IMG/VR virus record: IMGVR_UViG_3300027131_000001
Origin: a virus
Reading direction: 5' to 3' (one strand)
Length of the DNA stretch: 64,000 nt
Of the stretch, positions 1 to 64,000 are shown one piece after another (within the stretch, counting starts at the first letter, position 1; each line of letters starts with the position of its first letter). The position numbers and the translations under genes are program-made. Below the pieces are notes generated by a model, which made no database searches, had not been told where the DNA came from, and saw only the letters and a program-made list of their open reading frames with translations.

Positions 1-57
1 GGTAATTTCAAAACCAAAACGCATATCTTGTGCTGCTGGAGTAGACCATTGTTTCAT
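1..57 (-). CDS. pqqA: PQQ precursor peptide PqqA (3' end runs off the window)
   Basis: Not in the ORF track. Minus-strand translation from ATG at 57 gives MKQWSTPAAQDMRFGFEIT..., matching the PqqA pattern W-x-x-P-x(4)-(L/M)R-x-GFE-(V/I)-T-x-Y. A GAGG RBS lies upstream; the Tyr of the ExxxY core would fall just outside the window. Confidence 0.88.
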   Translation of the reverse strand, partial: MKQWSTPAAQDMRFGFEIT

Positions 58-94
58 ATTATTTCCTCGAAAGCCGTTGCAAAAGTGCAACTGT

Positions 95-124
95 ATTATA
101 TATTACACAACTGGTCTGGTTCAA
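95..124 (-). promoter_or_regulatory. sigma70-type promoter for pqqA
   Basis: TTGAAC-N18-TATAAT on the minus strand, followed by a 5'UTR hairpin GTTGCA...TGCAAC. Confidence 0.55.
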
Positions 125-162
125 CTAGCGATTATCATTGATCTTCGTGCTGGTAATTATTC

Positions 163-428
163 ATGGTAGGTTATTCTGTTACGAGGAAACCTACCGAAAC
201 CCTAAGCAGTGTTTAGGCTGCTAATGCGAACTGTTCGTCGTTTGCGTTTACGTTTTTTGCTTGATTAACGGTCATCGCCTACCGTGCTGTCCACTTGTTT
301 ACTTGTTGCCCTGTCGAAACCAATTCAGGCCCATCAGAAGTATACTAACACCAATATACTTTTGGTGGACCTGCCGGCATCGAAGCCGGGTCCAGAACAC
401 TTTTCTCTTTGCTTCATACAGCAATAAC
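163..428 (-). ncRNA. ssrA: circularly permuted (two-piece) tmRNA, tag ANDEQFALAA
   Basis: The 3' acceptor piece (T-arm CCGGC-TTCGAT-GCCGG then CAGGTCCACCA ending at 363) precedes the 5' end GGGCCTGAATTGGTTTCGAC (starting at 332). The acceptor stem has the G3:U70 Ala identity pair. The intervening segment 333-362 forms a hairpin. Tag frame 245..213: GCA AAC GAC GAA CAG TTC GCA TTA GCA GCC TAA. Outer ends are approximate. Confidence 0.95.
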
Positions 429-431
429 TAA

Positions 432-438
432 TATTTAG
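432..438 (-). promoter_or_regulatory. T4-like late promoter (CTAAATA) upstream of tmRNA
   Basis: CTAAATA variant of TATAAATA a few nt before the acceptor piece. Confidence 0.5.
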
Positions 439-842
439 TCTGTTGCAATCTCAATATGACCAATTTTAATTATACCGTCCCAATCACGACCCTGGTCACT
501 ACGACCACCTGAGCAAACAAACGGAGTATCGAACTCGTGAATATGTCCACCATCAAGTGTGTTCAGATCGAGTATATTAATATCCGATACCAAGATACAT
601 CCAATTAAACCAGCATCTACGCCGTATTCGTTTTCAGCTTCGTCGTGGTAGCTACCATCACCCCACTTAGTATTGAATGATACGAACTTACGTCCGTCCT
701 TCAATTCAAATAGGCCTTCGTTGCATCCGTGATCGTCACGGTCTTTGAAGAAGAGGCCGCACACCTCGTCCCATTCTTCATGCATCACATAGCACAAATC
801 ACCAACCCAATACTTACCAGCAGGCAACCAATCTGTAATCAT
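435..842 (-). CDS. hypothetical phage protein
   Basis: 135-aa ORF with AAGGA RBS; motifs YWVGDLCYV and GVDAGLIG. Confidence 0.7.
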   Translation of the reverse strand: MITDWLPAGKYWVGDLCYVMHEEWDEVCGLFFKDRDDHGCNEGLFELKDGRKFVSFNTKWGDGSYHDEAENEYGVDAGLIGCILVSDINILDLNTLDGGHIHEFDTPFVCSGGRSDQGRDWDGIIKIGHIEIATD

Positions 843-853
843 AATATATCCTT

Positions 854-881
854 AAAAGAAGGGAGCGGCTTTCGCCGCCCC
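854..881 (-). terminator. intrinsic terminator
   Basis: GGGGCGGC-GAAA-GCCGCTCC hairpin followed by CTTCTTTT. Confidence 0.8.
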
Positions 882-887
882 GGTTGA

Positions 888-1865
888 TCAAGCCACCTCA
901 GCCATTTCGACTGCAGTTTCAAGGGCTTTCACTTTCAACGCTTTGTTCGGACCGTACCAAGCAGAAGCCAAACGACCTTCTTGAGTACGACCAAGGTGAT
1001 GGTCAGTTAAGTAAGTCACAGCATTGAATGCAGACCACCATGAACCCTCAGCATACTTGGCTCCTGGTTGTGTTTCAAGAGCCATCATAGCCAGAGTTGC
1101 AGATTGTGACATCTCTTTCTTAACTTTCGTATCTTCATTCTTAGAACGACCGTAGGCATTAACAGGAAAGATACGGTTAAAGTAGTCCTTAACTGACTCT
1201 TCCTTGAACTTCTTGGAACCCAAAAACTTAGCCATCTCTTTATACTTGGCTAGTTTATCAGATGCAATACCTAAAGTCTCTTTGACAGAGTCGCCGTTGA
1301 AAGTAGTACGGTGTGATACTTTAACACCGTTGTTAGCCTTAACAGACAACGAAAGTGTCAATGTGTTGTTGCATACCACACGAATAGGTGTAAAGCGTAC
1401 ATCGATCGATTGACCAAACTTGTGTGGAAGAGTAAACAGCAAATAGCTATCAACAACATCACCACCAAACAACTCAAACGATTCTTTCACCTTAGCAAGA
1501 GCCCATACAATCTGACCATCGCGAAGAGATCCAGCAGTATGCATTGCCATGTCACCAGATACTACGAAATCGTTAAAGAACTCAAAAGCATCATGATTCT
1601 GCAACGGATTCCAGTCTTTAGATACAACATCAAGAATTGAGTTGTCTGAGCTACGAACTAGCGCATCTTTGCCAGTGTAGATTTGCTTGCCATCAATCTT
1701 GGCAAAAGTAGGGATCTTTTCCACAGTCCAGTCAAGGTCTGCAGCTTCCAACATCTGAGCAGGAGAGAGATCAGCAGGAACTGCCTTACCGAGACCGTGC
1801 CAAGGAGTTTCACCAGAGTAGGCCATGCTTGCTTTACCGTTTATAACTTCAACTAAGTGAGACAT
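888..1865 (-). CDS. DUF932-family phage/plasmid protein
   Basis: PWHGLG, AGSLRDG, TPIRVVCNNTL and WSAFNAVT motifs. Confidence 0.85.
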   Translation of the reverse strand: MSHLVEVINGKASMAYSGETPWHGLGKAVPADLSPAQMLEAADLDWTVEKIPTFAKIDGKQIYTGKDALVRSSDNSILDVVSKDWNPLQNHDAFEFFNDFVVSGDMAMHTAGSLRDGQIVWALAKVKESFELFGGDVVDSYLLFTLPHKFGQSIDVRFTPIRVVCNNTLTLSLSVKANNGVKVSHRTTFNGDSVKETLGIASDKLAKYKEMAKFLGSKKFKEESVKDYFNRIFPVNAYGRSKNEDTKVKKEMSQSATLAMMALETQPGAKYAEGSWWSAFNAVTYLTDHHLGRTQEGRLASAWYGPNKALKVKALETAVEMAEVA

Positions 1866-1910
1866 TTTTCATTTCCTTTAAAAAGAGGGTTTCAACTAAC
1901 TAACACCTCT

Positions 1911-1939
1911 ATTATATACCTCAAATCGTTTGAAGTCAA
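1911..1939 (-). promoter_or_regulatory. sigma70 early promoter
   Basis: TTGACT-N17-TATAAT directly upstream of the DUF932 gene. Confidence 0.8.
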
Positions 1940-1971
1940 CAGGCAGTTTAAAACCCGCAAATTCGGGGGTT

Positions 1972-2535
1972 TTAAAAGTCCAACTTGAGCTCAGATTCTG
2001 CAATTTTGCCCATTGAGAACAAAATTAACTGGTTGGTCAAGCTAAAATTGCCGAGATGGAGAATTGGAATACCTCCAGCAGCACCCCATTCATCAATGTT
2101 ACTTGGCTTATCATCAATTAAAATGTCGCCTGGACGTGCCCAGTGTTGTTTATCTTTGCTGTATGGGCCAAAATTGACAACTGTTTCAGGGAAATACTTG
2201 TTGATCCAGTCGATTTTATCTTGTTTTGCAGAAGGCATTGTCGTTTGACGCGGAATTGCCGACAAAAACTCGACATTTACCTCTGATTCGAAGCTTTTGC
2301 ACAGCTCAACCATCTCAACAGAACTCTCAATCAATGGTAGTTGAGTATACAAATTAGGGATATTAGACAAAATATCCCATTCTTTGGCGTTCAAATCGTG
2401 TTGATCCCATCCAATTTGGCGACCAAGTAAGTTTGAAACGTATAAATTGAAGTCAGCAACAACCCCGTCCATATCAATATAGATTGTTCTACGTTTTTTG
2501 GTCAAACTCTTCTTTAATTCTTGAATATGCTTCAT
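1972..2535 (-). CDS. 5'(3')-deoxyribonucleotidase (NT5C-like HAD)
   Basis: IYIDMDGVVADF motif I and ILIDD motif IV. Confidence 0.85.
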   Translation of the reverse strand: MKHIQELKKSLTKKRRTIYIDMDGVVADFNLYVSNLLGRQIGWDQHDLNAKEWDILSNIPNLYTQLPLIESSVEMVELCKSFESEVNVEFLSAIPRQTTMPSAKQDKIDWINKYFPETVVNFGPYSKDKQHWARPGDILIDDKPSNIDEWGAAGGIPILHLGNFSLTNQLILFSMGKIAESELKLDF

Positions 2536-2680
2536 CTAAATTTTCACTTGCTTTAGTTATTTCCAGACATCTAGCAACAACAAACTCGCCAAACTTGTCA
2601 TAGGCCCTGTCATTAGGCGGAAATAGCTGGACTGGATGAGTTACTGCCTTCAATGCTAGTTCCGCAAATCTTTTTTTCAT
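2489..2680 (-). CDS. small phage protein, KFAELI-x-x-EC family
   Basis: DKFGEFVVARC resembles 7927..8268 and 8776..9189. Confidence 0.55.
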   Translation of the reverse strand: MKKRFAELALKAVTHPVQLFPPNDRAYDKFGEFVVARCLEITKASENLDEAYSRIKEEFDQKT

Positions 2681-2876
2681 GCTTGACCCTTACTTTTTTA
2701 GGACGAGAAAGAAATTCATTAACAAATTCTTTGCGCGCAAATTCCATTGCTATTTCTTCTGGAAAACCGGGATACCTGGAATTAGGATCCCTTGTCTTAT
2801 CTAGCATCCATTTATTATAGTGGTCCATCTTTCGCTGAATAAATGCACGGTCTTTAATCATCACGATTACCTTCAA
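2613..2876 (-). CDS. hypothetical protein with HYNxW...YPGFPE domain
   Basis: Shares its N-terminal motif with 10432..10863. Confidence 0.6.
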   Translation of the reverse strand: MKVIVMIKDRAFIQRKMDHYNKWMLDKTRDPNSRYPGFPEEIAMEFARKEFVNEFLSRPKKVRVKHEKKICGTSIEGSNSSSPAISA

Positions 2877-3069
2877 ATAAGAATGTCAAGAGTTTTTGTT
2901 CTGCTTCTTCGTATGAGTCAGCAAGGACTTGAGCAACGACAACATTACCAGTTATTTCCAAGTCAAACGGTATCTTACCATTAAATTGAATAGGTTCATA
3001 CAGCTCAACAACAACCTCGTGGTAGGTTAGTTGTTTAATTCTGTTAATGATGTCAGCTATATCACTCAT
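2854..3069 (-). CDS. hypothetical protein
   Basis: ORF overlapping its neighbours' start/stop codons. Confidence 0.6.
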   Translation of the reverse strand: MSDIADIINRIKQLTYHEVVVELYEPIQFNGKIPFDLEITGNVVVAQVLADSYEEAEQKLLTFLFEGNRDD

Positions 3070-3494
3070 CCTTCAAGCGCAACACGTCTCCATGTATCAC
3101 CTATCTTAATCCATAAACGGTCATCTCTACCAACTGATAAGGTTACTTTGTTATCTGTTTCTTTATGACCACTAGTTAATATAGGTGGATAAAAAGATCC
3201 GGTAACTGTATATCCGTTAATATTATAACCACCAACAGGAGCAGGTTGAGGAGGAGGAGGGGGCGGAGGCGGAATGTTGTCTGCAGTTAGTTGCAGAGTT
3301 GTTTTGCCTAGTGGTGCGAGATGGGCAATGTCTTCAATAGGTCCGACATCACGTTTAACATCAGCAGCAGAGCCAATAGGAGTGGGAGAGGGAGTATTGG
3401 CGAACGAATTTTGTGAAGCCAAAAAGCCGCCTGCAGCAGCGCTAAGCAAACCAAACCCTTTAAGAAAACCACGTCTAGCATTTGTATTCTCCAT
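3066..3494 (-). CDS. twin-arginine (Tat) signal-bearing proline-rich protein
   Basis: N-terminus NARRGFLKGFGLLSAAAGGFLASQNSFA (RRxFLK plus h-region plus SFA cleavage site); run of 8 prolines. Confidence 0.75.
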   Translation of the reverse strand: MENTNARRGFLKGFGLLSAAAGGFLASQNSFANTPSPTPIGSAADVKRDVGPIEDIAHLAPLGKTTLQLTADNIPPPPPPPPQPAPVGGYNINGYTVTGSFYPPILTSGHKETDNKVTLSVGRDDRLWIKIGDTWRRVALEG

Positions 3495-3497
3495 TTT

Positions 3498-3692
3498 TTA
3501 ACGTCCACATACAGCTTGGATCTCTACAGCAGTCATACCTTTTTCAATAGCTGCTTTCTTGCACTCCATCTGCTGTGTGCCACTATATGTAACAGCACCA
3601 AACATCATTGCAAAAAACACAATAAATCCAACTACAGCAACTAAAACATCCATGTCTACATTTCTCATAATATACTCCTTGGTTAAAATCAA
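3498..3692 (-). CDS. small membrane protein
   Basis: Single hydrophobic helix, two Cys in the C-terminal part. Confidence 0.6.
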   Translation of the reverse strand: MILTKEYIMRNVDMDVLVAVVGFIVFFAMMFGAVTYSGTQQMECKKAAIEKGMTAVEIQAVCGR

Positions 3693-3934
3693 TTGTGGTT
3701 ATCGTAGTTTGAGTCACCAGGAGGAACTATTTTTAGTTTCTCTCTGTACGCAAGATAATCTGATGGTGGCATGTAATAAGCGAGTAGAGTGAACGCAGCT
3801 TCAACCAAAGAATGGTCGCCGTTCCAGTTAAGTTCAACTGCTTCTTGCAGCTCATTAATTACAATCTGGTCTACTTGCTCGTAACTAAGCTCATACTGTT
3901 TGTAATTCATCAAGATCCTCCAGTACCAAAACAA
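3689..3934 (-). CDS. hypothetical protein
   Basis: ORF in a tight operon; true start probably MNYKQY. Confidence 0.55.
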   Translation of the reverse strand: MFWYWRILMNYKQYELSYEQVDQIVINELQEAVELNWNGDHSLVEAAFTLLAYYMPPSDYLAYREKLKIVPPGDSNYDNHN

Positions 3935-4155
3935 TGAAACATGAGGTAGTGTACTACTTTATCCTGGTCAACGTCAACTGGGCATTTATCATCAAATGCT
4001 TTGTTTGGTGAGTTCCACCACCTCTCAATTAGCGCATCGGATCCCAACATACCCATTAGCATTCCGTTTGCAGACGGCGGTGCTTCTTGCATCCACTTCA
4101 TTATTTCACGTTTTCTCATTGGTAGTTTAATCATAAAGTTATTTTTTGTTACCAA
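3910..4155 (-). CDS. Xre/MbcA/ParS antitoxin C-terminal-like (DUF2384-like) protein
   Basis: ALIERWWNSPNKAFDDKCPVDV resembles the W-x-x-x-PN-x-A-(L/F)-x-x-x-x-P signature. Confidence 0.55.
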   Translation of the reverse strand: MVTKNNFMIKLPMRKREIMKWMQEAPPSANGMLMGMLGSDALIERWWNSPNKAFDDKCPVDVDQDKVVHYLMFHCFGTGGS

Positions 4156-4220
4156 GCTCTATCCATACAAAGCAAGCAACAATCAGTATGCAAAGAATCA
4201 AATCAATTATTAGGACAATA

Positions 4221-6504
4221 TCAAGACTGCTCATCTTCATCCACTATAGATCTTACAAAAATTAATTCAGTAGCGCGTCTACCTAACTCATTATCAAATA
4301 TATCTTTTGCTCGGTGCAACATTGCACAGGCAATCATAAGAAGGTCATTTCTATCATCAGTCATCATGATTTGTTTATCGATAGGCCCCATCAACTCTCT
4401 CATTCGCTCTGCGACACCGTCATTTGATTTTTTTCTTGAAATTGCCATTGTTATTCTTTCAGATGTAAGCAATCTATTGGTTCAGCATATTGCATTGCTC
4501 TGCTATGTAGTGAGTCCCAAACATCAGGCTCACCCCAGAATAAAAAGAACAAAAGAAGAATAGCTAATATTTCAAAAAACACGTTCATAATTTAAAGTAC
4601 TCTATAAAGAACTTGGTCCATTTCTTTTGTTCTGGAGTGTGAGCTAAACTGTACAAATCGTCAATCATTTTTTGACGGGCGTACAGTTGCGGCCAGTATT
4701 CAGCCCAAATCCCCCAACCTGTAAGTACAATACAGGCAGTGACGGATGATATGAAGATTGCAGCATATATGAAATCACGTAATAATATAATCAGTGCCAG
4801 AACGGCAAAAGAACCAAAAAAAGAACCAATAATAATGAGTGCTGTTTTTTTCTTTGCCTGCTCTGGTGTCATTTACGGTTTAGTTGATAATGGGAATGGC
4901 CAATCGGCATTTGCTTTCAAAACATCATCATCTATCTCGTCTAACTCATCTACTACAGGTTCATCATTGTAGTGATCGTGTAAGTAGTCATCGAGTTCAG
5001 CTTCGTGATCTACAATATCAACTGAACCTTCAAAATGAAATCCAACAGCGCGCAAGAAACGAGTGAACGTTTCTAATGCATCGACCAAAGATGCATGCTC
5101 ATGTAATTCCATAGAGATTGATTCAATTTGAGAACCATATTCATTATTATGAATGTGAGTGAATTTCATAATTATTTCCTTTATTATTTATCTTCGTTTT
5201 CCATTGCCGTAATTACTAGATCTGCAAACCTCATGCAAAACACACTAAACCACAGCTCGCTTAAAACATCATCTGGTGCACCAGCTTCAATCGCTATTGC
5301 TTTAAGATCTTCATTCATCGACTAACCCTCAATTCTGCATCTGGATTATCCCGGCATGCGTAATAATATTTGTATACAAAGTTACAGAGCCCATCATAGC
5401 TCCCCCAACCGTTTGGTGGATTATGATTCTTAAACTTTTCTGGATCAGCTATCAATATATTCCAACCTTCATACAGTAGCTCAGAAATGTCTCTTGCAAA
5501 CTTTAACCCATGATCCTCAGGTCTCCACAGGACCTCGTATAGTGTTAGTCCGTTAGACAGAACAACTTCAACTGCCATAGCATTGAGGTTGTGTGTAATG
5601 TTTCCGCTATAAACGGATACAGGTTGCGTCACCATTAAATCAACATCAAGACTCATTCTTCCCTCGCGTGTTCATCGCAAGCAGTATAAAACCATCCCTT
5701 GCCACGAAACTTGCCTGGTTTACCGCATGTCTCACAAACACGGCAAGACATATGCTCAGCCATCCAAACCATACCAGTGATAAGGTCGTCAGATCCATTT
5801 GTATAGAAACGAAGAGATCCAAACTTCTCCTTTACTTGTGAGACAGTAATCTGCGGTATGTTATTGCTATCAATGTATCCTTGAATAGATCCGCAAAGAA
5901 TTTCAATTAAATCATACCAGCCATCCCCAACATCGAACCCCCAGCACATTGCAGTCTCAGTCATAGGACTGTTACGATCAGCAAATAGCTTGGGATACTT
6001 TTCACATAGTTGCTTGTCTAGTTCTTCTCTCATAGCTTTGTTCCAAATTCTATAAGCAAAATTATTGCCATTGCAAGTATATTCATATCAACTCCAAGTT
6101 CTGTGTACTTCGGCAATGTGTTCCATGCCGTCATATTCTTCAATTGTGTATTCAACATCATCAGGTACATCAACAACAGTTAACTCAGCAAATTGACTAC
6201 TGGCAGCATCGCCCAATTCTTCAATTGCCTGAATCAGTGCTGGGTCATTGCGGGCAACCTCTCCATCATAGAAAACTTGTTTGGAGTATGCCTCATTGTA
6301 TTCCCGACGTTCTTCCATTGGAAGTTTATAAAAATCAGCACCTTCTTTGGGCTCCAAACGATCTTCCGGTGGGACTACCCAGTACGTCCAGTAATATTCT
6401 TTCCGATCTGGATATACAGTCATGCCTTTGATTTCGCAGTATCGCAGGACTGCTTCGTGGCTCAGGCCAAAGCCACCAAAACAACGATTAATTGCAACTT
6501 TCAT
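4221..6504 (-). CDS. cluster of short hypothetical early proteins (4221-4472, 4585-4872 membrane, 4873-5169, 5315-5656, 5653-6033, 6088-6504)
   Basis: Tightly packed same-strand ORFs; QVKEKFGSLRFY (5653) and INRCFGGFGLS...IEEYDGMEH (6088) are recurrent phage hypothetical motifs. Confidence 0.7.
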
Positions 6505-6512
6505 ATTGTACC

Positions 6513-7655
6513 TCAGAATGCATCAAAGTTAAACGGGGCAGCGTCTGATTCTTTCAACAGAACCATTGTAACACCGTCCTTCTCAAAGATAAACTGGCCA
6601 GTTCTGTTATTGTACTTAACCAGATCTTTTTGATTGAATGTTTTATCACACCATCCAATATCTTCTTCTTTATCATCACTATCATCGTAGTTGGCCAGAG
6701 TAACAGGTTCAACGTGCGGTGCAACTGGTGAATCTATGCTAGTCCTTTTCTTTGATGTACCAAAGTAGTAGCTAACATCGATTGTCGAAGAAAGAGGAGC
6801 ACCGTTATACACTTGTGGACCAACACGTTCAGCTTTACGGCCGCCTTTATAGATTTCCACCTTGTAATCAGTCATTCCGTCAAACTCGGCTCTGACGTTC
6901 AGGATCCGCAATGCTTGCTGAGGAGTCTCGTTGTAGTGGTTCATTTCCTCAATCAATGCTTTCAGCATATCAAAGTTAAACGCATAGAACACAGACGAAA
7001 CGTTGATGATTGTTTCAATTGTTTTTGAGTCTGGTGTTTTCAGATTGTCGTTGCAATACTCACGAATAAAGTCTTGGTCTAACCCTTTGAAGTCGATCAT
7101 GTATAAGATACGGCCTGGACGGTTACGCATATGAGAATCAACACGCCACTTATCGTTACTAGTCAGCATGAACAATTTCTTGGTCGAATAGATTCCGTCC
7201 AGCAATGTCAGCAATGCTTCTTGTTCTTCTGTATCGTATACCTTTTCAAATTCATCAAACATGACAATGCAGGGCTGTTCAATAGATTGAATCAATGTAT
7301 TGAACTTGTCTCCGTGCCACGGTGCATTAATAACAATAGTCGGTACAGATTGCTTTGCTAGTTCAACACAAATGTTTTTACTCAGCAATGTTTTGCCGGA
7401 ACCCTTCTCACCAACAAGCATCACACCTGTTGACTTATCACGGTTCCAAAAGCTACTGATGATCCGTTCCGTATTGCGAATAGTATCGCCGTACATCTTT
7501 GCAGGGATATCGAAGTCTTCAATTTGTTCAATAAAGAAGTTCTCAAACGGATCTTGCTTGACGACATAGTTACCGGCAGGCAATTGATCGTGCAAGTCCA
7601 TTGATTGTTTAGTAGCAATACGGAATGTATTGCCAGATTTCATGTAATAGCTCAT
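6513..7655 (-). CDS. AAA+ ATPase
   Basis: Walker A GEKGSGKT, Walker B VMFDEFEK, LLTLLDG and RPGR. Confidence 0.9.
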   Translation of the reverse strand: MSYYMKSGNTFRIATKQSMDLHDQLPAGNYVVKQDPFENFFIEQIEDFDIPAKMYGDTIRNTERIISSFWNRDKSTGVMLVGEKGSGKTLLSKNICVELAKQSVPTIVINAPWHGDKFNTLIQSIEQPCIVMFDEFEKVYDTEEQEALLTLLDGIYSTKKLFMLTSNDKWRVDSHMRNRPGRILYMIDFKGLDQDFIREYCNDNLKTPDSKTIETIINVSSVFYAFNFDMLKALIEEMNHYNETPQQALRILNVRAEFDGMTDYKVEIYKGGRKAERVGPQVYNGAPLSSTIDVSYYFGTSKKRTSIDSPVAPHVEPVTLANYDDSDDKEEDIGWCDKTFNQKDLVKYNNRTGQFIFEKDGVTMVLLKESDAAPFNFDAF

Positions 7656-7679
7656 TATATAATCCTGTGTGTTGTTTGT

Positions 7680-9706
7680 CTATTGATTATCCGATATCCA
7701 ATCCGGCTTGTCAACCTCTACTGCCCAATTAACAACTGTCCAGTCATCAATGCAATCTTTATCGTTTACAAAGTCACCTTTGCCACCTTTAACCATCATC
7801 TCAGTCCAGTAGGGGAAGTAGGAGGCGAGGATCTGTTTCTCTGAATAAATCTCAACAACATCCTGACCCCACTTACCGACAGAAGAGATTTTGTAGTATT
7901 TCATTATTCATCTTTCGATTCCTAGATTAAACATCCATTGCACATTGATATGTCCGCTCTTCATCACAATCACACAGTGTTTCATAGTCTCCGTTAATTT
8001 CTGCTGCATACGGGCAATAGTGGAGATTGGAAACTTGAACAGGATCTTCACGCTCTGCTATTCCGAAATGATCAAGAACATATCGACCAATAGAGTCGTG
8101 CGCATGGTTCTGTTGATGGATTGTTGCAATGTCAGCACATTCCCGAACAATCAACGCGGCAAATTTTTGTTCGAACTCTTCAGGAGAAGTATAACACCAG
8201 CTATCTCCCATAGGCTTTTTTCTTGCCTCATCTGCAAGTTGTTTAATTCGTTGCTTCGCTTCGTTCATTTTTAATTACCTCAATTGCAGTTCTTTAGGTA
8301 CTTGTAATAATCTTCATCAGTCTGATAGGTGTATGCAGTGCCTTCGGCAGTAATGCAATGAGGACCAGGAGACTTACCTGGTTCAAACTCATACAAGAAC
8401 CACTTTACATCTTCCGCCATATCACCGAATAAAGATTCAATTAATATATTCTTTTGCATATCTAATCCGTTGACGTATATGTTATCAAACAATACTGAAT
8501 TGATGTCACTGGGAATTGTCTGGATATATTTGTCACCTTGATTATCCAGCTCTCTTAGTTTGCGGACAACGTTGATTAATTGTTCGTTCATGGGTTATTG
8601 GTCCTATCGCAAATTACTTTGTATTCAATCATTTTCAAGACCAACTTAAATTCTATTGAATTGATTCCAATTGGCTCAGAAACTTTTTCTTTGATTAGTT
8701 CGTGTCGTCCTTCGGTATTTGTTCTACCAAGCAAGACACCATCATAATACACTTCCCATTCGTATCTATCGTCAATCATTCTTCAACTCCGAAATGTTGT
8801 TTGATAGCAGTAACATATAAATTGCTTTGATACGCTCCGGCTGCTTTTTCTTCGTATGATGCCCCTTCGTTCATACACGCCTGGAAACATTCCTGAAGTA
8901 TCAACTCGGCAAACTTTTCCATCCAAGCCATACTAACAAGTGGAAATGCTTCCTTTGATGCCTGTTCGGCAAGTTGTTTGATTCGTTGCTTCGCCTGCTT
9001 GGCTTCATTCATGCATTCTTCTCTTTCAGCTTGGCTTTCCAAGTCTGCAATGGTTTGCTTACCTGCTTGGATAGCGGCATCACCTTTTGTTATTTCCCCA
9101 TCCCAAGCACCCTCTAATAGATAAGTTTCTCGATGCTTATCACCATAAGTTTGCAACGCATCCACCAACTGATTCAATACTTCAATCATATCATCTCTCC
9201 CTTGACCTTGACATTATCATTGACGTTTGTTGTTCAGTCAACTCGCACGTCTCATCTATTATAACCTGATGATAGGTGCGCCCCATTATTCTATCCGGAC
9301 TTACTTGTGATGACGACATAAACTGATATATTGTACCTTCTAATTCAATAGTCAGTTCATTCAAGGACGCTCTTGCAATTGCATTACCGTAGAGCTCTAT
9401 CATATCACGGAACTGCCTTTTGGCAGATTCAAAGTTATGACATACTGTTAGAACACGGTTCATTTACTATGATATCTTACTAATCAAGAATTGCTTATAG
9501 GAAGAAGGGACACTTGTCTCATAGCCAGACTTACCAGCATTGTACCGGTGAACTGTCCTTTCCTTTACAGGACGCAATCCGCTTTCTTCTCTGTACTGAT
9601 TAAACTTTGTTGTCAGTAATCTGAGGCCGTAGTACCGCTCAAAGTACCTGCCTACAAAACGTGGATGAAATCTCATATTAACTCCTTTGCTTCTATACAC
9701 TTCCAA
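7680..9706 (-). CDS. cluster of short hypothetical proteins (7680-7904, 7927-8268, 8280-8591, 8588-8779, 8776-9189, 9191-9463, 9467-9706)
   Basis: Packed ORFs with overlapping start/stop codons; two carry MNEAKQRIKQLA...KFA(A/E)LI-x-x-EC...HFG. Confidence 0.65.
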
Positions 9707-9911
9707 CCAGTAGGCGTATTGACGAGCACTCCACCTTGCTGATCACATTTATCTGTCTTATCGCCCCCCACATACCCGTACACAACAGACATCATCAATA
9801 AAAATGCTGCAGGTAACAGCATCCACATATTATCTCTGGTAAACATATCGACCCTTTTACGTAGTTTTTTGCTAAAAATAATTTTTTGTGAGAATGGATT
9901 TAGAATCGTTC

Positions 9912-10080
9912 AGGGTAAATTGGCCCCCGGCAGCATTATTATTGCGGTGCAGAGGCGTTCTATACCCTTTCGAATACTAGGCCGTAGTTGATTAGGGCCA
10001 ACCGGAACCAAAAGGCCCCCCGGCCCCTGTGCTTAGGGGCTAGGAAGGCTGCAGTGGGCCTCAGCGAGAGGCCTTACTGC
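9912..10080. other. GC-rich non-coding element of four consecutive inverted repeats
   Basis: Stems 9912-9917/9963-9968, 9995-9999/10014-10018, 10023-10028/10035-10040 and 10051-10062/10068-10080; flanked by A/T tracts at about 9865-9887. Confidence 0.6.
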
Positions 10081-10089
10081 GCAAGGGCC

Positions 10090-10227
10090 TCAGCGTGTAA
10101 GCTGCGCAACCATGCTAGCAAAGACTGCACACTTAGTGCTCATCTTAGGTGGGTTAACCAGCAACTGTATAGCTATCCGGGTCATGGCGTATGTCTCAGT
10201 GTCCGGTGTTAGTACTTCTGTGTTCAT
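10090..10227 (-). CDS. 45-aa hypothetical protein (not in ORF track)
   Basis: MNTEVLTPDTETYAMTRIAIQLLVNPPKMSTKCAVFASMVAQLTR with AAGGA RBS, coupled to the upstream ORF by ATGA. Confidence 0.5.
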   Translation of the reverse strand: MNTEVLTPDTETYAMTRIAIQLLVNPPKMSTKCAVFASMVAQLTR

Positions 10228-10349
10228 TGTGCTTCCTTAACGATTGTTTGTACCTTCTCTACGCCTCTGTCAGCAATGCTAGCTACTCCACTGAAGCCAA
10301 CAGTAGCTACTATTACTCCTGATATGAATGCAATCAAATGTGTTAACAT
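10224..10349 (-). CDS. 41-aa membrane peptide (not in ORF track)
   Basis: MLTHLIAFISGVIVATVGFSGVASIADRGVEKVQTIVKEAQ with AGGAG RBS, downstream of a consensus promoter. Confidence 0.65.
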   Translation of the reverse strand: MLTHLIAFISGVIVATVGFSGVASIADRGVEKVQTIVKEAQ

Positions 10350-10387
10350 ACTGTGCTCCTAATAGCTTATCGGTTGCCCACAACGGG

Positions 10388-10416
10388 ATTATATAGAGAC
10401 CACCTGCTGATGTCAA
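10388..10416 (-). promoter_or_regulatory. perfect consensus sigma70 promoter
   Basis: TTGACA-N17-TATAAT. Confidence 0.9.
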
Positions 10417-10431
10417 CAGGGGCCTTCTATG

Positions 10432-10863
10432 TCACTTCGCTAACTTCTTAGCGTTGTAGAAGTAAGTAGTAGCTCCTGCATCACTCATGGACAGTTCGTC
10501 CTTGATAGCTGCAATCACTGCTGCTTTGTCACCACCCAAGCGCTTGAAGATCTCCAGCGCACGGTCAGCCTTAGTAGGGCCAGAAGCACGTGGTGCCTTG
10601 GGTTCCTTGGCTACCTTAGGTGCCTTCTCAGCCTTGGCTACTGATGAGCTTGCTGCACGGCGCTGTGCCACATCGTACTCGTTTTGTTGAAAAGCGTTCA
10701 TTGTCTGCATGTTCTTCATCCTAAATTTAACAGGGCGTGCCTGCTTGTCTTCCGGAAACCCCGGATACGGTTTGCCGGCTTCCCGGCTATTATCGACCAG
10801 CCACACATTGTAGTGAGCCAGTTTACGATCCAAATAAGCGTTGTAGGTGTTGTGATCCATCAT
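10432..10863 (-). CDS. early protein, HYNxW/YPGFPE domain plus Lys/Ala linker plus small helical C-terminal domain
   Basis: KAEKAPKVAKEPKAP linker; C-terminal TKADRALEIF...AGATTYFYNAKK. Confidence 0.7.
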   Translation of the reverse strand: MMDHNTYNAYLDRKLAHYNVWLVDNSREAGKPYPGFPEDKQARPVKFRMKNMQTMNAFQQNEYDVAQRRAASSSVAKAEKAPKVAKEPKAPRASGPTKADRALEIFKRLGGDKAAVIAAIKDELSMSDAGATTYFYNAKKLAK

Positions 10864-11716
10864 GACTCCATTATCTCCTGGTCTTGGTCAGAAGTCAACA
10901 TGTACGACACCTGATTGACCAACTTTAAACTCTCTGCACGGGAGAGGCCATACATGTCCTGCATCCCGTCAATGATGCTGGAGATATCACAGCCTGCGAA
11001 CAATGCTTGTTCAATATCCAGTGCTAAGTCAGACATTTTGCTCATTTTCATTCCTCTATTAGTTTCAAAATTGTTGATCGTTCTTGTACTACGAAAGAGC
11101 CAGTCAGCCCCTCACGGGTTAACACAACCTTGCCGTCTACTGGATCACTTACCACAACGTATTGCTTACCGTTGTATGTCACAGCTGCCCCTGCAACGAA
11201 TTCAGTAGACATACATCTGCAGGGAGGGGTCAAGCTGCAACAGCTGCGCAACAGCCTTGTTCAGGAACTTCAAGCGTTCAAGCACTTGCGCACGGGGAAG
11301 TTCACCATCACAAGTCAGGTTCTCCGGCGACAAGTCAGCGTCGAGTGCCTCAGCAATACGCTGACGGTCTGCAGCAGACTCCAGATCATAGCAGGGGTTG
11401 TTGAAAATTAAGTTCCAACGATTCTTGTTTTCAACGTACTGTTTCAGGTCTTTCATGCCATCACCTCATCAGCCAACAGCTCAGCAGACTGACGTTGATC
11501 CATCATCTCGGACAGTATATACTTGGCGATGTTCATATTCTGGCGACTTTGGTCCAAAGCCTGAGCATTGCCAAAGCTCTGCAGCTCCTGTGCATCAGAC
11601 AACAAGCTCATCACAACCATCTCCAAGCCGCAGCGCTTTGCAGTCATCGATTGCAAATACTGGACACGAATGTCTGCAGTAGACATTCCGTAGCAGTTCT
11701 TTTCAAATTCAGTCAT
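10860..11716 (-). CDS. early operon of short proteins (10860-11051, 11048-~11215, 11202-11456, 11453-11716)
   Basis: Coupled ORFs with GGAG RBSs; LSPENLTCDGELP motif in 11202..11456. Confidence 0.7.
10870..10898 (-). promoter_or_regulatory. sigma70 promoter embedded in the 3' end of ORF 10860..11051
   Basis: TTGACT-N17-GATAAT-GGAGTC-ATG. Confidence 0.75.
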
Positions 11717-11736
11717 TGTGTTCTCCGTTGTTGTAT

Positions 11737-11801
11737 GACCCCATTATCTCTCCAATCAGACCTTTGGTCAACGATATAATATAGCACTTTCAGCTAAGAA
11801 T
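11737..11801 (-). promoter_or_regulatory. early promoter cassette copy 1
   Basis: ATTCTTAGC-N21-TTGACC-N17-GATAAT-GGGGTC. Confidence 0.85.
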
Positions 11802-11810
11802 TGCGCAATA

Positions 11811-12155
11811 TTATATCCCACTTTTACTCTCTGCAATGGCTATATGTTTGCACTCTCCTCTGTACTTGAACCCGGTGCAGCTACATTGTTTCCTGAATAG
11901 ATCAACAAAGTACACATCACCCTTACTTCCTGCAACCTCAACAACCTTACTGGAAACATCTGCATCACTACCTAAGTCATCTACTAGCTTGAATGTCCGA
12001 CCTCTGATATCTAACCGCAGCGGTGTACGGAATCTAGTCACAGGTCCTACAGAGAACTTACGCATTCCTATCGCTATTCCTGTATCATTCAGCAAGTAAC
12101 TATGATTAGGCATCTTTGCACCAGCAAATTCAGTCGTCTCCATCACTAGCTTCAT
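11811..12155 (-). CDS. SWIM zinc-finger protein
   Basis: GSKGDVYFV...CSCTGFKYRGECKH (CxC-x8-CxH). Confidence 0.8.
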   Translation of the reverse strand: MKLVMETTEFAGAKMPNHSYLLNDTGIAIGMRKFSVGPVTRFRTPLRLDIRGRTFKLVDDLGSDADVSSKVVEVAGSKGDVYFVDLFRKQCSCTGFKYRGECKHIAIAESKSGI

Positions 12156-12226
12156 ATTCCAGTCCTTTTTTCTAGGTGCGGTTGTATAAAATATCGCGAA
12201 TTCGCTATTCTACGCTATTTTATATC

Positions 12227-13320
12227 TCAATTCTCTGACATTACGATATTTGTAGGCACAGTCTTATCGGCTGGCTTGATACGGTTACCATCTATGTCAA
12301 TTCTTGGCTCATAGAACCTAATGAACCCTTCATATTCCAACTGAGACTGCTCAAACTGAGACATATAGTCGTCATCTTCAATAGCAAAGTTGATGATTGT
12401 CTCTGTCATATAATCTGAGATTGACTCAATATTAGGCAGCATTGATTCAACGATCATACGAACCTTCTTAGTAAAGAAGTCATCGTTAGGGGAGAGATAG
12501 TGTTCCAGGTCATCTAGAATGTACTCGGAACCACCCTTATTCTTCCAGTATTGTGGTACTGAACCAACACCGTTCCAATCATGTGCACCGTAGTTCTCTC
12601 TTACCTGTGTGATAATAACTAATTTCATTTTAAACGCTCTCTGGTTAAAGTAAGACGAATACGGCCATTAACGATACGGCGTATAGTTAGTAGGTTTGAA
12701 GTGATGCGAAAGACTCTAATCATAATTACTCTCCCATTGCAGCAATGTAACGAATTACTGGATTCCAGCCAATATCTCTACCCAAAGATGCCATCATTAA
12801 CGCATGGTTGAGTGCCTTCTTCTGACCGATTTCAGCGACGAGTTGTTCGCAGTACATTGAAATTTGTTGTGATGTCATCTTATTCTCCAATTAACCGAAA
12901 TAACATTCAACAGCATCGTCAATATTCTCAGAGAATACATCGTCGTACAAACCAGTAACGTCCTGTAAGAAGAACTTCTGCAATTCTTTCTTAGATGGCT
13001 CTTTTCCAGATACTTCCAATGCTAATTCCTTGACCAAGTTAATAGCTTCTGCTGAAATTTCAATCGTGATCTTCATATCATGCTCCTTTGAATGCATTAA
13101 CCAAACCAGCAAACCCGATAACCAACGAAATAACATTAACAAATGCCTGTGGGTAGTTTGTTACCCTCATCGACCAGACCAGGAATAGTATTGCGCCAAT
13201 CGCAAATACTACAATATTGTACGGATACATCGCTGGTCCAATTGCATTAAGAATATGACCTGTCACAATAGTAACAGCTCCTACCCACTGAATAATGTTG
13301 TTTGTCTTTTCTGTTGTCAT
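12227..13320 (-). CDS. short early proteins (12227-12628, ~12891-13076, 13078-13320 membrane protein)
   Basis: ENYGAHDW...QYWKNKGG motif; 13078..13320 has about 3 hydrophobic segments. Confidence 0.7.
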
Positions 13321-13385
13321 GTCCCCATTATCCCGTCAATCTGGTCTTTGGACAACGGTCTAATGTAGGACAATTGGCTAAGAAT
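13321..13385 (-). promoter_or_regulatory. early promoter cassette copy 2
   Basis: ATTCTTAGC-N21-TTGTCC-N17-GATAAT-GGGGAC-ATG. Confidence 0.85.
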
Positions 13386-13397
13386 TGATAAGGACAA

Positions 13398-14055
13398 TTA
13401 CTTAGGAATCCGAATGATGATAGCACCACGGCGGTAGTTTGATGGATCATTGGTCAAGTGCGAAGTGATACCTTTGTATCCATTGTCTTGTAGTAACTTA
13501 ACAATAGATGACTTGATCTCGACGTCGCCTCCGTTTCCTGTACGGTATGCCTTAACAGTATGACAATCGTTGTAACTGTTAGTGTACACAGTCTTACGGC
13601 CTAATGCATAGAATGCACGGCGAGCCAACAAAGTTGCAGGAATCATTGCCTGTAATGCTACTTCTCTCATACTGACTCCTCATTCAATTCATCTTGACAA
13701 TCCTGACACATCTCTTCCCCATCAAGCATGCGAAAAAGGTTCTTTGGTTTCTGCGTCTTGCAAAATAGACACACTTTTACTGTGCCCAAGTAAGCCTGAG
13801 TAGAACTGTACCCAGAATTAATAGTACTGTAGACTAATTGTGCCACGATTAAGCGTCCAATACATTTATAAGTTCTGATGAGAGAAAGATGGCACTCTCG
13901 TACACTTCCAATGCCTCATCATAGTCAAATTCGTACTTGTCAATCAATTTGTCCATGATCATATCAGCAGGGACACCATTGAGGTAGTCCTCAACTATCT
14001 CCATAACTAAATCTTTCATCGCACTCATGATATTCTCCTTGTTTTCGTTTGTCAT
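13398..14055 (-). CDS. short early proteins (13398-13670, 13849-14055)
   Basis: GGAG RBSs; 13849 resembles 10860..11051. Confidence 0.65.
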
Positions 14056-14120
14056 GACCCCATTATCATATCAAATTGGACTTTGTACAACGGTTTCAAG
14101 TAGGACTATCAGCTAAGAAT
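14056..14120 (-). promoter_or_regulatory. early promoter cassette copy 3
   Basis: ATTCTTAGC-N21-TTGTAC-N17-GATAAT-GGGGTC-ATG. Confidence 0.85.
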
Positions 14121-14143
14121 TTGTAGCAATTCAGTGCTAGTTT

Positions 14144-15503
14144 CTACATTCCTCTGGAAACCTGTGCTTCCAACTTGTGAGCAGAGATCTTAGTCAATTC
14201 AGCGAACTGTTTGCGTAATTGGTAATTACTTTGCTTCTCATTGATCCTGCTGGGGAGGTTAAGCGATAATTGAATCTGACTGATGAACTTAATCAGCTTC
14301 TCCTTCTCTACACGCTCGTACTCCTCACGGTCAATCACAAGTAACTCCTGCAGGAATCTCTACGTGGCGAAGTACATCAGGCTTGACATATCCGTCTCGT
14401 GCATAACATTCCCAGCTATTCTCATGAAAATTATACAAATACAGATAGTCATACCCCTGTATTGCATCGATCATTGAATCATTGACTTCGTGATCATCAG
14501 GCGTTCCGTCTCCGAACCGTACACACATTCCGTCATGATCGAAGTTACGAATTTGAGGGCCGTGAACAAGCTGTTCGGCTTTGTCTGGAGAAGCATAGTG
14601 CTCCTGCAAAATCTTTCCTGTATGGCTTGGATAACCATCATAATGACTGTAGATTGTAAAGATCCTCTGACCTACTCTATAACCAATCGCTGCTCTTGTA
14701 CTCATATCAACGTCCTAACACAACATAGTCAATAATTCTGTATACGGCAGCCATGCAAGTAAGAATGAACGCTATGAACAAACCTACTTGCGGCACCAAA
14801 CACAAAAACACAATGTAACTTATCAGTAAAAATATTACAGACAGTTTCACTCCAAACGGCATTGCTTTAATTCGTTCAATCATTATACACACCCTTCAAC
14901 AATATTTTTGAAATTTAATTTAGTGAACCCTTGATTGTACGCCCACACAGCACACTTATCTTTGAGCTCACTCTCATCATCGCCACCAAAAGAAACGAGG
15001 CAGTTACGACGATACATCACTTGCACACAACGTGCAGTCTCTGCTGCTCCGAAAGGGCGATATGTCAAAATAGTAGCAGTCTTCTGTTTCATTCTGATTC
15101 TCCGAGTAAAATCTTCTCAATCAAACTAAATTGGTCAGCAGTAATGTTCAACCAATTAGAAGCACCACGATCAGACTGCATCTTCAACATGATCTGACCA
15201 TTTTCTTTCAAGCTGTCCTCACCGAGTGGCAAAGGAGCAACAACTATTAGCTGATTTGCAATATATTCTGTACTCATCTTAGTCCTCCAATGAACGCTGA
15301 ATCAACAAATTAATTACTTCCATCTGCTTGGCAGCAGGAGCATCAACTAACATCGCAGCTAACTGCGACTGGAAAAAGCCTGCAGCATAAGCTAGTCCAC
15401 TAGTCATACCATGACGTTTCTGTGCACTGTAAACCAGCGTACCCAAAAATACATCTATCTGCTCACGTTTCATCTTAGCCATCATGATCTCCTTTGTTTG
15501 CAT
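14144..15503 (-). CDS. early operon of short proteins (14144-14338, 14331-14705, 14707-14892, 14883-15092, 15089-15277, 15279-15503)
   Basis: Coupled ORFs; 14331 has the recurrent MSTRAAIG...YSHYDGYP motif. Confidence 0.7.
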
Positions 15504-15568
15504 GTCCCCATTATCTCTCTGTTTAGACCAAAGAACAACAGTTTTGGTTAGTACTATCAGCTAAGAAT
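15504..15568 (-). promoter_or_regulatory. early promoter cassette copy 4
   Basis: ATTCTTAGC-N21-TTGTTC-N17-GATAAT-GGGGAC-ATG. Confidence 0.85.
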
Positions 15569-15605
15569 CTATAGCAATCTAGTACTAACTTCAAACCGTT
15601 TGATA

Positions 15606-16484
15606 TCAATTAACGAGCATGTATGTTGCCAGGTCTTTCCAGCTACTTCCACCGTCTGTACGGATCTTGGTCACATTGATCAATGTTCTAAGATTGATCT
15701 CTTTTGCAATGTCCTTATTGACTTTCAAGAATTCGAACGCATCCAACTTCTGGATAGAAGAAACAGATGGAAGAAAATTAGCCTCTTTCAGAATGTGCTC
15801 CATACGGTCTATCTTCTGATCAGTAGTCATAGACAGGTCAATACACATCGAACGACTGCGCAAAGCTTGGCTAATCTTGTCCTGTGTCAGGTTACTGATG
15901 AATACTACTCCACCTGTAAACTGAAAAGTACGTGGTAAGTTGTCATCTACGCTGTTTGTATTCCATGAGATGAAACGCTTATCGTATGAGTCCAAAGCAC
16001 CCTTCAACAAGTTGAGAGCATCAGGATCTTTGAGAATAGAGTCGCAATCATCGAAGACGACAATGCTATCTTTGTTCTCGTAAAGTAACTTAAAAAGGCC
16101 TTTCGCTGTCGAAAACCCCTTAATTACTACGAAAGTCTTGTTTCTTTGAACAACTGTACCGTCATCAGCATCTGCAACCATCTCGGTTACATCTTTCAGA
16201 CCAACACTCTTCAGCGAGTTGATTACGGTGTGAGTCTTACCAAGGCCACCTTCGCCAGTAATAACTACGGAAGGAGTAACACGACGAGCAATCATAGACA
16301 CGATCTGCTCAACGAATTGGAAACGCTGATTGATAGGGAATTCCATCGCTTTGTTCTCAGATTGAGGAGCTTCCTCGTAGCCATCGATCTTCTGCTTGAG
16401 ATAGTATTTGTTCTTAGAACGAGCAACTTCTTTGCCTGCAGCGTTGAAAGCGACAAATACACCGTTGATGTTGCGAATTTCCAT
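15606..16484 (-). CDS. AAA-type P-loop ATPase
   Basis: GEGGLGKT, VVFDDCD, LNLLKGALD and ALRSR. Confidence 0.85.
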   Translation of the reverse strand: MEIRNINGVFVAFNAAGKEVARSKNKYYLKQKIDGYEEAPQSENKAMEFPINQRFQFVEQIVSMIARRVTPSVVITGEGGLGKTHTVINSLKSVGLKDVTEMVADADDGTVVQRNKTFVVIKGFSTAKGLFKLLYENKDSIVVFDDCDSILKDPDALNLLKGALDSYDKRFISWNTNSVDDNLPRTFQFTGGVVFISNLTQDKISQALRSRSMCIDLSMTTDQKIDRMEHILKEANFLPSVSSIQKLDAFEFLKVNKDIAKEINLRTLINVTKIRTDGGSSWKDLATYMLVN

Positions 16485-16504
16485 GTTAGCTCCTGTTGTT
16501 CAAT

Positions 16505-16569
16505 GACCCCAGTATACTATGAAACATCGCACCTTACAACGGTGTTTTGTACAACTTATGGCTAAGAAT
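16505..16569 (-). promoter_or_regulatory. early promoter cassette copy 5
   Basis: ATTCTTAGC-N21-TTGTAA-N17-TATACT-GGGGTC. Confidence 0.85.
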
Positions 16570-16585
16570 TTATAAGGAAAAAGTG

Positions 16586-18723
16586 CTATTTCCTCTTGGA
16601 CCTCTTAGCAGGTATGGTTTCAACAACAGGAGTCTCGAGCGCAACTACCCATTGCTTGTGTTCCTCAATCAGATCATTGTACTGCTGCTCAGTTACAATC
16701 TCATCGTTCCAGCGGAATATTGGTATATCGGCTGAGTACTTGTCGAGCTTCGGTAAGACCGTTTTCTTCTGTGCTTTCATCTAACAGCTCCATCTCTGCA
16801 ACATCCAGTTCGGACTTTGCTTCTCTAATTAATTTCAAAGCATAATCAAGATCATCAGATGTTGCCCACGAATAAAAGTCTTCCAACGTCTCATCGTCTG
16901 AGTCCAATAAGAAATGCAAATTGTTTCGGTCCCAATCATTCATCATTACCGTCCTTTTGAATATATTCAATAACGTAATCTAATATCACAGCAAGCACGA
17001 GCACGGACGCAAGGCATACAAGACCAAAGTAAATGTCACTCGGTTCCATCTTGATTCTCCTCTTGCCATTGAATAAGATTCTCAATTAGATTAAAGCATT
17101 GCTCGATGTCACTCGGAATATACTCTTCAATAGCTTCTACCGTCTCCGGGATCTCGTAGCAGTCGTCACCGTTCTCGTCCCACTTACCAACAAAATTCAT
17201 TCCTGGTTCGTAGTAATATCCTTCGACTGTGAATCCAAGATGCTCGAGCGCAATATAGAATTCTAGAGGAGGAGACCAAGCAGTATCAAAGTATAGAGTA
17301 ATCTCATTCTCTTTGATATCGACAACTCCATCATCGGAACCACTTACATCCCACTTCGTACCCCAGTTCTCAATACACCAATGAAACCATCCTTCACCAA
17401 GATCTGCTGGAGCAGGAGCGAACTCAGTGAATAGCTTATCCTCGAGGAAAGCAGTCTTCAGTCGAGTAATTAGCTCGGGATCTTCGTGTTTGAATGTTGT
17501 TGAATTAGCACACCAGTTTGGCATATCAGCTCCCTGTACCTAAAAGAATGATCTTAGGATTAATTGAAGATTGGGTCAACGACTCAATAAAAATATGATC
17601 GCCACCAACAGCAACAATTGCTTCATCTGCAGCTCTCCACATTTGAAACCATGTAACTGGCCCAACTGGAAGAGGAACAGAAAAGTTATCATGTACTAGA
17701 ACAGAACCTTCTTCTAATTGAAAAGCATTCTCAAATAAATCCTCTATCTCATACATTGACCAAAAAGATGTGAAGTTATTATTGTCTCTTAGTTGAGAGT
17801 AGTATTCGTTTCGTTCATCCCATTGTTTGTCTTTCTGAGTCTGCACTGCATTGAAGCCCTTCTGAATAAGAGATTTTGACTTGCGCAGCTCCACAATTAT
17901 AAAAGGACTGAGAGTGTCTTCCAGTTTATCAATAGCGTTTCTGAGATATACAAGACCATTATGAATGTCTGTCATATCTTCTGATGTGATTTCAAATTTA
18001 CTCATATCATTCCTCTATAAATTCTGCAGCAAGTTCACGATAACGAACAATGTACTCTTGACATTGCTCATACAGCATACGGAAAGCCGCTTGCTCATAC
18101 TGATTCAAATCAAGACCTTCAATATCCCCAGTGACAGCCATCTTATTAAGACACATATTCATATCACTAGAAGTATTCTCAAACACACAATAAGACATGC
18201 TAGGCATACAGTTCTCCTTAAATTACAACACCAAGTGCATCACAAATCAATTTATTCAGCTCATTCTCATACGGTTTACCCATGCGACGAAGCTGATAGA
18301 TCTCAGTCAGAGCTTCTTTGAATTCAAGTTCACAGTCAGTACTAAAACCTCGACTCTTGTACTCTTCAATGATATCATCATCATCAAAGTCTTCCAAACC
18401 GACATCTACCTCGACTTCAGTTGTTATATACGGCATTCTCGTCCTTCACTAGTTTATGACATAGATTGAGCGTCATCATTACATGATTGTAGACGAGAGC
18501 TCGTTGTAGGGTTGGAAGATTCTGAATCATCTCATCCAACTGATCCAAACTATCTGGAGTGTTCCAGATCTCACATTTCGGAATAGGATTGATCATCGGT
18601 CGAACTCACATTCTGTCTCATACTGGCTTTCCAACCAGTTCAAGTATTGAGGATCATTGTCCAGAATTAGAATCTCGATCTGATCAATCATCGCATTCAT
18701 CTCTTCAACAAATTCCAGTTCCA
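16586..18723 (-). CDS. short early proteins (16586-16780, ~16777-16946, 17526-18005, 18007-18207, 18218-18436 and two <60-aa ORFs in about 18420-18724)
   Basis: Packed same-strand ORFs downstream of the promoter at 18751-18779. Confidence 0.6.
17036..17524 (-). CDS. DUF1281/YubB ferredoxin-like-domain protein
   Basis: MPNWC...NWGTKWD...FDTAWSPP...YYEPGMNFVG. Confidence 0.8.
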   Translation of the reverse strand: MPNWCANSTTFKHEDPELITRLKTAFLEDKLFTEFAPAPADLGEGWFHWCIENWGTKWDVSGSDDGVVDIKENEITLYFDTAWSPPLEFYIALEHLGFTVEGYYYEPGMNFVGKWDENGDDCYEIPETVEAIEEYIPSDIEQCFNLIENLIQWQEENQDGTE

Positions 18724-18750
18724 TATTGACTCCTTGTTTGCTATGAGTCC

Positions 18751-18779
18751 AGTATACAACGGTTTGAAGTTCGGCACAA
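18751..18779 (-). promoter_or_regulatory. early promoter related to the cassette but lacking the ATTCTTAGC box
   Basis: TTGTGC-N17-TATACT-GGACTC. Confidence 0.7.
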
Positions 18780-18802
18780 CTAGAGTAAAATAGTCACATT
18801 TT

Positions 18803-19159
18803 TCAATCTACATCGAACCAGATGTCGCGACCATTTCGACGATTGGAGTAATCGTACTCATCTTCCATCGGAGGGAGAGCAGGCTCAATATCTTCCCGAG
18901 TAGGAATGACAATTGTCGCATCAGTTCTTGACGCACGAGCTGCATTGATACGCTCTGTACTTTGCCAAATGTGCATTTCAGCTTTGTCAGAGGTTTTGTA
19001 ATATCTGCTAACAGATAATGATTTGTTTATCTTGTCAAGTTCGCTGTGCTCTCGCACGTTAGCACAGCTATAACAACAGTACTTTCCTCTCTTTGTGTGC
19101 TTGGTTGAGCAACGAGGACATTCTTTTTCTACTATTGGTTTTCTTGGTCTTCCTGCCAT
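18803..19159 (-). CDS. zinc-finger protein
   Basis: KECPRC...KYCCYSC. Confidence 0.65.
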   Translation of the reverse strand: MAGRPRKPIVEKECPRCSTKHTKRGKYCCYSCANVREHSELDKINKSLSVSRYYKTSDKAEMHIWQSTERINAARASRTDATIVIPTREDIEPALPPMEDEYDYSNRRNGRDIWFDVD

Positions 19160-19161
19160 AC

Positions 19162-19881
19162 TTACGACCAGTATCGACTATTGTCCAACCTATCCCAATA
19201 TTGTTTGTTGTTACGATTAATAAAGTTCTTCAACAAATAAATTGCCATGCCAAAGTAACCCATCTTTTTAAACCTACGACTGTCCTGACCAACATAGTGA
19301 TTGAGAATCTTAAACTTCCTTGCACTATACATTCTTGATAAGAAGTAATCTTCAGACGTAGAAAGGTTTTCTGGAAATCTTCCAAACTGATTAAATTTAT
19401 CTCTGCGAGTGAGCATGAATGCACCGACTGCAAATGGAGAGAAGTATTTCAGGATGTTGTTGGTCAAGTTAAACAGAGTAAATCCAATCTTGGCTCGAAT
19501 ATCTTTATCATAACATTTGATATTCAGTCCAACCAGATCAAGGTTTTTTGATTCCAATTCAGCTACTGCGTCTCGAATCGTATTGACATCAAAGAAACGA
19601 ACATCAGCATCGATGAATAAAATGTACGGAGTAGTAACAAGAGCAGCGGCACGGTTCTTGGCAAGGCTAACTGGACCACCGTCAATAATCTCAACATTTA
19701 ATCTACCCTTAGTCGTTTGAATAATATTTCGAGTATCATCTGTAGAGCAGTCTGCAATAATAATTCTGGTACTGCCAATCATTTGATTACGAAGATGTAA
19801 CAACAGCCACGATATGTAATCTTCCTCGTTCTTGCAAGGGATTACAATTGTAATTTTATCGCTCAGGTTTGTTTCTTGCAT
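19162..19881 (-). CDS. GT2-family glycosyltransferase
   Basis: ITIVIPCKNEE, IIIADCSTDDT, LFIDAD (DxD) and SED. Confidence 0.9.
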   Translation of the reverse strand: MQETNLSDKITIVIPCKNEEDYISWLLLHLRNQMIGSTRIIIADCSTDDTRNIIQTTKGRLNVEIIDGGPVSLAKNRAAALVTTPYILFIDADVRFFDVNTIRDAVAELESKNLDLVGLNIKCYDKDIRAKIGFTLFNLTNNILKYFSPFAVGAFMLTRRDKFNQFGRFPENLSTSEDYFLSRMYSARKFKILNHYVGQDSRRFKKMGYFGMAIYLLKNFINRNNKQYWDRLDNSRYWS

Positions 19882-19941
19882 TCTGCCACCATCTTAAAAC
19901 TCTTTGATCTTAAATTATACTTCATTGTTGATTTGGCTTCT

Positions 19942-20787
19942 TCACAACTCTGCTGAGTTGGAAACATCAACTCTATTCTTCCTGGTTGATCTTGCGGGTT
20001 GTTTAAGTTCACCGCTATTAATATCATTATCCACATCGTCATTCTCCTTAGTCCATGTTACTATTTCCCAATGTCCATCGTGATACTCTACCAATGCAGT
20101 ACATGACTCTACCCAGTCGCCATCGTTCATGTAGGTGACTCCGTCAATTTCTTTTATTTCAGCATGATGTATGTGTCCACATATAACTCCGTCAAATCCT
20201 CGTTTCTTACAATATTGAGCTAGATTGTGTTCAAAGTGAAATATGAAATCTACTGCTTTTTTGACCCGGTGTTTAAGGAACAGGCTAAGGCTAAAGTACC
20301 CAAAACCAAAATGATGACGAATCCAATTAATCCCAGTATTGAGTCTAAGAATGAAATCATATGCTTTGTCTCCTAACATTGCTAACCAAGGGGCAAGACG
20401 AGTGATACCGTCAAACAAATCCCCGTGCACTACGAGGTAGCGTCGACCATCAACACCTATATGTTCTGCTTGGTTGGTCACTTCTATCATTCCAAAACCA
20501 ATATCATACTGAATGAATGGTCTTAAAAACTCGTCGTGATTACCAGCCACATACACTACCCTTGTACCGCGTTTGCTGTGACCTAGAATTCGACGAACAA
20601 CATTAGTGTGGGACTGTTTCCATCGCCACTTGTTTTGTTTGATTTTCCAAGCATCAACGATATCTCCTACGAGATACAATGTATTGCATGAGTTGTGTTT
20701 AAGGAAACTATTGAGCTTGTTTGCCTGACAGTCACTGGTTCCTAGATGAACATCTGATATGAATATTGATTTGTATTTGGTCTGCAT
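19942..20787 (-). CDS. PlcP/LpxH2-type calcineurin-like metallophosphoesterase (phospholipase C candidate)
   Basis: SDVHLG, GDIVD, GNHD, HGDLFD, WLAMLGDKAYD, GVICGHIH and NDGDWVESCTALVE. Confidence 0.8.
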   Translation of the reverse strand: MQTKYKSIFISDVHLGTSDCQANKLNSFLKHNSCNTLYLVGDIVDAWKIKQNKWRWKQSHTNVVRRILGHSKRGTRVVYVAGNHDEFLRPFIQYDIGFGMIEVTNQAEHIGVDGRRYLVVHGDLFDGITRLAPWLAMLGDKAYDFILRLNTGINWIRHHFGFGYFSLSLFLKHRVKKAVDFIFHFEHNLAQYCKKRGFDGVICGHIHHAEIKEIDGVTYMNDGDWVESCTALVEYHDGHWEIVTWTKENDDVDNDINSGELKQPARSTRKNRVDVSNSAEL

Positions 20788-20795
20788 CCATATAT

Positions 20796-21269
20796 TTATC
20801 TTCTATAACCAGAAGTTATAAATGATGGAAGAAGTTTACCAACGACACCATCTAAACCTTTAAAGAAGTTAGCATCGACATCATAATATTGATTTGGAGG
20901 AGGATTGTGGTGGAAGTCATTATTTTTAGATGAAGAGACTGTCGATGTGCTTTTACTCGTACTGCTACTGCTGTTGTTGTTGATCTGCTGTTGATTAACT
21001 ACTACAACCTTTGTTGAATTGTCTACTACTGCACCGGGAGAATTGACAATGATCGTTCCAATATTAATATTATCCCCACTGATGTAAACTCCACCACCAC
21101 TTGGTTTTGGCTTCGGATTCTGAGTAGTTGAGCGAACAGTTGTTCTTTCAACAATAACATCTTCCATTAGTATGCTGCTGTTATCTTCTCTAGGAACAGT
21201 ACTGCAGCCAACCATAGCAATCACACTAGTAAGTATCGAATACTTCAATAGTTCTCTTAACATAATCAT
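20796..21269 (-). CDS. lipoprotein
   Basis: Signal peptide ending in lipobox MVG-C; Ser/Asn low-complexity region. Confidence 0.65.
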   Translation of the reverse strand: MIMLRELLKYSILTSVIAMVGCSTVPREDNSSILMEDVIVERTTVRSTTQNPKPKPSGGGVYISGDNINIGTIIVNSPGAVVDNSTKVVVVNQQQINNNSSSSTSKSTSTVSSSKNNDFHHNPPPNQYYDVDANFFKGLDGVVGKLLPSFITSGYRR

Positions 21270-21882
21270 TTGGATCTTTCACAAATACCTGAGGCAGGTC
21301 ACCATCAACAGCAATCAGAATTACTATTTGCTCAATATCGAGATCGTACCTCTCCTTGCACATAAGAGCATAGGCAGTCGACTGGATGAAATAATTCTCA
21401 ATCCACTTCTCCTGCTTCCGTTTACCGGATGTCTTATAGTCTAGGATCGTGTATTTGCCTGCATATTTACAAATCAGATCCGATGTACCAGCAGACCTCA
21501 ATCTATCGGAATACAGCGGATATTCGATACCATACACCTCTTCTACGTTCTGGTCAACATAAGGCTGAATGTCTAAGAACAGAGATGTTGTTGTTGGTAG
21601 TTTGGCAAGAGCAAAGTCTTCTACGTTGGCGACGTAGTCCTCCATCATTGTATGGAGCTTTGTTCCTCTGCGTGATGCTGTTGATGAAATCCTATTTGCT
21701 TCTGCTTCTCCGACCTTCTCTCTCCACGCAGTTATCCCGTCCTTGGATAGCTGTGAGAGGATTGTCGTTACAGACCGGTACTTGTCACCGTTTGGTGTGA
21801 CATAGTATCTCTTGCCATCTATCTCGGTTCTTGGAATCTCAAGACGAGGAAGTGGCTTATGCTCAAAGTATTTGTTTCTCAA
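21226..21882 (-). CDS. PD-(D/E)XK exonuclease (T4-like exonuclease A / Cas4-like fold)
   Basis: SVTTIL, RGTKLH, AGTSD...ILDYKTS and YFIQSTAYA. Confidence 0.85.
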   Translation of the reverse strand: MRNKYFEHKPLPRLEIPRTEIDGKRYYVTPNGDKYRSVTTILSQLSKDGITAWREKVGEAEANRISSTASRRGTKLHTMMEDYVANVEDFALAKLPTTTSLFLDIQPYVDQNVEEVYGIEYPLYSDRLRSAGTSDLICKYAGKYTILDYKTSGKRKQEKWIENYFIQSTAYALMCKERYDLDIEQIVILIAVDGDLPQVFVKDPNDYVKRTIEVFDTY

Positions 21883-21883
21883 T

Positions 21884-23051
21884 TTATGATCTGTATTTGT
21901 TTACAACTCTATCAACTTGGGATTCTCTTACAGATCTCGATAAGGTCCTACTAGCTAGTTCGCTATTAGGATGAGCTTCCGCAACCTTGGACAATACTTC
22001 TTTGAATCCACTGTCAGTTTTGATACCACCAACGTTGGAAACAATATTGATTGCATCACTCGGTTCGTAGTACCGCTCGATCATTGGCTGACTTTCCATA
22101 TACGAATCATAATCTGACATTCTCATTGAATGGTCAAACACTTCATTCGTTTCTTTATTTCGAAACGTGTATGTTGCCATATATTATTTTGTAGGTCCTT
22201 TTACATTCCACTCATTACCTTTGGGAGCTTTAGGAGCTCTCTTTACTGCAGGCTTTTTTACTGGACGTGCAGGCTCAGCAACGATGTTCTTAGAATCTTC
22301 CTCTGTGATTACCATATTAGGTTCTATCTTAGGAATATATTCTATCTCTGAAGATTCGTGGCGCTTAGCCCAAACCCAGTGTGTCAAATTAAGAAGTTGT
22401 TTCTCAATAACATCCATCAACCCACTATTCCAAAACCAATGACCTTTATCCATGTCTAGTCTCCTTTTCTTGTTTAGTATCTATATCCTCATAATAGAAG
22501 TGATCATACTTCTTGTTCTGCAGAGCTCTGTCGATATCTCTTACAGACCGATCAAAATGTTCTTTTTTGATTGCCTTAATTACGTGATGCTGTTTCTCGT
22601 CCAACGTACGAAACTGTTTATTCGTCTTGCCCATTTAGCCCTCTAGTAGTCCTGGATACATCTCTTCAACAAACTTCTTTGTAATTCCCTTATAAGGAAG
22701 TTTCTTGTCCTTAATTGTCGCAATCAATTCAGCATCTTCTTTATCAAGATTCTCTAGAAATTGAATGAACAAGTACTCGCGTCTTGTTTGCTTCAATGTC
22801 GGATGTCCACCATCAAGAAACAAATACATCTTACGAAGTTCACTATACAAAACGCTTTGAAGGTCAGGTAAGTCATTTAATTTAAAAGGAGGCTTACCTT
22901 CTGGTAGAAGGAATTTGATTCTAGGATCATATGCTAGCTTGAGTACGGTTCTCAATGCAACAGAGTCCCATTTATTTAACCAGTCAATCTTGTCCTGCTT
23001 CTTCTCAAATTCAGAAGCCTTCTTCAGTATCTCAGCTAGACCAATTTTCAT
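21884..23051 (-). CDS. conserved T4-like hypotheticals (21884-22180, 22184-22453, 22446-22634, 22635-23051)
   Basis: MATYTF...GFKEVL (FmdB-like); LPEGKPPF...RREYLFIQFLE typical of genes next to rnh. Confidence 0.65.
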
Positions 23052-23062
23052 TGTAGTTCCTA

Positions 23063-23908
23063 TTAAAAGTCATTTGCGCTCTCCATTAATGAAGATAATT
23101 TATGTTGCTGGAAGTAATTTATAATATTTGTTTTCTTAGGAGTATTGAGAGCTGCGTAGTATTGATCAAGGATTTGATTAGTTATTCTATCAGGTATCTC
23201 AGATAGATCAATTAACTTTTTGTTCCTCACAATACCAATTTTGAATTCTGGAATATCATACAATGTATCCCAATCCAGCTTGACCCATTCATCTAACTTT
23301 GTTTTCATTATCTTTTTTTGTCTAACACCGTCAACCAATGAAGCATCTGGTGACATAGCATTAGGCACTCCGTCTCCGCTGTCTCCTCGGATCACCAACT
23401 CTTTCAAATATAGATCTGGTCGCTCTACTTTGATATTCTTTTTACGAATAGGATCAAACTGAATCACTTTTGAATTGTGTAACTGAATAAAGTCTTTGTC
23501 TGCAGATAGAATAAGAACATCCTCGTTTGATTCTTTTGCAAGAGTCGCAATGATATCATCAGCTTCTGCAGTTTCGACATGCAGTACGATATATGGTAGA
23601 TTGTCTTTGATCTCTTGTCTGATCTTGTTAAGTATCTCAAACAATGCAGACCAGTCGATATTGCTTTCTTCTCTCATCTTCTTGCGACCAGCTTTGTAGT
23701 AAGGGAACAGAGCTTTGCGCCAGTAATTCTTATCATCACAGGCAATAATCATGTCCCCGTACACTGCTCCAAACTTCTGTTTATATAGACGGAGCGAGTT
23801 GAGGATCATGTGTCGAACAAGACCCTCCTCTACAGCTAGATCAGTATGGTTTCCGATCTGCGCCATCAAGTTAGATATACAGACCTGATTAAAATCTACG
23901 AGAATCAT
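23063..23908 (-). CDS. rnh: T4-type RNase H (5'-3' exonuclease)
   Basis: ILVDFNQ, YWRK...YKAGR, EADDIIA, SADKDFIQL and GDSGDGVPN. Confidence 0.93.
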   Translation of the reverse strand: MILVDFNQVCISNLMAQIGNHTDLAVEEGLVRHMILNSLRLYKQKFGAVYGDMIIACDDKNYWRKALFPYYKAGRKKMREESNIDWSALFEILNKIRQEIKDNLPYIVLHVETAEADDIIATLAKESNEDVLILSADKDFIQLHNSKVIQFDPIRKKNIKVERPDLYLKELVIRGDSGDGVPNAMSPDASLVDGVRQKKIMKTKLDEWVKLDWDTLYDIPEFKIGIVRNKKLIDLSEIPDRITNQILDQYYAALNTPKKTNIINYFQQHKLSSLMESANDF

Positions 23909-24867
23909 TTTAGTGGATATTCAATTCGTTTATGTTCTTGCAACATTGATACAAGTAGGTTCTGCCATTGGTTCTTTCTATTTTGCCAACCGTAGAATGC
24001 ATCTATGTAAGCCTTCTGAGCTTGCAATGTCTTTGTTGTATCATTATGATTGTACATCCGAATTGCATTAGAAGTCAACTCATAGAACATCTTGGCATGG
24101 TCTCTTGCATTATCCTGCCATTGATACATCCAAGTCCAGTTAGCAGCAGTCTCGTACAATGCACCGTAGTTAGGATGAACACAGAATAAACCAGCTGACA
24201 TTGCTTCTAGTAAACTAATACAAGAAGTCTCTAGCCATGTATTTGGATATGCGTAAATGTGAGCTTGTTGTAATGCTGCTCTGACTTCACTGTTTGGAAC
24301 AGCACCGTGATAGTTGATCTTTGGATGTGCTTTACAAAAGTCAAACAACTCTTGATACGGTTCATCTCGTTGTTCCCAACCATAGATCTTGAAGCTGGAA
24401 TAGACATCGAGTTCAATATTATCAAACTCTTTGCATAGATTATCGAATGCAGAAATAAGAATGTTTAGGCCACGGTGCGGTGTTGTATGATAGATCAGCT
24501 TGATCTTATCTTTTGGTTTCTCGACGTACGGTATTGGCTCGATTGCATTGTGAAGGACAACACACTTATACCAAGGTAATCCGTAATGCTTCTGATATGC
24601 CTGCATCTGCCAGTTAGATACAAATACGAGCTTATCAAACCGGTTCCATCCACCAGCTTTTAGATGATCTGATTCTGGATCACCAGGTAAGTCATGCAAC
24701 CAGTATATTTTAATCTTGCTGTCATCAACTTCTCTGACACGAGAAGGAATGATTTGAAAATATTGTAAGAGATCTGCAGGAAGGTTGTTGTACAGCGCTT
24801 CTTGCATCAATTCAGTGCCACCCTTTGCGTTCTGGGCAAGCTCATTAGTTTCCATTGTAAGTTCCAT
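23905..24867 (-). CDS. GT4-family glycosyltransferase
   Basis: GGTE, PHRGL, YPNTWLETSCISLLEAM (ExxxxxxxE) and GALYET. Confidence 0.88.
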   Translation of the reverse strand: MELTMETNELAQNAKGGTELMQEALYNNLPADLLQYFQIIPSRVREVDDSKIKIYWLHDLPGDPESDHLKAGGWNRFDKLVFVSNWQMQAYQKHYGLPWYKCVVLHNAIEPIPYVEKPKDKIKLIYHTTPHRGLNILISAFDNLCKEFDNIELDVYSSFKIYGWEQRDEPYQELFDFCKAHPKINYHGAVPNSEVRAALQQAHIYAYPNTWLETSCISLLEAMSAGLFCVHPNYGALYETAANWTWMYQWQDNARDHAKMFYELTSNAIRMYNHNDTTKTLQAQKAYIDAFYGWQNRKNQWQNLLVSMLQEHKRIEYPLK

Positions 24868-24916
24868 GTTAGTTCAATAATAAGATCAACGTTAATTATA
24901 TATGCGTTTTTGAATG

Positions 24917-24972
24917 CATAAATATCAGGAAATTGAAGTTTTTATTATATATCATATTCTTCTTAATGTCAA
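24917..24972. promoter_or_regulatory. overlapping opposite-strand promoters
   Basis: Minus strand TTGACA-N17-TATAAT (24972-24944); plus strand late-type CATAAATA (24917-24924). Confidence 0.7.
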
Positions 24973-25033
24973 CAATATTGGAGATATTTAATGGTTAGTT
25001 TGAATTTGTCATGGGAACTGCTCATGACCTAAA

Positions 25034-25843
25034 ATGGATCCGTTCACCCTCTTTGCTCTGGCGAACGGCGCAGTTGCTGCAGTCAAAAAAGGATGTCAAC
25101 TATACAAAGACATTAAAAGTGCTGCTGGCGATGTCAAGGGCGTCTTAAAAGATCTAGATGCACAATTCGCCAAGGCACACCCTCCTGATAAGCCAGCAAG
25201 CTCAGCAGCTGTCAAACAACTCAACGAAGAAAAAGCTCGTGTTGTAGATCTCAATAAACGCAGCGAAGAAGCCCCTAACCTTTACACTGAAATTGGTGAA
25301 TATCTTGGCCAGTACTATGATAACTACTTTAAATGTGTTGCTGTCTTAGAGGAAGAAGAAAAGAAAAGTAAAACTGTAGTATATACAGGTGGAGATAGTC
25401 TTGCTAAGAGGGCACTGAAGCGTGTTCTGATGAAAAAGCAATTGGAGCAGATGGGAACAGAGCTCAGAGAGCTAATGACATATCAAAGCCCTCCAGAGCT
25501 AGGTGCACTGTTCTCAGAAGTCGAAGCAATGACAAAGGAACTTGGTAAGCAGCAACGGTATCTTATTGTACAGCAAATGGAGCGAGAGGCTGTTGAGGCT
25601 AAGAGAAGAGCTGTAAGGAGGAAGCACCACGAAATTGATTTTGCACTTGGTGTTGCTTTTTTGGTTATAGTTATTGTGATAATGTTTTTGTTCATGTACA
25701 TATCACACGACGCTCAAAAGAGATGGCCTCAGCTAAATACTTCTAGCGGCCAAGAGTACAGAAGAAAACTAGAATTGCTTGAGATACAAGAGACTCAGCA
25801 AAAACTACAAAAAAGAAAGAAAGAATTAGAAAGAGAACAATAA
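25034..25843 (+). CDS. coiled-coil membrane protein (only substantial plus-strand gene)
   Basis: 269 aa with an amphipathic N-terminus, coiled coils and one TM helix; followed by a 34-aa hydrophobic ORF (25844-25948). Confidence 0.75.
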   Translation: MDPFTLFALANGAVAAVKKGCQLYKDIKSAAGDVKGVLKDLDAQFAKAHPPDKPASSAAVKQLNEEKARVVDLNKRSEEAPNLYTEIGEYLGQYYDNYFKCVAVLEEEEKKSKTVVYTGGDSLAKRALKRVLMKKQLEQMGTELRELMTYQSPPELGALFSEVEAMTKELGKQQRYLIVQQMEREAVEAKRRAVRRKHHEIDFALGVAFLVIVIVIMFLFMYISHDAQKRWPQLNTSSGQEYRRKLELLEIQETQQKLQKRKKELEREQ

Positions 25844-25949
25844 ATGACCATAGAGATCATCTTCTTGATGGTCTTAGTTGCATTTGATACCCTACTAGCT
25901 TTGATATTTCTTTTCTACCTACTAAGACAACTGTTGCGTTCTTTATGAT

Positions 25950-26804
25950 TTACAACAATGCTGCTTCAAATAGTTGCTTGGTGATACTATCGCCCATCTG
26001 AATTTGTTTTAATCCAACAGGTATGTCAGATTCTTTTGGAACACAGAAAGCATTCCCCTCATATTTTAAATCTAGATTTTCTTCGTTAATAATATATCCT
26101 TCTGGCTCCCAAATATTTCTCATTTGTTTATTATGATTATTTGGATTGTATTTTGTGTATATGTGCCAAAAAGGAATATATCCTAGCTTATAAATCTTTT
26201 CCAATAGCTGATCATTACCCTTTTTGTTATTGAACTCAATATACAACAACGGCTTATGTTTCTTTATTAGCTTACTTGCACCGTTAAGAACATCTATCTC
26301 TAATCCTTCGACATCTAATTTAATTAGATCAAATTTATTTAAGTTAATATATTGATCAAGAGTAATAAGATTAGTATCAAGACCCTTGTCTGCACTATTA
26401 TTTACTTTAAACTCGCCGTAGTTGATTTTATGATCTACAAATGGATTAATGTTGACCATCTTAGCAATACCAGCTTTTGATGCAGCACCTGCATGTACTG
26501 GTATTGAATTATAGCAACCATTAATCAAAAGATTCGCTGCAAGCATTTCAAAAATATAGATCTGAGGCTCAATGGCAACTACATTGCCTTTATTACACTT
26601 CCTTGAGAAGTATACAGCATGAGTACCAATATTGGCACCAACATCAAGGACGTTTGAATTTTCTGTAAGGAAGTGATCAAAAAAGTCAAACTCTTGCTGA
26701 GCCCACTCACCATAATAATGAAGACAAGCACCAATTGGATCATCATTCTGAAAATGAATAAATGTGCCGTGCTTGGATTGAGTTTGCGCGATTGGATTAT
26801 GCAT
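25950..26804 (-). CDS. FkbM-family SAM methyltransferase
   Basis: VLDVGANIG, AIEPQ and IKLDVEGLE; start reset to MHNPIAQ because the longer ORF runs through the tRNA. Confidence 0.88.
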   Translation of the reverse strand: MHNPIAQTQSKHGTFIHFQNDDPIGACLHYYGEWAQQEFDFFDHFLTENSNVLDVGANIGTHAVYFSRKCNKGNVVAIEPQIYIFEMLAANLLINGCYNSIPVHAGAASKAGIAKMVNINPFVDHKINYGEFKVNNSADKGLDTNLITLDQYINLNKFDLIKLDVEGLEIDVLNGASKLIKKHKPLLYIEFNNKKGNDQLLEKIYKLGYIPFWHIYTKYNPNNHNKQMRNIWEPEGYIINEENLDLKYEGNAFCVPKESDIPVGLKQIQMGDSITKQLFEAALL

Positions 26805-26816
26805 AATATAAAAAGT

Positions 26817-26891
26817 TGGTAGCGGGGAGTGGAGTCGCACCACTGACCTCGGGATTATGAGCCCCACGCTCTTCTACTGAGCTACCCCGCA
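26817..26891 (-). tRNA. tRNA-Met(CAU), initiator-like
   Basis: TGCGGGG TAGCTCAGTAGAAGAGCG TGGGG CT CAT AA TCCCG AGGTC AGTGG TGCGACT CCACT CCCCGCT ACCA; unpaired 1:72 and encoded CCA. Confidence 0.88.
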
Positions 26892-27292
26892 ATGTTTAAT
26901 TGTAAATGTTTCCTGTGCACCTTGCACATGATCCATGAATTGTAGTATTTAGTTGGGTTTGCAAGGACGTCAAATTGATATTGATACTTTGCTTCGTAGT
27001 AAGTACATTCACCCTTGTTCTTACATAATCGAAGTATTTCACGTTTAAAGTGATCTACTCCAATTATTTCAATATCTTTTCGAAGTTCTTCATTCGATCC
27101 GAAGTATGACTGCCAATCAGACTCTGCTTTGTATCTCTTTTTCTTTCCTTTTACTTGCCTGGTCTTCATTGAATAAAATAGTTTCTTACCTATGTACTCA
27201 CGACCAGAAATAGTATTGGTTATTCTATAGACGAACCCGTAACACCCTTCTGGGATCATTGTAACTGGTCCATCTTCAAATGTCCACATCAA
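26882..27292 (-). CDS. GIY-YIG endonuclease (T4 endonuclease II-like)
   Basis: YGFVYRITN...YIGKK, YFGS, FKREIL and YYN. Confidence 0.8.
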   Translation of the reverse strand: MMWTFEDGPVTMIPEGCYGFVYRITNTISGREYIGKKLFYSMKTRQVKGKKKRYKAESDWQSYFGSNEELRKDIEIIGVDHFKREILRLCKNKGECTYYEAKYQYQFDVLANPTKYYNSWIMCKVHRKHLQLNIAG

Positions 27293-27453
27293 TCGTCTAA
27301 TCTATCTTCGTCGTAAAACTCTTCATCAAATTCACTATCTAGTTCAGGATCAATTACTGACCCGCAGTATGGACAGTACATTATCTCTTCGTCTATATTA
27401 TAACCTTCGACAGAGAAGTCTGCCTCGCACATTCTACAGCTATGTGATTTCAT
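27289..27453 (-). CDS. 54-aa zinc-ribbon protein with acidic tail (not in ORF track)
   Basis: CRMC...CPYCG then DSEFDEEFYDED. Confidence 0.75.
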   Translation of the reverse strand: MKSHSCRMCEADFSVEGYNIDEEIMYCPYCGSVIDPELDSEFDEEFYDEDRLDD

Positions 27454-27896
27454 AACTCACTCCTTCTTTGCAACTCTGATATATATGTTCTGTCTCTTAG
27501 TTCAGTTGTACTAAAATTATGAGACCTTGAGTTGTAATGTAACTTAATACCTCTATCAACACATATTGTTTTACCTGTGAATGGTTTGTCTTTGTATTCT
27601 TCACCAAGGAAACGAACATTGATCGGAAGAAGCATCAGCAGATCTTCCAAGTCTTTTTCCGTATCATATACAACAAACTCGTCAACATACTTGACGGCTT
27701 GTATTTGAATACATCTCTCAACAATAGATTGTATTGGTTTGTTTTTTGATTTAGGTCTGTCGATTGTTGGGTCAGATTGAATCCCAACAATTAGATAGTC
27801 ACAATGATCCCGAATCTCTTTTAACATTAAGATATGACCCGCATGAAGCATATCAAATGTTGAGCATGTAAATCCTTTTACTTCACCACTATACAT
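27450..27896 (-). CDS. TagD-like cytidylyltransferase
   Basis: GFTCSTFDMLHAGH, KPIQSIVER and FSTTELR. Confidence 0.88.
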   Translation of the reverse strand: MYSGEVKGFTCSTFDMLHAGHILMLKEIRDHCDYLIVGIQSDPTIDRPKSKNKPIQSIVERCIQIQAVKYVDEFVVYDTEKDLEDLLMLLPINVRFLGEEYKDKPFTGKTICVDRGIKLHYNSRSHNFSTTELRDRTYISELQRRSEL

Positions 27897-27912
27897 AACA
27901 ACTCCTAATATT

Positions 27913-28206
27913 TTAACTTCCAAGATCTGGATTACTTCCACCTTCACCAACTCCTAATACACATGCAAGTCTTGCATCATATTCTACAACTGTCCAGGTC
28001 TTCTTTGTTTTATTTACAAGCAAAGTAATATGTGTTCCACGGTCAGTCTTACCAACCCAGATTGGAGACTCTCCGTATTTTAGGGTAAACTCACTCATAA
28101 TAAAGTCTGCATTACTGCATTTCATTTCTTTGGTTAGATGTATAACTTCCTGAGCATATAACATGCTAGAAAATAATGCAATCAGAAATACTAATTTACG
28201 CTTCAT
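27913..28206 (-). CDS. exported hypothetical protein
   Basis: Sec signal peptide, two Cys. Confidence 0.65.
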   Translation of the reverse strand: MKRKLVFLIALFSSMLYAQEVIHLTKEMKCSNADFIMSEFTLKYGESPIWVGKTDRGTHITLLVNKTKKTWTVVEYDARLACVLGVGEGGSNPDLGS

Positions 28207-28224
28207 GATTGATCCTTAAAAAGA

Positions 28225-28247
28225 AAAAGGGGCATATAGCCCCTTTT
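28225..28247 (-). terminator. intrinsic terminator
   Basis: AAAAGGGGC-TATAT-GCCCCTTTT followed by a T-rich tail. Confidence 0.8.
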
Positions 28248-28272
28248 ATTGTTACTACACTATTATATAGTA

Positions 28273-28818
28273 TTAGAATCTGCGCGTATATTGTAAACGC
28301 ACTGCATCTTTTTCTTCATCACCCCAGCTACGGCTCCAACGAACTGCAACTGCATCTTGTTTTGTCAGTTCATACCCAACCGCAACATGAGCGCGCTGTG
28401 TTGCGTAGTTGTTAGATGTATCGATAGCATCACGGTAGCGAAAGCCAACATCACTAGTGAACCCAGCACCAAGAGGAACTTTAACACCTGCATCAATTGC
28501 ATAGTGACTAAAATGAGTAGAGCTAGATACCCTTTCACCTAAACGACCACCAAGGTAGAAGATATCAAATGAACGTCTAACACGAACTTCCATTCCTTGT
28601 GAAATAGAACCACTACCAAGTGCTGTTTGGCTGTTTTCCAGTTTAAGGCTGTAATCCATAGCGCCTTCTTTGATACCAACAACCAAACCTTCTTTAATAT
28701 TGTCTACGTCTGTTGCACGGTTTGTTTCATTAGAGTATTCCAATGATGTATAACCACCCGCCATAGCGGAACCAACTGCCATCAAACTTACAAGCAAAAC
28801 TGCTTTTACTAACTTCAT
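28273..28818 (-). CDS. outer-membrane beta-barrel (porin-like) protein
   Basis: Signal peptide (AMA|GG), alternating amphipathic strands, C-terminal VRLQYTRRF beta-signal. Confidence 0.8.
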   Translation of the reverse strand: MKLVKAVLLVSLMAVGSAMAGGYTSLEYSNETNRATDVDNIKEGLVVGIKEGAMDYSLKLENSQTALGSGSISQGMEVRVRRSFDIFYLGGRLGERVSSSTHFSHYAIDAGVKVPLGAGFTSDVGFRYRDAIDTSNNYATQRAHVAVGYELTKQDAVAVRWSRSWGDEEKDAVRLQYTRRF

Positions 28819-28835
28819 ACTTACTCCTTTTGTTA

Positions 28836-29822
28836 TTAGGCCGCCTTGGCCCAGACATTAGACCAATCTCCACTCAACGCGCCCTTTGCATAATCAGTTG
28901 CCCGATTCTCAAAGAAGTTTGTATGTGTAGGAGCATTGATCATCTCTTCAACCCACGGTAGTGGGTTTTTCTTTACCTTGAATATTCCCTTCAATCCAAG
29001 ACTAATTAATCGACGATCAGCAATATACCGAATGTATTGCTTAACGTCTGCATTTGTTAGATTTTCCATCAGGTTACAAGAGAACGCAAGATCAATAAAG
29101 TTATCTTCCAGACTGACCATCTTCTCTGCAATTGTGTATATTTCACCTTTCAACTTATCATTCCATATATCTCTATTCTCTTCAACATATGTACGAAACA
29201 GTTTAATCATTGACTCTGCATGCATTGTCTCATCAACTATCGACCACGTGATGATCTGACCCATCCCCTTCATCTTGCCGTGACGAGGAAAGTTCAGTAG
29301 CATAATGAAGCTCGAGAAAAGTTGCATCCCTTCCGTGAAAGCAGAGAATGCTGCAATCTGTTGTGCTATCGTCGTCGCGTCCTGGCCCGCAAGAGACAAG
29401 AAATAATCGTGCTTGTCTTTCATCTCCTTGTACTGCAGGAACTCGTCGTACGTTGAGTCCGGCATCCCTAAGGTTTCGATCAAATGACTGTAGGCAGCCA
29501 CATGAAGAGCTTCCCTGGCCGCAAAACCACTCAACATCATTCGAATCTCTGGTTGCGGGAAGTAGGGAAGATAGTTCTTTACATATCCACCCGCCACGTC
29601 CACGTCTCCTTGCGTAAAGAACCTGAAGATGTTTGTCAGGAAGTGTTTTTCTTGTTCGTTTAGTTTGTTTTTCCAATCTTTTACATCCTCTAGCATCGGT
29701 ACTTCCGTGTGTAGCCAATGGCTCTGTTCGTGTTTCAACCACGCATCATATGCCCAAGGATAGTTGAAAGGTTTAAAATAGTTGCGTTCGTCTGTTAATT
29801 TACTTTTTGCTTTTTTGATCAT
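28836..29822 (-). CDS. nrdB: ribonucleotide reductase class Ia beta subunit
   Basis: FFTQGD, REALH...Y, EGMQLFSSF, DETMH and NFFE. Confidence 0.95.
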   Translation of the reverse strand: MIKKAKSKLTDERNYFKPFNYPWAYDAWLKHEQSHWLHTEVPMLEDVKDWKNKLNEQEKHFLTNIFRFFTQGDVDVAGGYVKNYLPYFPQPEIRMMLSGFAAREALHVAAYSHLIETLGMPDSTYDEFLQYKEMKDKHDYFLSLAGQDATTIAQQIAAFSAFTEGMQLFSSFIMLLNFPRHGKMKGMGQIITWSIVDETMHAESMIKLFRTYVEENRDIWNDKLKGEIYTIAEKMVSLEDNFIDLAFSCNLMENLTNADVKQYIRYIADRRLISLGLKGIFKVKKNPLPWVEEMINAPTHTNFFENRATDYAKGALSGDWSNVWAKAA

Positions 29823-29994
29823 TGGTTTCTTTGTTTTTGTTCTTCTAGTTCTTGTTGTTCTAACTCCTCCAATCGGCCAATCAATACGCTAATTGCTGTA
29901 TGAATGTGACCAGTATCATGATCGAGTAACCTGCTTCTTAATATTACAATCTCCTCACTAAGACATCTTATTCGTTGTAATGTTGTTAGTGGGT

Positions 29995-30237
29995 TCATAG
30001 TAGCTCCTCCATTAGTTTTTCTTTTGAAAGTGCACCACCAATTCGCTTAACAATATTATTATGTTCGTCAAGCAGTATCAAGTGCGGTACACCTCTTATT
30101 CCGTATTCTATAGCAGCAGCAGTGTTCTGATCAACATCTATTACTTCTACAGGATATGGAAATTCAATATCTTCCATAGTTTTAGATAACATTTTACATG
30201 GTCCACACCATGAAGCTTCAAATTTTAACAGTCTCAT
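29995..30237 (-). CDS. thioredoxin
   Basis: WCGPC. Confidence 0.93.
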   Translation of the reverse strand: MRLLKFEASWCGPCKMLSKTMEDIEFPYPVEVIDVDQNTAAAIEYGIRGVPHLILLDEHNNIVKRIGGALSKEKLMEELL

Positions 30238-30244
30238 ATATTTC

Positions 30245-30757
30245 CTATCTTACAGGCCAATGTTTATTAAATTTCTCAAAGTAGAACATCAGTTCTTCTT
30301 TCTCATCATCATAGTACTCACCGACATAATCTGATTTGACACGTGCATGAATATTCTCACACATGGCAACCAAAGTAATATTATCTCTGATATAGCCCCA
30401 ATCGTAGAGAACGTCAAGCATCCATTTCCAATTGCCGCCGCGAATGATACCTGCCTCCACCAATACTAGATCTTGGTATGGTCTAATGTCTCCTGATTGC
30501 ATCACCATTTTTTTAATGTAGTGATCAGGGGTTTCATCAGGATATGTGACGTCAACTGGGATTATATTTAGCATCTCACCTTTGCGAGACCAGGAGTGTG
30601 CAAGGTGCATCGCAACGGTAGCAGAGTAGTCAGGTGAGGCCATGATTACTGCTGTTGTTTGAGGATCAAAATCAGAGCTATCAACGATTGTTTCTAACCG
30701 TTGTATCAGCTCCCATTCTTTTTCTCTTGTGATAAAGTGTAGTGGTCTTCTGTTCAT
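30245..30757 (-). CDS. phosphoribosyltransferase-fold protein (degenerate)
   Basis: LVLVEAGIIRGGN resembles the PRPP-binding loop VLLVDDxxxTGGT. Confidence 0.45.
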   Translation of the reverse strand: MNRRPLHFITREKEWELIQRLETIVDSSDFDPQTTAVIMASPDYSATVAMHLAHSWSRKGEMLNIIPVDVTYPDETPDHYIKKMVMQSGDIRPYQDLVLVEAGIIRGGNWKWMLDVLYDWGYIRDNITLVAMCENIHARVKSDYVGEYYDDEKEELMFYFEKFNKHWPVR

Positions 30758-30770
30758 TTATAAACTTCAT

Positions 30771-31097
30771 TTAAACTGTAAAGCTACTACCGCATCCGCA
30801 TGTTTGCTTGGCATTTGGGTTTTTAATAATGAACTCTTTGGTCATTAGTTCGTCTCTATAATCAATAGTTGCTCCCTGTAAGTATTGCATACTCATTGCA
30901 TCAACCATAATATCAAACTTACCAAGACTGACGTGGAAATCATCTTCATTGGTTTCCTGGTCAAAAGTGAACCCGTAGCTAAAACCAGAACAGCCACCAC
31001 CTTGAACAAACACTCTCAACCCCTTGATTGTAGGGTCGTTCTCGTCAATGTATAAATCTGTAATCTTTTCTTTTGCTTTATCAGAAATTGATATCAT
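30771..31097 (-). CDS. erpA: A-type Fe-S carrier (ErpA/IscA)
   Basis: LRVFVQGGGCSGFSYGF...NPNAKQTCGCGSSF. Confidence 0.9.
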   Translation of the reverse strand: MISISDKAKEKITDLYIDENDPTIKGLRVFVQGGGCSGFSYGFTFDQETNEDDFHVSLGKFDIMVDAMSMQYLQGATIDYRDELMTKEFIIKNPNAKQTCGCGSSFTV

Positions 31098-31733
31098 TTA
31101 TTTTTCCATTAGCTTGTTGACAAACTCTAGTAATTTGGGTTGATGATTAACGTACTTGCCTTTCATGTATGAATAGCTACCGTACCACCACTCCTCAGCT
31201 TCCGGATGGCAACCAATCAATCCAATGTTACCTTGAATAGCAGCCATCACATCATCATTAGCATACTTAGAAACTAATTCAAACTTACTATAGTCTCCTA
31301 CAATAGCACAACCATCATAAAAGAACATATTTGCCTCCTGACCGTGCCAGTACACTTTTAGGTTCTTTGCATGAGGTCTTTTGGTGTCTGTGTTTGGCCG
31401 TGTAATATATTGAACGGTATCGATTCCGTCTAAGATGTCTAGATAATGACTTCCAGCCCAGTAAGCACCCATGCAAATACCAATATATTTACCACCGTCA
31501 GTAACAAACTTCTTTACTCTTTCAGTATTATTCTTAAATAGTTGGTAAAATGTATCTGCATCACCTATTCCGCCAGGAACAATAACCATATCAACATCAT
31601 CAAAGAAACATTCTTCTACTCTATTCTTAGAAAACAACTTTATATTATACTGACCGTCAAGTGATCTGATTACAGCATTACAGCACTGTACAGAACACTT
31701 GGGGTCATACACAAACAGTGCAATTGTTTTCAT
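31098..31733 (-). CDS. BPL_N-like class I glutamine amidotransferase domain protein
   Basis: VPGG, GGKYIGICMGAY and GCHPE. Confidence 0.8.
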   Translation of the reverse strand: MKTIALFVYDPKCSVQCCNAVIRSLDGQYNIKLFSKNRVEECFFDDVDMVIVPGGIGDADTFYQLFKNNTERVKKFVTDGGKYIGICMGAYWAGSHYLDILDGIDTVQYITRPNTDTKRPHAKNLKVYWHGQEANMFFYDGCAIVGDYSKFELVSKYANDDVMAAIQGNIGLIGCHPEAEEWWYGSYSYMKGKYVNHQPKLLEFVNKLMEK

Positions 31734-33551
31734 CTATCCTTCACAGGCCAAACAAACATCGTCGTTCTGAGCAAGTGCTTTCAGGTCAATCTCTTCAATT
31801 ACTCTTCTTTCAATCTTCTTTGACACCTTATCAGCCTTGCCAATCTTCTCGCTTCTGCAATAATAAAGGCTCTTGAGCCCCGCTTTCCATGCCTGGAAGT
31901 GAACTGCATGCAAATATCTAATATCAACAGTTGGTCTAAAGAATAGATTGAGTGATTGAGCCTGATCAATATATTCTTGTCTATCAGCAGCATGTTGAAT
32001 CAACCAGCGTTGATCGATCTCCATACTCGTTTTAAATACGTCTTTCGTCCAATCATCCATCCAGTCAAGATGTTGAACAGAACCGTCATTAGCAATAATC
32101 GAAGACCAAACCTCATCATAATCTACATCGTTCTGTTGTCTAATAATAGCATCTAGCCATCTGTTCTTATTCAAAGAAGATCCGGAAAGAGTATCTTGGC
32201 GATAAGCGTTAGCTCTAAATGGCTCAATACTAGGAGAAGTGTTCCCCATGATGATACTAGAAGAAGCATTAGGAGCAATAGCCATAAGATGACTGAAACG
32301 AAGACCGGTGCCTTCTGCATCAGGAGCTTCACCTCTTTCGCTACCGAGTTCAGCATTTGCCACATTTAGCTTTTCTCTAATATGTTTAAAGATCTGCTTG
32401 TTTCTTCCAACGGCATTTGCTGATTCCCAAGGAATGTTATTCTTTTGCAAGTATGCGTGCCAACCTAGAGCACCAACGCCGATAGAACGCTCACGAGAAG
32501 CAGAATAAGTGGCCCTTGCGACATGGACGGGAGCGTTATCGATAAAATACTGAAGGACATTATCAAGAAGCTCAGCAATGTCTTTGAGAAATAGATCATG
32601 ATCTTTCCAATCATCGTAGTATTCGAGGTTAACAGAAGACAAACAACAAACTGCAGTACGGTCTCTGTCTGTTGGAAGGATGATCTCAGAGCAAAGGTTA
32701 GATTGACGAATCTTCAATCCTCTATCCTTCAACCACTTAGGCATCTTCTCGTTAGAAGTATCAATGAAGTGTAAGTATGGTTCACCAGTTTGCATTCTCA
32801 ATTCTAGAATCTGTTGCCAAATATGCTTTGCTGATACTGTATCGCGTACTGTTCCGTCATGCGGATCAACTAGATCCCAACTATCATCAGCTTCTGGATC
32901 CAGCATACACTTCTCAACAATTTGCATGAAGTCATCTGTAATATTTATACCGTGATGCAAATTGGGTGCACGCATATTGGGGTCACCAGTTGGCTTCCTC
33001 ATATCTAAAAAGATAGGTAGATCGGGGTGACTAATATCAAGATAAGCAGCATAGGATCCACGTCTTGTACGACCTTGACGATATGCAAGACTGCTGGCAT
33101 CATAGATTCTAAGATGGGGCATCACTCCGGTACTTTTATCATCAGCAGAACGAATTCCAAATCCAATCCCAACACCGCCTCCCAACATACTCAACCAATT
33201 GGTTTCAGAAAGATTATCTACAAGACCGGCTGAGCTGTCGTGCATGTAGTTGAGAAAGCAAGAGATTGGTAAACCCTTTTGTGTTCTTCCGAACGATAGA
33301 ATCGGCGTAGAGAGCGATAACCAGTGTAGACTAGCATAGTCATAGATACGCTGTGCATGAGCTGGATTACTTCCGAATGCACGTGCTACGAACGCAAATC
33401 TCTCCTGTGGTGATGCCTCACTATCCAACATATACGATTCTCTGAGTCGTTTCAGTCCGTGCTCATCAAATAATTTATCATTACCATAATTTAACCTAAT
33501 GTTAAAGTTATTCATTGCTTCTTCGTTTCTAACGACAGACAAGTTTACCAT
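31734..33551 (-). CDS. nrdA: ribonucleotide reductase class Ia alpha subunit (short form, no ATP cone evident)
   Basis: ISCFL, QSNLCSEI, AIAPNASSS, KSLYY and C-terminal CLAC. Confidence 0.95.
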   Translation of the reverse strand: MVNLSVVRNEEAMNNFNIRLNYGNDKLFDEHGLKRLRESYMLDSEASPQERFAFVARAFGSNPAHAQRIYDYASLHWLSLSTPILSFGRTQKGLPISCFLNYMHDSSAGLVDNLSETNWLSMLGGGVGIGFGIRSADDKSTGVMPHLRIYDASSLAYRQGRTRRGSYAAYLDISHPDLPIFLDMRKPTGDPNMRAPNLHHGINITDDFMQIVEKCMLDPEADDSWDLVDPHDGTVRDTVSAKHIWQQILELRMQTGEPYLHFIDTSNEKMPKWLKDRGLKIRQSNLCSEIILPTDRDRTAVCCLSSVNLEYYDDWKDHDLFLKDIAELLDNVLQYFIDNAPVHVARATYSASRERSIGVGALGWHAYLQKNNIPWESANAVGRNKQIFKHIREKLNVANAELGSERGEAPDAEGTGLRFSHLMAIAPNASSSIIMGNTSPSIEPFRANAYRQDTLSGSSLNKNRWLDAIIRQQNDVDYDEVWSSIIANDGSVQHLDWMDDWTKDVFKTSMEIDQRWLIQHAADRQEYIDQAQSLNLFFRPTVDIRYLHAVHFQAWKAGLKSLYYCRSEKIGKADKVSKKIERRVIEEIDLKALAQNDDVCLACEG

Positions 33552-33577
33552 TAATTATTCCTTTGTTATTATGTTTA

Positions 33578-34159
33578 TTACTGTGAAAGGTTACTTAGTC
33601 TATCAGTCAGACCTTCGTTTTCGTCAAAAAAGACAGTGTATGTAAATCTGTATTGAGGGCCATATCTTGACTGAGATCTTATTGTGTGAGGAATTCCGCC
33701 ATCAAATAATATAATTCTACCTGGTTTATATACTGATGTAAACAAGACCTCTGTCATCTCTTCGTTGAAGAATAAAGTCTCTCCTGCCCATTCTGGCTTC
33801 CAACTACTGTTTGCATAGTATAATAGAGTTGTATTGACGTGTGTATGAGCAAAGTTTGTGTCTGACGGGTGTGAGCAATTGATTATAAAGTTGTATGGGA
33901 ATTTGTGTGTAATCAACGGGTATACTTCAGATTTTTTGAGTGTTTCGTATAGTTTCAACTCTTCAAACTTATGCAATGATACTTTTGAATGAAAATAACA
34001 ATGTTCTTTATTTTCTATATCATTTGTATCGTTCCATCCTATTTTATATTCAGTCTCCATTGCAAACTGGTATAACGATGCACGAAATGAGGCTTCAAAA
34101 ACATTATCAAAGACAAATATCTTCTTTCCCCGGTCAACGGTAATCTCTTGTTTCTTCAT
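33578..34159 (-). CDS. 2OG-Fe(II) oxygenase-like protein
   Basis: TLLYYAN...WAGETLF...GRIILFDGGIPH...RFT; first metal motif is HTH. Confidence 0.8.
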   Translation of the reverse strand: MKKQEITVDRGKKIFVFDNVFEASFRASLYQFAMETEYKIGWNDTNDIENKEHCYFHSKVSLHKFEELKLYETLKKSEVYPLITHKFPYNFIINCSHPSDTNFAHTHVNTTLLYYANSSWKPEWAGETLFFNEEMTEVLFTSVYKPGRIILFDGGIPHTIRSQSRYGPQYRFTYTVFFDENEGLTDRLSNLSQ

Positions 34160-34166
34160 AGGGGTA

Positions 34167-34859
34167 TTATTTAGATATGAATTCTGACGCCATTGGAAAT
34201 ATTTCCGAGATTGCTTTTGCACAAGCACGTGCTACTTCCATATGCTCTTTTTGTGTTCCATTACTGCTTCTCAATTCAATGTAATGTATCCATGATCTAA
34301 TAGTTCCGTTCATATAAAGGCGTGAAACCGTCATTCCTTCCGGTAAAACTGCTCTTGCCTGCTCTTTTGCTATCCCGTTATCGATCGCCCATTGATACGC
34401 TTCTTTAACAGCGTATAACACGCGTTGCTGAGCACGAATCCATCCCGTATCAAGATTGCGTGAATCAGGATTATCAAGTACCAGCTCTATGCTATTTTGT
34501 CTATTTGATGTGTCTTGGATTCTACATTCTCGTATAACAAACGCATTGTCGAGCTCAGCCGTTGGGTCAGCGTAACGTTGGGAAAATTCCTGAAAAGAAA
34601 AGCTGCGATGTCGAAGGATTTGTCTTGCGATATCTCTTGTAGTTGTGATTTCGATACAGGCGGAGGCCATTTCGAACGGACTCCAGTGCTTGTGCTTTGC
34701 AAGATATCTAATGAGTCGTTCTGACGTTTCATTATTTGATTGATTGTTTGGGTTTGATACCCTTGCGCAGTAGCTGATGAGATCTTGTACATCTTTACAG
34801 TATACCTCTTCTTCTGTTGAAATAGCCGGCTTAGAATAACTTATCAACTTCACTTCCAT
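34167..34859 (-). CDS. thyX: flavin-dependent thymidylate synthase
   Basis: HWSPFE, RHRSFSFQEFSQRY and EQARAVLP. Confidence 0.95.
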   Translation of the reverse strand: MEVKLISYSKPAISTEEEVYCKDVQDLISYCARVSNPNNQSNNETSERLIRYLAKHKHWSPFEMASACIEITTTRDIARQILRHRSFSFQEFSQRYADPTAELDNAFVIRECRIQDTSNRQNSIELVLDNPDSRNLDTGWIRAQQRVLYAVKEAYQWAIDNGIAKEQARAVLPEGMTVSRLYMNGTIRSWIHYIELRSSNGTQKEHMEVARACAKAISEIFPMASEFISK

Positions 34860-35113
34860 ACATCTTCTTTCCATTTTTCTGTTTGTTCAAATCTTTGCTC
34901 CTGAATTGTTTTTTCATTCCAAACTTTTCTAGGATTAGCACACATGAAGCATTTCGGGTCACCACAAGAGATGACACTTCGTTTAAGGAGCTTATGTGGC
35001 TCTTTACACGGGATACTGAATGCTTTAGAGAGCTTTACTTGCTTCTTTATCTTGTTTTCTTTTTGCTGGATACGTTCTTGGTGTTTGCTTTTGTCATTTA
35101 ACATTTCTTCCAT
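34850..35113 (-). CDS. small Cys/His-rich hypothetical protein
   Basis: H...CGDPKCFMCANPRK. Confidence 0.6.
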   Translation of the reverse strand: MEEMLNDKSKHQERIQQKENKIKKQVKLSKAFSIPCKEPHKLLKRSVISCGDPKCFMCANPRKVWNEKTIQEQRFEQTEKWKEDVWK

Positions 35114-36129
35114 TGTGTTATCCTTAATTTAGCTTCTAAACCACAGACAGTATTACAATCGATTACTAGCTTAACATCTTCCGGCTTCATTCCCGCCAAG
35201 ACCATCTCATTGATATCTTTTTGCTCAATGTGGGACGGCCATATGCATACATTATACCCTAAATCGATTGCCTTTTCAACGATGTTGCATATATCAATAT
35301 TCTTCGGCTCATTGTCTAGTACGATCACAAACCTAGACGGATCATCAATCACTCTCTTCAACCCGTTAAGGTTATTGGAGGACCCCATTGCAAGTGCATT
35401 TGGTAAGAACAATGAATCAAGAGGACCTTCTGTTACATAGATCTTTTCCTTCTTATCAATTGTATCCAATCCAAATATGAAAGGCTTATCGGTATCTACG
35501 TGAATGCTGATGTATCTTAACTTAGTCTGCCCGAATGCACGTCCCTGAAACCCTATCAATGACCCGTCCATATCAACATAAGGAATCACCAGCCTTGCCT
35601 CATCAAAATCAGTACTCTCAAACTTATCAGGAATGATCGTGTTGACCCATTTCTTAAATTTTAGTGAAAGGAATAGTCTGAAGTGATGTTTGGTTGGGAT
35701 CTTTCTTGAGTTGACATACCTCTTTGCAGGGTTATCATGTTCTAATGATGATATCTTTTTCAGTTTCTTGAATGCTTCTTCGCGGAGGTATTTAGGGAAC
35801 CTGATCCGGGTAATATCCGGTTCGCGAGCGCTAACACCCACTTGAGTAGACAAATATTTTTCTGCAAGTCTTTCCTTTTGATACTCATCGTGTAGCTGAG
35901 GATCAATTACTTTTATGAAGGAGGAAAGGTTCAATGAAGCATGACAATTATGACAATAGTAAGTCGTCTGGTTATTCTTGGTTAGAATAAAGCCACGTGC
36001 TTTTCTTTTGTTTGTTTGCGAGTCACCGCAGATGATACACCGGAAATTAAAAGTCCCATCGCTCGTTTTCTTGAACAATGGGAGCCTTGATGAGATGAGC
36101 CCGATATATTTGTAATCAATTGGTAGCAT
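35098..36129 (-). CDS. DNA primase (T4 gp61-like)
   Basis: CIICGDS...CHNC zinc finger, GFQGR, TEGPLDSLF, DNEP and KDINEM. Confidence 0.93.
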   Translation of the reverse strand: MLPIDYKYIGLISSRLPLFKKTSDGTFNFRCIICGDSQTNKRKARGFILTKNNQTTYYCHNCHASLNLSSFIKVIDPQLHDEYQKERLAEKYLSTQVGVSAREPDITRIRFPKYLREEAFKKLKKISSLEHDNPAKRYVNSRKIPTKHHFRLFLSLKFKKWVNTIIPDKFESTDFDEARLVIPYVDMDGSLIGFQGRAFGQTKLRYISIHVDTDKPFIFGLDTIDKKEKIYVTEGPLDSLFLPNALAMGSSNNLNGLKRVIDDPSRFVIVLDNEPKNIDICNIVEKAIDLGYNVCIWPSHIEQKDINEMVLAGMKPEDVKLVIDCNTVCGLEAKLRITQWKKC

Positions 36130-36153
36130 ATAGATCCTCTAAGACACAAGAGG

Positions 36154-36182
36154 ATTATATACTGTTACTGATTAGTAGTCAA
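36154..36182 (-). promoter_or_regulatory. sigma70 promoter for the primase operon
   Basis: TTGACT-N17-TATAAT. Confidence 0.75.
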
Positions 36183-37419
36183 CCGCCAAATATCTTTAAT
36201 ATTTTATCTGAGTGTCCAGCAAAGAATCCACCAGCAGCAATTACACCGGCAAACGACCATACCAATCTATCTCTTTGACTTTTGATATAGGAGATCTCTT
36301 TTGCAAGAGAGGTGTGCTGATCACAAGATGCTTGATACATCTCTTCCAGTTTTGCAGTAAGTCCGTCACGGGTCTTATCGAGGCAATCATGCATCTCCTT
36401 AACATCTACCTTGAGCTCGTCAAGTTTCTCGTTAAGGTTTTCGACTTTGGTCTCTACAACGCCGATTCGTTCTACTGTAGTAGCCATGTTACTTTTTCTT
36501 TTCGGGAACAGCAGTGCCATCTAGCTTCTTGTGTACTTTGATCATTTTACACTGTTGGGCTGGCTTGCTAGTCTTCTTATCGATGACCACATTACCGGCT
36601 TTATCCAGCTTGTCTTTGCACACCTCTTTCATCTCACCACCAGCAAAGGCAGTCAAAGAAGAAAGAGATAGAATGAAGGCAATTGATAGATTTTTCATGG
36701 AAGATCCTTTACTTACTTCGGTTTTCTTATTTAGATTTCTGGTTGTGGCGCGGGAGCTGGGGCTGGCTTGCCACCGAATCCTGTAACAACCTGAGGTGTA
36801 GGCATATCAAATCCACCACCAAAAGAAGGTGAAGAATCAAAACTTGGTTCGACTTGTGATCTCTGTGATCTTGTGGGAGTAGAAGGAGGTGTAGGAGGCT
36901 TGTCCCATCCTTTATTAGCTGCTTCTAATGCCTTTGCTTGAGCTTCTGGTGTACTTGCTAGCATGATACCAGACAATGTACCAGTCAGAAATGTTGCAAT
37001 AGGAATAATCAATTCAAAGAACTTATTATCAACAGGACTGATTGCATCAAGTGGTTGTGTAACAAAGATTAAACTGTACAACACAACAAATACAATACCG
37101 AACAATGTCAATGCAAGAACAATACCTACAAAGAACTTTAAACGGTCCATCAGTTCTGTACCTGTATAACGTGGTGAATCGACAAATAGATCTCTAATCA
37201 TTTACAATCTCCCTTTTTTTCAACTTTAACTTCAGGTGCAGGTGTACTTATTCTCTTATCTGTTTTGATAAGGATGTCAGGACACGTGCGTGTAATTTCA
37301 CATGCAGGTTTTTGACATTGTGGGCTATTCCAATTTGCTGAATCTTGACATTCATATCTGAATCTATCACCACATCCAGCTAAACATAACAAAGCAATTA
37401 ATATTATTTTTGTTTTCAT
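36179..37419 (-). CDS. envelope-associated small proteins (36179-~36487 coiled coil plus TM; 36489-36698 exported; 36731-37201 two-TM Pro-rich; 37198-37419 lipoprotein)
   Basis: Hydrophobic segments, a signal peptide and a LAGC lipobox; adjacent to the endolysin. Confidence 0.7.
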
Positions 37420-37431
37420 TGCTTTACTTTC

Positions 37432-37647
37432 TTATTTTTTAGGTGCAAAGGCCTCTGTAACAGTAAACCCTAAACCACCAATTACAATATACATCATACT
37501 TTGATATATTGTTACATCCATTGTCATGCTCCAAAACAAGTTAGAGATGAATGCGGTGCAACACATTAAAAAAGCAAGAAAGGTAATTGTTCTTTTGCTA
37601 CTTAATTCACCAGTTCCATCACCAAGCATGCTTCTTAAAAAAGACAT
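37432..37647 (-). CDS. putative holin
   Basis: 71 aa, SSKR motif, two TM helices, immediately downstream of the endolysin. Confidence 0.6.
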   Translation of the reverse strand: MSFLRSMLGDGTGELSSKRTITFLAFLMCCTAFISNLFWSMTMDVTIYQSMMYIVIGGLGFTVTEAFAPKK

Positions 37648-37648
37648 A

Positions 37649-38272
37649 TTATGCTCCTAGTACGTGTAGGGCATGTTCATAATGTTTAATTCTATCCTCA
37701 AGTCCAATTGTACCACCATTGATACGCTTAGTTAATGTTACAATATCACCTTTATCAGCCCATTGGTTTAAGTTATTTGTTTCCCAGAACCAACATGCAG
37801 ACTGTGCTGCACCTTCAAATGTTGCAAGATACTCAGAAGCTTCGTCTGGAGTAATTTCTAATGAATCAGCAAAAGCAGTATAGTTTGACTTACCAGTCAA
37901 TTGGATCAATCCACGACCACAATACTTATATCCATCTCCAGACGCTTCGTCTCCGTTACCCATACGACTTGCATAGATTCTATTTGCAATTGCTTCTTGT
38001 TTGTTTGGCTTAGATGCATACTCGTTTGCAATATCATCGTTATGAAAATACTTACCAAACAACTTACGAAGCGAGGCTGCTTTGTAGTTTAGATTCTCTT
38101 TAAGAACCATGAATCCACCAGACTCATGTGCGCACTGAGCAACAAAAGCAGCTATTCTCTTTGGTGCATTAATTTCGTAGTCCGGTAACAACAGAGACAG
38201 CGCTTGGTGCCAGTTATCTATATACGGGTTCTTTGGAAGTAATTCTTTGAGTTGTTGTTTTGTTAGTTCCAT
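37649..38272 (-). CDS. GH19 endolysin
   Basis: AAFVAQCAHESGGF...ENLNY, GRGLIQLTGKSNY and INGG. Confidence 0.92.
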   Translation of the reverse strand: MELTKQQLKELLPKNPYIDNWHQALSLLLPDYEINAPKRIAAFVAQCAHESGGFMVLKENLNYKAASLRKLFGKYFHNDDIANEYASKPNKQEAIANRIYASRMGNGDEASGDGYKYCGRGLIQLTGKSNYTAFADSLEITPDEASEYLATFEGAAQSACWFWETNNLNQWADKGDIVTLTKRINGGTIGLEDRIKHYEHALHVLGA

Positions 38273-38281
38273 ATCAGTTCC

Positions 38282-38788
38282 TTATAGTGTTATTGGTAAA
38301 AATAACCAAAATCCTTGCAGCATCAATAATATAGAGAAGATACCGGTGCCAATACTTATCCAGTACATTCTTATGCTAAAAGATAGCATAGCAGCAGCCA
38401 TTATAACAATTGCGATTTGTAACAGAGCGTTGGCAAAAGTATACCAAGGAGCTCTAAGCTCACAAACTGCTCTATTAGCTTCAATTGCTCTTGCCTTTGC
38501 CATTAATTCTTTCTTACCCTCACCACTCTTTGGATCGCTTTCGTAGCGTTCAATTTTAGCAGCTAACTGTCTGATCTTTTCAGGATCCTTAGCATCTTCT
38601 AATCGCATCTCAGTCAAAGTCTGTTTAATTGACTTTGCTTGGTAGAATGCCCATACGTTATTTGCTTCGATTGTATCAGAAAGAATTTGTGATGAGTTAC
38701 CACCGTCAAGAATAGAATTTAAAGCAAGGATTGCTGCAAATAATGTAATAATCCAACCAGCTCTCTCTTTAAACTTTGAAAGTATCAT
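38282..38788 (-). CDS. DUF4337-like inner-membrane protein
   Basis: WAFYQAKSIK and LLQIAIV, three TM helices. Confidence 0.75.
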   Translation of the reverse strand: MILSKFKERAGWIITLFAAILALNSILDGGNSSQILSDTIEANNVWAFYQAKSIKQTLTEMRLEDAKDPEKIRQLAAKIERYESDPKSGEGKKELMAKARAIEANRAVCELRAPWYTFANALLQIAIVIMAAAMLSFSIRMYWISIGTGIFSILLMLQGFWLFLPITL

Positions 38789-38802
38789 AATAATCTCCTT
38801 GT

Positions 38803-39237
38803 TTAGTTACACCAAGATTGTTTTGCGTCTCCGTAGTATTCCCGTGCAAGACCATTGCTGATTAATCCAGCACGAACACTTTGGCCGTTAACAAGAATAT
38901 CACCTAGCACACGGCCACCAAATTTATCCCACCCATAAAGAGTAGCTTGAATCTTGCCGCCCTTTGCAATCATATTGTAAGTAAATTTACTAGCTAGCTG
39001 TGCTCGCTCATCCTCTTGAGGACATTGAGCTCTATGACCTTTTTCAGGAGTATCAACTCCGTAAATTCTAACTGCAAGCTCAGGCTTCAACGGTGCTGGC
39101 AAGAACGGGGCAGAGATTACAATTGTATCTCCATCACTCACTCTTAGCACTTGTGCATCGTATGTCACGCCAGTTGGTTGTTTTGCTGCAAATGCCAACA
39201 GAGGCAAAGCAAGTATCAGCAGTAGTATCTTTTTCAT
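38803..39237 (-). CDS. exported thermonuclease (SNase family)
   Basis: Signal peptide; DGDT, RIYGVDTPE, DKFGGRVL and GLAR. Confidence 0.88.
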   Translation of the reverse strand: MKKILLLILALPLLAFAAKQPTGVTYDAQVLRVSDGDTIVISAPFLPAPLKPELAVRIYGVDTPEKGHRAQCPQEDERAQLASKFTYNMIAKGGKIQATLYGWDKFGGRVLGDILVNGQSVRAGLISNGLAREYYGDAKQSWCN

Positions 39238-39238
39238 T

Positions 39239-39517
39239 TTATTTCTTTGAGTTATGTTTTACTAACGAGTCCCATCCAGCCTGGAACCAATCAATCCCGA
39301 ACGGGTTGAATAGCTTCTCACCGTGAGTACCAATTACCTTCTCCATTAATAACATTGATGTGGTTTCATTTGTCTTTAGTGCTTGCTTAACAAATATAGA
39401 TTGAGCATCGACGTACTGGTTCCATGCCTGACTAAGTTCAGGATGTTTCATAAACTTCTTAATAAATTGTTTTTTGCCGTGTTGAATTGTATCAACAAGT
39501 ACTTCAGGGTTTGTCAT
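39239..39517 (-). CDS. hypothetical helical protein
   Basis: ORF in the lysis operon. Confidence 0.6.
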   Translation of the reverse strand: MTNPEVLVDTIQHGKKQFIKKFMKHPELSQAWNQYVDAQSIFVKQALKTNETTSMLLMEKVIGTHGEKLFNPFGIDWFQAGWDSLVKHNSKK

Positions 39518-39798
39518 TTTACACTTTCAAATATTTGTTTCTGGGTACCGTACCATTCAATCCATGATTCATTCTGGATTGAACACTCATGGTATTTTGT
39601 ATAGTTATTAGTCACGTTTTTTGCCACGTCGGACAACTTTGCTTCTTTTTCTAATTTTTCTAGCTGAGGACATAGTTGCATTAACCTTTCAGGTACTTGT
39701 GGAAACTTTGCAGTTACTGGAACTGTAGTACTACATCCAGTTGCTAAGAATGCAAGTATAATCAATATTAATAACACAAAGCATTTAACTAAATTCAT
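39514..39798 (-). CDS. o-spanin (Rz1-like lipoprotein)
   Basis: LATGC lipobox, P-x-x-P...CPQL and NYTKYHEC. Confidence 0.75.
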   Translation of the reverse strand: MNLVKCFVLLILIILAFLATGCSTTVPVTAKFPQVPERLMQLCPQLEKLEKEAKLSDVAKNVTNNYTKYHECSIQNESWIEWYGTQKQIFESVK

Positions 39799-40223
39799 TT
39801 TGACTGCTCCGCTGCATCATTTAGTGTCTTAACAAAATCTTCTGGTATCTCACATCTGTCATTGTATTTGACTATTTCTTTGTCAATATACTTAACAATC
39901 TCTTCACCCTTGATTCTTACAATCTCTGTCTTCTTAACTATTTTTGTTACAATCTTAACATTCTCTTCTGCAGACTTTACTTCTGCAGCTGCTACCTTTT
40001 GTTCCATCTCTGCAACTCTATCTCTCCATGCCTGATCATTCCATGCTGCACCCAACATGAAAGTTGAACCCACAATAGCTACCACAGATACAATTTGGAT
40101 TGGAGTCTTGTACATATAGACAAACGGAATGAACTTCATCAAGTATGAAGCAATCAATCCACCTATACCAGCCAGTAAGATGAAATGGAATATCCAATCA
40201 GGAAGGAAGTTTAGTATCCACAT
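39795..40223 (-). CDS. i-spanin (Rz-like)
   Basis: N-terminal TM segments, coiled coil, C-terminal CEIP...NDAA; overlaps the o-spanin start. Confidence 0.7.
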   Translation of the reverse strand: MWILNFLPDWIFHFILLAGIGGLIASYLMKFIPFVYMYKTPIQIVSVVAIVGSTFMLGAAWNDQAWRDRVAEMEQKVAAAEVKSAEENVKIVTKIVKKTEIVRIKGEEIVKYIDKEIVKYNDRCEIPEDFVKTLNDAAEQSK

Positions 40224-41408
40224 ACGGTTTCTTTCTTCTTAACATATTTTTAGCTTTAGGAATCAATAAAGGATCGAATCCCTTTACATTACCACTACCA
40301 ACATTATTGGCAGGGACTTCACCTTCTTCTGTTAATTGTGTATATACTTTCATGAACTGAGTCTCAAAATATACTTCGTTCATTAACAAATCACTCTTGT
40401 GCTCTTTAATTAATAGGTACGAAGCAACAGACGAACCAAGGATAGAGTTACCACCTGGAATCTTTGCTAGTAATTTTTTGAGATTGTTTGTCAGTATATC
40501 AAAGTAACCCCATGCAGCCTTCTCTTGGTCTGTCTTTAGAGTACTTTTCTTTTTGAGAACCTTGCCGCTCTTATCAATGATACCCAGCTTGTAGGCATCC
40601 GACTTCTCAAACGGAACAACAATACGCTTGAGGAACTGGTAGGTCAAGAACATATCCATCATCGGATTCTTAGTCAACGACGGGACGTTCTTTATGTTTG
40701 AAGGAAAATTAGCTTGACTGTTTGGTTTGTTCATTTATTGCTCTTAATTTAGTTACAATACCCTCATCCATAATTATGTGTGAGGTGATTATGTTTCTTC
40801 CCTCAACATTATATATGACATCAGGCAAATAATTAAGAAGCAACAAAAACGGCTTAAGATACTTACCGTATCCATCCATCTTTAAAAATAATAATCTAGT
40901 TGTTGCATCAACACCAAACACATTGTATATGATTGTAAGATGATTGAGAACCAGTCGTTCATTCAGCTCACCAGTCTCCTCATATCTACTAAACAGTTTC
41001 TTTAGATACTTGAACCTACTTAGATCCTCATAAAACTCTATTGTATCAAAGAAGTGAGGATTGTCATAATGTTTAGCAGCATATAGTAGGGCATTCGCCT
41101 CGTTCAAGTCATCAATGTTCATATTAGAAACTACTTAGTGCAATCCTTTTCAGTGTATTGTTTGCTGTTGCAACATACAAGTAGGAAGTATCAAACATCA
41201 ATGTACCTTTTTTAACAGTTATTGTACTGTTAGCGGGTGTCGAATTATAAATCACTACGTTAGCTGCAGCATTACCAAGTAAATTACCTACAGTGACGTA
41301 CTTGGTCACAGGAGTACCTGTTGGATCATCTACAATCACCAACAGGTCTACTGCAACCGGAGCTGTAAGTGCAGTCAGCTCCGTTATCTTTTTAGCACGA
41401 TCACTCAT
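40198..41408 (-). CDS. conserved T4-like late hypotheticals (40198-40734, 40709-41122, 41124-41408)
   Basis: AYKLGIIDKSGKVLK; YAAKHYDNP...ERLVLNH; KKITELTAL...KRIAL. Confidence 0.7.
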
Positions 41409-42268
41409 TATGCATCAGGTAGGACGTTGTCATCAGATCCGTCTGTTGACATGGATCCCATAGCTACTAATGTTTCGTACTGAACACGTCCTGCACGACC
41501 ACCGGTACCCTCTGTTCTCACAACCCAACCAGCGTGCGCAATACCCTTGTTCTTTGCACCACCAACTGTAACTGCACCAGTTGCTGTCTCACCAGTAATT
41601 GAATGACCAGCCTGTGCAGATGTTGGAACAGAAGAGATATTTACAGCAGCAGCTGCATTAGGATCGGACTTCAACTGAATTGCTGTGGAGTTAACAGTCA
41701 ACACATAATATGCTGTTGCATTTGCCAATCCACCCAATGCAGTATTAGCTGCAGCAACCAAGTATGTTACAATATCGTTATTTGTAAAGAAGGGAGCATT
41801 AGCACCCAATGAAATCCAACCAGTGTTTGTTGTGTTACCAACTTCCACAGCTGTAGTGTTACCTGGGAATGTTTGAGCTGTTGGTGCAGTAATAGTAATG
41901 ATAGGAGAGGAAGTGTATCCCGAACCATTTGTTGAAATGTTGATAGCACTAATCTTACCAGAAGCATTAGACTGTGCGTTAGCAGCAGCTGATGAACCTG
42001 TATTATTAGATGAAAAAGCAACAGTTGTGTTTGCTCTGTAACCAGAGCCAGCGAAAGTAATGATACCGTCAACAACAGGACCAGTTCCTACTGCCATCTC
42101 TGTTGTGTCTACTCCGTACATTCCAACTACTTCTCCAGTAACAACACCGCTAAGGGTTGTGTTACCGTACAATAGATTAGCGTTAGCTCTTGTAGGCGTT
42201 TGATTAAATTGCGCAGGTGCAGTAATTACTGAATTACCTGCTACGTCTGTTGATCCCCATAATGGCAT
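41408..42268 (-). CDS. virion structural/decoration protein
   Basis: MPLWG...HAGWV...GRVQYETLVAM, Gly/Thr/Asn-rich beta structure; CTAAATA late promoter at 42302-42308. Confidence 0.7.
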   Translation of the reverse strand: MPLWGSTDVAGNSVITAPAQFNQTPTRANANLLYGNTTLSGVVTGEVVGMYGVDTTEMAVGTGPVVDGIITFAGSGYRANTTVAFSSNNTGSSAAANAQSNASGKISAINISTNGSGYTSSPIITITAPTAQTFPGNTTAVEVGNTTNTGWISLGANAPFFTNNDIVTYLVAAANTALGGLANATAYYVLTVNSTAIQLKSDPNAAAAVNISSVPTSAQAGHSITGETATGAVTVGGAKNKGIAHAGWVVRTEGTGGRAGRVQYETLVAMGSMSTDGSDDNVLPDA

Positions 42269-42571
42269 TTTTGACTCCTTGAATTTGAGGTGATTATCTT
42301 GTATTTAGTCTTTAGAAGAACTTAGCATATCAGAAAGAAAGGCTGACTCCTTGTACTGGATTAATGTATCATCAACATCTCTCACTTTTTTAGGTGGAGG
42401 AAGCATACTTGACATATCATCAACTTGCTTGGTTAGGCTTGGTTTTTCAAGCTGTGCATATAACTTTTGCCTAAGCGCCTGGAAGCTTCCTGTACCATTT
42501 CTTTCTACTGGTTTAGGAGCTGATAGCGTTACAGTACCTCCAACAATGATATTAGCAGCAAAAATTCCCAT

Positions 42572-43999
42572 TTATTCTCCTGTTTTTGCAGTAGCTGGAG
42601 GTTTTACTTTTGGAGTTAGTTTCAATGTAGCACTATATCCACCTTTATCATTAGGAGTTACTTTAACATCAGTTTCATCATGCTCTGGTACTTCTTTTTC
42701 TATAAAATTGTTACCATGAATACCCTGCATCATTAGTTTTTTTGCAGACATCCTAGCTTTATCGACTGATCTTTGCATATCATTACTATCCCCAGTACCA
42801 ACGTACTGTTCACTCATCTCTGCAGTCATATAATCAGCAACAGTTGAAATATAGTCTTCTGCTTTTGTAATCTTAGACTGAACCCACTCAGCAAGATTAG
42901 TTGTATCTTTCAACATATCATGTACAGCTTGTGAATTAGCAATAATGCTTCTTAGCTGAGTCTTTGCCATGTCACCTTCGTAATCATATTCACGAGGATC
43001 TTTTGCTTCCACCACACCTTTTTTCTTGTTGAAAACTTTGTTTAGAATCTTTACACCATCCTTGACTGCTTTTTTGGGTGTGATTATTTTAGCAGGGTAT
43101 TCTTTTTTGCCGCCTTCATCGTTGCTGCCGTCACGGCCTGGAGGAGTTTGTGATTTGTCCATTTCCATCACACTTTGCTTCTTAGGTTCTAAAGCACGCT
43201 TTTCGTTCTCTTTCTTTCTTGCTTCTTCTGTTTCGCGCTGTTGCTTAATCTTTTGCAAAGCTTTAAACATTCTAACAGAAGCTGATTGACTGGCTTCTAT
43301 AATTTCACCACTAAGCTCAACACTGTCACCCATATAGCGACCTTGACCGTAACCACGGCGTTCGGCTTCAGTAGGTTCTTTTTCTACTCTTTGCTTTTGA
43401 GGACCAGAGTTTGCTTTAGCCATCTCTGCTGATGTTCTATCACCTAGTCTTTTTAGACCTTTATTACGAGCATTCAGCTTTGTCACTGCTTGCTTATCTG
43501 AGCCCATGCTAGACATTACCTTAACAGCAGCATCCATTCTGCTCTTAACAGCAGCTTTATGATATCCTTCAGTTGATACTTCATCAAGTTCAACTTCTTC
43601 TTTAGCTAAACGGTCAATTGCTTTATTAACACCTGATTGTCTTTTCATTGCAAGTTTATCGGATTTTAATCTTTCCGGATCTTTTGCTGAACGACTACCT
43701 GCAGCAAAAGAATAATAAGATGACTCATCTCCTGCTTTTTTCGCATATGAAGCCAATGTTGATTTCTTTAATTCGTCAACTTGTTCAACTTCTTCATCGT
43801 ACTGACGACCAACAAAATTTTGAATCGAAGTCAGAACGTCAGGTTTATCTTCAGAGACATCCTTCTTTGGGCTGATAGTTTTGCGGTGAGCTCTGACTTT
43901 ACGAGTAGTTGGTCTGCCCTGAGTATCGACAGAATTGACCAATTTAAAGTCAGAAGATACTGCAACACCTTCTGCTAAGATATCTTTTAGACTTTTCAT
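42572..43999 (-). CDS. putative capsid-internal protein
   Basis: MKSLKDILAE N-terminus; repeated EEVExDE modules; EGDMAKTQL...EWVQSKIT domain. Confidence 0.65.
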   Translation of the reverse strand: MKSLKDILAEGVAVSSDFKLVNSVDTQGRPTTRKVRAHRKTISPKKDVSEDKPDVLTSIQNFVGRQYDEEVEQVDELKKSTLASYAKKAGDESSYYSFAAGSRSAKDPERLKSDKLAMKRQSGVNKAIDRLAKEEVELDEVSTEGYHKAAVKSRMDAAVKVMSSMGSDKQAVTKLNARNKGLKRLGDRTSAEMAKANSGPQKQRVEKEPTEAERRGYGQGRYMGDSVELSGEIIEASQSASVRMFKALQKIKQQRETEEARKKENEKRALEPKKQSVMEMDKSQTPPGRDGSNDEGGKKEYPAKIITPKKAVKDGVKILNKVFNKKKGVVEAKDPREYDYEGDMAKTQLRSIIANSQAVHDMLKDTTNLAEWVQSKITKAEDYISTVADYMTAEMSEQYVGTGDSNDMQRSVDKARMSAKKLMMQGIHGNNFIEKEVPEHDETDVKVTPNDKGGYSATLKLTPKVKPPATAKTGE

Positions 44000-46906
44000 T
44001 TACATTCCCTTTTTCTTTTTAGAGTGCATGTGCATCTCAGAAACAAGGATCTCTAATGTATCTGTTGGAACATATCTCTCGATACCGTGTTCGAACATAA
44101 CATCGTACCATGCAATGTTACCAGATGCATCAGGATCAGCATGTTGAGTAGTGATTGTACGGCCTTCACCATATGACTCACTCTTTACGTGAACAGCACA
44201 TTGGTGTTCATAGCTATTGCCCGGTGTATCTTTATTTTCTTTGATTCTCTTCTTGAAAGTAACGCCGCCGTTATCATTAACAGGAGCAACAGTTTGACTT
44301 AGTTGTGGTTTTTGTTGTGGTTGTTGTTTTTGTTGTATTGGTTGTTCTAGAGGATCTAAATCAGTACCTTGAATATCACTGCGGGGAAGTGGTTTCGACA
44401 CTGGTCTAGCGGTGTTCGGGTTTGCAGCCCTGTACATTTGCACAGCTGTAGCATGGTCACGTGTGCCTGGAATAAAACCAACTGATGTCATTCTATCATC
44501 AATCTGGGCTTGAGACTTTCCGTGAGGATTGAGTTTGGGTGGTTGTCCATATACAGATGGGGCAACTTGATGAGCTTCTTTCATTGGCTTTACTGGAACA
44601 GGTGGTGTTGGCTTTTGTCCAGTTTGAGCAACACCCATATCCTTTTGAAGCTTCTTCAATAGATCTTTATCTGATCCACCTGTAAGAATAGGAAGAACCT
44701 TGTCCATAATACCCTCACCCATAGGCTTTGGCTTCTTTTTCTTGAAAGACGGATAAGGTGCTGTCTGCGTGAATGCGTTAGAAGACTTGGCCATGGCAAG
44801 CCTTTTTGCTTTAATCATTTCTTTGTCTTGATCAGCTTGATGGCTCGTTGCTTCATCTTGCTGATCAACATCTTCTTTTAAATGACCAGCATCTTCAGCA
44901 GCTTTAAGAATATCGGTACGATCTTTATAAGATCCATTGAATACATCAGTAGTCAAATGAGGCTTATACAGATTACGATGTTGAGGCTTGATCTGTTTTA
45001 GCAAAGTAACGCCAGCTGGATGAATATCATCGTTTGCTACTTCTTCTTCAGTGACACCACGTGCTTTAAGAACATCACCGTGAGTGATGCGCTTTGGATC
45101 TCCGTGAAACTTTGCAAGGTCTTTTTCCTTTTCATTACGAGGAACAGATCCTTTATCTTTCTTCATTACTTCCATAACGGACTGATAAAGAGCATCTGTA
45201 ATATTAAACTTCTTGTTGATTGTTGTCATCCTATCTTCCTGTTGTAAAGAAATTGGTCTATCTGTAGGTTTTTGTTTTTTACCTCCCAAATCAACATCCT
45301 GTTTTGGGTATCTAGTTTTCCATGTTTCACCGGATGAATTTTTCCACTCTTCTTTATCACCAGAATTATCAGCGGCCGCTTGTGGTTTTGCTTTATTACT
45401 TCCAGAGAAAATGCCTTTGACGGCATCCCAATTTTTGTTTCCCTGCTGAACCTTAGCAGCAATCTTCTTATCCTCATCAGACTTGTAGTAGTCCATTGGT
45501 GGCTTCTCACCAGGCATTCTGTTAATAATGTATGGATCTTGACGGTTGGCTTTACCCAACCACTTTTCTTGTTCAGGACTAAACTTGAATTCTGTTGAAG
45601 ATTTTGGAGCTTCAATTGATGCCTGTGGCTTCTTTTCTGGATCCCCATTTGTAGCGGGGCCAACAGTACTAGTATATGCACTATTAGGATCGCTTTGATT
45701 CATTTTAGAAGGATCTTTAGAAGATGATGCAGGAGGTTCTTTATCCACTTCAACAGACTTTACAGAAGGTGATCCATTATTACCAACATTAGGAGCAGGC
45801 TTCACTTCTGTAGAAGGAAGTGGTTTAAGGCTACTAGCTTTCTTTTCTGCTTCTTTTTCTGCAGCACGTTTTGCTTCCAACGGAGCATTTGCATCTTTTT
45901 GATCTGACCCATACTGAACTGCTTTATTAGAAGAAGCAATTCCTACCTTTGCTTTGTTCAAATCGGGACCTGATGTTTGAGGACCGGTAGCGTTAACAGC
46001 AGGTGCAGGTTTATTTGAAATTGTGGTATTAACATTAGCAACTTTTCCTCTTGTATCACCTTTACCAGGTACCAGTGGTTTAAATTCACGATTACCACGA
46101 GATTCTTTTGATTCTCTGTTTCTTAATTTTTCCGCTTTAGCTGCTTCCGCTTCAGCTTTTTCTGTTTGCTTTTTATCTATTTCATTATTTTTTTCGCCTT
46201 TGGCGCGCAGATCATCAATAATGCTTGCCTGAGGTTTTTTGTCTGCATTTTTGTTTTTAGCAGCAACTTCTTGTTCTAGTTGTTTTTGACGATCAAGAAC
46301 TTTCTTCAAAGCTTTTGGATCAGTTGGAAGTTTACCTTTCTTGATGACGGCTAATTCATCCTCAGGACTTGTTCCGTAAGCCACCTCACCTAAAATTCTT
46401 CTGATAGTTGAATATGCTGATGACATTCTTGATTCGTTTGATGTTTTCATTCCTATTGCCTTTAAGTTTTTATAGTAATCTGCGGAGACCTTTGGTTTTT
46501 CTTGGCCAATTCCCTGTTGCTGCATTTGATCCATCCTATCATTCAAGTCTTTAGCCTTCTGCTGAGCAACTCTTTCTGGATTAGTTTTAAAAACTGCTGG
46601 ACGGTCTACGGACGAAGACTTAGCTGGTGGAGCAGATAAAACCTTTTCAAGATCTTTTCCTGTAAGAAGGTTTGAATTATAAGGTTTACCATCCCTTGTT
46701 GCAGATGGAACAAAATTATCAGATGACTTGACTGGAGGTTTATCTGGTGTTCCAACTCTCAATGTACCAGGAACTTTGCTTGCAGTACCACCAAGAGAAA
46801 ACGTTCCACCTCCGCCATGACCTTCTAGAGGTGGTAAAGATCTGTTGTCACGTGATGCTTTGTTTTGTTCTAGTATTGAGCTAGCTGATTTGTAAATTGT
46901 TTTCAT
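44000..46906 (-). CDS. 968-aa low-complexity putative capsid-internal (poly)protein
   Basis: Lys/Pro/Ser-rich with modules separated by (L/I/M/V)xE; C-terminal HQCAVHV...WYDVMFEHGIE domain. Confidence 0.6.
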   Translation of the reverse strand: MKTIYKSASSILEQNKASRDNRSLPPLEGHGGGGTFSLGGTASKVPGTLRVGTPDKPPVKSSDNFVPSATRDGKPYNSNLLTGKDLEKVLSAPPAKSSSVDRPAVFKTNPERVAQQKAKDLNDRMDQMQQQGIGQEKPKVSADYYKNLKAIGMKTSNESRMSSAYSTIRRILGEVAYGTSPEDELAVIKKGKLPTDPKALKKVLDRQKQLEQEVAAKNKNADKKPQASIIDDLRAKGEKNNEIDKKQTEKAEAEAAKAEKLRNRESKESRGNREFKPLVPGKGDTRGKVANVNTTISNKPAPAVNATGPQTSGPDLNKAKVGIASSNKAVQYGSDQKDANAPLEAKRAAEKEAEKKASSLKPLPSTEVKPAPNVGNNGSPSVKSVEVDKEPPASSSKDPSKMNQSDPNSAYTSTVGPATNGDPEKKPQASIEAPKSSTEFKFSPEQEKWLGKANRQDPYIINRMPGEKPPMDYYKSDEDKKIAAKVQQGNKNWDAVKGIFSGSNKAKPQAAADNSGDKEEWKNSSGETWKTRYPKQDVDLGGKKQKPTDRPISLQQEDRMTTINKKFNITDALYQSVMEVMKKDKGSVPRNEKEKDLAKFHGDPKRITHGDVLKARGVTEEEVANDDIHPAGVTLLKQIKPQHRNLYKPHLTTDVFNGSYKDRTDILKAAEDAGHLKEDVDQQDEATSHQADQDKEMIKAKRLAMAKSSNAFTQTAPYPSFKKKKPKPMGEGIMDKVLPILTGGSDKDLLKKLQKDMGVAQTGQKPTPPVPVKPMKEAHQVAPSVYGQPPKLNPHGKSQAQIDDRMTSVGFIPGTRDHATAVQMYRAANPNTARPVSKPLPRSDIQGTDLDPLEQPIQQKQQPQQKPQLSQTVAPVNDNGGVTFKKRIKENKDTPGNSYEHQCAVHVKSESYGEGRTITTQHADPDASGNIAWYDVMFEHGIERYVPTDTLEILVSEMHMHSKKKKGM

Positions 46907-46926
46907 TTGTTTTCCTGATTGTTCTT

Positions 46927-47202
46927 TTATGCCATTACCTTACTACCAGCTTCCCAATTACGGCAGCTCCAGTAGTTTGCTTTTGTCTTTGGACCCGGAT
47001 CATCACAACCATGTCTTGCTCTGTATGCTTTTCTGCGCTCTGGATTATCACGTTTGATTGAAAGGTTAGGATCACCAAAAGTTACTTTCTTTTCACCACC
47101 GCTATCACTCCTTACATAGACAGCAAACTTCTTTGGACCACCAGGAGTTCTGAATGGCTTATTTAAAGTCTTCTCTTCTAAGAATTCTGTAAAACTTAAC
47201 AT
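46927..47202 (-). CDS. small basic virion-associated protein
   Basis: MLSFTEFLEE; KKVTFGDP...RKAYRARHGC...YWSC. Confidence 0.65.
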   Translation of the reverse strand: MLSFTEFLEEKTLNKPFRTPGGPKKFAVYVRSDSGGEKKVTFGDPNLSIKRDNPERRKAYRARHGCDDPGPKTKANYWSCRNWEAGSKVMA

Positions 47203-48767
47203 GGCGTGACTTTCTTATATTTATTGGTAAGTTTTTTAGTTCCTTCGAACCCGGCTCCAATACCCTCTGCAGCATCAACAAAGTTTTGTTTAGTAGGAGC
47301 ACCTTCTGATCCAGGTTTTCTCATACGCTCACCAGAACCAGACTTGATTCTTTTACGTTTGGCATGAATGTTATCCCAAAGACCATCTCCTTCAGTTGTC
47401 AAGTACGAATTGACACGCTGCATCGCAAACTGATGAGGAGTTGTTTTATTGTTTTGTACATAATCAGCAAGTCCCTGCTCAAACACATCAGTCACTTCCT
47501 CAAGAGAAGCACCATACTTATCCGCCTTCTTCTGAAGATGCTGTTCAGCTTTTTCTTGCAAATAAGATTCGTAGTCCCATTCCTTGTGATTGACTAACCC
47601 CATTTGTTGACGAGCAGCTTTTGCTGCTGCAGCTTGTTTATTCAATCTATTACTTGATACTGCTGGACTAGTAGATGTGGTAGTGTTTGCCTGAGCAACA
47701 GTAGTATTAGAGGTAGGAGTAGGAGTAGGAGTAGTACTTGATTGTGTAACAGGAGCACTTGCCCGATTACTTTGTGTTTGTTGTGAATTTGATCTTATAA
47801 AATTAGACAACGAGCCAGTTGGTTTATTGCTAACCATCTTAGCTTGCATTTGTTTAGTAGTTAGCTGAGCTTGCTTTGTCTTTTGTTTTGATTGGATTAG
47901 TGCTTGTTGCGCTAGCTTTTGCTGACTAGTCTTCATCTTATCAGCGTGCTTATCATCCTTATCTTTTTTATCTTTTTCTGGATCGTATTTACCAAAATTA
48001 GAAAGTTTATTAATTCCATATGCAGCTAATGCTCCTGTTGCTGCTGCAAGAGATTTATCTGATTGTACGGCTAGAGCAGTAGTACCTGCTGCTTTGGCAA
48101 CGTTTGCAACTCCTCTGATTGGAGCTGTTACAGCAGATAAGAATCTTCCTTCATACATTGAAAATATTAAATTTAAATCTTCTACTGTAACCATTTCACC
48201 AAGTAACTTACTGTAAAATACTGGTTGATTACTTTGTGTTAGGTTTTGAACATTACCGTAAACACCTTTGGTAGATTTGTGACCTCTGACAGCATTAAGT
48301 CTCTTCATCTCACCAGCTCTAATTCTTGGCATTAATCTTGTTGCCATTGCTTTGAGATTCTTTGTTCTAGGCTCGACCTGTCTATCAATATTTATTTTTT
48401 GGCCAGGAGATAGATTGCTATAATTAGCACCTCTTGCGCCTGCAGCTCTCTTTCTCAACATAGTCTTTGCCATCCGCATAGCACGACGCATTAACTGTTC
48501 TCTTGTTGCTAGTCTGTTTCTTTTAATGTTACGAGCGCGAACAATTCTTGGCTTACTGCGCTTCATTTGCAAAGCTCTTTTACGTCTTTGCATTATGTTA
48601 ACTACACGCTCAATAAGAGTCTGTTCGGATTGAAGTTCTGATTTGACTATGACTGGCGGAGCAATTACTATCTTGTCTAATGGATTACCAGTAGCAATAG
48701 CAAGTCCCTTTTTCGCGCGGGCGGCGATTATAGCAGGAGTTAATGTTTGTTCTTCTTCTTTTTTCAT
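47196..48767 (-). CDS. Arg/Lys-rich putative capsid-internal protein
   Basis: Very basic N-terminal domain; QFAMQRVNSY and GLWDNIHAKRKRIK modules; TATAAATA late promoter at 48815-48822. Confidence 0.65.
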   Translation of the reverse strand: MKKEEEQTLTPAIIAARAKKGLAIATGNPLDKIVIAPPVIVKSELQSEQTLIERVVNIMQRRKRALQMKRSKPRIVRARNIKRNRLATREQLMRRAMRMAKTMLRKRAAGARGANYSNLSPGQKINIDRQVEPRTKNLKAMATRLMPRIRAGEMKRLNAVRGHKSTKGVYGNVQNLTQSNQPVFYSKLLGEMVTVEDLNLIFSMYEGRFLSAVTAPIRGVANVAKAAGTTALAVQSDKSLAAATGALAAYGINKLSNFGKYDPEKDKKDKDDKHADKMKTSQQKLAQQALIQSKQKTKQAQLTTKQMQAKMVSNKPTGSLSNFIRSNSQQTQSNRASAPVTQSSTTPTPTPTSNTTVAQANTTTSTSPAVSSNRLNKQAAAAKAARQQMGLVNHKEWDYESYLQEKAEQHLQKKADKYGASLEEVTDVFEQGLADYVQNNKTTPHQFAMQRVNSYLTTEGDGLWDNIHAKRKRIKSGSGERMRKPGSEGAPTKQNFVDAAEGIGAGFEGTKKLTNKYKKVTPC

Positions 48768-48824
48768 GTGTTTCCGCAGGTTTACCTAGGCCGTTTGACT
48801 GCTAGAGGATGATGTATTTATAAG

Positions 48825-49478
48825 TTATTCAACTGCAAATATTTTATCAGATCCTACTGACAATTTGAGTTCGTATCCAAATTGATTAAGCAGCATTTCT
48901 GTCTCACCATTTGATGTTTCTAGTGATATAACTGGTTTAAATCTTTCTATTGTATCCATTGCTCCGAGAATAATATTAGGCTCATATCCTTCACAATCAA
49001 GCTGAATAAGATCACAATGATCTAGTGCTAGTTGGTCAATAGTAAAAGTTGGAATAAATGACTGCTTAGCAGTATATCTGTCAGGATCATCACCAACAGT
49101 ATGGCAACCAACGTTGCTTTCATTACCATTATATACATGCAACAGCTTATTTGTTTCACCGAGTGCTGCATTGAATTTGAAGATATTCGGCATCTGACAA
49201 TTGTTAACAAGGCAATGAAAGTTCAACGGATCTGGCTCGAACGTATACACTCTTGAAAAGTACTGTGAAAATAACATTGGATACAATCCACAATTACCTC
49301 CAGCCTGAACAACAACATCAAACTTTTTACAGAATTTAAGGTATCCATCCTTATGAGAATTCACCCACTCTGCACTAGGGCAGTCCCATGCACCTGTATC
49401 TGTCTTTGGCCACATCCAGTGTGAAACCCCGTCGATACTTTCCTCTCTCACTCTCACCTTATCATCAAATATCTTCAT
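48825..49478 (-). CDS. FkbM-family methyltransferase
   Basis: VVQAGGNCG, YTFEPD and IQLDCEGYE. Confidence 0.85.
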   Translation of the reverse strand: MKIFDDKVRVREESIDGVSHWMWPKTDTGAWDCPSAEWVNSHKDGYLKFCKKFDVVVQAGGNCGLYPMLFSQYFSRVYTFEPDPLNFHCLVNNCQMPNIFKFNAALGETNKLLHVYNGNESNVGCHTVGDDPDRYTAKQSFIPTFTIDQLALDHCDLIQLDCEGYEPNIILGAMDTIERFKPVISLETSNGETEMLLNQFGYELKLSVGSDKIFAVE

Positions 49479-49479
49479 A

Positions 49480-50091
49480 TCAATCCTTTACATTCATCCC
49501 TTTACGGACATCATTGTATAATTGTTTTGCGTGAATCTCTTTTGTACCACCTGGAAGTCCTTCTTTGAACTTACCGTAGTTGCCAGTAGACGCATGCTCT
49601 CTCATTTTAGAAGCAGACATTCCCTCAACTCCTTCTGCATCCGGATCTCTTGCACCAGCAGACACAACAGAGATCTTTTTATAGTTGAAATGACCGTGAG
49701 CACCTTCTTGACCATTATATTGGTTCAACTTTTCTTTGTATTCTTTGACTCTATCAGATCCAGCAACCATCACAAGATGTTGTGTCCCACTCTTATGTAG
49801 CTCAGAGGCTTGATGTAGAAATGTTGGATGCTCTTTACTTGAAGATTTAACTGTTGTACCAGGAAACAAGTTCCTTGCATGAGTTACTTTTGCTTCTGGA
49901 CTCAACGGATTCTTCTTGGCATCTTGGCTATGGCTGAGAACAACAACATGATCTCCGTTATGCTTATCAGCAACTTCCTTAACCTTGTTTATTAGCTTCT
50001 CATGGCCAGCAGTAGGTGGATTCATTCTTCCAAATGCCATTACAGTTGTCTTTAGTTTTTCTTCTGCGAGAAATTTATTGAATGATAACAT
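49480..50091 (-). CDS. HxGH-superfamily (cytidylyl/adenylyl) nucleotidyltransferase
   Basis: FGRMNPPTAGH, KNPL, VAGSDR and SASKMR. Confidence 0.8.
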   Translation of the reverse strand: MLSFNKFLAEEKLKTTVMAFGRMNPPTAGHEKLINKVKEVADKHNGDHVVVLSHSQDAKKNPLSPEAKVTHARNLFPGTTVKSSSKEHPTFLHQASELHKSGTQHLVMVAGSDRVKEYKEKLNQYNGQEGAHGHFNYKKISVVSAGARDPDAEGVEGMSASKMREHASTGNYGKFKEGLPGGTKEIHAKQLYNDVRKGMNVKD

Positions 50092-50094
50092 TTA

Positions 50095-51255
50095 TTACCT
50101 TAAAAAGTTTTGTCTACTGAACTCTGCTCTATCAACAATCTTAGTTGGTCTATTATTTAAGACAGCAACGAATCCTTCTCCTTTTGTTGGAGTACCTTTG
50201 ATAGATGTCTCAAACCTTTGAGCAGGTGAAAGAGCTTCGTTATGAACATTCTTTGCAGCTTGCAAGTGGTGATGTACTTGAAGAACCTTATCAATAGAAT
50301 CTGAGCTAGCTCTTATATGCCCTAGTTGAGTATTCATTGCATTGGTCTTTGCCTCAATAGTCTTTGGCATCTTAACTTTTTTAATCTCTTTCTCATGTGC
50401 TTCTTTGACGTGAGAATAAAAGTCATGAGCATTGGGGGTAGTACCTTCTCTTACTGTTCTATTGATATAAGTCTTCAGATGTTCTGTATGAGGTTCAACT
50501 TTTTTATATTCAGCTGGCTTTATTGTTCTTGCAACCCTGTCAGCCTCTGCCATATGTTCTTTGAAATCAGCTTGTTTTGTTGTTGGGTAATCAACCTTAC
50601 TCATATCAACACCAACATCAATAGCATGAACATCGGGATGTTTTTTGAACTTGGATAAGTCAGGTGTGTAGTTCGCCTTCATCGATGTAATATCTTTACC
50701 ATCGTAACCAGTATGAACGGCAACACCAAGACTAGAGCCAGCAAGCTTTTTGCCCTCATCAGAATGTTGATGAGCAGTGTACGTAATTGTATTTGGTTTA
50801 AAGTTTAACTTATTACCAGCCTTCTCTACACCACTAGCGTCATGCATCAAGTCACCCTGGAATACACCTGTCTTAGGCGTAATCTTAGGAAGATGATCTA
50901 ATGCTTTCTTGAGTTTAGTCGCTAAACCAGGTGCATGACCATGATTGTTATCAATGTCTTCATGCGTATAGTTGATCTTTGGTTCTTTATTGAATGCAGA
51001 CTTAGTTGATACAAAGAACTGGCCAGTTGCTGGATGATGACCAAAAACAATACTAGGACTTCCGTCATACTTCTCTGTAATAGAAGCACCTCCCTTTTGA
51101 CCTGTCAGGGTTTTGTGAACAGCGTTCAACGTATTGGTTGCATGCTTATACCCAGCAGATCCAGCATTGACGATATGGTCTTCTGCATGCTCAAGATGAG
51201 TCAGCTTTTCTTCATTAGCAGCAGACTCACGTAGTAATGTAAAGATATGACGCAT
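50095..51255 (-). CDS. DUF6267-like protein with ligase-type nucleotidyltransferase motifs
   Basis: HLEHAED, TEKYDG, FQGDLM, EGFV and KIVDRAEFS. Confidence 0.65.
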   Translation of the reverse strand: MRHIFTLLRESAANEEKLTHLEHAEDHIVNAGSAGYKHATNTLNAVHKTLTGQKGGASITEKYDGSPSIVFGHHPATGQFFVSTKSAFNKEPKINYTHEDIDNNHGHAPGLATKLKKALDHLPKITPKTGVFQGDLMHDASGVEKAGNKLNFKPNTITYTAHQHSDEGKKLAGSSLGVAVHTGYDGKDITSMKANYTPDLSKFKKHPDVHAIDVGVDMSKVDYPTTKQADFKEHMAEADRVARTIKPAEYKKVEPHTEHLKTYINRTVREGTTPNAHDFYSHVKEAHEKEIKKVKMPKTIEAKTNAMNTQLGHIRASSDSIDKVLQVHHHLQAAKNVHNEALSPAQRFETSIKGTPTKGEGFVAVLNNRPTKIVDRAEFSRQNFLR

Positions 51256-52238
51256 TATTGTTTTGCCTTAACTGTTCCAAATTTAAAGTTTACTTGTGGA
51301 CTTGAAAAGGCACCATGAGTGGTTCTGTGTTCAGCAGTAGCAATATGTTCACCCTTTTCATTATGAAAGTGTACGCTACCATTCTTTGCGGTTGCAGTAA
51401 TGGATTTTGATTTATTAATTGCAACAACAGCTGGATGGTTTTCAATAGGAGTAGACTTGCCACCTTTCTCACCTACAACATAATGATATGGTAGGTCGGG
51501 ATTAGCTTTTAAGAAATGTTTAATATGAGTTTGTTTTTCTTGATGTGAAGCATTATTAAATGCCTCTACATGATTTTTTGCAGATGCATACTGAGCAGTG
51601 CGGTTGTGACCAATAATCGTTTCGTCTTTTCTTACTGCTTTAATATCTTTAGTAGTTTTACCTACTAAACCGGCTTTCTTTTTACCTTTTGCCCACTCAG
51701 CAGTTGTTCCTGTTGACATACCGTGCTCGGCACTCTGACGTTCAAAAGAAGCAGCTGGATTGTTGGACGCTGTACCACTTGTTGCTTTGAGAGAAGCACC
51801 ATGCTCAAAGCTTTTCTTATTTTTTTTGCCCTTGATTAAAATATCATGAGGATTAGCGGCACGACTAACCTCACGACCTATATGCTGACTAATACCTTGA
51901 CTAGTGTGGTGAATTTCATGTACGTGTTCTGGACTAATACCTTCATCGGTATGTAAACTCTTCAAGTAAGCGGTGGCAGAGTCTTTTGATTTTTTGGCAA
52001 TATCAGTTTGTTTCTCGGGTGACAATTTTGATAATGCTTCTTTATGTTTGTTTTTAAGAGCTGTAATTTTAGATTGATATGTTTTGTCAGGATTACTTTT
52101 TGAAGCTGTTGCATTATGAATATGCAATGCTGTTCCAGCCTCATATGCATCGCCCATAGCAGAATTACTAGCGTTAGCGTCTGCCTCTTCGCCCAGGCTA
52201 AGGAATTGTTCTTGTACAAAGGTGGAAAAAGACTTCAT
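51255..52238 (-). CDS. putative PD-(D/E)XK nuclease-like internal protein
   Basis: MKSFSTFVQE; GDAYE...PHDILIK...GASLK; CATAAATA late promoter at 52262-52269. Confidence 0.5.
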   Translation of the reverse strand: MKSFSTFVQEQFLSLGEEADANASNSAMGDAYEAGTALHIHNATASKSNPDKTYQSKITALKNKHKEALSKLSPEKQTDIAKKSKDSATAYLKSLHTDEGISPEHVHEIHHTSQGISQHIGREVSRAANPHDILIKGKKNKKSFEHGASLKATSGTASNNPAASFERQSAEHGMSTGTTAEWAKGKKKAGLVGKTTKDIKAVRKDETIIGHNRTAQYASAKNHVEAFNNASHQEKQTHIKHFLKANPDLPYHYVVGEKGGKSTPIENHPAVVAINKSKSITATAKNGSVHFHNEKGEHIATAEHRTTHGAFSSPQVNFKFGTVKAKQ

Positions 52239-52273
52239 TGGTACTCCGATAGATTATATTATATTTATGTCAT

Positions 52274-52298
52274 AAAAAAACCCACCGAAGTGGGCTTG
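52274..52298 (-). terminator. intrinsic terminator with UUCG tetraloop
   Basis: AGCCCAC-TTCG-GTGGGTT followed by a T run. Confidence 0.88.
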
Positions 52299-52299
52299 T

Positions 52300-52878
52300 T
52301 CATAAGATCTGGTCTGCTACCCCGAGAGTCATGCATTCCTCCGCGGATAACCAAACATCTGATGGTGGAAGCAGCTTACGTTTAATTGTTCGCTCATCCA
52401 TATCTGTACTGTTCTTAATAATATCGAGCATCTTTTGCTTGACAAACCGTGTCTCACGTTCTGATGCTTTGATGTCGTGCTCCTTGCCCTCGTACGAAGT
52501 AGAAAACTGGTGACACATAATACTTGTGTTGTGTGCAAGTACCCGTCCACCTCTTTGACCTGACACAAAAATCATAAATGCTGCACTCATCAAACTTCCA
52601 AGACCAATTGTCTTAATTGGAATCTTACTAGATTTCATCATATCAATTACAGCAAATGCATCATAAAGATCTCCACCAATACTATTAATATAAAGGGTCA
52701 AATACTCTTTAGGTACTGCTCTTTTATTCTCACTTATGATCCACTGTATTACCGGTGTGGTATTAAATTGTCCAATCTCTCCAGTCAGGTAATGTATACC
52801 GTTAGTATACAAATCATATTCAACTTGGTCTTCAACATTACATATATTGTCTGATATCATAACACTCCTTATGGACAC
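52300..52878 (-). CDS. ClpP-like serine protease
   Basis: LYINSIGG, SLMSAA (Ser), IMCHQ (His) and DVWLSAEE...GVAD (Asp). Confidence 0.85.
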   Translation of the reverse strand: MSIRSVMISDNICNVEDQVEYDLYTNGIHYLTGEIGQFNTTPVIQWIISENKRAVPKEYLTLYINSIGGDLYDAFAVIDMMKSSKIPIKTIGLGSLMSAAFMIFVSGQRGGRVLAHNTSIMCHQFSTSYEGKEHDIKASERETRFVKQKMLDIIKNSTDMDERTIKRKLLPPSDVWLSAEECMTLGVADQIL

Positions 52879-53342
52879 TTAATTATTCGAACTGCTTCAC
52901 GAACAGATGTATCATCTTGATCATTATTGCGTAGATATTTAGCCTGCAGTCTATAGGCTTGTTTTTCATTTTTATACCATATGTCACAATCTACTGCAAC
53001 AAACCCACTATTTGCTTGAATGTGGTGAATAAATTCATGGACCATAACTGATTTAGCATACATATCGTTAAAGTTTAAGTCTTGTCTGTAGTATACTTTA
53101 TTAGAAGTATATACAGCATTAACAGGACAGTAGCTACTTCCGTTACATACCAGTGACTTCAGATATTCAAACGTTGCTGGGTATATTTCTGGGAACGGTA
53201 TATCTTCTCTGATCTTCATTAGCTGTTTAGCTTCATTCATTAGTGAAATCATATTAGCATCAGGAACAATTGCTCCCTGATTCTTGGTCTGACCAAAACC
53301 AATACTAGCAGTAAGAGCAAATAACACAATCAAATTTTTCAT
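52869..53342 (-). CDS. exported HExxH metallopeptidase-like protein
   Basis: Signal peptide; VHEFIHH...E-x-x-AY; own promoter TTGACC-N17-TATAAT at 53393-53365. Confidence 0.65.
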   Translation of the reverse strand: MKNLIVLFALTASIGFGQTKNQGAIVPDANMISLMNEAKQLMKIREDIPFPEIYPATFEYLKSLVCNGSSYCPVNAVYTSNKVYYRQDLNFNDMYAKSVMVHEFIHHIQANSGFVAVDCDIWYKNEKQAYRLQAKYLRNNDQDDTSVREAVRIIKCP

Positions 53343-53544
53343 AACAACTCCAATGTAGGAATCAATTATACAATAAAACCAGACCAAGGTCAACTAATCT
53401 TTATCTTTACCAATTTTTAATTCAATCATAGATTCAATAATATTTACTGGAAGATCAAACATTTTAGACAAATAGATGAAGATGTGTTTAATAGTTAATA
53501 GTACAGAAGTAACTACAAATATTACTGTAAACTGAATAACAAAA

Positions 53545-54933
53545 TTAGCTGAATGAATTAAACGCATCTTTGAACTTGCCCTTTTCTGATTTGATTCTTA
53601 ATCCAGAATCTGATTTATCGAACACTGGTCCATCATCAACAATATCTTGTTGTGCACTCTGTTCCACATCGTACAACTTCATCTTAGACTTATCAACACC
53701 AACAACAAACCTACGGTGTTTAGTTGGATCGCTGTACCTATTCTTCAATTGCTTGACCATGATCTGGTTAAGATCTTGCAACTCTTCTGAACTAATCAAC
53801 GCAATCATAAAGTCAGCAGTAGCTGGTAGACCAAATGATTCGCTCGTATCTTCTAATCCTAGATCGCTACTTGTAAACCCACTACGTGTGGTCTGTGTGG
53901 CTGTGACAATAGGTACATCAAACTCAACAGCAAGTCCTCTCAACTCCTCTGCAATTGCTTTAATGTATGTGTACGAGTTAACATTGGCACCGTACTTCAA
54001 TCTTGAAGAACTACAGATATTTAGATAGTCAATGTAGATGATTCTTGGTTTGAAGTTTCGTTTTACTTTCAACTCATTTAGCAAGTGCCTCATATGGCCG
54101 GCACCAGCTGATGCAGTTGGATATTCTTTAATTATTAGCTTGCCGGTTGTATTGCTTAGCAATCGTTCCATCTTCTTGTCATACGACTCACGAGGAAGTA
54201 GTACAAGTTCATCTAACGATACATTCAATAGGTTTGCATCAATACGTTCAGCAATTCTTTCTTCTGCCATCTCTAGAGTAATGTACAATACATCCATACC
54301 TGCAGCAAGGTTGGCTGCAGCAAAGTGACACATTGCAAGAGACTTACCAACCCCAGTACCTGCCAAGATAACATTCAGTGATTTATTTGGTAAACCACCT
54401 TTGGTTATCTGATTAAAGTAATCTAGATCAAACGGTACTCTTTCTTCTTTTCTATGGTAGTATTCATACCTCTCTGCAGCATCTTCAAAGAAGTCGTGGC
54501 CGATGTGTGAGTCAAATGAAACAGATAGAGCATCGGATAGAATCTGTGGAATAGCGCCCTTACCGAGCTTCTCCTTATCACTATCCAGAATCTGAATAGA
54601 CTTCATGATAGCGTTGTATATTGCCTTGTCCTGACAGAACTTCTCAGTCTGATCAATCAGCCAATCATGATTCTCGTTTGGCTTTTCTTCTAATTCATTA
54701 ACAAGAACTGCAATGTCGCTGTAGTAGCTTGATATTTCTTTGTTCTCATCAAGCTCAATCAATAATGCTTCCTTATTAGGAAACTTATTATACTTTTCAA
54801 CGAACGCATCTATTCCTTCATAGAGAGCTTTTATTGATCGCTCAACAAAGTACTCACTCTTTAGAAAGGGAATGGCCTTACGGCCATATCCCTCATTCGA
54901 AAGTAAATTAGATAAAATTAACTTTTCAATCAT
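53545..54933 (-). CDS. replicative helicase (T4 gp41-like)
   Basis: AGTGVGKS, ITLEMAEE, IDYLNI, ESFGLPATAD and KQLKNRY. Confidence 0.95.
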   Translation of the reverse strand: MIEKLILSNLLSNEGYGRKAIPFLKSEYFVERSIKALYEGIDAFVEKYNKFPNKEALLIELDENKEISSYYSDIAVLVNELEEKPNENHDWLIDQTEKFCQDKAIYNAIMKSIQILDSDKEKLGKGAIPQILSDALSVSFDSHIGHDFFEDAAERYEYYHRKEERVPFDLDYFNQITKGGLPNKSLNVILAGTGVGKSLAMCHFAAANLAAGMDVLYITLEMAEERIAERIDANLLNVSLDELVLLPRESYDKKMERLLSNTTGKLIIKEYPTASAGAGHMRHLLNELKVKRNFKPRIIYIDYLNICSSSRLKYGANVNSYTYIKAIAEELRGLAVEFDVPIVTATQTTRSGFTSSDLGLEDTSESFGLPATADFMIALISSEELQDLNQIMVKQLKNRYSDPTKHRRFVVGVDKSKMKLYDVEQSAQQDIVDDGPVFDKSDSGLRIKSEKGKFKDAFNSFS

Positions 54934-55118
54934 TTAATGGAACCAATGAATACGATTTATGTTTAGTTGTCTCCACAAATTCCATAGCTTCTTCTACTGT
55001 CTTAAAGTACTTCTCAGCAAATAGTCTTGCATTGGAGTCTGGATATTCAATTGCCATATCGTTACGCTTATATGTTGTAGGTTCAACTTCTGGAGTGCCA
55101 ACATATTCGAAGTAGACT

Positions 55119-56153
55119 TTATACATCACTCTCTCCCATTCCGTAACTGAATTCTTTCTTTGCACATACTTCTAACCGAGCCAATATCTCTTCTGTAAAG
55201 TAGAGCTCTGGACGAGTGTTGATCTCTTTACCAAATACCTTACGACCATCAGGTAACTCATACCGAGTAGATACCTTTTTCATTATCTCATACTTCTCAG
55301 CAAGCTCTAGTAATCCAAAGTAACGATCTAAACCTTTGTTGTAAGTAAGTAACACTGTTGCGTCTTGGTTTTCTTTGGACAGTCTTGATTTAAAAGTTTT
55401 AATCTTAATTTGGCTTCCAATGATTTCTCCGTCCCCGTCTTTCTCTTTTTTCTTGGAGAGCATAGCAATAGTGCTAGCTGCGTACTTGAGACCTGATCCA
55501 CCGCTGATTTCTTTTGTCGGAACATATGAACCTACTACCTCATAAACGTGGTTTGTGACAAGCATAGGCACCTTAACCTTTGCCAACTTCAATGTCAGAA
55601 CACGGAACGCAGCCTTGATTACTTGCGACTTTGTCATGTCTCTGACATCCTTCCCTTCTAAAGAATCTTCCATCTCCTTAGAAGTAGAAAGCAATCCCAG
55701 ACTATCAAGGACAAACATCATAGGTGGACGTTGGTCTGCTGGTTGTTTCTCATATGCTTCGATCAGTTTAAGTGCGTGTGTCTTAAACTTCTGAATAGTA
55801 TCTGGTTCTGCAATAATGACACGTGCTGTATCAATACCGCGTGACTCCATCATTCCCTTAGTGACTGCTGCCTCGGTGTCGTAGTAGACGACTGCTCCGG
55901 TTGGGTTCTTGTCAAGGAAGGCTCTAACGATACCAAGAACGAAGAAAGTCTTACCAGTAGCGGACTCTCCTGCAAAAGCAGTAATCTTGTTATCAGGTAT
56001 GCCACCATAGATGCTACCAGAGAGAAGAGCGTTGAGAATGTAGCTGCCAGTATCAATATAACCACCATACTCAGAACTAGCAGTGCCGTCAGCGGCCAAG
56101 TAAGTATCCTCATCATTTAATTCCTTTAATAAACTCTTTAAAAAACTCATCAC
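55119..56153 (-). CDS. uvsX: RecA-like recombinase UvsX
   Basis: AGESATGKT, DSLGLL, RDMTK and GGSGLKYAAS. Confidence 0.93.
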   Translation of the reverse strand: MMSFLKSLLKELNDEDTYLAADGTASSEYGGYIDTGSYILNALLSGSIYGGIPDNKITAFAGESATGKTFFVLGIVRAFLDKNPTGAVVYYDTEAAVTKGMMESRGIDTARVIIAEPDTIQKFKTHALKLIEAYEKQPADQRPPMMFVLDSLGLLSTSKEMEDSLEGKDVRDMTKSQVIKAAFRVLTLKLAKVKVPMLVTNHVYEVVGSYVPTKEISGGSGLKYAASTIAMLSKKKEKDGDGEIIGSQIKIKTFKSRLSKENQDATVLLTYNKGLDRYFGLLELAEKYEIMKKVSTRYELPDGRKVFGKEINTRPELYFTEEILARLEVCAKKEFSYGMGESDV

Positions 56154-57329
56154 ATCTCCCTTATTTGATTCTTATCAATCATGATTGTACCACCTCTGAT
56201 CTTGCCAGTCAACTCTTTCAGTAACCTGGCACGTGATTCAATCTCTTGTTGTGTTTCTTGTTCGTCTTCAACCTTCTGCTCTTCAATCTTTATCTTACTA
56301 AGTCCAATATTAGCAGCAATCAATAAAATGATTGCAAGTGGATCAAATACAATAACAATAAGAATGATTACCCAACGGACTGTCTTATCCAGAAATTGAG
56401 AGTCGACTTTGTCGTAAAATAACTCTGCAATGAACTTAAGTGGTCCAACTTCTGCTTCTACTTTTCTGACTTGTACTGCGAGTGGTGCACGATCTTCATT
56501 AAGTTTACTAATTGTTTTCTGGTAGGTTTGGATTTCCTCTTGTAGGCGAGCACGGTCTTTTTGTTGTGAGCGCCGAACCACCACTGCTTTTTCCGCACCT
56601 TTTTCTGTATCACTGCGGCCCATGATCTGGTCCACAGCCTCATCGTATTGTTTAAGTGCTTTGCGGTTCGCATCTATGTTCTCCTTTGCTACTTTAATCT
56701 TTTCATCATATATTACTAGCTGAGCTATAACATCACCCGAACTCGTTGTCTGGTCTATGTGAGCTTTTGACAAGTAACCAAACGTTCCCATCGATGTAAT
56801 GAACATCAAAGCAAGTATCGATGCAATCAAATATGTTTTAATTGAGAACGGTGCAATATCCCAATTACGATATGTCCACGATGCAGCAACTACCTTTGCC
56901 ACTTCAAGTGTTCCACCCATAATGACAACAGGCCAGAATGATGCTGCAAATATAGTTGTAAGGCCTATAACAGAGAAGTAAGCTGCGATAGCTGATAAGC
57001 CAATCGCAACCAACAAGGCAAGATAGTTAATCATTTTCTACAATTTTGTTTACCTTATCAATAAACGCTGTCATCTTCTTTGACCTATCAGGCCATAGTA
57101 TGTACTCTTTATCAGGATCTTTCTGAAGGTTTATCAATAAAGGCATAATTAGTTTATAAAGAGCTTCCATTCTATCTTTGTACTCTTTAGAAGTCAACGT
57201 CAATTGTTTTTCAGTTTGAATGACCTGTTGTTGCAATTGACGTTCCATTGACTTGAGCTCGTCCTCGCTAACAGCAGAGAATCCAAAGTCATTCTCAGTA
57301 TCATCGAGTGAAATATTAATCTTTCCCAT
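56150..57329 (-). CDS. membrane-anchored coiled-coil protein (56150-57034) and small conserved protein (57027-57329)
   Basis: ITSMGTFGYLSKAH...EVGPLK...VFDPLA; DFGFSAV...YILWPDR. Confidence 0.7.
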
Positions 57330-57337
57330 CTCTTTTC

Positions 57338-59872
57338 CTATTCGAAGAATTGTTCTAGTGTTTGTCTACGGTCTTTGATCTGCCAACCAACAGCATCGAG
57401 AATCGACTTGATTGGTTCCAAGAATGATTTATCAAACTGAGTTTCGTAGTCAACATACGGATGAATATTCAGCACCTTTGGTAATTCCCCAGGTGAAGAT
57501 ATCACAGAGTCACGAGCTGGGTTCGGTGTACGGAGATATGCAAACTTAATCTTGTCCCCGTCACGTATGATTGGATACTTTGTATCTAGCTTGTGCTCTC
57601 TTAGCAGTGCATTGTATATCAAAGAACCCTTGACGTGAATTGGTGTAGACTTTCTGTATATCGAGGATGCATCTTGGTACTTCTTTAAATCTCTCACACT
57701 TCTCGGAAATGCAATCTCTTCAAATGGCAAGGTCATGAACTCCATCTTAAAATCTGTGATGAACTTGATAGCAGCTTTCTCATCTTCGTTCATAATCACT
57801 TCGAGAGCCTTCTTAATGTTCTTTCTACAAGCAGCAGGAGTAGAAGACCGGACAGCCTCGATCCCTTGCATCTTCAACTTAGGCTCGTTGTACTGAACAC
57901 CTTCGTTATTGTATACGTTCAGAATGTAATGCTTCTTGCCAGTCCATATACCTTTATTAGCAATTGCTTCACGCTTCATCACCATCTTCTGCTTCATCAC
58001 CTGCATGTAGTCACCAAGCTCATCAAACGTCTTATCGATGAATGGTTGGATCTTCTTCTCACATACATCATCGAGGAACTTGACAATCTTCTGAGTGTCT
58101 TGTTGTTCGTCTCCGAACACACCCTTGACCAGTCTTTCCATGCGAATGTACATCGAGTCTGTATCACAAGCAATCACATAGTCTTCGTCCTCAGTCTTGA
58201 ACAACTTATTCAAGTATTGGTTAATGTGCTTCTCCATCCAACGAATTGATAGCTGGCCAGACATTGTAATACCTTCAGCAAGGTTACGTTGGTACCATCT
58301 AAAGTAAACATTACCCAAAGCACCATAAGCACTGTTAAGCTGAATCTTCTTGGCCATCTGCATGTTGTTGCATCTAGCAATCTCGTTTGCAAGTTCACGA
58401 GTAGGAGTTTGTTCGTATTGTTTCTTTGCTTCGATCATACGCTTCTTCCAAACGGTACGATCGTTGTACATATTCTCCATCAACGTAGGAAGGAATCCAA
58501 CATTGTTCTTACTAAACAAAGCACCGTTAGGACACATTGTCATGTTCTGATCTTTTAGAAGCTTTTCAAACTCATCACCGACCTGTTTGTTTAGACATCT
58601 TTCAATCGTTACTTCATCTACAACACCAATGTAAGTATCTGGGCTAATGTTGTATTGCATAATCAAATGTGGATAGAGACTATTCAAGTCAAATGAGCAA
58701 ACCCAGTTATGTAATCCAACTTGAGGATCTTTGACATAGGCTCCAATAATTGGGCCCATCTCTCTATCAACCTCCTGTCTATCATCGAGTACGCTACGTT
58801 CAACATTATCAACAACAATACCACGATCCATCAAGTAGTTTGTAATAATGATATCCCAAATGCGAACAGTCGTGAATGTATCAACATAGTTGACCTTCGC
58901 ATCATATGCAATAGCAAACACCTGCTCAATGAACTTCAGCTTCTCTTCTAACTTATCAACCAACACAACGTCGTGGATGTTGTAGTCAACAAACTTTTCA
59001 AAGTTCTGCATATAGAACTCATGCATCGACTCGTATTCAGAATAGTCTAGCTTCTTTTCACCAAGCTCATACTCAGCAATGTGATCTAGCTTATATGATT
59101 CTTGTGGTGTATAGGAGAACTTCTTATAAAGAGCCAAGTAGTCAAGAACAGCAATACCGTACAGGTCATATACTTTAGGTGCTGTTGGATCTTTACCAAT
59201 CTGGCGTTCCTTCACAATGTTCCACGGTGATAATTTACTTGCCTGTTTAGCACCAAGTACATTGGTAATTCGTTTGTAAAGATACGGAATGTCAAAATAC
59301 TCTACGTTCCAACCAGTAACAACATCTGGCTTCCACTTATTGGAGTTCCATACTTCCAAGAACTTCTCCAGAAGATCAATCTCGTTCCTGCACTGGATGT
59401 AGGTAACATCTTCACTCTTTGCTTTGTACGGTCGCATACCAAGAACAACTACCTTACCCTTCTTACGAATTGAAAGGGTGATTACTTCTTTGTCGGCATA
59501 TTCCATACTGGGAAAACCATTGAGTGTCGATGTTTCAATGTCAAGTGATACAACATTAATTGAATCAACATCGTAGTTGATCTCACCCTTGAACATTCCG
59601 TGGATTGCTTGATATGTGTAGAGAGTAGATCCGTAGATGTCAAACCCAGCAACATCTTCGTATTTCTTTAGAAACTCTCTTGCACTCTTAACACTTTCAA
59701 AATCAATCTTATCGACAGTGCGACCTGTCAATGTTTGGTAGTTGGAATTGTTGTTAGAATTTACAAATAAATAGGGGCGGTAGGTATCACGATACTCAAA
59801 ACGCTTACCGTTCTCATATCCTCTTGCATAGACACTGTCGCCGTAAACAAATACGTTCGTGTAAAACTTCAT
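57338..59872 (-). CDS. family B DNA polymerase (T4 gp43-like), uninterrupted
   Basis: DIET, GWNVEYFDIPY, DLNSLYP, KKIQLNSAYG and CDTDS; promoter TTGAAT-N17-TATAAT at 59925-59897. Confidence 0.97.
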   Translation of the reverse strand: MKFYTNVFVYGDSVYARGYENGKRFEYRDTYRPYLFVNSNNNSNYQTLTGRTVDKIDFESVKSAREFLKKYEDVAGFDIYGSTLYTYQAIHGMFKGEINYDVDSINVVSLDIETSTLNGFPSMEYADKEVITLSIRKKGKVVVLGMRPYKAKSEDVTYIQCRNEIDLLEKFLEVWNSNKWKPDVVTGWNVEYFDIPYLYKRITNVLGAKQASKLSPWNIVKERQIGKDPTAPKVYDLYGIAVLDYLALYKKFSYTPQESYKLDHIAEYELGEKKLDYSEYESMHEFYMQNFEKFVDYNIHDVVLVDKLEEKLKFIEQVFAIAYDAKVNYVDTFTTVRIWDIIITNYLMDRGIVVDNVERSVLDDRQEVDREMGPIIGAYVKDPQVGLHNWVCSFDLNSLYPHLIMQYNISPDTYIGVVDEVTIERCLNKQVGDEFEKLLKDQNMTMCPNGALFSKNNVGFLPTLMENMYNDRTVWKKRMIEAKKQYEQTPTRELANEIARCNNMQMAKKIQLNSAYGALGNVYFRWYQRNLAEGITMSGQLSIRWMEKHINQYLNKLFKTEDEDYVIACDTDSMYIRMERLVKGVFGDEQQDTQKIVKFLDDVCEKKIQPFIDKTFDELGDYMQVMKQKMVMKREAIANKGIWTGKKHYILNVYNNEGVQYNEPKLKMQGIEAVRSSTPAACRKNIKKALEVIMNEDEKAAIKFITDFKMEFMTLPFEEIAFPRSVRDLKKYQDASSIYRKSTPIHVKGSLIYNALLREHKLDTKYPIIRDGDKIKFAYLRTPNPARDSVISSPGELPKVLNIHPYVDYETQFDKSFLEPIKSILDAVGWQIKDRRQTLEQFFE

Positions 59873-59928
59873 ACTTCTTTCTCAGTAAAGAAAGCAATTA
59901 TACAGCAGATCAATTAAAGATTCAACTG

Positions 59929-60231
59929 CTACCTAATTGATGATGCAATTTGGATACCTGAACCGAACATTCGGCTGTAGTTATTTTGAAGATCTACTGA
60001 AGGTTTGTATGTCGTCATTACATGCTCTTCTTTGAATACAAATTCATTATCCTCAGCATACGGAGCATATGGATACAACGAAACACCAACACCATCTTTT
60101 GTTGGAACCAGTTGGACGATGCCAACGTTGGTCAGTTTGTATTTTTTGTGTTCGTGGTTCAGAGTTTTAATCACATCGAGATCACCAATTAAATCTTCAC
60201 CAGTAATCAATCTAACAATATAGAGGTTCAT
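59929..60231 (-). CDS. conserved Sm-fold-like hypothetical protein
   Basis: IVRLITGEDLIG...YSRMFGSGI; typical neighbour of gp43. Confidence 0.65.
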   Translation of the reverse strand: MNLYIVRLITGEDLIGDLDVIKTLNHEHKKYKLTNVGIVQLVPTKDGVGVSLYPYAPYAEDNEFVFKEEHVMTTYKPSVDLQNNYSRMFGSGIQIASSIR

Positions 60232-60246
60232 TATAATCCTTAAATT

Positions 60247-60270
60247 AAAAAGCCGGCCATTGCGGCCGGC
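60247..60270 (-). terminator. intrinsic terminator after hsp20
   Basis: GCCGGCC-GCAAT-GGCCGGC-TTTTT. Confidence 0.85.
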
Positions 60271-60277
60271 GTACTTC

Positions 60278-60826
60278 TTAGATCAAGTTGGGATCTTGTT
60301 CCATTAACAACTCACCCATAGGTTTGGTATCTTTTGATTTGCCTTTTGCGGGCTTCTCATTGATCTCAATTTTCTTTGGTTTTTTGTGATCTGGAATGAT
60401 TCTCTCCAAGAAGATCTTTAGCATTCCGTTCATCATCTCAGCATTCTGAATCTCAACTTGGTCGTTAAGAACAAATGTGCGATTGAAGGCACGGTTTGCA
60501 ATTCCTTTGAAAAGGAAGTTTTCGTTTTCATTGTCATCAGTTGCCTTACCAGCAACCATCAACTTACCATCATCAAAAGTAATTTCGACATCAGTCTTTG
60601 CAAAACCAGCAACAGCTAGCTCAACAACGTACTTATTGTCTTCTACTTTTTTGATATTGTAAGGGGGATAGTTGGGAATATTTTTGGCAACTTCATCATG
60701 AAGTTTTGCAAGTCTATTGAATGGTTCGTCAAAACCAACAAAGAACTTATCCATATCCTTAGTTCCAAGTTTGAAACCAGGGCCAAAGGCAAATGTGTTT
60801 GCCAGTGCGTGTAGTGCATCAGTCAT
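60278..60826 (-). CDS. small heat-shock protein Hsp20 (IbpA-like)
   Basis: NYPPYNI, ELAVAGF, KGIANRAFNRTF and NGMLKI...KKIEI. Confidence 0.93.
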   Translation of the reverse strand: MTDALHALANTFAFGPGFKLGTKDMDKFFVGFDEPFNRLAKLHDEVAKNIPNYPPYNIKKVEDNKYVVELAVAGFAKTDVEITFDDGKLMVAGKATDDNENENFLFKGIANRAFNRTFVLNDQVEIQNAEMMNGMLKIFLERIIPDHKKPKKIEINEKPAKGKSKDTKPMGELLMEQDPNLI

Positions 60827-60884
60827 TTAAGACCTCCTATTAAGCAAGGTTAAGAAAGTGTGCCCCTAACGGCGGCACACTTCT
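60824..60884 (-). promoter_or_regulatory. ROSE-like RNA thermometer in the hsp20 5'UTR
   Basis: 5' hairpin AAGTGTGCC...GGCACACTT, then CCTTGCT-TAAT-AGGAGG (UUGCU with bulged G paired to the SD). Confidence 0.7.
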
Positions 60885-60914
60885 ATTTATACATCATCCA
60901 CTAAAGGTAGTCAA
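60884..60914 (-). promoter_or_regulatory. composite early/late promoter for hsp20
   Basis: TTGACT-N17-TATAAATA. Confidence 0.7.
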
Positions 60915-61657
60915 CTTTTTATTGATTCAAAGTGTAAATTTGCAACAATAAATTCTTTAACTAGATTACTTCTGACAATATCTTCAACATCAAATTCAAT
61001 GTTTCTGAATGATGGCATTCTGTTAATGATCTGTACAAAGTCCTTTAGTCCAGATTGATCATGCTTTTTATTAAGGTCTGTTTGCTTGAAGTCGCCACAG
61101 AACAGAATTCTAGAACCCTCACCTACTCTGGTAATGATTGAGCTCAGTTCTTGGAAGTTCATGTTCTGACATTCATCAACAATAATAATTGCTTTGTCAA
61201 TTGTAATGCCGCGAACAAAAGATGTGATCAAGAATTCGATATTCTTTTGTTCAACTAGTCTTTCATACGCCTGATCAGTATTAAACAGGTCTTTGCATAT
61301 TGCTTTATAGGGTGCGAGATAAACGTCTGTCTTTTCTTTCTCGTCTCCAGGTAGGTGTCCAATCTCTCTAGACGGTACTACTGAGCGAACAATAACAACC
61401 TTTTCAAAATTGCTACGGTTATTCATCATATCTTCTAGTGCTTTATAGACCGAGATAAATGTTTTTCCTGTACCTGCTGCTCCGTGCAGCATTAATGCTT
61501 GATGTCCTTCATCATATAATTCGTAAAACTTTCTTTGGTTTCTAGTTAGAGGGTCAAATAATTGTAAGTCTTCGTATTTTAATTTCAGCTTCCTTCTGTT
61601 AGATTGATCTGGGAATGGGTGAACGGATGCTTGGGACACTCTAGCCTGTTTTCTCAT
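60911..61657 (-). CDS. phoH: PhoH-family ATPase
   Basis: GAAGTGKT, RSVVP, GHLPG, RGIT, DECQN, TRVG and GDFKQ. Confidence 0.93.
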   Translation of the reverse strand: MRKQARVSQASVHPFPDQSNRRKLKLKYEDLQLFDPLTRNQRKFYELYDEGHQALMLHGAAGTGKTFISVYKALEDMMNNRSNFEKVVIVRSVVPSREIGHLPGDEKEKTDVYLAPYKAICKDLFNTDQAYERLVEQKNIEFLITSFVRGITIDKAIIIVDECQNMNFQELSSIITRVGEGSRILFCGDFKQTDLNKKHDQSGLKDFVQIINRMPSFRNIEFDVEDIVRSNLVKEFIVANLHFESIKS

Positions 61658-61682
61658 GGACTACCCTTGTTGTTATAGTTAG

Positions 61683-61722
61683 AAACAAAAAAAGACACAA
61701 GTCTCTCGACCGTGTGTCTTTT
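61683..61722 (-). terminator. terminator-like hairpin upstream of phoH
   Basis: AAAAGACACA...TGTGTCTTTT followed by TTTGTTT. Confidence 0.65.
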
Positions 61723-61791
61723 GCTTATTTGACTACTTTTTTCTATCAGTCATCAAATTCCTTTATATTCCATTTGAAATTATTTATCATT

Positions 61792-62269
61792 TTAAAACCC
61801 TAAGATCGTCGGGGAGAATTTCAATGGCTTACCAGGTTCGTAATCTTTGGTAAAATAATCTACCATCATCTCAAACCTGAATGCTGAGTCTTCCTCACCA
61901 ACATCAGCACATTTCTTTTGTGCATCTTGCAGAAACTTAATTAGTTTAAAGTGGTTGATACCAGTTTCCCGAATAGAAGGACCTTGAGAACCACGATGAG
62001 GACTAAACATTTTGAGGATCCTCTACAATTACTGCACTGAGAATACTATCAATACGAAATGAACGCCAAGATTGTTTTTCTATATCCCAAACAGCAATCA
62101 CATCATTATTTTCTGGTTTTACTTTATCTGTTTTCTTCTCATACGGCCATGAGAAGCTCTCTTGCAGTGTACAAATCATCTCACGTACGTTTCCGTCTGT
62201 TTTTGTAAACTCAACCTTCATTACAGTCTGTTGCAGCTGCGAGCGGATAGATTCCTTCGTGTATTCCAT
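61792..62269 (-). CDS. two small proteins: 61792-62010 hypothetical; 62003-62269 WYL/SH3-like
   Basis: VEFTKTDGNVREMICTL...VWDIEKQSWRSFR. Confidence 0.7.
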
Positions 62270-62711
62270 TTTTCCACCTTTCATAATCATCATAAAAATA
62301 TTCCGAGACTTCAACGTTAGCCTCTGATAGCATTATACGTGATGTATCAAAATTAAACAACGAGTCTCTAGGATTATTTGGCTTTAAGGTTACTACCCTT
62401 TTAATACCGCGTTGAATAATAGACTTGGTACATTCGTTACAGGGAAACAAAGTACAGTATAAAGTAGCACCATCTACGCTACCGGGACTGTTGTCTAGTG
62501 CGTTTCGTTCTGCATGACAGACATATAACAACTTGGTCTCTCTATTTGAGTAACGATATGAGTAGTCTTTGACACCGGTTGGAAACCCGTTATAACCAAC
62601 GCTAATCACTCTTTTACGAGAATCAACTATGCAGCTACCAATTTTACGAGAAGGGTCCTTAGACCACGATGCTACTGTTTCACAGAGTTGAATAAATCGC
62701 ATATCCCACAT
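62211..62711 (-). CDS. dCMP deaminase
   Basis: SKDP, GYNGFP, HAERNA and PCNEC. Confidence 0.93.
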   Translation of the reverse strand: MWDMRFIQLCETVASWSKDPSRKIGSCIVDSRKRVISVGYNGFPTGVKDYSYRYSNRETKLLYVCHAERNALDNSPGSVDGATLYCTLFPCNECTKSIIQRGIKRVVTLKPNNPRDSLFNFDTSRIMLSEANVEVSEYFYDDYERWKNGIHEGIYPLAAATDCNEG

Positions 62712-62712
62712 A

Positions 62713-63186
62713 TTAAACCACCACGTTTCTTTCCCAAGGATTAACTAAAAGAGAAAATCTCTCACCTTTATAATCATTCACAACATGCATCACACCAGGA
62801 GACATAATAATAATTCTATTCGTCTTTGGAGATATTTTTATACCAATATCTGTGTGGAGCTCACCACCAACAAGATCAGAATCTACATACGGATAAAAAA
62901 TAATAGAACACAATGGATACTCTAATTCACCAGTTGTATTAAATTTGTGTTCATTTTTATCGTAGTGCCACCCTGTACGAGTATTGTACTGGCTCCACAC
63001 TTCAAATCCAGCACTTGCCGATATATCAATAAATTTGCTGGCTATTGATGATAGTTTTTGAACATATTGGTCTGCAACATCATGGCTAATCCAGCTTAAC
63101 GGAATGGTTGATTTAGAGTTATTATATTTTTGGTAAATATCACTAAGTTCAATATCTGTAAAGATGTTATCACCAACAAAAACCAT
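62713..63186 (-). CDS. 2OG-Fe(II) oxygenase-like protein
   Basis: WHYD, GGEL, NRIII...MH and R-x-S. Confidence 0.78.
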   Translation of the reverse strand: MVFVGDNIFTDIELSDIYQKYNNSKSTIPLSWISHDVADQYVQKLSSIASKFIDISASAGFEVWSQYNTRTGWHYDKNEHKFNTTGELEYPLCSIIFYPYVDSDLVGGELHTDIGIKISPKTNRIIIMSPGVMHVVNDYKGERFSLLVNPWERNVVV

Positions 63187-63189
63187 AGA

Positions 63190-63585
63190 TTACCTTTTTT
63201 TGCCAATATTATATTTTGCAACAAGCTCCCACTCATCCTTCTCTTTATGGGTTATTACTTTCACTTGAGAGAACGGTGCAACAGGAGTACTAGACTTCTC
63301 TGCATTAACTAATTTAATCAATCCCCACTCGGCCAGCAAATTAACTATTGTGTTTCTTCTTGCTACATCATCTTCTGAGAAGTTAGATGGCTTACCATCC
63401 AATGCAAAGAGTTCTTTGAAGTGGACAATATAATACTTTCCTTGCTTATGAAGGATATGGCAAGATTGGAATAGTTTTTTATCTTTGCGCGAGGCGACAC
63501 CAATACGAGTCAATGTCTCTTTAATTTTAAGGAAGTCCTCTTCAGAAGTCAACAACACTTCAATTAGACTGTCAATAGTATTCAT
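63190..63585 (-). CDS. regA: translational repressor RegA
   Basis: DFLKIKETLTRIGVAS...QSCHILHKQGKYYIVHFKELF. Confidence 0.95.
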   Translation of the reverse strand: MNTIDSLIEVLLTSEEDFLKIKETLTRIGVASRKDKKLFQSCHILHKQGKYYIVHFKELFALDGKPSNFSEDDVARRNTIVNLLAEWGLIKLVNAEKSSTPVAPFSQVKVITHKEKDEWELVAKYNIGKKR

Positions 63586-63959
63586 GATTGTCCACCTTTT
63601 TCTAATTTTTCTTTTATAGTGATCAATTGATCAGAAGAAAGGATTGACAATGCGCTCTTAGCTTTTTCTGGACTGTACCCATAATATTCCATTACAGCTG
63701 CAAGATCATCATCTTCTTGCTTCTTCACCCACTTTGCAAATCGCCTGGCAGGTCTTACTGTATTTAGGAAAAACTGGAATTGGAGCTTGGAGTCAGTGAG
63801 ATGGCGTCTATTCATCTCATTGGCATACATCACAGTATCGGGAAAGTAGGAAAGAGCCTTGTTAACAAGAAACGGCTGGTAGAGTCTTTCTACAGCCGGA
63901 TCTTCCATTAGGTCTTTCTTACTTTGTGATATTGCATTAACAAAGTCGAACGGAGACAT
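63582..63959 (-). CDS. clamp loader small subunit (T4 gp62-like)
   Basis: PFLVNKALS...ANEMN...YYGYS; directly upstream of regA. Confidence 0.9.
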   Translation of the reverse strand: MSPFDFVNAISQSKKDLMEDPAVERLYQPFLVNKALSYFPDTVMYANEMNRRHLTDSKLQFQFFLNTVRPARRFAKWVKKQEDDDLAAVMEYYGYSPEKAKSALSILSSDQLITIKEKLEKGGQS

Positions 63960-64000
63960 TACCAGATCATCCGCACAAGGCCAACTGAGTCAATTGTTAC

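Follow-up and report, generated by a model that had tools for sequence, protein, structure and literature searches.

Why would a phage carry the gene for the one consumable peptide of a cofactor pathway, and is the short reading frame that raises this question truly the gene it resembles? PqqA is the ribosomal precursor of PQQ; it is bound by PqqD, its Glu is cross-linked to its Tyr by PqqE, and one peptide gives rise to one PQQ (work referenced in PMC7678222 and PMC9851590). The reading frame lies at the very edge of the window, which is the whole stretch of 64,000 nucleotides analysed here, from the viral record IMGVR_UViG_3300027131_000001. A first-pass annotation had read it as an overlooked phage pqqA with its own promoter, supplying the substrate of a host pathway.

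Identity of the reading frame

The frame opens on the minus strand with ATG at 57-55 and runs for 19 codons, from Met1 to Thr19, to the window edge; the codon of Glu17 occupies 9-7 on the same strand, and the positions of the Tyr and of the stop codon fall outside the window, beyond position 1. The gene and the elements preceding it are the following, with L011 designating the closest related viral contig carrying the gene.

1 to 57, minus strand: first 19 codons of pqqA (translation, PF08042, TIGR02107, codon-level conservation over 21 phage copies)
65 to 68, minus strand: Shine-Dalgarno-like GAGG, 7 nt before the ATG (AGGA/GGAG at equal distance in relatives)
76 to 91, minus strand: perfect 6-bp inverted repeat with a 4-nt loop, beginning 3 nt past the -10-like hexamer (folds, relatives)
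95 to 124, minus strand: sigma-70-type promoter-like pair TTGAAC, 18-nt spacer, TATAAT (10 of 12 matches; kept in L011)

The first-pass annotation had its coordinates right throughout, and start codon, GAGG, hairpin and promoter-like pair are all present. Even in its truncated form the peptide passes the cut-offs of both curated profiles, with 26.9 bits against Pfam PF08042 (cut-off 21.1, E 4.7e-6) and 23.6 bits against NCBIfam TIGR02107 (cut-off 20), the latter being an equivalog model. The query consisted of the 19 codons and one preceding codon, to reach the 20-residue minimum, and only 16-17 of the 19-21 profile positions are located inside the window with the last two to five outside. The identification as PqqA, for which a profile search had been proposed as a check, is thereby borne out, and bacterial PqqA peptides that are nearly identical support it as well. 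The window peptide has the leader Trp, Pro, Arg and Gly that are invariant in 21 phage copies; this conserved leader, with Trp, Pro and Arg at fixed intervals before the core, is the region assigned to PqqD binding. Equally, when all six frames of the 64-kb window were searched with a profile derived from relatives, pqqA at 57..1 was the single match. At the level of sequence, 57..1 on the minus strand is confirmed as the 5' part of a genuine pqqA gene. The exact 57-base pattern found no match in the viral contig or metagenome contig collections, and megablast against GenBank phages found none either.

Phage genome context and orphan status

The window encodes the T4-type inventory of RNase H, family B DNA polymerase, DnaB-like helicase, ribonucleotide reductase, ThyX and PhoH as well as a RecA-family recombinase of the T4 UvsX type, and its DNA polymerase is about 50% identical to Kyanoviridae polymerases. 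By this gene content pqqA lies inside a bona fide phage genome, that of an uncultured T4-like freshwater phage. A tRNA-Met(CAT) gene (26817-26891), the ThyX gene (34167-34874) and the PhoH gene (60911-61657), all on the minus strand, commonly accompany one another in T4-like aquatic phages.

None of the 30 larger window open reading frames scanned encodes a PQQ enzyme. Five relatives carry one pqqA each, and none of the five encodes PqqB, PqqC, PqqD, PqqE or a PQQ-dependent alcohol dehydrogenase; the pqqC search had been validated on bacterial genomes as a positive control. Since one of these five relatives, 162 kb long and with terminal repeats, was judged 100% complete, the earlier remark that pqqB-E do not accompany the gene holds for the 30 larger window frames and for a complete relative alike. 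The scanned sequences show pqqA as an orphan, and with no other PQQ enzyme in the phage it must rely on host enzymes.

Phage homologues and selection on the peptide

Relatives were retrieved through the neighbouring gene for a 325-residue DUF932 protein (888-1865), which gave 80 viral contigs, 14 of them with a complete pqqA of 23-25 codons. Together with copies from cultured Methylophilales phages and from one spring virus, 20 complete phage copies were assembled, or 21 copies including the window. All 20 complete copies, that of L011 included, possess Glu-x-x-x-Tyr and a stop codon four codons past the Tyr. The expectation that a Tyr follows four residues after the Glu and that the frame does not continue as a long one thus holds in the relatives, the Tyr and stop of the window copy itself being located outside the window. 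On TIGR02107, scores of 32-40 bits were obtained for eight full-length phage homologues.

Of the close relatives listed, L011 alone has the same insert at the same junction, and its neighbouring gene is 97% identical. Its pqqA is a 25-codon frame (L011:3088-3165) with Glu-x-x-x-Tyr and stop, which shows two differences to the 19 residues of the window. The best metagenome relatives of the neighbouring gene are just 89% identical, and the insert occurs in none of them.

Codon usage over the 21 phage copies is informative with respect to selection. Eleven residues, Trp, Pro, Ala, Arg, Phe, Gly, Phe, Glu, Thr, Met and Tyr, are invariant, and amino acid variation is limited to leader positions and the tail. 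Those invariant residues that are able to vary in codon are, with the exception of Glu, encoded by 2-4 synonymous codons each. Between the window and L011 there are five synonymous codon differences, including a full switch between the Arg codon families, and two non-synonymous ones, both in the variable leader. As synonymous variety at invariant residues indicates purifying selection on the translated peptide, the alignment of copies shows pqqA to be conserved under such selection. Furthermore, the gene occurs in unrelated lineages, namely one T4-like phage of the Kyanoviridae, one phage of the Zobellviridae and several small Caudoviricetes (35-43 kb) that are unclassified.

Signals flanking pqqA

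Judged by the window alone, neither the promoter-like pair nor the small hairpin exceeds chance: the promoter search returned 9 sites in 3 kb versus 6.0 +/- 2.7 in shuffles, and the hairpin has a z of -1.4. It is recurrence in relatives, and not the window match alone, that supports both elements. L011 keeps both hexamers, with one base changed in the first, and the 18-nt spacing, whereas the spacer sequence has diverged; it equally keeps the small hairpin with a G-U change. A hairpin of different sequence is present at the equivalent place in 13 of 13 copies of the phage group folded, the window included, and the hairpins between the -10-like element and the Shine-Dalgarno sequence in the other copies of the group comprise 5 to 9 bp of unrelated sequence. 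When the 48 nt upstream of 19 copies were folded, the mean z was -1.64 versus shuffles, with copies that are not all independent. A consensus of the 5' regions by MAFFT and RNAalifold yielded no structure, since both sequence and register vary among the hairpins, and consensus folding was replaced by per-sequence folds against shuffles. The best-conserved upstream block in 13 aligned phage copies is the Shine-Dalgarno sequence, AGGA/GGAG.

The repeat at 76..91 is likely a 5'-terminal mRNA hairpin. On the other hand, the usual distance from the -10 element would place the transcription start at or just inside the 5' arm of the hairpin, so that the repeat could instead be a DNA palindrome serving as an operator. 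On the 3' side of the phage pqqA copies lies an intrinsic terminator, the tmRNA gene itself or a hairpin module of the tmRNA type. Taken with the upstream elements, these predicted signals show phage pqqA as an autonomous unit.

Bacterial PqqA peptides and the host

Bacterial PqqA peptides were sought with a degenerate DNA pattern for the core, biased to the Ile-Thr subtype, which gave at least 120 matches; those listed are almost entirely from Burkholderiales in the broad sense. Among the matches listed, at least 119 bacterial PqqA peptides were recovered whole, all with the leader Trp, Pro, Arg and Gly, with a conserved Arg preceding the nine residues fixed by the pattern, and all ending 3 or 4 residues past Tyr-Ile, in Arg or Lys. 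Again among the matches listed, most bacterial peptides share the C-terminal tail of the phage copies of the Ile-Thr subtype and one is identical to the phage peptide of contigs L015 and L016, while the closest cores, with 14 of 16 residues, belong to five freshwater MAGs (four Comamonadaceae-type, one Burkholderiales), all of which carry pqqC.

The cultured Methylophilales phages are all of the Val-Thr subtype with a different tail, whereas the window has an Ile-Thr core. This comparison of peptides suggests a phage peptide that follows the PqqA of its host, and a host outside the cultured Methylophilales types. The GC content of the window, 39.6% versus a median of 64% for the bacterial loci sampled, is far below that of most of the sampled bacteria and argues against most of them as hosts. 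A two-piece tmRNA shared with bacteria of similar PqqA was also considered and rejected, as RF01850 stayed below its cut-off in 10 of 10 bacterial genomes tested, which were those with the most similar or typical PqqA.

The insert beside the tmRNA gene

Directly upstream of pqqA the window encodes a tmRNA of the betaproteobacterial Rfam type RF01850, placed by ARAGORN as a two-piece gene at 122-454 with a 10-residue tag ending in Ala-Leu-Ala-Ala. The features of this region are as follows.

151 to 472, minus strand: two-piece (circularly permuted) tmRNA gene (Rfam RF01850 146.9 bits, cut-off 84; RF04321 141.1 bits)
165 to 195, minus strand: 8-bp hairpin module after the tmRNA tag stop codon (folds and alignment; second copy in L011)
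1 to 164, minus strand: visible part of an approximately 190-bp pqqA insert, left junction directly behind the tmRNA 3' hairpin

In nine siblings (contigs L003-L009, L012 and L050) the junction is clean and lacks the insert, the tmRNA hairpin being followed by a short conserved spacer and then by the next gene. In the window and in L011, an insert of about 190 bp starts exactly at that junction. The L011 insert consists, in order, of the promoter-like pair, the small hairpin, the Shine-Dalgarno sequence, pqqA and a second hairpin of the tmRNA type, after which the same spacer and the next gene resume. This second copy behind the pqqA stop (L011:3175-3212) differs from the first in two stem pairs, both compensatory double changes. 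The two L011 hairpin copies bracket the pqqA insert and could act in termination or in processing, or be a target at which the cassette recombines. As the insert is missing from nine of the close siblings listed, pqqA is dispensable.

A pairing of tmRNA and pqqA had been proposed as something to look for in related phages. It was found to be frequent in the phage group, with a tmRNA call within about 1.1 kb in 11 of the 15 sequences with pqqA (10 of 14 contigs plus the window), but neither obligatory nor fixed in order. The tmRNA gene precedes pqqA in the window and L011, and pqqA precedes the tmRNA gene in the other paired sequences, sometimes abutting it: in L015, L016, L017, L020 and L021, the tmRNA gene starts right at or shortly after the end of pqqA. 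Most tmRNA-bearing relatives have no pqqA nearby, and the pqqA of phage Melnitz is located 14 nt upstream of a tRNA-Leu gene, far from the Melnitz tmRNA. An Rfam E-value scan of positions 1-3000 gave tmRNA families only, with no counterpart of the glutamine riboswitch reported next to the tmRNA of Melnitz.

Some further observations concern the same region. The stretch between a 135-residue open reading frame (window 435-842) and the tmRNA is hypervariable, with inserts of 1.2 to 4 kb in siblings, as at L011:1385-2668 and in L008, L009, L010, L012, L003, L006, L007 and L050, and with none in the window; the insert of L011 in this stretch contains a tRNA-Arg(CCG). In L004 (IMGVR_UViG_3300020042_009649, 4026 bp) the first 124 bases recur at the contig end, within the tmRNA region, which could reflect either a wrap-around in the assembly or a genuine repeat at the tmRNA. 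ARAGORN reports a second, one-piece tmRNA at L017:1392-1908, overlapping pqqA and the two-piece tmRNA, which is probably spurious.

Proposed role and alternative explanations

The reading that most probably accounts for the locus is that of an intact, stand-alone phage pqqA with a mini transcription unit of its own, the peptide of which is given to the host machinery to sustain PQQ. The unit would comprise an early-type sigma-70-like promoter, a 5' hairpin, a Shine-Dalgarno sequence, approximately 25 codons and a 3' hairpin; the small hairpin, at the transcript's 5' end or close to it, would probably stabilise the RNA. The phage peptide would be passed to host PqqD and PqqE, and subsequently PqqB, PqqC and peptidases would convert it one-for-one into PQQ; host pqqB-E and a host PQQ enzyme are assumed. 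A T4-like infection would be expected to shut off transcription in the host, upon which the supply of the short-lived, consumable precursor would be lost while the stable host enzymes would persist. As PqqA is consumed, a strongly expressed phage pqqA would then restore the precursor, keep PQQ flowing and keep periplasmic PQQ-dependent dehydrogenases loaded, and the dehydrogenases so sustained would feed the energy supply for phage production. The timing of expression, the use of the peptide by host enzymes and the benefit to the phage are in this sense what we infer. PQQ being a catalytic cofactor, the need for new PQQ within one infection cycle is not obvious.

Instead of serving the infection, pqqA might be passenger DNA, a recently captured scrap of host DNA that was picked up with or beside small RNA genes. 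Such a capture would fit the presence/absence polymorphism among near-identical siblings and the position in a hyperplastic region beside host-like RNA genes, but is improbable given the codon pattern of purifying selection over 21 copies, the promoter, Shine-Dalgarno sequence and terminator that phage copies possess of their own, and the single pqqA kept by each of several unrelated phage lineages.

Even less probable is a function as decoy or regulator, in which the peptide or its mRNA would titrate host PqqD/PqqE or lead the tmRNA precursor without yielding PQQ. Strict retention of Glu, Tyr and the whole core is required neither by a decoy nor by a leader. One precursor RNA could be shared in the five contigs in which pqqA abuts the tmRNA gene; in the window, however, the order is reversed and the promoter-like pair separates tmRNA and pqqA.

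That pqqA is the first gene of a phage-specific RiPP-like cassette, with downstream phage proteins rather than host PqqB-E modifying the peptide, is the least credible of the explanations, as the downstream gene directly follows the tmRNA in nine siblings without pqqA, the pqqA of other relatives has different neighbours or sits upstream of the tmRNA, and the peptide is indistinguishable from bacterial PqqA among the matches listed.

Supply of the precursor to host enzymes leaves room for a further, tentative proposition on how the gene travels. Phage pqqA may be a small mobile expression cassette instead of a fixed gene, running from the promoter and the 5' hairpin through pqqA to a duplicate of the hairpin at the 3' end of the tmRNA. 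It might integrate at the hairpin that ends phage tmRNA or tRNA genes and duplicate this hairpin in doing so, with its peptide subtype tracking the PqqA of the host. If this is true, the Ile-Thr core with a Burkholderiales-type tail would mark the phage of a freshwater betaproteobacterium outside the cultured Methylophilales, viral manipulation of PQQ would extend beyond obligate methylotrophs and the peptide would be a marker for host prediction.

Known systems and overlooked annotation

The novelty implied by the first-pass annotation has to be withdrawn, as phage pqqA is already known and the idea was published in 2020: viral PqqA of Lake Baikal methylotroph phages has been read as a PQQ-boosting auxiliary metabolic gene (Coutinho et al. 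2020, Microbiome 8:163, PMC7678222). The window shares with the Baikal phages a pqqA precursor gene in a freshwater phage and the same interpretation; the Baikal record also carries a peptide deformylase, and the Baikal representatives encode a methanol dehydrogenase (PMC7678222), of which there is none in the scanned window frames or in the five relatives. A reservoir study of 2026 equally lists viral pqqA, pqqD and pqqE.

Stand-alone pqqA genes are also found in bacterial chromosomes. A methanol-utilising PQQ production strain has five pqqA copies, three of them stand-alone, with expression that tracks PQQ synthesis (PMC9851590), and stand-alone copies in Methylovorus sp. MP688 are attributed there to Ge et al. 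2015. The window copy resembles these methylotroph copies in being detached from pqqB-E (the methylotroph copies are transcribed alone; PMC9851590); they are chromosomal, whereas the window copy is phage-borne. With bacterial PqqA in general (PF08042/TIGR02107, Burkholderiales in the broad sense) it has in common the length class, Trp/Pro/Arg and the Phe-Gly-Phe-Glu-Ile-Thr core; in contrast to the bacterial genes sampled, which stand beside pqqB-C, the phage copy is an orphan and has a promoter and hairpins to itself.

Similar in organisation are Melnitz, Venkman, P19250A, MEP301 and MEP401/402, each with a tiny orphan pqqA that has its own Shine-Dalgarno sequence and flanking hairpins and was missed by annotation. 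The cultured Methylophilales phages differ from the window in core (Val-Thr versus Ile-Thr) and tail subtype, and the Melnitz gene adjoins a tRNA-Leu, not a tmRNA. The suspicion that gene callers overlook such short genes proved justified: pqqA is unannotated in five phages (Melnitz, Venkman, P19250A, MEP301 and MEP402), and the GenBank records of Melnitz-1 and of the uncultured Manatee Spring virus have a gene call on the wrong strand over it. In Melnitz-1 the intact pqqA (L083:2992-3069, MZ577095.1 about 74876-74953) is crossed by an opposite-strand hypothetical protein with a locus tag ending in _151, and the Melnitz paper does not mention pqqA. For work with Melnitz, OM43 was grown in a medium with 1 nM PQQ (PMC9004378), which could hide a phenotype of the phage pqqA in this system.

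The new details are modest, namely a peptide subtype of Burkholderiales type, a clean insertion with duplication of the tmRNA hairpin, as in L011, and the recurrent 5' hairpin. The locus adds one more example to an under-annotated class, that of phages carrying only the consumable peptide substrate of a host cofactor pathway, and the subtype of the peptide may carry host information. Furthermore, the clean presence/absence polymorphism among siblings offers natural isogenic pairs for testing the benefit of pqqA.

Two matches to 'Acinetobacter phage MD-2021a' were set aside, as their full pqqABCDE operon with ppk is most likely bacterial DNA. The 144-kb record L245 of this name (CAKLQF020000010.1), with pqqABCDE next to ppk and a 5'-nucleotidase gene, looks like bacterial chromosome.
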